Shown here piece after piece: positions 1-29,723 of a stretch of 29,723 nucleotides of DNA. Under the pieces are notes generated by a model. The model was not told where the DNA came from, ran no database searches, and was given only the letters and a program-made list of their open reading frames with translations. Position numbers and translations under genes: made by a program. The stretch is from a virus. Lineage: Duplodnaviria > Caudoviricetes. The DNA lies in IMG/VR virus record IMGVR_UViG_3300012953_000143, positions 1 to 29,723 of that record, one strand, 5' to 3'. Every line of letters starts with the position of its first letter. Position 1 is the stretch's first letter.

Positions 1-18
1 GGCAGATTCGGAGTATAA
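1..18 (+). CDS. 3' end of an upstream LamG-like paralogue (partial)
   Basis: GGC AGA TTC GGA GTA TAA = GRFGV*, matching the RFGV* C-terminus of the four following genes. Confidence 0.8.
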   Translation, partial: GRFGV

Positions 19-20
19 TT

Positions 21-725
21 ATGGCAACACATAATGGTGCATTACCAATAGTAACTGATGGAATATCAAATTTATATGATGCAGCTGATAAAAATAGTTA
101 TGTAGGTTCAGGTAATGATTGGAGCGATATAATGGGTGATTTTAATCTAACAGGTCTTGTTGGTGGTGGTGGAACAGAACCAACATTCAACTCATTAGCT
201 GGTGGTTGTTTTGATTTTGATGGTAGTGGTGATAAACTCCAATTAACTCATGCAACAAAGTTCGACTTTGCTGGAGATTTTGCCGTAGAGTGTTGGATTT
301 ATCACGATGATGTAGGTAACGAGGGTGGTGCAACGGTTTGGTTTAACACAACCTCATTGGATGAACTACAATTTGCAGTAGAAGATACAGGTGATAATCC
401 AAGAGTAGTAATAGCATCAAGTGGTGGTAATACTGGTTTTGTAAGTACGAGTAATTTAACAGATTTACAAAACAGATGGTCTTGCCATACTGCAACAAGA
501 ATCGGTAGTGATATACGATATTACATAGATGGTGTTTCAAGAGTAAGTAGAACTGATAGCACTGCAGGAGATAATAATAATGCAATATTATTTGGAGAAC
601 AGGCAGGTGGTAATCATAGTTTAGATGGAAAAATAGCTAATATAAAGATTTATAATGGTAAGGGATTAACTTCAACCGAAGTATTACAAAATTTTAATGC
701 TTTAAGAGGTAGGTTCGGAGTCTAA
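21..725 (+). CDS. LamG/concanavalin A-like lectin-fold protein (putative virion/receptor-binding protein)
   Basis: 234 aa; LamG hallmarks FDFDGSGD, FAVECWIY, IRYYIDG, GKIANIKIYN..LT..EV.QNFN; GGAG at 10-13. Confidence 0.85.
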   Translation: MATHNGALPIVTDGISNLYDAADKNSYVGSGNDWSDIMGDFNLTGLVGGGGTEPTFNSLAGGCFDFDGSGDKLQLTHATKFDFAGDFAVECWIYHDDVGNEGGATVWFNTTSLDELQFAVEDTGDNPRVVIASSGGNTGFVSTSNLTDLQNRWSCHTATRIGSDIRYYIDGVSRVSRTDSTAGDNNNAILFGEQAGGNHSLDGKIANIKIYNGKGLTSTEVLQNFNALRGRFGV

Positions 726-726
726 A

Positions 727-1440
727 ATGGGAGTGAATTACGGAGCAAAACAAATAGTAAGGAATGGATTAAAATATTGTATTGATGGTAGAGACACTTA
801 CTGTTATAATGGTAGTGGAACAAGCGTAACCAATTTGGGTTCTAATACTATAGGTGGTGGTGATTTTGGTGGTGATACTACAGGTTCACCAAGTAATGGA
901 TATTTTAGTTTTGATGGTACTGGTGATTATATTTTGAGTGGTGGATTTATATCCACGGCTATGTTATCAGCAGGATATACATTTGAACTTTGGGGTTTAT
1001 GGACGAATTCTGAAGCTGGTGGAGAACATCAACATGGATGCCATAGTGGTAATAGTCCTGGTGGTAGAATGTACTTGGGTTGGTATCAAGATAAAATGAT
1101 GGTTGGTGCTGGTAGTGGATATAATCAAGTAACCGTGGGTGGTAGTCAAAACAATAAGTGGTACTATATGTCTCAGACAGTTGATAGTAGTGGTAATGTA
1201 GTTGGGTATTTAGATGGTACACAGGTTGTGACGGCATCAGGTCGAAGTTTTGGTAATAGTCTAACGGATGCAGGAACTCTCAAAATAACTTGGGGAGGAT
1301 ATACGAGTAGTGGTAATACTCCACATAGTTTCGCATATACTAATGGTTACCTTGGATGTGGTCGTTGGTACAATAGACCACTTACATCTGCAGAAATAAC
1401 ACAAAATTTTAACGCCCAAAGAGATAGGTTCGGAGTATAA
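727..1440 (+). CDS. LamG/concanavalin A-like lectin-fold protein
   Basis: 237 aa; FSFDGTGDY, YTFELW, KWYYM, GYLDG, RWYNRPLT..EI.QNFNAQRDRFGV. Confidence 0.85.
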   Translation: MGVNYGAKQIVRNGLKYCIDGRDTYCYNGSGTSVTNLGSNTIGGGDFGGDTTGSPSNGYFSFDGTGDYILSGGFISTAMLSAGYTFELWGLWTNSEAGGEHQHGCHSGNSPGGRMYLGWYQDKMMVGAGSGYNQVTVGGSQNNKWYYMSQTVDSSGNVVGYLDGTQVVTASGRSFGNSLTDAGTLKITWGGYTSSGNTPHSFAYTNGYLGCGRWYNRPLTSAEITQNFNAQRDRFGV

Positions 1441-1441
1441 A

Positions 1442-2089
1442 ATGGCATTCAGTAATGGGGCACCAAAACCAATAGTCACAAAAGGACTCACGAGTTACAT
1501 CGATAGTTTAGACCCTATGTGTTACAAAGGAAGTGGAACGACTCTTGTGGACTTAGCAGGAACCGCTGATTTTACCATAAGTGGTGATCCAACTTATAGT
1601 AATGGTTATTGGGATATGGATGGTTCAGGTGATATATTTACTTGTAGTAATGATTTAGGAAGTCCAACTACCGTAAGTAATGATTTTTGGATTAATATAG
1701 AGGGCGAAACAAACAATACAAGAAATATAAATTCTTCAGGAACAAACAAAGGTGTTGCGAGATGGTCTATTTATTTAACAACTAATACTACTTTGAGATT
1801 GTATCGTGGTGGTTATTTTAACTGCACAACTGCTTTAAGTACAACAGCATGGAATTATGTTTGTGTAACCAATGATGGTAGTACTACACATTGGTATATA
1901 AATGGTGCTGCCTCAAATAATGGTTCTCAAAATATAGGTAAATCAGCACAAAGTACCTTTATTATAGCAGATGGATATAATGGTAATTTTAATGGTAGAA
2001 TAGGTCCTCATAGAATGTATAATAGAATATTGAATGCATCAGAAGTATTACAAAATTTTAACGCACAAAGAGGTAGGTTCGGAGTATAA
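1442..2089 (+). CDS. LamG/concanavalin A-like lectin-fold protein
   Basis: 215 aa; DMDGSGD, AWNYVCVT.DG, WYING, FNGRIG..RMYNRIL..EV.QNFNAQRGRFGV. Confidence 0.85.
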   Translation: MAFSNGAPKPIVTKGLTSYIDSLDPMCYKGSGTTLVDLAGTADFTISGDPTYSNGYWDMDGSGDIFTCSNDLGSPTTVSNDFWINIEGETNNTRNINSSGTNKGVARWSIYLTTNTTLRLYRGGYFNCTTALSTTAWNYVCVTNDGSTTHWYINGAASNNGSQNIGKSAQSTFIIADGYNGNFNGRIGPHRMYNRILNASEVLQNFNAQRGRFGV

Positions 2090-2090
2090 T

Positions 2091-2789
2091 ATGTCTGTAC
2101 GAGGTGGAAGTAAATCGATAGTTGGTAAGGGATTGGTATTCTGTGTGGATGCAAAATCTAAACAAAGTTATCCTGGTAGTGGGACATCACTTACTGATGT
2201 TATTGGTAATGCTACAGGAACCATAAGTGGTGCTACATTTACCAATAATACATTTTCATACGATGGTACAGATGATACCATAAATATGGGAAACATTCTA
2301 CATTTTGCAGATACCGATTCTTGGACCGTTTGTGGTTGGGTTTATCTCGATGATACTGGTAATTGGCAAAATTTTATAGGCGATAGATTAAATAGTGGTA
2401 ATTATAACGGTTGGAACATATATGCTACTTCTACTAGCGCTAGAGTTCAGGTATATATCAAAAATGCTGGTGGTGATGAAATACGATCATATGGTAGTAC
2501 AGGTTTGTCGGCAACCACATGGATTCATTTGACTGTAAGTTATGATGGTAGTACAAATGCATCTGGAGTTAAATTTTATCAGAATGGTGTAGCAGACACA
2601 GCAAACACTATTTCCGATAACCTTAGTAATTGGAGTGGTAATACAGGAAACCTTTATATTGGTTCACGAGGTGGGGGTAGTGATTGGTTTGATGGTGACC
2701 ACGGTCCCATAGTAGCATACAACAGAGTATTATCTGCTGCAGAAATATTACAAAATTTTAATGCACACAGAGGTAGGTTCGGAGTATAA
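2091..2789 (+). CDS. LamG/concanavalin A-like lectin-fold protein
   Basis: Start moved from 2034 to the in-frame ATG at 2091 (GGAG 6 nt upstream; N-terminus MSVRGGSKSIVGKGL aligns with the paralogues). WTVCGWVY, TWIHLTVSYDG, KFYQNG, LYIG, YNRVLSAAEI. Confidence 0.85.
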   Translation: MSVRGGSKSIVGKGLVFCVDAKSKQSYPGSGTSLTDVIGNATGTISGATFTNNTFSYDGTDDTINMGNILHFADTDSWTVCGWVYLDDTGNWQNFIGDRLNSGNYNGWNIYATSTSARVQVYIKNAGGDEIRSYGSTGLSATTWIHLTVSYDGSTNASGVKFYQNGVADTANTISDNLSNWSGNTGNLYIGSRGGGSDWFDGDHGPIVAYNRVLSAAEILQNFNAHRGRFGV

Positions 2790-2826
2790 TTTACCTAAAA
2801 AAATCGTTTTTTCAACAATTTGATAT

Positions 2827-2834
2827 ATATTTAT
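2827..2834 (+). promoter_or_regulatory. ATATTTAT box, putative phage promoter element
   Basis: Same octamer lies in intergenic DNA before 5 gene starts (2827, 3258, 5902, 7549, 26510). Confidence 0.6.
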
Positions 2835-2872
2835 TCAAGATAAAACTCTAAACATAATAAGGAGAACAAGTT

Positions 2873-3217
2873 ATGGCAGTAACAGAAGAATCTAAGTTGG
2901 CACAGAAAGCAGAAGAACAATCCGTATCTGAAACAAAGTTTACAGATGAGGAATTAAAGTCTTTGGCTGACTTACAACAAGGATACCAAACAAAACAACA
3001 ACAATTTGGACAATTAAGGGTTCAAAGGTTGTTATTGAACCAACAATTGGAAGGTTTAGACGAGGCAGAACTCAGAATTGAAACCGAATATACTGAATTA
3101 CAGAAAAGTGAATCAGATTTGGTTAAATCTCTCAATGAGAAGTATGGTCCTGGTAATTTAGATCCAAATACAGGTGTTTTTACACCAGTTCAACCAGCAG
3201 AACAACCAGCTTCTTAA
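2873..3217 (+). CDS. Small acidic coiled-coil hypothetical protein
   Basis: 114 aa, Q/E/L heptad-rich; strong RBS AAGGAG upstream. Confidence 0.8.
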   Translation: MAVTEESKLAQKAEEQSVSETKFTDEELKSLADLQQGYQTKQQQFGQLRVQRLLLNQQLEGLDEAELRIETEYTELQKSESDLVKSLNEKYGPGNLDPNTGVFTPVQPAEQPAS

Positions 3218-3234
3218 AATAATTCATCTCGAAC

Positions 3235-3268
3235 CTATCGTTTGAGATTTTTAAAAGATATTTATATT
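3235..3268 (+). promoter_or_regulatory. Putative promoter of the tail sheath gene
   Basis: CTATCGTTTGAGA (3235-3247) followed by ATATTTAT (3258-3265); the 13-mer recurs exactly at 25763-25775. Confidence 0.65.
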
Positions 3269-3333
3269 AAAATATTTTAGCCTTTTTTAGGCTTAGTTAT
3301 TTACTTTATAAAAACACAATTGGGAGAAAAATA

Positions 3334-5781
3334 ATGGCAGAAAGAATCGTTTCGCCGGGTGTATTTACACGAGAACGAGATTTATCCTTTCTTCCTCAAG
3401 GAATTGCAGACATTGGAGCAGCAATTGTTGGACCTACAGTAAAAGGTCCTGCTTTTGTACCTACAATGATAAGTAATTTCTCTGAGTACGAAGAAATGTT
3501 TGGATCTACTGATGATCGTTTTTACACACCTTACGCGGTTGAACAATACCTACGAAGTGCAGGTACTGTTACGATTGTAAGAGTATTAAATACCGCTGGA
3601 TATTCAGCTGACTTTGTAGAGGTTGGATTGAGTGGTTCACTAACTGATACAGTAGGTGGTGTGAAAAGAACTCTTGCAATATTCGCACCTTCAAGGGGTG
3701 GTGATGAAGGTACTGTTAGATTAAAAGAATCATTTTTAGCTAATGATTCAGCTAGTGGATACACAAGTTTCACATTGACTATGAGTGGTAGTAACTTTGG
3801 AGCAAAAGGAATAAGTGCATTTGAATCTATCGTATCATTTAATACCGGAAGTGCTAATTACATCGGTGATGTTTTTAGTTCTGATCCACAAGTTCAAAAA
3901 TCAGGTTTAAGTACTGTTCCAGCTTACTTATATAAAAACTTTAAGGGAGCACAAGGTAACTTACCTGGTAATGGATTTGTAAGTTCATCGGGAACAAACA
4001 TTCATACAGATGCATCTACACAAGCTTTTATAACATCAAGTGGATATGGAACTGCTGATTTTACAAGTGTAACTTACTCACCTGCAATCACACCATATGT
4101 ACAATCACAATTAATCAATAATTCAAGGTTTAACTTGTTCAGAATTAAAACTCGTTCAGATGGACCTGATATGAATTACAAATTAAAATGTGCTATCGTA
4201 AATGTTAAGAAGGCAGGTACAATAGCAGGTAGTGATTATGGTTCATTTTCGGTACAAGTTAGACAAACCGGATTAGATGATAACAATCTAACCAAAGATA
4301 ATATATTAGAACAATTTGATGGATGTAACTTTGATCCTAAGAGTACTAATTTCTTTGCTCGTAAGATTGGAGATAGGTATGTATCGATTGATTCAGATGG
4401 TAAATTAACATACAATGGTGATTGGGATAATCGTTCTAAGCACATTTATGTTGATCCTGTATCTTACGATGATGTTAAGAATGGTTCAATTCCAAAGACA
4501 TTAGTTCCAATGGGACACTCAGCCCTTTCAAATCCTGCTTCCGGTACTATTCCAGCATGGTCTTTCAAATCAAATCAGTTAAATAATCAATCAACATTTG
4601 ATGGTAATATACTTCATGGACATGATTACGCTGATATAGACGCAAAAGAATATTTATCACCATTGATGACTGGAGCTAGTAATGGACTTCATGTAACAAT
4701 GAGTTTAGAGGATTTTAATGGAGTTGCTAGTTTTACACCAAGCACCGCCACATTCTCAAACGCAAGTGAAAAAATAACATTAGCTCTTTCTCATATTAAA
4801 CAGAGAAAGTTCGTACTACCATTTCAAGGTGGTTTTGATGGAGCAAATCCAGCAGGAATTAAGAAAACTGGAGCAGACATCACTAATGTGAACACACAAG
4901 GGTTTGATATATCCTCAACATCAGCAGCTGGATACACGGCATATAAGAAAGCATTAAACGCAATCAGTAATCCTGATGAGTTTGATATCAATATGTTGGT
5001 AACACCTGGAGTATTACATTCATTACATCCAAGTATTACTAATTTTGCTATTCAGAAGGCCGAAGAAAGAGGTGATACATTCTATATTTTAGATCCTGTT
5101 AAGTATGGTGATAGTATAGCAACAGTAACTTCAACCGTTGAAGCACTTGATACAAATTACGCAGCAACTTATTATCCTTGGGTTAAAATCGTAGACAGAA
5201 ATACCGCACTACCTGTATGGGTTCCGCCATCAGTAGTATTAGCTGGTACAATCGCGTTTACTGATAAAGTAGCTCACGAATGGTTCGCACCTGCTGGTTT
5301 GAATCGTGGTGGTTTAACAACTGTAACAGAAGCTCAAACTCGTTTGACTCACGATGAACGAGATGAGTTGTATGAAGCAAGAGTTAATCCAATCGCATCC
5401 TTTCCTGGACAAGGTGTTTGTGTTTGGGGACAAAAAACCTTACAAGGTCGTCCTTCAGCACTCGACAGAGTTAATGTTCGTAGATTGTTGATTAGATTGA
5501 AGAAATTTATCGCATCATCTTCAAGGTACTTAGTATTTGAACAAAATACATCAGCAACAAGAAACAGATTCCTAAATATTGTGAATCCTTTCTTAGAATC
5601 AGTACAAGCTAATAGTGGTTTGTCAGCATTCAGAGTTGTTATGGACGATACTAATAACACACCTGAAGTTGTTGATAGAAATCAATTAGTTGGACAGATA
5701 TTTATTCAACCTACAAGAACTGCAGAGTTCATTGTGTTGGATTTCGTTGTCTTACCAACTGGAGCAACTTTCCCAAGTTAA
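3334..5781 (+). CDS. Contractile tail sheath protein (T4 gp18-like)
   Basis: N-terminal SPGVFTRERD..GPAFVP; C-terminal YAATYYPW, WFAPAGLNRG, LYEARVNPI, WGQKTL, RVNVRRL, FEQN, NNT..VVDRNQL...IFIQP.RTAEFI are classic sheath motifs. Confidence 0.97.
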   Translation: MAERIVSPGVFTRERDLSFLPQGIADIGAAIVGPTVKGPAFVPTMISNFSEYEEMFGSTDDRFYTPYAVEQYLRSAGTVTIVRVLNTAGYSADFVEVGLSGSLTDTVGGVKRTLAIFAPSRGGDEGTVRLKESFLANDSASGYTSFTLTMSGSNFGAKGISAFESIVSFNTGSANYIGDVFSSDPQVQKSGLSTVPAYLYKNFKGAQGNLPGNGFVSSSGTNIHTDASTQAFITSSGYGTADFTSVTYSPAITPYVQSQLINNSRFNLFRIKTRSDGPDMNYKLKCAIVNVKKAGTIAGSDYGSFSVQVRQTGLDDNNLTKDNILEQFDGCNFDPKSTNFFARKIGDRYVSIDSDGKLTYNGDWDNRSKHIYVDPVSYDDVKNGSIPKTLVPMGHSALSNPASGTIPAWSFKSNQLNNQSTFDGNILHGHDYADIDAKEYLSPLMTGASNGLHVTMSLEDFNGVASFTPSTATFSNASEKITLALSHIKQRKFVLPFQGGFDGANPAGIKKTGADITNVNTQGFDISSTSAAGYTAYKKALNAISNPDEFDINMLVTPGVLHSLHPSITNFAIQKAEERGDTFYILDPVKYGDSIATVTSTVEALDTNYAATYYPWVKIVDRNTALPVWVPPSVVLAGTIAFTDKVAHEWFAPAGLNRGGLTTVTEAQTRLTHDERDELYEARVNPIASFPGQGVCVWGQKTLQGRPSALDRVNVRRLLIRLKKFIASSSRYLVFEQNTSATRNRFLNIVNPFLESVQANSGLSAFRVVMDDTNNTPEVVDRNQLVGQIFIQPTRTAEFIVLDFVVLPTGATFPS

Positions 5782-5798
5782 TCTTAGGGAGTACAAGT

Positions 5799-5828
5799 AA
5801 AAAACCCCATTTAATCGTGGGGTTTTTT
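5799..5828 (+). terminator. Intrinsic terminator (likely bidirectional)
   Basis: AAAAAACCCCA-tttaatcg-TGGGGTTTTTT hairpin 17 nt after the sheath stop codon. Confidence 0.85.
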
Positions 5829-5901
5829 ATTGCCTTAAAAAACTTCTATAAAACTTCAAAGAATATAAAATAACTAAACGAGTGTTTTTTTGGTTATGCC
5901 T

Positions 5902-5909
5902 ATATTTAT
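5902..5909 (+). promoter_or_regulatory. ATATTTAT box upstream of tail tube gene
   Basis: Recurring octamer preceded by a T-tract; RBS AGGAG downstream. Confidence 0.6.
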
Positions 5910-5946
5910 ATAAGAATAGAGACATTCTTAATTTAGGAGAAATGAA

Positions 5947-6438
5947 ATGCCAGACTTATTAGATCCGTCAGAAATAATGTTCACACCGTTTGAACCAAAG
6001 ACGAAGAACAGATACATCATGTACATCGAGGGTATTCCCTCTTATTTGATTAAGACGGCTAACAGACCAACCATAGCTTTTGAAACCATTGAACTCGACC
6101 ACATCAATGTGAAGAGATATATAAAAGGTAAGGGAGCTTGGGAAGAATTAGAAATAACACTTTACGATCCAGTTGTTCCAAGTGGAGCACAAGCCGTAAT
6201 GGAATGGGTGAGACTATCTCACGAGTCCGTTACTGGTAGAGATGGATATTCAGATTTTTATAAAAAAGATGTAACCTTTAATGTATTAGGACCTGTGGGT
6301 GATAAAGTTGAAGAATGGACACTCAAAGGAACTTACATTACAAACGCAACATTTGGTGATTTGGATTGGGCAAACGCAACAGATCCAGTTGATATCACAT
6401 TAACACTTAGATTCGATTACGCAATACTACAATTCTAA
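5947..6438 (+). CDS. Tail tube protein (T4 gp19-like)
   Basis: 163 aa directly after sheath; FEPK..NRY, KGK..WEEL.ITLYD, V.EW, YKKD, VEEWTLKG, GDLDW, ITLTLRFDY fit the gp19-type tube fold. Confidence 0.92.
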   Translation: MPDLLDPSEIMFTPFEPKTKNRYIMYIEGIPSYLIKTANRPTIAFETIELDHINVKRYIKGKGAWEELEITLYDPVVPSGAQAVMEWVRLSHESVTGRDGYSDFYKKDVTFNVLGPVGDKVEEWTLKGTYITNATFGDLDWANATDPVDITLTLRFDYAILQF

Positions 6439-6542
6439 TCATCTCTAAGGAGATAGTTTTATAATAGGTCTGGCAACTTGTTATAGCAAAAAAGTGAGGT
6501 TTTAATCACAAACATACTAATCAGTTTAGTTAGGAGAAAATA

Positions 6543-7322
6543 ATGGCTGAAGAGAAACGGAAGTTTCCATCAGAGGTCGTAGATTTGCCTTCTAAGGGCT
6601 TATTGTACCCAAAAGGACACCCATTGGCAGGTGGTACTATTGAGATAAAGTACATGACGGCTAAGGAAGAGGATATCTTAACCTCTCGTAATCTTATTCA
6701 AAAGGGAATAGTTTTGGATAAGTTAATGGAAAGTGTAATAATACAAGAAGGCGTAACACTCGATGATTTACTATTGGGTGATAAAAACGCTATTATGATT
6801 GCAACTCGTATATTGGGTTATGGTAAGGATTATGTTGTTGAAGTAACTGATCCTAACTCAGGTGAAAAACAAAAGGAAACTTTTGATTTAACAAAACTCA
6901 ATGATAAGGATTTGGATAGTAAGTTATTTAAGAAGGGTGAGAATTCATTTGAATTTGAGTTACCTAATTCAAAAATAACACTTACATTCAAGTTATTAAC
7001 TCATAGGGACGAGAAAGAAATCGATGAGGAGTTAAAGGCTCTAAGAAAGTTCACGAAACAAAGTGGTGTAACTAACGAAGTCACAACGAGGTTGAAAAAG
7101 GCAATCACGGCTGTTGACGGAGATAGTTCCATAAAGAGAATCAACGAATTTGTTGATTACGAACTATTGTCTCGTGATTCATTGGCATTAAGAGAATATC
7201 TAAGGGAAATCACACCTGATGTAGACATGAGATTCACATTTGTAAGTGAAGAAACAGGTGAAGAAACCGAAATGGATATCCCATTAAATGTTGAGTTTTT
7301 TTGGCCTGCGGGTAGAGGATAA
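6543..7322 (+). CDS. Tail/baseplate assembly chaperone (T4 gp26-like)
   Basis: LPSKG..Y, I.IKYMTAKEEDIL, LLLGDKNAIMIATRI.GYG, LPNSK..LTFKLLT, ends ..FFWP; lies between tube and tape measure. Confidence 0.8.
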   Translation: MAEEKRKFPSEVVDLPSKGLLYPKGHPLAGGTIEIKYMTAKEEDILTSRNLIQKGIVLDKLMESVIIQEGVTLDDLLLGDKNAIMIATRILGYGKDYVVEVTDPNSGEKQKETFDLTKLNDKDLDSKLFKKGENSFEFELPNSKITLTFKLLTHRDEKEIDEELKALRKFTKQSGVTNEVTTRLKKAITAVDGDSSIKRINEFVDYELLSRDSLALREYLREITPDVDMRFTFVSEETGEETEMDIPLNVEFFWPAGRG

Positions 7323-7533
7323 GCCCGCTATACACGACCAAATCTTCTCCCTTTGCTTTCACGGAAAGGGTGGTTTTAATCATACAGAAGTATACAATAT
7401 GCCAATATATCTGCGCCATTTTTACATCAAAAAGGCACAACAATTTTACAGTAGTGAAAAGGAACAGCACGAAAAGGCAAGTAAGAAACATTCAGCCGGT
7501 ATTTCTCGACCAGGCATCCAAAGAGGTGGTTAA
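7288..7533 (+). CDS. Chaperone C-terminal extension (gp51/'T'-like ORF), probably reached by frameshift
   Basis: Overlaps the previous gene in the +1 frame across a T7 run; GGF..EVYNMPIYLR.FY resembles downstream tail-chaperone ORFs; no clear RBS. Confidence 0.7.
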   Translation: MLSFFGLRVEDKPAIHDQIFSLCFHGKGGFNHTEVYNMPIYLRHFYIKKAQQFYSSEKEQHEKASKKHSAGISRPGIQRGG

Positions 7534-7548
7534 TTTTTCCATAATCTG

Positions 7549-7556
7549 ATATTTAT
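7549..7556 (+). promoter_or_regulatory. ATATTTAT box upstream of the small ORF/tape-measure unit
   Basis: Recurring intergenic octamer. Confidence 0.55.
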
Positions 7557-7616
7557 TATTGAGTTATACCATTCAATATTATTCAATTTAATAAAGTAAA
7601 ATCAAAGGAGAAGATG

Positions 7617-7901
7617 ATGGCCTCATCTAAAAAATCATTAATAGAAACAAAATTATTATCAGAAGGTTTATTGGATAGGATAGTTAAATCCGTTTTCAAT
7701 AGAACCGATAAAAAAGCACGAAAGGTTCTTGATATATTATCTCAAGATGATACTGCTGTTGCTACTGCAAACAAAAAATTACAAAAGGCAGAACAAGAAC
7801 TTAAAGTGGCTATAAAGGATCTAGTTGATTATCGAAACCCAAAAAACAAAGCAGCTAGAATGAAAAAAAGAAAAGCCGCAATCGATAAATTATTACCATA
7901 A
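7617..7901 (+). CDS. Small basic helical hypothetical protein
   Basis: RBS AAGGAG spacing favours the second ATG (7617) over 7614; Lys-rich. Confidence 0.75.
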   Translation: MASSKKSLIETKLLSEGLLDRIVKSVFNRTDKKARKVLDILSQDDTAVATANKKLQKAEQELKVAIKDLVDYRNPKNKAARMKKRKAAIDKLLP

Positions 7902-7911
7902 AGACCAATAA

Positions 7912-10900
7912 ATGTCCGAAAATATAAACATATTAAGAGAACGGAAACAGATAGAGGCAGATATTAGTGCTATCAAAAAGAAAGGGTTAGATGCCACCGA
8001 TGCCGAACTCAAACAATTACAACAATTAGAGGACAGAAAAAAATCTATTGCCAAGGCCGAGGCACAGGCACTTAAAGAAAGAAATAAATTAGAAAGTATA
8101 CATTATTCATTACAGAGTAAGGTTTCCAGTTTACAAGAAGATTTAGGAAAAAAGGTAAAGAGAAATGGTCGTTATGTATTTGAAATGGCCAAAAGTTTTA
8201 GAATAGCACAATCCAATATGGCACCTATGATAGCAGGTGGAGTGAGTTTAAAAAACACGATGGGTGACATGGGTAATTTAGTAAATAACCTGTCTGAAGG
8301 TTTCAATAAATCAGAAGGATATCTTACTGGAAATAATGATAAGGTAAAGGAACTAAACGACTCCCTTGATGCTATGGTTGAAAAGGGTGGTACGAGTATG
8401 TATCCCGATTCAGGTGATGCTGCAGCAAATATAAAAGATAGATTTCAAGAAGCAACTGATACTATGGGTACTGGTTTTGCAAATGTAATGGATTTACAAT
8501 CTGATAGTATTGGATTGGCTAAAGATATGGCGTTAAACTACGATAAAGTTGGAACGGAAGGATTTTCAAGTAGTTTAGATAAAGCAGAACAATTGGCAGA
8601 ACATACCAAACGGATGGCTAAAATAACGAGAACAGAAGTTCTTCCTGACATGAAGAGAAAAATTGCATTTATGATTAAAGAGGCGAAATTATTACCTAAA
8701 GGTTCTAAGGCCTATGAAGATACTAAAAATATCATTACTGAAATGCAAGATGATATGGAAGATTTAGAAAAGAGTACTGAAGAAATGGTTAAAACTGCAG
8801 ACCGAAATGTTGCACAAGCAGATCAAATGAGGATAGCTAACGAGGCTGTTGCTAGAGGTGCAGAACTCATATTAGGTCCTTTCCAAAAATTACAAGGATT
8901 ATTAGAGAGTGCACCTGGTGGTAAGTTCTTTTCTTCGATATTTGATGTTGAAGGTAAGATGAAATCATTTACCGATACCGTACAGAAAAATTTATTAGGT
9001 GCCGTTACACCTGACCAAGCATATTTTGATGAAACAGCAAACAGATTCAGAGATTTATCGACAGGTAAAATGATTAGTAAGGATGATGAAAAGGTTTTGA
9101 CTATAACTCAAAAAGTCAAAAGGAATGAAGATGGTTCGTTGGCAAAAGGTAAGGATGGGGAACAACTGTTTGAACCAGGAGTCGTTGATACCTCAAAACA
9201 ACTTAGTAATATTATGCAAGGAGCAAAAGACCAAGTAAATGGTCTCATGACTGCAATGCCTCAAGTTGTTGCATCATTAAAACTGGCAACTAAAGCGGCA
9301 TTTAAGTTTGCAGTAGCCGCATTATCCAATCCATATATAGCGATAGCAGCCGCAATAGTTTTAGTTGGAGTGGCACTATATAAAGCTTTTAGTTACGCTG
9401 AAGAAATGAGAAAAGAATTTGGAGCCACACGAGAAGAATCATTTGAATTACAAAGGTCGATAGATACTACCGCGATGAACTTTAAGATGATGGGTGTAAG
9501 TGCAGAAGATGTAAAGACATTAGCATCAGGTATAGCTGATAATATGGGTGGGTTACGAAATGTAACGACTGAAAGTCTTGATGCAATGGCAAATCTTGTT
9601 GGTACATTTGGAATGAGTGCTGAAAAATTAGCACCTACTCTTACTGCAATGAAAGCAATGGGAGCTAGTTCAAATGAAGCGGCAGCCGCACAATTAGAAC
9701 AAGTTGGTAATATGGCACAACTCGAAGGAGTAGCACCTGCAAAAGTATTTGAAGATATGACGGCAGATATGGAGACATTCTCCAAGTATGGTAAAGAAGG
9801 TGGAATGAACTTGGCAAAGGCATCAATAACCGCAAGAAAACTCGGTATAAGTATGGGTACGATAGCCAGTTCAGCTGATGCACTATTGGATTACGAATCC
9901 TCGATAAATGCTCAAATGGAAGCACAAGTATTGACCGGTAGAAATATAAATACCGATAAAGCTCGTGAATTAGCACTTGCAGGTGATTTAGAAGGTCAGG
10001 CTAGAGAGATAGCAAAACAAGTCGGTACTCAAGCCGAATTCGACAAGATGAATGTTGTACAAAGAGAAGCTATGGCAAAGGCTTTTGGTATGAATGTTCA
10101 AGATATGGCTAAGATGATTGCAAACCAAGAGGAATTAAACTCACTAACTGCAACCGAAAGAGCAGAACGAGAGGCATCACAGAAGAGAAGTCAAGACATA
10201 GACAAAGGTATGAAATCAATGGGTGCTGAATTAGGTAAACTATTCAACGAAATGATGGAACCGTTAAAACAAGTAATGGTATTATTAGGTCCTACCTTGG
10301 GTGTGGTACTGAAATTGTTAGCATTATCTATGAGAAATGCGTTTATGCCGATAAAATGGGCGTTGAAACTACTAAATCCAGTAATAAAAATCATTGCAGT
10401 TATTTTAGGGTATGTAATACAATGGGCTGATGCCATCCAAGAAGGAGTAGGAAAGGCTTTTGAGTATATGAAACCTACTTTGATGAAAATTGGTAAAATA
10501 ATTTTACTTATTATCATGCCACAAATAACATTGATGGTTGCAGCAGTAAGACTCATGATAAAACATTGGGACACAATAAAGCCTATTCTAATGTCCATTG
10601 GTAAATTTGCATTAAAAATGTTACTTGCACCATTAATGTTGGTATGGACCATTATTAAGACTATTGGTAAAGCTCTAATGCATATGATAATGATACCAAT
10701 TAGGATGTTTCAGTTTGCATTAAATACGATTCGTAACAATTGGGATTCGATAAAAAGTACATTGATGACGGTTGGTAAAATAGTTGGAGCAGTATTATTT
10801 CCAGGAATAGCTTTAGTGGCAGGAATAGGAACTTTGATATATAAAAATTTCGACCTAATAAAACAAACCTTGTTTTCAATTGGTTCAACAATACTAAAAG

Positions 10901-11403
10901 TTTTAGTCAGTCCTTTTGTAAATATGTATAATATGATTAAAATGGTAGGTCAAGGTTTACATAGTTTCTTTATGAGTCCTATTCAATCAATCAAAAGTCT
11001 GATATCCAACTTACTACCTAATTGGGCACTCAAACTATTAGGTATGGGTGGTGAAGATAAGGCAAAAGAAGCATCATTTGACGAAACATTTAAGTCAGAG
11101 AGAGATGCACAAGGAGCAGGTGGTGAATTTGAATACAAGGGGAAACAATACTCTACTAATTATAAAGAAGAAGGTTATGGTATAAAACCACAGAGTTCAC
11201 TAGCAGGAGCACCAAAATCATCGGATATATCAGGTACAAGAACTATAACTACTATGAGGGTACAACAAGGTCAAGTTACTGCATTCGAATCAGTTACGAA
11301 AGAAATTAAAAGAGGTAATGAAATAAATCAACGAACCGCGGATTCAACTGCACTCGGTGCAAGTCAAACAAGAAAACTAAATAGTAATATTGCAACTGGA
11401 TAA
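7912..11403 (+). CDS. Tail tape measure protein
   Basis: 1163 aa, helical, Ala/Met/Lys-rich, with hydrophobic segments and amphipathic repeats (KHWDTIK, NNWDSIK, KNFDLIK); follows the tube and chaperone genes. Confidence 0.9.
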   Translation: MSENINILRERKQIEADISAIKKKGLDATDAELKQLQQLEDRKKSIAKAEAQALKERNKLESIHYSLQSKVSSLQEDLGKKVKRNGRYVFEMAKSFRIAQSNMAPMIAGGVSLKNTMGDMGNLVNNLSEGFNKSEGYLTGNNDKVKELNDSLDAMVEKGGTSMYPDSGDAAANIKDRFQEATDTMGTGFANVMDLQSDSIGLAKDMALNYDKVGTEGFSSSLDKAEQLAEHTKRMAKITRTEVLPDMKRKIAFMIKEAKLLPKGSKAYEDTKNIITEMQDDMEDLEKSTEEMVKTADRNVAQADQMRIANEAVARGAELILGPFQKLQGLLESAPGGKFFSSIFDVEGKMKSFTDTVQKNLLGAVTPDQAYFDETANRFRDLSTGKMISKDDEKVLTITQKVKRNEDGSLAKGKDGEQLFEPGVVDTSKQLSNIMQGAKDQVNGLMTAMPQVVASLKLATKAAFKFAVAALSNPYIAIAAAIVLVGVALYKAFSYAEEMRKEFGATREESFELQRSIDTTAMNFKMMGVSAEDVKTLASGIADNMGGLRNVTTESLDAMANLVGTFGMSAEKLAPTLTAMKAMGASSNEAAAAQLEQVGNMAQLEGVAPAKVFEDMTADMETFSKYGKEGGMNLAKASITARKLGISMGTIASSADALLDYESSINAQMEAQVLTGRNINTDKARELALAGDLEGQAREIAKQVGTQAEFDKMNVVQREAMAKAFGMNVQDMAKMIANQEELNSLTATERAEREASQKRSQDIDKGMKSMGAELGKLFNEMMEPLKQVMVLLGPTLGVVLKLLALSMRNAFMPIKWALKLLNPVIKIIAVILGYVIQWADAIQEGVGKAFEYMKPTLMKIGKIILLIIMPQITLMVAAVRLMIKHWDTIKPILMSIGKFALKMLLAPLMLVWTIIKTIGKALMHMIMIPIRMFQFALNTIRNNWDSIKSTLMTVGKIVGAVLFPGIALVAGIGTLIYKNFDLIKQTLFSIGSTILKVLVSPFVNMYNMIKMVGQGLHSFFMSPIQSIKSLISNLLPNWALKLLGMGGEDKAKEASFDETFKSERDAQGAGGEFEYKGKQYSTNYKEEGYGIKPQSSLAGAPKSSDISGTRTITTMRVQQGQVTAFESVTKEIKRGNEINQRTADSTALGASQTRKLNSNIATG

Positions 11404-11407
11404 ATAA

Positions 11408-14400
11408 ATGGCACTTAAAGATTTAATAACAGATTTATCAAACTTCAAGTACACCGATTATGGTAATGCTGGAAGTAATAATTCTAATATTGAGGGTAGA
11501 CACGGAACAATTGATTCTCCCGTTGATAATTCTGATTTTGATAATGGAGTAGGTTTTGGTGTAGACCCGAACTCAACACCACAATCATTTGATGTTCGTG
11601 GATATACAATAAGTGGAAATAAAAGATTTATAGTGAATTATGGTGGTGATATTATAGACAAGACGATGAATTCTCTATACGGTACGGGAGATTTCGAATT
11701 TATATCAGGATTGGGTGGTGGAGCATCTTACTATGGAAACCTCAATACAATTACTCCAAGACAATCACTCTATCGTGATGATAGTGGAAATTACCAAGTC
11801 CCACAAGAGTTTGGAAACACATTACCTCCAGGTGGAGTTAGTGGAATACAAGGATTCAATGAAGTACAGACCACATTAAATATCGATGGTTTAACCTTTA
11901 ATGGTACGCCATTCATACCAAATGCACAAGGTAGTAGTTTTATGGTTACGCCAATTGGTGATACGAGTTATTCCAGTCCAAGTGATTCATTAACTTTGGA
12001 TGTTGGTGGTTTAACCTTTAATGGTACACCATTTATACCAAATGCTCAAGGAAGTGATTTTATGGTCACTCCAATCGGTGATACAAATCTACCAAGTAAT
12101 ACATTAACACATAATGTTGGTATGATAAATCTCACAGGTCCAACCACACAAGCATATCAAACAAGTATAAATGTAGAACCATTATCACCAAACGCACACG
12201 GAAGTGATTTCTTCACTACTCCATTGGATAATTACACAAGTCAGTTCTCATTGGATGATTACCAAACCAATATCAACAGTGGATTTGATAGAAACTTGAT
12301 GTACATATCAGATATAGGTGAACCCAATACACCAACATTTAATCAATTTACTCGTGGTGATGGTTCATTATCCGTGATTAGTTTTGGGGTACTCGGTGAT
12401 TCTTCACCTAATTTTGATCCATTTACATTTGGAACTGGACTACCCTATGTAATACCACAGCATAGTTCAACGGGTCCTACTGAATTCACGATAAGTGGTT
12501 TTGATGATACAAAATTAATAAATAATTTACACGGAAGTGATTTTATGACTCGACCATCTTTTGGAAGTCAGATTTCAACCAACACTTCCACTCATGATAT
12601 AGGTTTGATGACTTCCACTCACCCAAGTGGTATTGGTGTGGGAAATATTACAACATTAGAGACCACACAACGATATAGTAATGCACATAGTAGCACAAAT
12701 AGTATTGGTGGTTTAAATATAGATGCAAATAGTACTATTTACCAAAACATGGATAGTATTTTAGATCCTGGTTCTGATTATTTGAATCTTGGAGTGAATA
12801 ATGGTGGTGGTGTTGGACCTTCGAGAGATTTTAACACAGACAATTTTTATGATTCGTCACAGAACAGACCATCTGTTTGGCAAGATGATAAATTTGCAAC
12901 TTTTACCAATTCTGATATTTCATTAAAACCTACTGAAACTTGGGGTAACATAATTGAACCAGGTAGGGCTAACTTATTACAATATGCAATTTCACTTTTT
13001 AGTGGTGGTCCCGATAGAAAATACGACCACCCAACTGATAGATTACCTTACACATTAGATTTTGAAGGTAAAGACTTTCCACTTTTAAGTCCAGATCACC
13101 CAATTATTACGAGGGATTTTGGTCAAACATATGGAATTTCAGGTGAGGGGGTTAAAACCAGTAGAGCAGCCATAGATCAAATTAGGATTGCAAAAATATT
13201 GTTAACTACTACGGGTGTTAGATTTTACGCAAATCAACAGTTATATCAATCATTTAACCCAAGAGAAGAAACGAGAACATATAATCCTGTTGCAATGAAT
13301 GTTAGTTCAGTTCCGATGTTGAGACAAAATCGACACATTGGTGGTACTTATGAGAACGAAGGAATAGATTTTGGTGAGACTTCCATATTGACTCAATATG
13401 CTGGTGCTATTGGAGCTGATAATCCTATTAGTGATTTAATAGATATTACAGCAGAATACAGAACAACACCAGCACATAACGCAGGTATGGTGCCAAGTAT
13501 GGGTGGGAAACCACAATTGGGAGGACAACCTGAAATAATACTAAATGGTGATAACATACAATCATTAGACCCAAGTCAATTTCCAACCTCAAAAATAGAT
13601 GATAAGAAAAAATTCTATCCATTTGGTGGTGGTTATTCAATGATACCAAACCTTTTTGAAAGAACAGGCGAAGGAAGGTATTATGTTAGACTAACGGGAA
13701 CAAGTGGATATTCAACAGGAAATGAAGCAGATACAATTAGTAGTTTGGCATTACCAAAGTATTTTTATGGTGACCAAGATGGTGACCAATCCGAGTCCTC
13801 ATTATTCAAAATTAAAAAATCCTATTTAGGTGTATCAGATGGAACTCTTGGGACTACTGTCTTACATATACCTGATGTGTATCAAGGTGACCAATACAAC
13901 AAGGATAATAAATATTTTTCATCACATAATTCGTTGATAACAGACCAAGAACTCGGAATTTCCTTTCAAAAAAGAACAAGGTTGGTCACTACTGGTAAGG
14001 CTGGAATATTTCCAATAGCAACACAAAAACAAGTTTATAAAAATGTTAATGATACAATTACGATTGGAACAGACAAAAAATATCAATTGGGTACTTTTGG
14101 TGTTCCATCGGTAGATTATAAAACTCGTGGTGATAGAATAATCAATCAACAATTTGGTGGTGATGAATGGAAGAAGGGTAATAAATATTTTTCAGGTGAT
14201 AAAGGAATAATAACCAACGAGAAGTTATCAATTTCAAGTGGTAAATCGGTTCGTGGAAGTCTTAAAAGTTCAACGAAGAAGGAACACACCTCGAAAAGTT
14301 TAATGGCCTCCAAAACAAAAATTTATAAAAATTTAAATGAGGGAAGTTCAGGAGTTACATTGGGGAATCCTGAGCTTTACAAACTCACAACAACACATGG

Positions 14401-16153
14401 TGATAGGATATTTAATACCCAATTTGTAGATCAATTATATTCCAAGTACAATAAATATGAGTCAAATCCAGAAGTTTTTGGAAAGTCGGATGATAACAAG
14501 AAGATAAAAAATCTTGGAGTTGTAGCATCAATTGGTGCAAAAAAGAATATATTATTTAAAAACAAAAAAAATCAGTCATCGGAAATTACCGTAGGTAAGA
14601 AACCTATTTCGGTAATCACTCAGTTAGATATTACTGCTCCAGAAGTCAATACAACAAAATGGAAAAAATTGAACCTATTACAACCTGAAAAGGAAGTAAA
14701 GGAAGTTAGTGAGTTACAAAGAATTCAAAATAAACTAAAATCGGTTGATTCTGTTCCTTATCCAGAATCAATTTTTTACACAGATGATATCATAAAACTG
14801 AGTGAACCTGGAGTTGATAAGATAGTGTATCGAAGTGATAATGTATCTCTTGAAAAATCAACGCCTATATTTAATAAAAAGTCAATTCCATTAACAGATT
14901 TTGCACTTACTGGAAATGGTAGAGGTGGAAATCAAGGTTCGGAAGGACAGGCACTTGGTTTTTTAACTCGTAAAAATAGGTCAGATGAGCATATAGACTC
15001 TCGGTACGGTAGTCCTACTAATCCAAATAGAGAAGGATTTGGTCAAGATAGTTATCGTGAGTCATTTCTTGGAAGGTTAGTTGATGGTGTATTTGGTAAT
15101 AAAAGTGAATCTGATAAGCAAAAAACTGGACAAGATTTTAAACTTAACACAGTACCATCAGATAGAAAATTTACAGGATGGAAGAAAAAAGACAAAGCAG
15201 GGGATTTAGGTTTAACTACGGTAGTAGCCCAATTTCCTGATAACGAAAAAATTAAGAAGGGTGATGTATTAAACAAGTATAAGACTCTTGCCTATGGTCA
15301 ATTACCAAAAACAAAAACGGATGGTAATAGGTATGATAAGAAAGATATTACTGAAAAGGAATCAGTAACTAATTTACAAAAAGAAAATCCTTTATTATCT
15401 CATAAGTTTACAACATTACCTGATGGTGTTGGTAGAGTAAGATTAACTTATGGTGGAAAAACCAAGACTGATAAGACCGATCCTATCAATATGGTTCAGT
15501 ATGGTAAGGATAGTAATGATGATTACATACCTTTCAAGTTTTTCGATATAGTTAATGGAAAGTATATTGTTTTTAGGGCAACATTAAGTGGACTGAATGA
15601 ATCATATAGTCCCGAATGGAGTAGTAATCGATACATTGGTAGACCTGATCAAGTTCATGTTTATCAAGGTGTGAATCGAGAGATTTCATTTGATTTTGTG
15701 GTTGCACCATTTTCTAAACAAGAAATGTTAATTTGTTGGGAGAAATTAAATTATTTAGCCGGTATGACCTATCCAACTTGGAAAAACATTGGTTCTACTG
15801 CAAGAATGGAAGCACCATTTACTGCATTAACAATTGGTAAGATGTATGATGCTACACCTGGATATATAAATTCTTTATCTTATAATGTAGAGGATAATGT
15901 GAGTTGGGATATAGATCCGGGAGTTAAATTACCACAAGTAGTTAATGTATCGGTAACATTTACTCATATTGGTCGTCATAAATTAGCCTCACAAGGTAAA
16001 CACTATGACTTACCTTGGTTGAGAAGTTTAGATTCTGTTCCAGCTATAAGTGGTCCTCCTGAACCAAACCAAAACTTGAACTCAAGACCTTATAAATTAA
16101 GTGATACAAGAAAAGGTGATGGTGGAGTTTTTAGTGGAGTTATAAATGAGTAG
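11408..16153 (+). CDS. Large virion protein with C-terminal baseplate/tube-initiator-like domain
   Basis: 1581 aa. C-terminal ~220 aa (FRATLSGLNESYSPEW...YIGR...Y.GVNREISFDF, KLNYL, P..L.IG.MY..PGYI.SLSY, W) resembles tube-fold baseplate proteins found after tape measures. N-terminus is repetitive. Confidence 0.7.
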   Translation: MALKDLITDLSNFKYTDYGNAGSNNSNIEGRHGTIDSPVDNSDFDNGVGFGVDPNSTPQSFDVRGYTISGNKRFIVNYGGDIIDKTMNSLYGTGDFEFISGLGGGASYYGNLNTITPRQSLYRDDSGNYQVPQEFGNTLPPGGVSGIQGFNEVQTTLNIDGLTFNGTPFIPNAQGSSFMVTPIGDTSYSSPSDSLTLDVGGLTFNGTPFIPNAQGSDFMVTPIGDTNLPSNTLTHNVGMINLTGPTTQAYQTSINVEPLSPNAHGSDFFTTPLDNYTSQFSLDDYQTNINSGFDRNLMYISDIGEPNTPTFNQFTRGDGSLSVISFGVLGDSSPNFDPFTFGTGLPYVIPQHSSTGPTEFTISGFDDTKLINNLHGSDFMTRPSFGSQISTNTSTHDIGLMTSTHPSGIGVGNITTLETTQRYSNAHSSTNSIGGLNIDANSTIYQNMDSILDPGSDYLNLGVNNGGGVGPSRDFNTDNFYDSSQNRPSVWQDDKFATFTNSDISLKPTETWGNIIEPGRANLLQYAISLFSGGPDRKYDHPTDRLPYTLDFEGKDFPLLSPDHPIITRDFGQTYGISGEGVKTSRAAIDQIRIAKILLTTTGVRFYANQQLYQSFNPREETRTYNPVAMNVSSVPMLRQNRHIGGTYENEGIDFGETSILTQYAGAIGADNPISDLIDITAEYRTTPAHNAGMVPSMGGKPQLGGQPEIILNGDNIQSLDPSQFPTSKIDDKKKFYPFGGGYSMIPNLFERTGEGRYYVRLTGTSGYSTGNEADTISSLALPKYFYGDQDGDQSESSLFKIKKSYLGVSDGTLGTTVLHIPDVYQGDQYNKDNKYFSSHNSLITDQELGISFQKRTRLVTTGKAGIFPIATQKQVYKNVNDTITIGTDKKYQLGTFGVPSVDYKTRGDRIINQQFGGDEWKKGNKYFSGDKGIITNEKLSISSGKSVRGSLKSSTKKEHTSKSLMASKTKIYKNLNEGSSGVTLGNPELYKLTTTHGDRIFNTQFVDQLYSKYNKYESNPEVFGKSDDNKKIKNLGVVASIGAKKNILFKNKKNQSSEITVGKKPISVITQLDITAPEVNTTKWKKLNLLQPEKEVKEVSELQRIQNKLKSVDSVPYPESIFYTDDIIKLSEPGVDKIVYRSDNVSLEKSTPIFNKKSIPLTDFALTGNGRGGNQGSEGQALGFLTRKNRSDEHIDSRYGSPTNPNREGFGQDSYRESFLGRLVDGVFGNKSESDKQKTGQDFKLNTVPSDRKFTGWKKKDKAGDLGLTTVVAQFPDNEKIKKGDVLNKYKTLAYGQLPKTKTDGNRYDKKDITEKESVTNLQKENPLLSHKFTTLPDGVGRVRLTYGGKTKTDKTDPINMVQYGKDSNDDYIPFKFFDIVNGKYIVFRATLSGLNESYSPEWSSNRYIGRPDQVHVYQGVNREISFDFVVAPFSKQEMLICWEKLNYLAGMTYPTWKNIGSTARMEAPFTALTIGKMYDATPGYINSLSYNVEDNVSWDIDPGVKLPQVVNVSVTFTHIGRHKLASQGKHYDLPWLRSLDSVPAISGPPEPNQNLNSRPYKLSDTRKGDGGVFSGVINE
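11887..12084 (+). repeat. Intragenic direct repeat, 120-nt period (11887-11964 / 12007-12084)
   Basis: Both copies encode GLTFNGTPFIPNAQGS(S/D)FMVTPIGDT. Confidence 0.9.
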
Positions 16154-16460
16154 ATATAAAAATACAGTAATAAAAAATGATAAAGTAACTGGTAATAGAG
16201 TATATGGAGTAACAATGTATCCTGAAATACCAATTACAGACCAAGACCAATTTGTTTATCCTATCGATGGTGATAGATTAGAAAATCTTGCACATAGATA
16301 TTATCAAGACTCTACACTTTGGTGGGTAATAGCACAAGCTAATAAATTAAGAGATGGGAGTTTTGCACTTAACCCATCTAAACAATATAGAGTACCTGGT
16401 AATATACAAGATATACTTTCGGAGTTTAGAAGATTAAATCGAGAATTTTTAAATAGGTAA
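16146..16460 (+). CDS. LysM-like baseplate wedge protein (gp53/gpX-like)
   Basis: GDRLENLAHRYYQDSTLWWVIAQAN is the LysM-type motif typical of myophage baseplates. Confidence 0.88.
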   Translation: MSRYKNTVIKNDKVTGNRVYGVTMYPEIPITDQDQFVYPIDGDRLENLAHRYYQDSTLWWVIAQANKLRDGSFALNPSKQYRVPGNIQDILSEFRRLNREFLNR

Positions 16461-16463
16461 GTT

Positions 16464-19250
16464 ATGATAACTTTAAGTCCAATTCATAAAAATGTACGAA
16501 AGACATTAGATGATAGAAGTAGAGCACAAAAGAGAGACAACTTTGGAAGTGGGTTAGAACCTCAATCTGATAATATTAAGATTCTACAAGACACAACTAC
16601 AAAATCTATATGGATAAAAATGTATAGTTCGGTTATCACACCGAATAATATAGTAGGTGCAAAAATTTACGGTGGTGAAGTGTTTTCTGGTACTGGTGAA
16701 GGGGCCAACCCACGACAAGGTTTTGCTGAACTATATAGTGGAATGTCCGGTGGAGCATTAGATCCTATTTCTGAAAATACTTCAGATGAATTGATAAGAC
16801 CTTTAGCTGGTATAAATAGTATATCTTGTGCGTACGAGAGTAAACTGAAAGCAACCAGAGCTGCAACAATTAATTGGACTTGTTGGTCATTCGAAGATTT
16901 AGAAAGATTTACACCACATTTTATGGCACACGGAAAGGGTGTTTTATTAGAATGGGGATATGGTGATTTAGGTCAGAATATCGAAACTGTTTCCGACCAA
17001 GATATGATTGATGGAAAGGCTTACAACAAAGTAAATAATATGGTTATAGATAGTGGTGGTAAATACGATGGTATATGTGGTATTATTAGGAATTACGAAT
17101 GGAAGGTAAGAGATGATGGTGGTTTTGATGTGACCACCGAAATAGTATCACGAGGTGTTAATATTATGAACTCACAGATAGACCAAAGTGATGCACCTAT
17201 GGCAACATCAGTAGATGGTAGTAAAGAAGCAGAAGGTTGGCCAACATTAGAAGAGTTTTGTGCAGGATTAGAACAACATCTATTTTCATTAGCAACCACA
17301 GATTCAAGTTGGTGGGATTTTGAAAAATCATTACCACCTGGTAATTGGGATGATGAAAATTGGGAAAAGGGTAGTAAATTACCACCAGGTGTTTTGGTAT
17401 ATGCCACCGATGGTTTTTTTCAAGTTTCAAGAGAGGCAGGACCATATGTTACTTGGGGATTTTTCGAAGATAATATTCTCAACAAGTGGGTTGGAAGATT
17501 TAGTGCTGATGATTTTAGAATAACAAATCAATTCAGAAGTATTCAACCAAAAAATTTAGATGATTTTAATGGTAATACCGAAGGAATAGATTTTGAATCT
17601 GTACAGATAGCTAATCATCCACTATTATTCACTCCACATATGGATAGGTGGATACTACCAGGTCAGTTTCCCGCAGAACTGATACCACCAAACGGTAATC
17701 GTGCAAATGAAGAATTTGTACAAAGTATTGCACAATTAGTCAACAATGAAAAACATTTTCAACCTTTTGCGTCAAATGAAGATAAATCAAAGGGATATTT
17801 AAGAAATATTTTGATTTCTTTTAAGTTGATAAACGAGGCAGTTAGTGGTGTAAAAACTTTACAGGAAGCATTACAAAATTTATTTGATGCACTCAATTCT
17901 GATGTTGGTGGATTTTGGAATTTTACACCCACTACCGATAGTTACTTAAATGGTAATATGAAAGTAATAGATGATAAAACAGTAACAAAGTATCCATCAT
18001 ATTTTATTAAAGAATATACAGAAAAAAAATTAAAAAATCCTGATAGTGAATTGTTTATATTTGACTCTTGGGGAGAGGGTAGTGTTGTATACTCACAAGA
18101 AATGAGTGTAAAGTTACCAACTGCAATGGCTGTTACAGCTATGTACGCTGGTTCTTCACCACCAAATGCAACAGAAACAGAAGGTGATCAAGATTCTAAA
18201 ACCGTTGGAGAACTTCAAGGTGGAGAGGGATTAGATCAATCACAACCTAATATAATATCACCATCAAGAATTGGTGGTGATGTTGCTGATGCATATGGTA
18301 CACAGAATCCTTACATATTGGATAAAACAAAGAGTGATGCTGGTGCAATAGTACCTAAAAACTTTGGTCTTGGACACGGAGTACCATTTAAAAGTTTAGA
18401 TTATGAAATTATATTAGACAAGTATCTTGAAAAACAAAAGGATTCTAAAACTGTTCCACCAAAAAAACGAAAAGTGGAAAAACCCAAATCTATTACTGCT
18501 AGACAACCTGAAACTGTTATTAATTTTTTCAAGGTCGCAAATAAAAGTAAAAATGGTAAAAAAGGTACAATGGAAGATTGTTTTTATGATGAGCATGGTA
18601 ATATGATGGAAGATGGTAAGAGCAACCAACTATATAAAAGAGTTATGGTGAATGTACTTTCAAAAAATAAAAGTTTTGCAAAAGGAGCAAATGGTGAGTT
18701 TTTACCTGGTGTACCAAAAAAAGAAATGGAAGATCCAAATCCTGTTACAGCTCCACTACCAATAGAATTATCAATTGGTATCGATGGAGTAGGTGGTATT
18801 TTCCCTGGTAATGCATTTAATGTAAATTATATACAGGAAAGATATAAGGAATATTGTGTATTTGAGGCAATAGAGATTAACCAAGATGTATCACCTGATG
18901 GTTGGAAAACGGATATAAAAGGACAACTAAGAGTTGCACCTGATTTACTATACAAACGAGACAATGTAACCGAACTAAATGAAGTTTTAACTAAAGCAGA
19001 AGAAGAAGGTGTAGAGTCTTTTAGTAGAGAAGAATTTGTTGAAGCATTTAAGGAAAAACGACAAACCAATGAAACAGACTTTACTGATAGGGCTACCACT
19101 TTTAATGAGGCATTTGCACTTGCCCGTGATGAATTAGGACCTAATGCAGCCTTTACATGGAATGGTAAAAATTTTGTAACACGACTTGATAGTGAGGGTT
19201 ATGGTAATACTGCAAATTTAGATTCATCGGGAGATTATACTGATGCTTGA
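16464..19250 (+). CDS. Putative baseplate hub protein
   Basis: 928 aa after the LysM gene; RP.AGI.SI, ATINWTCW, VLLEWGY, YDG..G.I.NY.W....DGGFD.TT, and C-terminal LSI.IDG.GGI.PGN.F...W.T.I.G suggest a gp27/GpD-like hub. Confidence 0.65.
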   Translation: MITLSPIHKNVRKTLDDRSRAQKRDNFGSGLEPQSDNIKILQDTTTKSIWIKMYSSVITPNNIVGAKIYGGEVFSGTGEGANPRQGFAELYSGMSGGALDPISENTSDELIRPLAGINSISCAYESKLKATRAATINWTCWSFEDLERFTPHFMAHGKGVLLEWGYGDLGQNIETVSDQDMIDGKAYNKVNNMVIDSGGKYDGICGIIRNYEWKVRDDGGFDVTTEIVSRGVNIMNSQIDQSDAPMATSVDGSKEAEGWPTLEEFCAGLEQHLFSLATTDSSWWDFEKSLPPGNWDDENWEKGSKLPPGVLVYATDGFFQVSREAGPYVTWGFFEDNILNKWVGRFSADDFRITNQFRSIQPKNLDDFNGNTEGIDFESVQIANHPLLFTPHMDRWILPGQFPAELIPPNGNRANEEFVQSIAQLVNNEKHFQPFASNEDKSKGYLRNILISFKLINEAVSGVKTLQEALQNLFDALNSDVGGFWNFTPTTDSYLNGNMKVIDDKTVTKYPSYFIKEYTEKKLKNPDSELFIFDSWGEGSVVYSQEMSVKLPTAMAVTAMYAGSSPPNATETEGDQDSKTVGELQGGEGLDQSQPNIISPSRIGGDVADAYGTQNPYILDKTKSDAGAIVPKNFGLGHGVPFKSLDYEIILDKYLEKQKDSKTVPPKKRKVEKPKSITARQPETVINFFKVANKSKNGKKGTMEDCFYDEHGNMMEDGKSNQLYKRVMVNVLSKNKSFAKGANGEFLPGVPKKEMEDPNPVTAPLPIELSIGIDGVGGIFPGNAFNVNYIQERYKEYCVFEAIEINQDVSPDGWKTDIKGQLRVAPDLLYKRDNVTELNEVLTKAEEEGVESFSREEFVEAFKEKRQTNETDFTDRATTFNEAFALARDELGPNAAFTWNGKNFVTRLDSEGYGNTANLDSSGDYTDA

Positions 19251-19932
19251 TAAACTAAAACAATTAAAAGAAAATCTAAAAGGTGGTAAATCAGAAAAAA
19301 ATAAAAGTCCTAATGTAAGAGAGATTAATGATGAAAATTTTGTGGTTAGAAATACCAATGAATTTATATATTTAGATGGTAGTAAAGTAGGAGTGGGAAC
19401 ACGATATCACATACATATTAATAACATTAATAAAGAAGATGTAATAATGACGGGTGAATCTCATAATAAAAAATCAGAGAGAATATTACAACTTAATGGT
19501 AAAAAATATATGTTATCTCAATATATTTTATCAAAAGGAAAGGCACCAAAATATAAGGAATATTATACTCCCTACTCATACTCAGTATCTAAAAAACATA
19601 GAAAACTCGGATTTTCATATAGATATTTTGTAAAAGAATTATTTGGTGCTAGTTTAGATTTTGAGATTAATGATGTTACATACGGAGATGATAATCCTTT
19701 GTACGAAAGAATAAAAATAAAGTGGGACTTAGATACAAATATAAATGAGATGAGTAGAAAAAATATTGAATCTATGGAAACTCTTACCAGACGAGGATAT
19801 CAATCATCAGTAAAAACTTTAAATCCAACACAAGGATATTTGTTTGAATCACAAGTTGATAAGGAATTACAAACTCAAAAAAAGGTAGGTGATTTAAATA
19901 AAAAAATTGAACCCACAAATCAAGCTTATTAA
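19243..19932 (+). CDS. Hypothetical protein
   Basis: 229 aa, overlaps the upstream stop; GGAG upstream; no recognised motif. Confidence 0.75.
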   Translation: MLDKLKQLKENLKGGKSEKNKSPNVREINDENFVVRNTNEFIYLDGSKVGVGTRYHIHINNINKEDVIMTGESHNKKSERILQLNGKKYMLSQYILSKGKAPKYKEYYTPYSYSVSKKHRKLGFSYRYFVKELFGASLDFEINDVTYGDDNPLYERIKIKWDLDTNINEMSRKNIESMETLTRRGYQSSVKTLNPTQGYLFESQVDKELQTQKKVGDLNKKIEPTNQAY

Positions 19933-19983
19933 AAGTGTATTTGAGATTTTATCTCACTAATTATTTAAAATTAAGGTTATATT

Positions 19984-20685
19984 ATGAAAGTCGATGTATT
20001 AGATAAGGGTTATATTGAACTTGTCGATACACTTGGAGATGACTTAACGCCCGTTAATGCAGCTCGTGTATCTTTTGGTGGTCGTAGTGATGAATTCACC
20101 AGCAAGGACAAAAGACTATCAAGGTTTTTAATCAAACACAAACATTTTAGTCCGTTTCGACATCAACATATTATGGTGATTATTAAGGCACCTGAATTTG
20201 TAATGCGACAATGGTATAAGCATGTTGTGGGTATTGAAACCACATCATCAAGTGTAACAAAAGATCATGCTTGGAACGAGATAAGCGGTCGTTACATTCC
20301 TGTTCAAGAGTATTATCATCCTAATGTTTGGAGAAAACAGAGTGAGGATAATAAACAGGCAAGTGAAGGTGTGTTAGATGACTTACAACAAAAGAGAATG
20401 AATGCGTGTTACAATGATTATATGCAACAAGTCGAGATGACTTACGATAGAATGATTAATGCTGGAATGGCTAAAGAACAGGCCCGTATCGTACTCCCAC
20501 TTTCACAATACACATTAGTTTGGTGGACAGCGTCTTTCCAAAGTGTGATGAACTTCATCGAGTTAAGGGATGAACCAACTGCACAATGGGAGATACAAGA
20601 ATATGCAAAAGCACTCAAATTCATGATGTTAAAGTTTTTTCCTGAAACCACTAAATTATGGTCAAAAGAATATTGGGAAAAATAG
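19984..20685 (+). CDS. thyX: Flavin-dependent thymidylate synthase
   Basis: VLDKGYIELVD..GDD..VNAARVSF, H.SPF.H, AP.FV.RQW, WNE.SGRY, G.AKEQAR.VLP, NF..LR....AQWEI..YA. Confidence 0.95.
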   Translation: MKVDVLDKGYIELVDTLGDDLTPVNAARVSFGGRSDEFTSKDKRLSRFLIKHKHFSPFRHQHIMVIIKAPEFVMRQWYKHVVGIETTSSSVTKDHAWNEISGRYIPVQEYYHPNVWRKQSEDNKQASEGVLDDLQQKRMNACYNDYMQQVEMTYDRMINAGMAKEQARIVLPLSQYTLVWWTASFQSVMNFIELRDEPTAQWEIQEYAKALKFMMLKFFPETTKLWSKEYWEK

Positions 20686-20691
20686 GTTATA

Positions 20692-21960
20692 GTGATAATA
20701 GAAAGGGACAATCAGTTTGATGGTTTTATAGAAGAAAATCAAAATTCTGATTGTATTTTGATTCCGATTTTATCGGATGTAAAAAACCATGCTAAACAAA
20801 ACACATTAAGTGCCATTTATATAAAAATTATAGATGGTGTAGAAAGAATCGTGTGCTTAAATCATGGTGAAACCTTAAAGATGAATGTGGACATATCATC
20901 ACTTAATAAATTGGGTAAAAAGTATTGTTATGATAAAAAAGAGTTGAACCACATCATTAAGTTAGATGATGTTATTGATGTAAACTTACAATACTATATG
21001 AAAAACAATGAACCATTGATTTTAGAAGAATTATCCACACCAACTCACGATTACTTTTACAGAACGATGTGGAGAATAAAAAATATCAATAGAATAATAC
21101 CAATATGGAAACATATCGAATTATGTCGTGTGAAAACACAAGTAATGGAGAAGTATGTTGATTTACCAATTCATCAAGATTACAACGATGAGATTATAGA
21201 CAACTTGACTCATATAGAAGAAAATGGTTTGAGAAAGGACGATAAGTTAGTGTATTCTCAGTATAATTTGTACACAAGTACTGGTAGACCATCAAACAGA
21301 TTCGGTGGTATCAATTTTGCAGCACTTAATAAGACCGATGGTAGTAGGAAACCATTCAAAAGTAGATTTGAGGAAGGAATGTTAGTCGAGTATGACTTTG
21401 ATGCATATCACTTACGATTAATTGGAAATTTATTAAATTATAGTTTTCCTAAAGGTTCTGTACACGAGCATATGGGAGAATTTTACGGATGTGATTACCA
21501 AGAGTCCAAAAATCGGTCTTTTCAGTACCTTTATGGTCATATTCCACAAGAAGTGGTGGAAATCAATCCATTTTTTGAAAAAGTACAAGATTATATCAAT
21601 CAAATTTGGAAGGAATATAAACGAGGACATTTTATAGAGTCTGATATTTATATAAAGAAGATATTTAAACAAAATCTTTCGGCCATGAATAGAAATAAAC
21701 TATTTAACTATATGATTCAGTTGTTGGAAACCGAGAATAATATGAAGATACTGAATAACTTGATTCCGTTTATTAAGAATTATGAGAGTAAACTTGTATT
21801 GTATAGTTACGATAGTTTTTTATTTGATTTTAAGATATCCGATGGGTTGGATTTTTTGAAACAAGTAAAGGGTATATTAGAAGTAGATGGTTTGTTTCCC
21901 ACGAAAGTAGCAAAGGGATTGAACTATCATGAAATGAAAGATATAACGGAGAAATTATGA
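20692..21960 (+). CDS. Minimal family A DNA polymerase-like protein
   Basis: GTG start, 422 aa. TSTGRPSN (cf. TGRLSS), motif A DFDAYHLRL, motif B K...F..LYG, NYMIQ, motif C LYSYDSFLFD. Confidence 0.88.
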   Translation: MIIERDNQFDGFIEENQNSDCILIPILSDVKNHAKQNTLSAIYIKIIDGVERIVCLNHGETLKMNVDISSLNKLGKKYCYDKKELNHIIKLDDVIDVNLQYYMKNNEPLILEELSTPTHDYFYRTMWRIKNINRIIPIWKHIELCRVKTQVMEKYVDLPIHQDYNDEIIDNLTHIEENGLRKDDKLVYSQYNLYTSTGRPSNRFGGINFAALNKTDGSRKPFKSRFEEGMLVEYDFDAYHLRLIGNLLNYSFPKGSVHEHMGEFYGCDYQESKNRSFQYLYGHIPQEVVEINPFFEKVQDYINQIWKEYKRGHFIESDIYIKKIFKQNLSAMNRNKLFNYMIQLLETENNMKILNNLIPFIKNYESKLVLYSYDSFLFDFKISDGLDFLKQVKGILEVDGLFPTKVAKGLNYHEMKDITEKL

Positions 21961-24497
21961 GTTATTGGGACAAAATATTAGAGAGTTTTAGTTACAAATC
22001 CAAAGGTGGAGCTCCTGACTTTTCCAATCCTAACGATAGGTTATTATTAAGAATGGAACTTTTGAAAAGGGGTTGGAATGAAGGTGCGGTAAATGAGTTA
22101 ATGTATAGGTTAACCGAGAATACAAGTAAAGAACAAAATGATTATCTTAAATCATTTGGTGAGTTTCCTTGGGGTAAAGATGGAAACAAGATATTCTTAA
22201 CTACTGCACTAAACTACGCCAGTTCAAAAGACTTTCAATTACAACAATATAAACAAGTTGCTAACGAAAAGGCAAAACAATTTTTACAAAAACGAGCTGA
22301 TGTAGGTTCAGAATTGGCCAAGTCTATACTTCAGGTAGATGATCCGAAAAAGAAGGTCGTAAAAAAGAAAGTAAAAAAAGAAAAAGAAATAAAACCAAAA
22401 CCATTGAAGAAAAATGAGTTGAAAAATACTCAAGAAAAAACTTCTGATGATAGAGATAAGGGAACTGCGGGAGCAGGTGGTCAGGCAGCAAGTCAAGGTG
22501 AATCAAGGTATTGTTCAGCAGTTGATGAGATGAAATTAGAAGACGAGTTAAATGGTGTAAGTCAAGAAGAGGTAAATGCTAAAAAATCAAAAGGATTAAG
22601 TAAACCTGAAAAGGATACATTAAAATCTCTCGGTTTCGAAGAACCATATGATGATAACGCACACAAATATTTGATAGCTCGTGAAAAATGGGCGGAACGA
22701 GAATACGAAAGAATTAAAAATAAAAAACCTTATAAGATTCCAAATCCTTCCCCACCACCAAAGACAATTGGTAATAATGTATTGATGAATAGTGATGGAT
22801 TCAATGGTGATAAAAAAGGATACTTGGAATGGATGAGGGCAGCATTTGATGGAGCTATTGCAACCCAAGAACTACTAAAAGAAAGTAGTATGGATACCAC
22901 ACAAGGAACTCAGACTGTTCAATCCACCACCGAAGTAGATGATAAAGTTTTGGCTGATTTAATGCACAGGCGTGATAGCTATCCTGAAGGGTCTGTAGAA
23001 AGAAAACATTATGATAGACAGATAGCAAGGTTTTCAAAGAATAGAAAATATCATGATACATATGTGGTTGGTAAGGATGTAGATGGTCTTACAGTTGTGG
23101 TTTCGGTATCTAATAAAAAGGATAGTCAATTAAAAGACCCACAAAATAATACCACTCCTGCACAGAGATTTGAGGTCATCAAGGAAAAATTTGGAAGTAA
23201 AGTTGCCAAGGGAATTACCGATACCATCGATAGAGGAATAAAGATAGTAACGGAAGTACAAAAAGTTACTATTAAAAAGGCATCAGAACACGAAGTCGAT
23301 GATGATTTTGTCCATGTTGCAGACATTGTAGCACCTAAATATCTATATGGTAGTTCTTCTGAAATGGGTGTTGTAAAGAGAGGATTAAAACGAAGTAGAG
23401 GTAAGGAAAAGATTTTAGTTAAGGATAAGGATGGTAATTTAGTAGAGAAGAATAAGCCACATCCAGCTGCTCGATTTGGATGTTGGTTAGAGGACAAAGG
23501 TATAACACCTCAACAATGGGAATCCATGTCTACAAAAGACAAACTCAAATGGACTCAAAAATATATGGCAGACACGGATTATCATGAAAAGACAGGACCA
23601 CCACCATATGCTATAGCCAAGGTTTGGATAAAGGTTGGTGAAGCATCACAAGGTGGTAGAGGTATTGTTGGTATAAGGAGTGATTCTATGATGAAAACTT
23701 TGGAAAAGCATAATCCTAAGTTAAAGTCACAGGCCGATAAAAATTTAAAGGCCTTAGAAAAGAAGTTAAAACCAAAAAAACCAACACCTGCTCAGAAAGA
23801 GGCGACAATAAAAGAAGTTTATGACCAACATAAAGCCGCAGGTGGAAAAAAAGACCCACTCGACCAAGATGAACAATCATCATCCGTCAGTAGTGCTGGA
23901 GTAATAAAAACAACTGAGGCAGGTTCTATTAATAAGGCACATAGAGGTGTTAGAAATAAGATAGCATCAGAAGACCAAAAACTTGATTATCCCAAAAGAG
24001 ATAAGGAAGGAAAAATAATTGAAAACGGCCCAAATGCAAAGGCATACATAAATACGGTATTAGACGCACTACACTACAACTCTTATATAGATGCAGATGA
24101 TGACGAAGGAATGATTATACAGATGGGTTCAAGGTCGGCGAAACCAAGTCATATTAGAAAATGTTTGGCAGAAATGGTAGGTGAACCTGAGTTAGCTAAT
24201 AATCCTGAAGAACTTAAAAAGAGATTACAAAATACTTGTGAGTTAGGTGTTCGAGAAGAGGGAGCGGGTATTAATGGTGCAATAGTGATTGTCAATAGGA
24301 ATAAAGTATTAAAAGACAAGGATGGTAATCTTACATACGAAAAAAAGGTCATAGCAAATGACTCTTGGAGAACAGCAGGAACATCACAAAAGGTCGCCAG
24401 TGGACATGGTGATGATATGAGAGAATGTTTGAAAGAAAAGATTGACGCTGATGCAAAAGAACGAAAATCTAAGACAAAAAAATCTAAGGCGAACTAA
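21957..24497 (+). CDS. Large Lys-rich hypothetical protein
   Basis: 846-aa ORF, ATGA-coupled to the polymerase gene; GGAG RBS. Confidence 0.85.
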   Translation: MSYWDKILESFSYKSKGGAPDFSNPNDRLLLRMELLKRGWNEGAVNELMYRLTENTSKEQNDYLKSFGEFPWGKDGNKIFLTTALNYASSKDFQLQQYKQVANEKAKQFLQKRADVGSELAKSILQVDDPKKKVVKKKVKKEKEIKPKPLKKNELKNTQEKTSDDRDKGTAGAGGQAASQGESRYCSAVDEMKLEDELNGVSQEEVNAKKSKGLSKPEKDTLKSLGFEEPYDDNAHKYLIAREKWAEREYERIKNKKPYKIPNPSPPPKTIGNNVLMNSDGFNGDKKGYLEWMRAAFDGAIATQELLKESSMDTTQGTQTVQSTTEVDDKVLADLMHRRDSYPEGSVERKHYDRQIARFSKNRKYHDTYVVGKDVDGLTVVVSVSNKKDSQLKDPQNNTTPAQRFEVIKEKFGSKVAKGITDTIDRGIKIVTEVQKVTIKKASEHEVDDDFVHVADIVAPKYLYGSSSEMGVVKRGLKRSRGKEKILVKDKDGNLVEKNKPHPAARFGCWLEDKGITPQQWESMSTKDKLKWTQKYMADTDYHEKTGPPPYAIAKVWIKVGEASQGGRGIVGIRSDSMMKTLEKHNPKLKSQADKNLKALEKKLKPKKPTPAQKEATIKEVYDQHKAAGGKKDPLDQDEQSSSVSSAGVIKTTEAGSINKAHRGVRNKIASEDQKLDYPKRDKEGKIIENGPNAKAYINTVLDALHYNSYIDADDDEGMIIQMGSRSAKPSHIRKCLAEMVGEPELANNPEELKKRLQNTCELGVREEGAGINGAIVIVNRNKVLKDKDGNLTYEKKVIANDSWRTAGTSQKVASGHGDDMRECLKEKIDADAKERKSKTKKSKAN

Positions 24498-24916
24498 TGA
24501 GAACCCAACTTCTTTGTACATTTGCAACCCAAGACAGGTTAAAACAAACCGTTGATTTAATTATCGCCTGTCACGATGTGCTATATAGTAAAATATATGT
24601 ATTTGTAAATGAAAAGGATGTATCACAATTGATATGTACTTACAACATACCAAGTAATCAAGACAATTTTGTAGAAGGTATGGACACCATAGCACTACAT
24701 AGAAAAAAACAATCCAACACATTGTACACAATAAACGCACTCAATGAGGTTATTCGTTCAAAGAACAATGGTATATTAGATAAGAAGTTTCCAATTGAGT
24801 GGAGCGAGTTTCAAAACACATTATTGTTGGTAAATGATCAGGGATTGAATAAAATCCCAACACGGATTTACAAAATAGTAAATACCGAAACTTGGAGTAA
24901 TGAACAACACCAATAA
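24497..24916 (+). CDS. Hypothetical protein
   Basis: 139 aa, TAATG-coupled to the previous gene; globular composition. Confidence 0.8.
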   Translation: MRTQLLCTFATQDRLKQTVDLIIACHDVLYSKIYVFVNEKDVSQLICTYNIPSNQDNFVEGMDTIALHRKKQSNTLYTINALNEVIRSKNNGILDKKFPIEWSEFQNTLLLVNDQGLNKIPTRIYKIVNTETWSNEQHQ

Positions 24917-25756
24917 ATGAATTATAGGTTTTACTATCCTGACTGGAATAGTCGTAAGGATGTTTGTGAAAAACATCCATTAATAAAAGAAATCACAAAA
25001 CAACCGATATCCTTTTGGTATGGAGTTGGGCCCAAACGAACCATTAGAAAGACCAAAAAGTCAATCCAACGATTACTAAAACGGGCACATCCATACTTAC
25101 CAACATTAGTTATATATTCAATTCCAAATAGAGATTTAGGACACCATTCCAAAGGTGGTGCTAATAGTGATGATGAGTATCTAAGATTCATTCAAGAGTT
25201 CTGTAATGCAATTGGAGACAAATCACCTATCGTTATATACGAACCTGATTGTATACCACACATGGAACAGATGGGATTTATTGATGGATTGGATAGGATG
25301 AAACTCATTAAGGCTTCTGTGGAATTGTTGAGTAGGACAAATGCAAAAGTTTACTTGGATATTGGTCATCCAAAATGGCTTTCAGTCCCAAAGGCAGTTT
25401 CATATCTTACAATGTGTGATGTACACAAGGTTAGAGGTTTTGCACTCAACACGAGTAACTATTATGCTACAAGTACCTGCTACAAATACGGAAAGTCAAT
25501 CAGTCAAAGACTGAAGTCCAAACATTTCATCATAGACACTTCGAGAAATGGAAATGGTGCAAACAAAGACCATTTTAATCCCTATGGGAGAGCAATAGGT
25601 CAAACTCCAACCACCGATACTTGTGATGAAATAGTAGATGCATATTTATGGGTAAAAGTTCCTGGTGAAAGTGATGGTAGGGTTAATGGTGGCCCAAAGG
25701 CAGGTAGGTTCTCACATAATTTAGCGTTGGATTTAATTAATAATAAAAAAAGCTAA
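24917..25756 (+). CDS. Glycoside hydrolase family 6 (endoglucanase/cellulase-like)
   Basis: LVIYSIPNRD, VIYEPD, VYLDIGH..W, GFALNTSNY, FIIDTSRNGNG, NP.GRAIG..PT, DAYLWVK.PGESDG: the full ordered set of GH6 motifs. Confidence 0.93.
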   Translation: MNYRFYYPDWNSRKDVCEKHPLIKEITKQPISFWYGVGPKRTIRKTKKSIQRLLKRAHPYLPTLVIYSIPNRDLGHHSKGGANSDDEYLRFIQEFCNAIGDKSPIVIYEPDCIPHMEQMGFIDGLDRMKLIKASVELLSRTNAKVYLDIGHPKWLSVPKAVSYLTMCDVHKVRGFALNTSNYYATSTCYKYGKSISQRLKSKHFIIDTSRNGNGANKDHFNPYGRAIGQTPTTDTCDEIVDAYLWVKVPGESDGRVNGGPKAGRFSHNLALDLINNKKS

Positions 25757-25762
25757 AAAAAA

Positions 25763-25796
25763 CTATCGTTTGAGAATTTTGGTATATATATATAAT
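25763..25796 (+). promoter_or_regulatory. Putative promoter of the structured RNA
   Basis: CTATCGTTTGAGA identical to the sheath promoter, with ATATATAT at the same offset as that promoter's ATATTTAT, ending in TATAAT. Confidence 0.65.
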
Positions 25797-26475
25797 TGTC
25801 TTTCGAGACAGAAAGTTTTTTGAAATTTGAAAATTAAAAGTAGAGAGAGTAATTTACTCTCTATGGGGATTGACCGAAAAATGGGTGACTTTGAAGCCCA
25901 TAAGGTAATCCACCGAGATGTTGTGGTGACTAACCCAATGCCGAATGTGGTGTTAACAAGGCGGTTTCGTAGACATACGACTCGGAATGTACTTTTAGAA
26001 ATACAAAAGAAGCGATTCTTTGACCTCTTTGTGGGTAAGGGTAAAACCGAAGTCCCACTTTATGACCGAATAATTTATTCTCAGAGAGATAAGGTGATAA
26101 TACAGAAGTTGTTTTCGCTCCAACGATAACTAACTATTATTGAGGAGAACCATCGTAACTGATGGGTGTTAAGCAAGAGGTTCGAACAAATCTGAGCTAA
26201 AAGTTGTAGGTAATTCGCAAAATCCTACATCCCAATATTTTCAAATTTATAGTAGATGATATTGTAAATCCTACGCAGGCGATAATGATACTGAAAGGTA
26301 TGTATTGTAAGAGTTTTTATCATATACTATATTGACTTTGGAGAGTATCTTTACAGAATTAAAAGATGAGAAGGGTGTGTTTGTATTCCCTAACTTTCCA
26401 ATTTATTTAAGGTGGTGAGGTCTTTTTACATATACCCGATAATTAAATTTATCTAAAACTCATCACCTTTTTTTT
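25797..26475 (+). ncRNA. Large multi-domain structured non-coding RNA (~680 nt), family unassigned
   Basis: Gene-free gap in otherwise tightly packed DNA; 12-bp perfect long-range helix 25823-25834/26237-26248; more than 15 hand-paired helices; TTCG, GCGA and GAAA tetraloops; bounded by a promoter-like element and a stem plus T8. Confidence 0.78.
26409..26475 (+). terminator. Terminator-like 3' domain of the RNA
   Basis: AAGGTGGTGAG (26409-19) pairs with CTCATCACCTT (26459-69; one G-U), running into T8; the 39-nt enclosed segment is atypically long for a terminator. Confidence 0.55.
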
Positions 26476-26509
26476 AGCAAGAAATATTTGATTTTTTTAT
26501 CAAAGGGTT

Positions 26510-26517
26510 ATATTTAT
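26510..26517 (+). promoter_or_regulatory. ATATTTAT box upstream of ssb
   Basis: Recurring octamer preceded by TTTGA and a T-tract. Confidence 0.6.
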
Positions 26518-26588
26518 ATTTGTCAAAGGTTATTACCAATGACAATTAATAATTAACGAATTAAAAATAAACATAAGGAGAATATCGA

Positions 26589-27353
26589 ATGGATATTAAC
26601 GCAGTACGCAAGAGATTAGCTCAGTTACAAACGACTAATACTCGTACCACAAATCTGTGGAAACCTCAACCGGGTAAAACCCAAATCAGAATAGTACCTT
26701 ACAAACTACAAAAAGAATCACCTTTTATTGAGTTGTTTTTTCATTACGACTTAGGTGGTAAAACCTATCTTTCACCAATTTCATTTGGTCGACCAGATCC
26801 TATCGAAGAATTTGCCGACAAACTAAAATCAAGTGGTAATCGTGAAGATTGGAGACTTGGTAAAAAACTTGAAGCAAAACTTAGAACTTTTGCTCCTGTT
26901 GTAGTTCGTGGTGAAGAAAACGAAGGTGTTAAATTTTGGGGATTCGGTAAAACCGTATATCAAGAACTACTATCAATTATAGCAGATCCTGATTATGGTG
27001 ATATTAGTGATCCTGTAAATGGTCGTGATGTCGGTGTTGAGTTTTTAACCGCAGAAGAGACCGGTGCTAATTTCCCTAAGACTAACATTCGTGTTAAACC
27101 AAATCAAACACCAATCACAGAAGATAAGGCAAAGTTAGAATCAGTTCTAAAAGACCAAAAAGATATTTGTGAAGTATATCAAGAATTGTCCTACGATGAA
27201 CTAACAGACGCTCTTAATGATTGGTTGAATCCATCAGAAGAAGATGGTGAATCAACATCAAAAGAAGAGAATGTACCAGCATCTACCTTAAAGACAGCAG
27301 TTAATTCAACATCTGATGCAGGTAGTGCGTTTGACGATTTGTTTAATTCATAA
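26589..27353 (+). CDS. Single-stranded DNA-binding protein (T4 gp32-like)
   Basis: WKP..G...IRIVP, FHY, DPI.E, GVK.W.FGKTVY..L, D..D...GRD, acidic tail ending AFDDLFNS; RBS AAGGAG. Confidence 0.88.
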   Translation: MDINAVRKRLAQLQTTNTRTTNLWKPQPGKTQIRIVPYKLQKESPFIELFFHYDLGGKTYLSPISFGRPDPIEEFADKLKSSGNREDWRLGKKLEAKLRTFAPVVVRGEENEGVKFWGFGKTVYQELLSIIADPDYGDISDPVNGRDVGVEFLTAEETGANFPKTNIRVKPNQTPITEDKAKLESVLKDQKDICEVYQELSYDELTDALNDWLNPSEEDGESTSKEENVPASTLKTAVNSTSDAGSAFDDLFNS

Positions 27354-27363
27354 GGAGAACTAA

Positions 27364-28470
27364 ATGTCTGTAACAGTCAAAGATGAACTGGCACAAGTTC
27401 TTGCTGAAAACTTAAATAAAAAGTTCAAGAATAATAGGGTTGCTTATTTTCTCGATGGGAGTGGTTCAACTCCTACCGATATTAAGGAATTTATCTCAAC
27501 AGGCTCATCAATTTTAGACTTAGCAATTTCCAATAGACCTGATGGTGGAATCGCCGTAGGTCGTATTACCGAATTAAACGGATTGGAAAGTAGTGGTAAG
27601 TCTCTAATTGGAACTCACATATTAGCAGAAACACAGAAGAAAGGTGGAGTAGCAGTTTATATTGATACTGAAACTTCTGTTAGTCGTGAGTGGTTAGAAA
27701 CAATTGGTATAGATGTCCAAAATCTACTTTATCTTCATGTTGAAACCGTAGAAGATATTTTTGAATGTATTGAAAATATCGTTACGAAGATTCGTGAAAG
27801 TGATAGGGATAGATTAGTAACTATTTTAGTTGATAGTTTAGCAGCCGCTTCCACTAAGGTGGAGATGGAAGCAGACTTTGAAAAAGATGGTTGGGCAACA
27901 GCTAAAGCAATTATCATATCAAAGGCCATGAGAAAGATTACCCAAATGGTAGGTAGAGAAAGAGTAGCCTTGGTATTTACTAATCAACTTCGACAAAAAC
28001 TCGGAGTTATGTTCGGTGATCCTTGGACTACAAGTGGTGGTAAAGCATTACCATTTCACGCTTCTACTCGTATTCGTTTAAAGAATATGGGACAGATTAA
28101 AGATACTAAGAAGAATGTTTTAGGTATGAAAGCAAGAGCTCAGATTATCAAAAACAGATTAGGTCCTCCATTACGACATGCCGACTTTAACCTTTATTTC
28201 GATAGTGGTATTGATGATAAGGGAAGTTGGTTACAAGTAATGAAAGACCATAAACTTGTTAAAGTTGCAGGTGCTTGGTATACATTAGAGTATAATGGTG
28301 AAGATATTAAATTTCAATCCAAAGACTTCAGTAAGAAATTAGAAGAGGTCGATGGTTTGGAAGAACATCTTTATGGTTTAATTTGTCAAGCTTCCGTATT
28401 ACAATATCAATCAAAAGATTTAGGTATTGATGATGTGGAATATACAGATGAAGTGGTGGGTGATGGTTAA
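27364..28470 (+). CDS. recA: RecA/UvsX recombinase
   Basis: ISTGS..LDLAI, GG...GRITE..G.ESSGKS (Walker A), YIDTE, ILVDSLAA (Walker B), FTNQLR.K.GVMFG.P.TT.GG.AL.FHAS.R. Confidence 0.97.
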   Translation: MSVTVKDELAQVLAENLNKKFKNNRVAYFLDGSGSTPTDIKEFISTGSSILDLAISNRPDGGIAVGRITELNGLESSGKSLIGTHILAETQKKGGVAVYIDTETSVSREWLETIGIDVQNLLYLHVETVEDIFECIENIVTKIRESDRDRLVTILVDSLAAASTKVEMEADFEKDGWATAKAIIISKAMRKITQMVGRERVALVFTNQLRQKLGVMFGDPWTTSGGKALPFHASTRIRLKNMGQIKDTKKNVLGMKARAQIIKNRLGPPLRHADFNLYFDSGIDDKGSWLQVMKDHKLVKVAGAWYTLEYNGEDIKFQSKDFSKKLEEVDGLEEHLYGLICQASVLQYQSKDLGIDDVEYTDEVVGDG

Positions 28471-29533
28471 TGGAAAATACCTATCTATACTCGAAGAAAT
28501 AAAAAAACATGGCGGCGATTCTTACTCCAATAATCCCAATGAAAAAGTACTGATAATAGATGGCCTAAACACCTTTATTAGAGTATTTAGTGTTATACCA
28601 ACTACTAATGATGATGGAATTCACATTGGTGGAATAGTTGGTTTTCTGAAATCAGTTGGTTACGCAATAAAAATGTTAGGACCTACTCGTACCATTATCG
28701 TCTTTGATGGTAAGGGTGGTTCTAACCGCCGCCGTAAACTTTATCCTGAGTATAAGGCAAAACGATCACCTAAGAAAATAAGACTCAACCGAGTTAATGA
28801 ATTCGAAAATATAGATGATGAACGACATTCTATGTTGATGCAGTTATCTCGATGTGTTGATTACTTAGAAAGACTACCTGTTAGTATATTATCAATTGAT
28901 AATGTGGAAGCAGATGATGTTATGGCTTACGCAGCTAAACAACTACTAACCGATAGTAAAATTACTCTAATGAGTACCGACAAAGATTTCTTACAATTAG
29001 TTAATGATAGAATATCAGTATGGTCACCCACTAAGAAAAAACTTTACAATCCTGAAAAGGTGTTAGAAGAATATAAGGTTACATCTAGCAATTTGCTATT
29101 AAGTAGAGTTTTTGAGGGTGACCAATCTGATAATATCAAGGGAGTTAATGGAATTGGTGTGAAAACTCTCTTGAAACACTTTCCTGATTTAGGTAGGGAA
29201 GGTATGGTGTTCTCGTATGATGAAATAATTAATGAGGCACGAAAGTATCAAGGAACGAGATTTTACGATATCATACTTGATAACCAAGACACCATTGATA
29301 TTAATCATAGGTTGATGCAATTATATGATGTGGATATTAGTGGACAGGCAAAATTAAAGATAAATAATGTGGTAAATGGAGAAATACCTGAACTATCAAA
29401 GCCAATATTTCAGAAAATGTTTATAGAGGACAGAATGTTTGGTGCCCTACCAAACATGGATAGTTGGTTAATGCAAACTTGGACTAATCTGAATAGATTC
29501 GCGAAAATAAATAACAATGGGAAGAAAGCGTAA
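28463..29533 (+). CDS. 5'-3' exonuclease / flap endonuclease (T4 RNase H / PolI N-terminal domain-like)
   Basis: LIIDGLN..IR, VFDG, RRKLYPEYKA.R, EADDV, STDKDFLQLV, GD.SDNI.GV.GIG.KT (H3TH). Start probably the ATG at 28463 overlapping the recA stop, rather than 28427. Confidence 0.95.
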   Translation: MVNGKYLSILEEIKKHGGDSYSNNPNEKVLIIDGLNTFIRVFSVIPTTNDDGIHIGGIVGFLKSVGYAIKMLGPTRTIIVFDGKGGSNRRRKLYPEYKAKRSPKKIRLNRVNEFENIDDERHSMLMQLSRCVDYLERLPVSILSIDNVEADDVMAYAAKQLLTDSKITLMSTDKDFLQLVNDRISVWSPTKKKLYNPEKVLEEYKVTSSNLLLSRVFEGDQSDNIKGVNGIGVKTLLKHFPDLGREGMVFSYDEIINEARKYQGTRFYDIILDNQDTIDINHRLMQLYDVDISGQAKLKINNVVNGEIPELSKPIFQKMFIEDRMFGALPNMDSWLMQTWTNLNRFAKINNNGKKA

Positions 29534-29699
29534 ATATCAAACCGAAGAAGAGAAGAAGAAAGCTCAGCGAAAGTGGCAAATGGAACATTACCATCGCAAC
29601 AAAGAGCAAATTTTGCAAAAAGCCAAAGATACTTATAAGAAGAAAAAACGAGATAAGATGAGAAGAGAAAGGAGTAAAAGATTGTATGGTGACCAGTAA
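29517..29699 (+). CDS. Small highly basic hypothetical protein
   Basis: 60 aa, K/R-rich helix (MGRKRKYQTEEEKK..Y.RNKE.I..K); possible nucleic-acid binder. Confidence 0.65.
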   Translation: MGRKRKYQTEEEKKKAQRKWQMEHYHRNKEQILQKAKDTYKKKKRDKMRRERSKRLYGDQ

Positions 29700-29723
29700 A
29701 CTTATCAATGGAGATAGTGCTGA

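Follow-up and report, generated by a model that had tools for sequence, protein, structure and literature searches.

The RNA specified by the large intergenic gap of this viral record is a double-core variant of the known family manA, and not a new class of 680 nt. It is conserved as one unit on the + strand (25823..26248), closed by a terminal helix (25823-34/26237-48), and its outer unit is almost certainly a complete manA RNA, whose P8 arm carries an inserted inner unit directly behind the L8 hairpin. Taking the data as a whole, we lean towards a stand-alone nested double-manA RNA that would associate with itself by kissing loops. The window, by which we mean the whole 29,723-nt stretch of DNA that was analysed, is a linear virus record of 29.7 kb with an estimated completeness of 15%. 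It encodes tail sheath, tube and baseplate proteins, ThyX, a GH6 hydrolase, a gp32-like ssb, RecA and a 5'-3' exonuclease; from the tail genes and the other gene content we take it to be a piece of a large myovirus-like phage, and the source is marine. The RNA lies in a gap (25757-26588) between the GH6 gene, which ends at 25756, and the ssb gene (26589..27353, + strand; PF08804), which has its own promoter-like motif. This is the only large gap in the window without conserved ORFs, as the earlier note had claimed, and the window contains no tRNA genes.

Family assignment and architecture of the RNA

The Rfam model of manA (RF01745) matches 26030-26233 with 62.9 bits against a gathering cut-off of 55.2, and this is the sole Rfam match above gathering score in the whole window. 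The matched stretch is a hybrid, in which the inner core is joined to P9 of the outer unit. The earlier note had matched the RNA to no known family and had suggested a GOLLD- or ROOL-like class or a new one; neither view survives, as the 3' half exceeds the manA cut-off and already lies inside the manA alignment of 2010, and GOLLD and ROOL gave no Rfam match at E values up to 5 in 25600-26700. There was likewise no Rfam or ARAGORN match to tmRNA, RNase P, OLE, group I/II introns or self-cleaving ribozymes. The proposal of a structured RNA of about 680 nt stands insofar as this is a large, covarying phage non-coding RNA, but its conserved part is only ~430 nt: the conserved unit is 25814-26248, the fold ends at about 26248 and the last 227 nt (26249-26475) lie outside it. 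Folding is better than in shuffled controls, as had been anticipated: z was -4.5 for 25790-26490 (20 shuffles), and of its parts 25823-26248 scored -3.0 (60 shuffles) and 26249-26475 only -1.2; two coding stretches included as controls gave z 0.05 and -1.0.

Relatives were collected as 80 loci fetched with ssb and further loci found by motif patterns; distinct near-full-length copies in a profile search numbered 71 initially and 148 after all scans. Removal of three truncated or duplicate rows from the 71 left 68, which were thinned at 95% identity to the 42 homologues (mean identity 67%, minimum 48%) on which most counts rest. A diverged clade comprises 30 sequences, 19 after thinning, and L141/L536 is a further outlier besides it. 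Of the 72 matches of a first tandem pattern, 21 were not close relatives; three of these were diverged double forms, five were single cyanophage manA RNAs with a chance motif and 13 were chance. Among 50,697 annotated phage records there were no relatives, the one match (E 0.7) being chance. A pattern search in GTDB genomes returned 61 matches, 59 of them judged chance and two real: L378, a Pelagibacter MAG contig that belongs to the window's clade and is probably a binned phage contig, and L369, a Flavobacteriaceae MAG of the diverged clade.

Both copies of the manA core motif, UGAC(C/U)GAAUAA ... UAAGGU around P3, are present, at 25871 and 26063, 191 nt apart. The layout runs P1, P2, outer core, 5' strand of P8, L8 hairpin, inner unit, J8, 3' strand of P8, P9 and P2. 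The outer core (25866..25987, + strand) is made up of the P2 5' strand GGGAU, the UGACCGAA...UAAGGU motif, P3 and the junction P4-P7, with the loops L5 GUGGU (25923-27) and L7 GACA (25972-75). The inner unit (26023..26181, + strand) has a P1' hairpin, the core motif at 26063-95, the P3' loop CUCAGA and the junction P4'-P7', whose loops are GUUGU, UAACUA and GUAACU. The four-way junction P4-P7 is thus found in both cores, the outer P6 varying in length and being left out of the count, and P8, P9 and the closing strand each occur once per RNA. A covariance model of the inner core recovered all of 10 canonical cyanophage manA loci, with scores of 42-58 bits, and in 28 of 41 double loci it also picked out the outer core in its corresponding position (10.6-54.6 bits), its eight off-target matches scoring at most 11.5 bits; the window's own outer core is weak by this measure (16.9 bits, E 0.044, with 16.2 for the best chance match). 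No second core lay upstream of canonical cyanophage manA in any of the 95 copies with enough flank. The inner P1' hairpin (26031-26058) contains a GUA...GAA internal motif that we take to be like loop-E or sarcin-ricin; capped by a short stem-loop, it is clearest in subclades with GUACCCGAAAGGAAAUC.

The nested secondary structure, together with the L3'-J8 and L8-L9 contacts, is shown by covariation. In a tree-based blind count 34 of 89,358 column pairs had at least four compensatory events; 26 of these 34 were at least 90% paired, all inside the proposed helices and in both halves. Over the full alignment 94.9% of cells are paired, against 38-45% with partners slid, and two-sided changes occur in 71 of 99 pairs, while the inner unit has them in 26 of its 30 pairs. 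An alignment-free test set each strand against its own partner and against partners from other sequences in 2000 permutations, which ignore relatedness among homologues; not one of the 2000 reached the own partner for the terminal helix, P2, P8, Px, both P4 helices, L3' x J8 or L8 x L9. This test was used for P8 and L8-L9 because the MAFFT alignment misaligns them for one subclade (78% paired). Some of the helices have changed in more than one lineage, and by eye the diverged clade has the same pairings.

Individual helices bear this out. On the tree, single pairs of the outer unit's P1 hairpin (25840..25864, + strand) have as many as 9 compensatory events, and P9 with its loop L9, followed by the 3' strand of P2 (26205..26233, + strand), has 8-9. 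The closing helix P2 (25866-70/26229-33, + strand) brackets both cores and changes as GGGAU/AUCCC, GGAAU/AUUCC and GGGGU/ACCCC. The long-range helix P8 (25991-98/26197-204, + strand) encloses the L8 hairpin (26006..26021, + strand; loop GCGA at 26012-15), the inner unit and the J8 strand, and scored 17.3 with its own partner against 10.2 when permuted (0/2000). Px (26023-29/26175-81, + strand) closes the inner unit (0/2000). The latter two long-range helices were absent from the drawing of the earlier note, all of whose quoted helices are readable where it had placed them. Homologues support 25823-34/26237-48, CCGAG/CTCGG, TCGTA-GACA-TACGA, GTGGG/CCCAC, CCATC/GATGG and TGTAGG/CCTACA. They also support CTCAGA/TCTGAG as a pairing, but as a pseudoknot that crosses other helices and not as the nesting stem that had been drawn, whereas AAAGAA/TTCTTT is visible by eye in the alignment only. 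The first hairpin of the core exists, but its supported register is 25840-47/25857-64. Two pairings were lost: the GGATT/AATCC arm, whose own partner was no better than permuted ones (1965/2000) and which is unsupported because GGGAT pairs with ATCCC at 26229-33, and TGATAATA/TATTATTG, both strands of which have other partners in the homologues.

Loop-loop contacts

The J8 strand UCUGAG (26191..26196, + strand) pairs with the inner loop L3' (26080-85) as a pseudoknot or kissing contact, with 100% of cells paired and two-sided changes in four of the six pairs. L8 GCGA (26012-15) is complementary to L9 UCGC (26215-18; 0/2000), and the two change together in the series GCGA/UCGC, ACGA/UCGU, AUGA/UCAU, AGCC/GGCU and AACC/GGUU, as they do, by eye, in the diverged clade. 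Pairing of the outer L3 with J8 was rejected (1586/2000 permutations), and pairing of the outer L3 with L6 also failed the permutation test.

The triplets of L5 and L7 behave differently within and across cores. Counted by alignment column, they match within either core in 0 of 42 homologues; across cores, the inner L5' matches the outer L7 in 41 of 42 and the outer L5 matches the inner L7' in 39 of 42, the exceptions being L213, three of the 42 for the outer L5 contact, and L633. These contacts are 3 bp only, one being mostly a G-U pair, and since the loops are nearly invariant (371 and 1717 of 2000 permutations) the matches are to be read as compatibility and not as covariation. In the diverged clade UGU and GACA are both kept in 16 of 19 members, both lost in two and singly lost in one. 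The partner of the outer L5 is less sure, as the inner L7' is without AC in the diverged clade and the inner L6' also fits; L6' (UAACCA) is a competing partner in 31 of 42 homologues (4/2000 permutations). In single manA RNAs L5 ends in N-G-U, L7 contains A-C-N, and the third pair matches as well. Cyanophage single manA has UGGU with ACCA in 98 of 103 copies, Photobacterium single manA has L5 GUUGUG, L7 GACAU, L3 UUCAGCG and L8 AGCUGA, and another manA seed sequence has AUAGU with GUAACU. Because the triplets match only across cores, the RNA is likely to behave like two fused neighbours of a manA ring. Read from sequence, the contacts would be compatible with intramolecular and intermolecular pairing alike.

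Transcription unit, 3' modules and genomic setting

The RNA is probably transcribed as a stand-alone unit. Its own promoter and terminator, proposed in the earlier note, find counterparts among the homologues, the functions of both being putative: a promoter-like motif, TTTG-N(8-18)-TATATA (25769..25792, + strand), precedes the RNA in 40 of 42, and a terminator-like hairpin with a U-run follows within 330 nt downstream in 34 of 42, compared with 16 of 200 control stretches. A similar promoter-like motif precedes ssb at 26487, and a similar pattern has four matches on the + strand of the window, including those before the RNA and before ssb; a sigma-70 scan gave nothing at the proposed 5' end and missed the promoter-like motif. 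The TTTG...TA motif resembles Bacteroidota-type promoters. A 5' hairpin (25797..25810, + strand) is present where it had been proposed and in many homologues, but its sequence is variable and some homologues are without it. Next comes a boxA-like leader, AGUUUUUUGAAA (25814..25825, + strand), which resembles rRNA-leader antitermination sites. The sequence GTT(C/T)TTTGA occurs in 39 of 42 homologues and once on the + strand of the window, and the diverged clade, in a set picked by that same motif, has GUUCUUUAACA or GUUCUUUGAAA. The boxA consensus is given as AUGAUCUUUGAAA for B. subtilis and UGCUCUUUAACA for E. coli, each B. subtilis boxA following a small hairpin (PMC13753749). The likeness to an rRNA-operon leader lies in the small 5' hairpin and the boxA-like 12-mer after it; here, however, the leader precedes a phage non-coding RNA, and the window has U for the consensus C (PMC13753749).

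On sequence grounds, the 3' 227 nt are optional modules plus a putative terminator, passengers of the RNA. Module A, of 91 nt (26247..26337, + strand; z -0.5), is optional and found in this genome only, with no match among the fetched loci nor, by pattern, in viral contigs; it is skipped in near-identical RNA contigs (X1, X2 and X5) and absent from DNA relatives. We rejected splicing or excision as the origin of the 91-nt skip and consider a strain difference more likely, as the DNA relatives are without the same segment. Module B (26338..26401, + strand), a small three-way junction with loop-loop complementarity, is also optional; it has 55 matches among the fetched loci, many of them duplicates, and occurs in seven of the 39 homologues listed. 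Its loops show a compensatory change between ACAGAA/UUUGU and ACAGAU/AUUGU (window; L001, L004, L109, L127, L148). Neither module belongs to an Rfam family. Other structured inserts of 60-130 nt stand between RNA and terminator in L116, L123, L018, L021 and L193 and are subclade-specific, and some homologues have no such module at all. The terminator-like stem GGUGGUGAG/CUCAUCACC with its 39-nt insert and U8 (26411..26475, + strand) is read as such from the homologue counts and was missed by a short-loop terminator scan. We note that this insert of ~40 nt (26420-26458 in the window; L081, L032, L085, L040, L026) is conserved and of two types, the commoner being a UUUUUAG...CUUAAAAA stem with a loop containing CCAC.

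Among 22 listed runs, 19 RNA runs contain part of the stretch. Eight runs were compared, seven of them RNA from five studies, and their contigs span 25842-26248, with 0-3 differences in some of them; such assembled contigs, chosen with this stretch, are silent on strand, ends and level, and DNA may be among them. Three runs (X1, X2 and X5) continue from 26246 to 26338-26400, skipping module A, and as contigs read on toward the terminator the 680-nt span is a plausible precursor for this genome. In three studies the contigs begin at 25842-25849, which hints weakly at a 5' end close to P1 but was not confirmed by any DNA run. The RNA contigs do not cover the upstream GH6 gene, and X2 and X10 cover two of 30 bins of 19900-29723; since the runs were picked with this stretch, the gap in cover over GH6 is not taken as evidence.

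The genes that flank the RNA vary among homologues. The GH6 glycoside hydrolase gene directly before it (24917-25756; PF01341, E 6.5e-48), here carried by a phage, is absent upstream of the RNA in most of them. Elsewhere in the window, 3-2789 holds four tandem paralogous ORFs of 215-251 aa with a common C-terminal motif at their ends, and the two that were scanned both match Laminin_G_3. Single-core manA above the Rfam cut-off was seen directly after tmRNA (L437, 585-761), after an apparent T4-type ssb gene (L456, 687-860) and in a tRNA cluster (L469, 691-871), and in L536 tmRNA comes right after the double form. Canonical cyanophage manA (L250-L368) often has, by eye, a TATAAT-like box immediately before it and a run of U immediately after it, which suggests that these are stand-alone transcripts too.

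Proposed oligomer formation, alternatives and known systems

The family manA, a riboswitch candidate since Weinberg et al. (2010; PMC2864571), has lately been reported in vitro as RNA-only rings and a 60-mer shell (10.64898/2026.07.01.735769). The likeness in spirit to cage-forming RNAs suggested in the earlier note is therefore a fair one, the reported manA cages and rings being those of single-core forms. This cryo-EM preprint of 2026, which names the deposited manA models PDB 23NR and 24QD, describes 8-, 10- and 60-mers in which L5-L7', L8-L9' and, in Photobacterium manA, L3-L8' form the kissing-loop contacts; its constructs are all single-core and below 200 nt, and assembly was in vitro (10.64898/2026.07.01.735769). 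Counterparts of all three kissing pairs are present here, with loop numbering matched by logic only, and the inner L3', the inner L5' and the outer L7 resemble loops of Photobacterium manA_pho34_A767. One chain would thus be a fused neighbour pair, as its L3' and L5' contacts are the same, in the same direction, as those from subunit to subunit in the Photobacterium manA ring. By analogy with the single-core RNAs, the double manA RNA probably forms oligomers.

We propose that transcription would start at the upstream promoter, pass the hairpin-boxA leader and stop at the terminator, and that the product may be trimmed at its closing stem. The two cores would dock on each other, the inner core offering L3' and L5' to J8 and L7 of the outer unit, and the remaining loops, that is the outer L5, the inner L7' and L8-L9, would link chains, likely joining further copies into an RNA-only closed oligomer. 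If cores alternate strictly, each ring would hold an even number of them; such a two-core chain would be incompatible with a five-core ring, in contrast to the manA rings of the preprint. In the most speculative step, the oligomer would be a stable scaffold or sponge in infection and no switch for the ssb operon. A broader evolutionary account can be offered only tentatively: an internal duplication may have fused two manA-ring neighbours, with cores that became specialised to kiss only the other kind. The product would be an RNA-only ring or shell that is closed and has an even core number, unlike the pentamer-based 10-mers and 60-mer and like protein rings made pseudo-symmetric by gene fusion, and it would be made in rRNA fashion by means of the boxA leader and the processing stem.

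One rival explanation is a compact monomer, in which the kissing loops are satisfied within one chain that acts as a decoy or a protein-binding scaffold and forms no cage. We regard this as unlikely but as deserving some weight, since each contact has both partners in one chain, the fusion of cores could have closed the valences and the preprint deposits two manA constructs as monomer models (10.64898/2026.07.01.735769). However, in every single manA variant that the preprint describes these loops connect one copy with another, and making both cross-core contacts in one chain would need a two-membered ring, whereas the reported rings are five-membered. A cis-regulatory leader or riboswitch for the ssb-recA-exonuclease operon, which would agree with the cis-regulatory type given to manA by Rfam and with its history as a riboswitch candidate, is improbable. 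The RNA does lie upstream of ORFs on the same strand and is followed by a terminator in 34 of 42 homologues, and in 33 of 42 the next ORF resembles ssb. That share is inflated, as ssb had been used to fetch some of the homologues, and another gene is next in the other nine; moreover, the window's terminator sits 160 nt past the fold, ssb has a promoter-like motif of its own and eight of 19 members of the diverged clade are near tRNA genes, within short loci.

Two independent tandem manA RNAs might be read from the spacing of the core motifs and from L536, in which Rfam manA matches two adjacent stretches (27.0 and 29.0 bits), but this reading is largely refuted and has very little left in its favour: compensatory changes occur in P2, P8 and the terminal helix, which link the halves, and there is a single P8, P9 and closing strand per RNA. 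Scarcely tenable, and refuted as a class claim, is a new 680-nt RNA of the GOLLD or ROOL kind; large size, pseudoknots, a phage origin and the frequent position of the diverged clade beside tRNAs would suit it, but the manA score, conservation that stops at ~26248 and the optional 3' modules do not. That the region codes for the 100-aa ORF 25827-26129, the structure being incidental, can practically be dismissed, for although an open frame exists it is broken by stops and frameshifts in homologues, a frame of at least 90 aa is kept in one of 42 (the window itself), there is no Pfam match and the codon-level conservation named in the earlier note as a refutation of the RNA is not seen.

The stand-alone, self-associating double manA RNA therefore remains our preferred reading, and it bears on the family in several ways. 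The 2010 manA alignment contains at least five sequences of the 3'-half type, whose 5' closing strand is gapped (PMC2864571); as it has the 3' half only, the family model stands corrected by a double form that is natural and widespread. The double form argues for manA as a stand-alone phage RNA and against a UTR switch. The subunit-joining loops are conserved and seem to have changed partners between the fused cores, which offers a natural test of the cage contacts and a prediction of ring symmetry. Four of the five parts of the preprint's text mention no double form (10.64898/2026.07.01.735769), and in the open literature that was searched no double or nested manA is described, subscription journals and the preprint's supplement (two manA variant sets) being beyond reach.

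With manA this RNA shares the core motif, the closing helix, the four-way junction, the P8-P9 arm, L8-L9 and L3-L8 complementarity and the marine phage setting. It differs in its length (~430 against ~190 nt), in having two cores, the second nested in P8, in L5 and L7 triplets that match across cores and never within, and in an additional terminal stem and boxA-like leader. GOLLD and ROOL are, like it, phage-encoded, large and pseudoknotted, and they are often near tRNAs and form RNA-only nanocages (PMC12286853, PMC5737381). The double manA RNA is shorter than either (ROOL mean 581 nt, GOLLD often >800 nt; PMC12286853, PMC5737381) and, unlike both, is built of a recognisable duplicated manA module.
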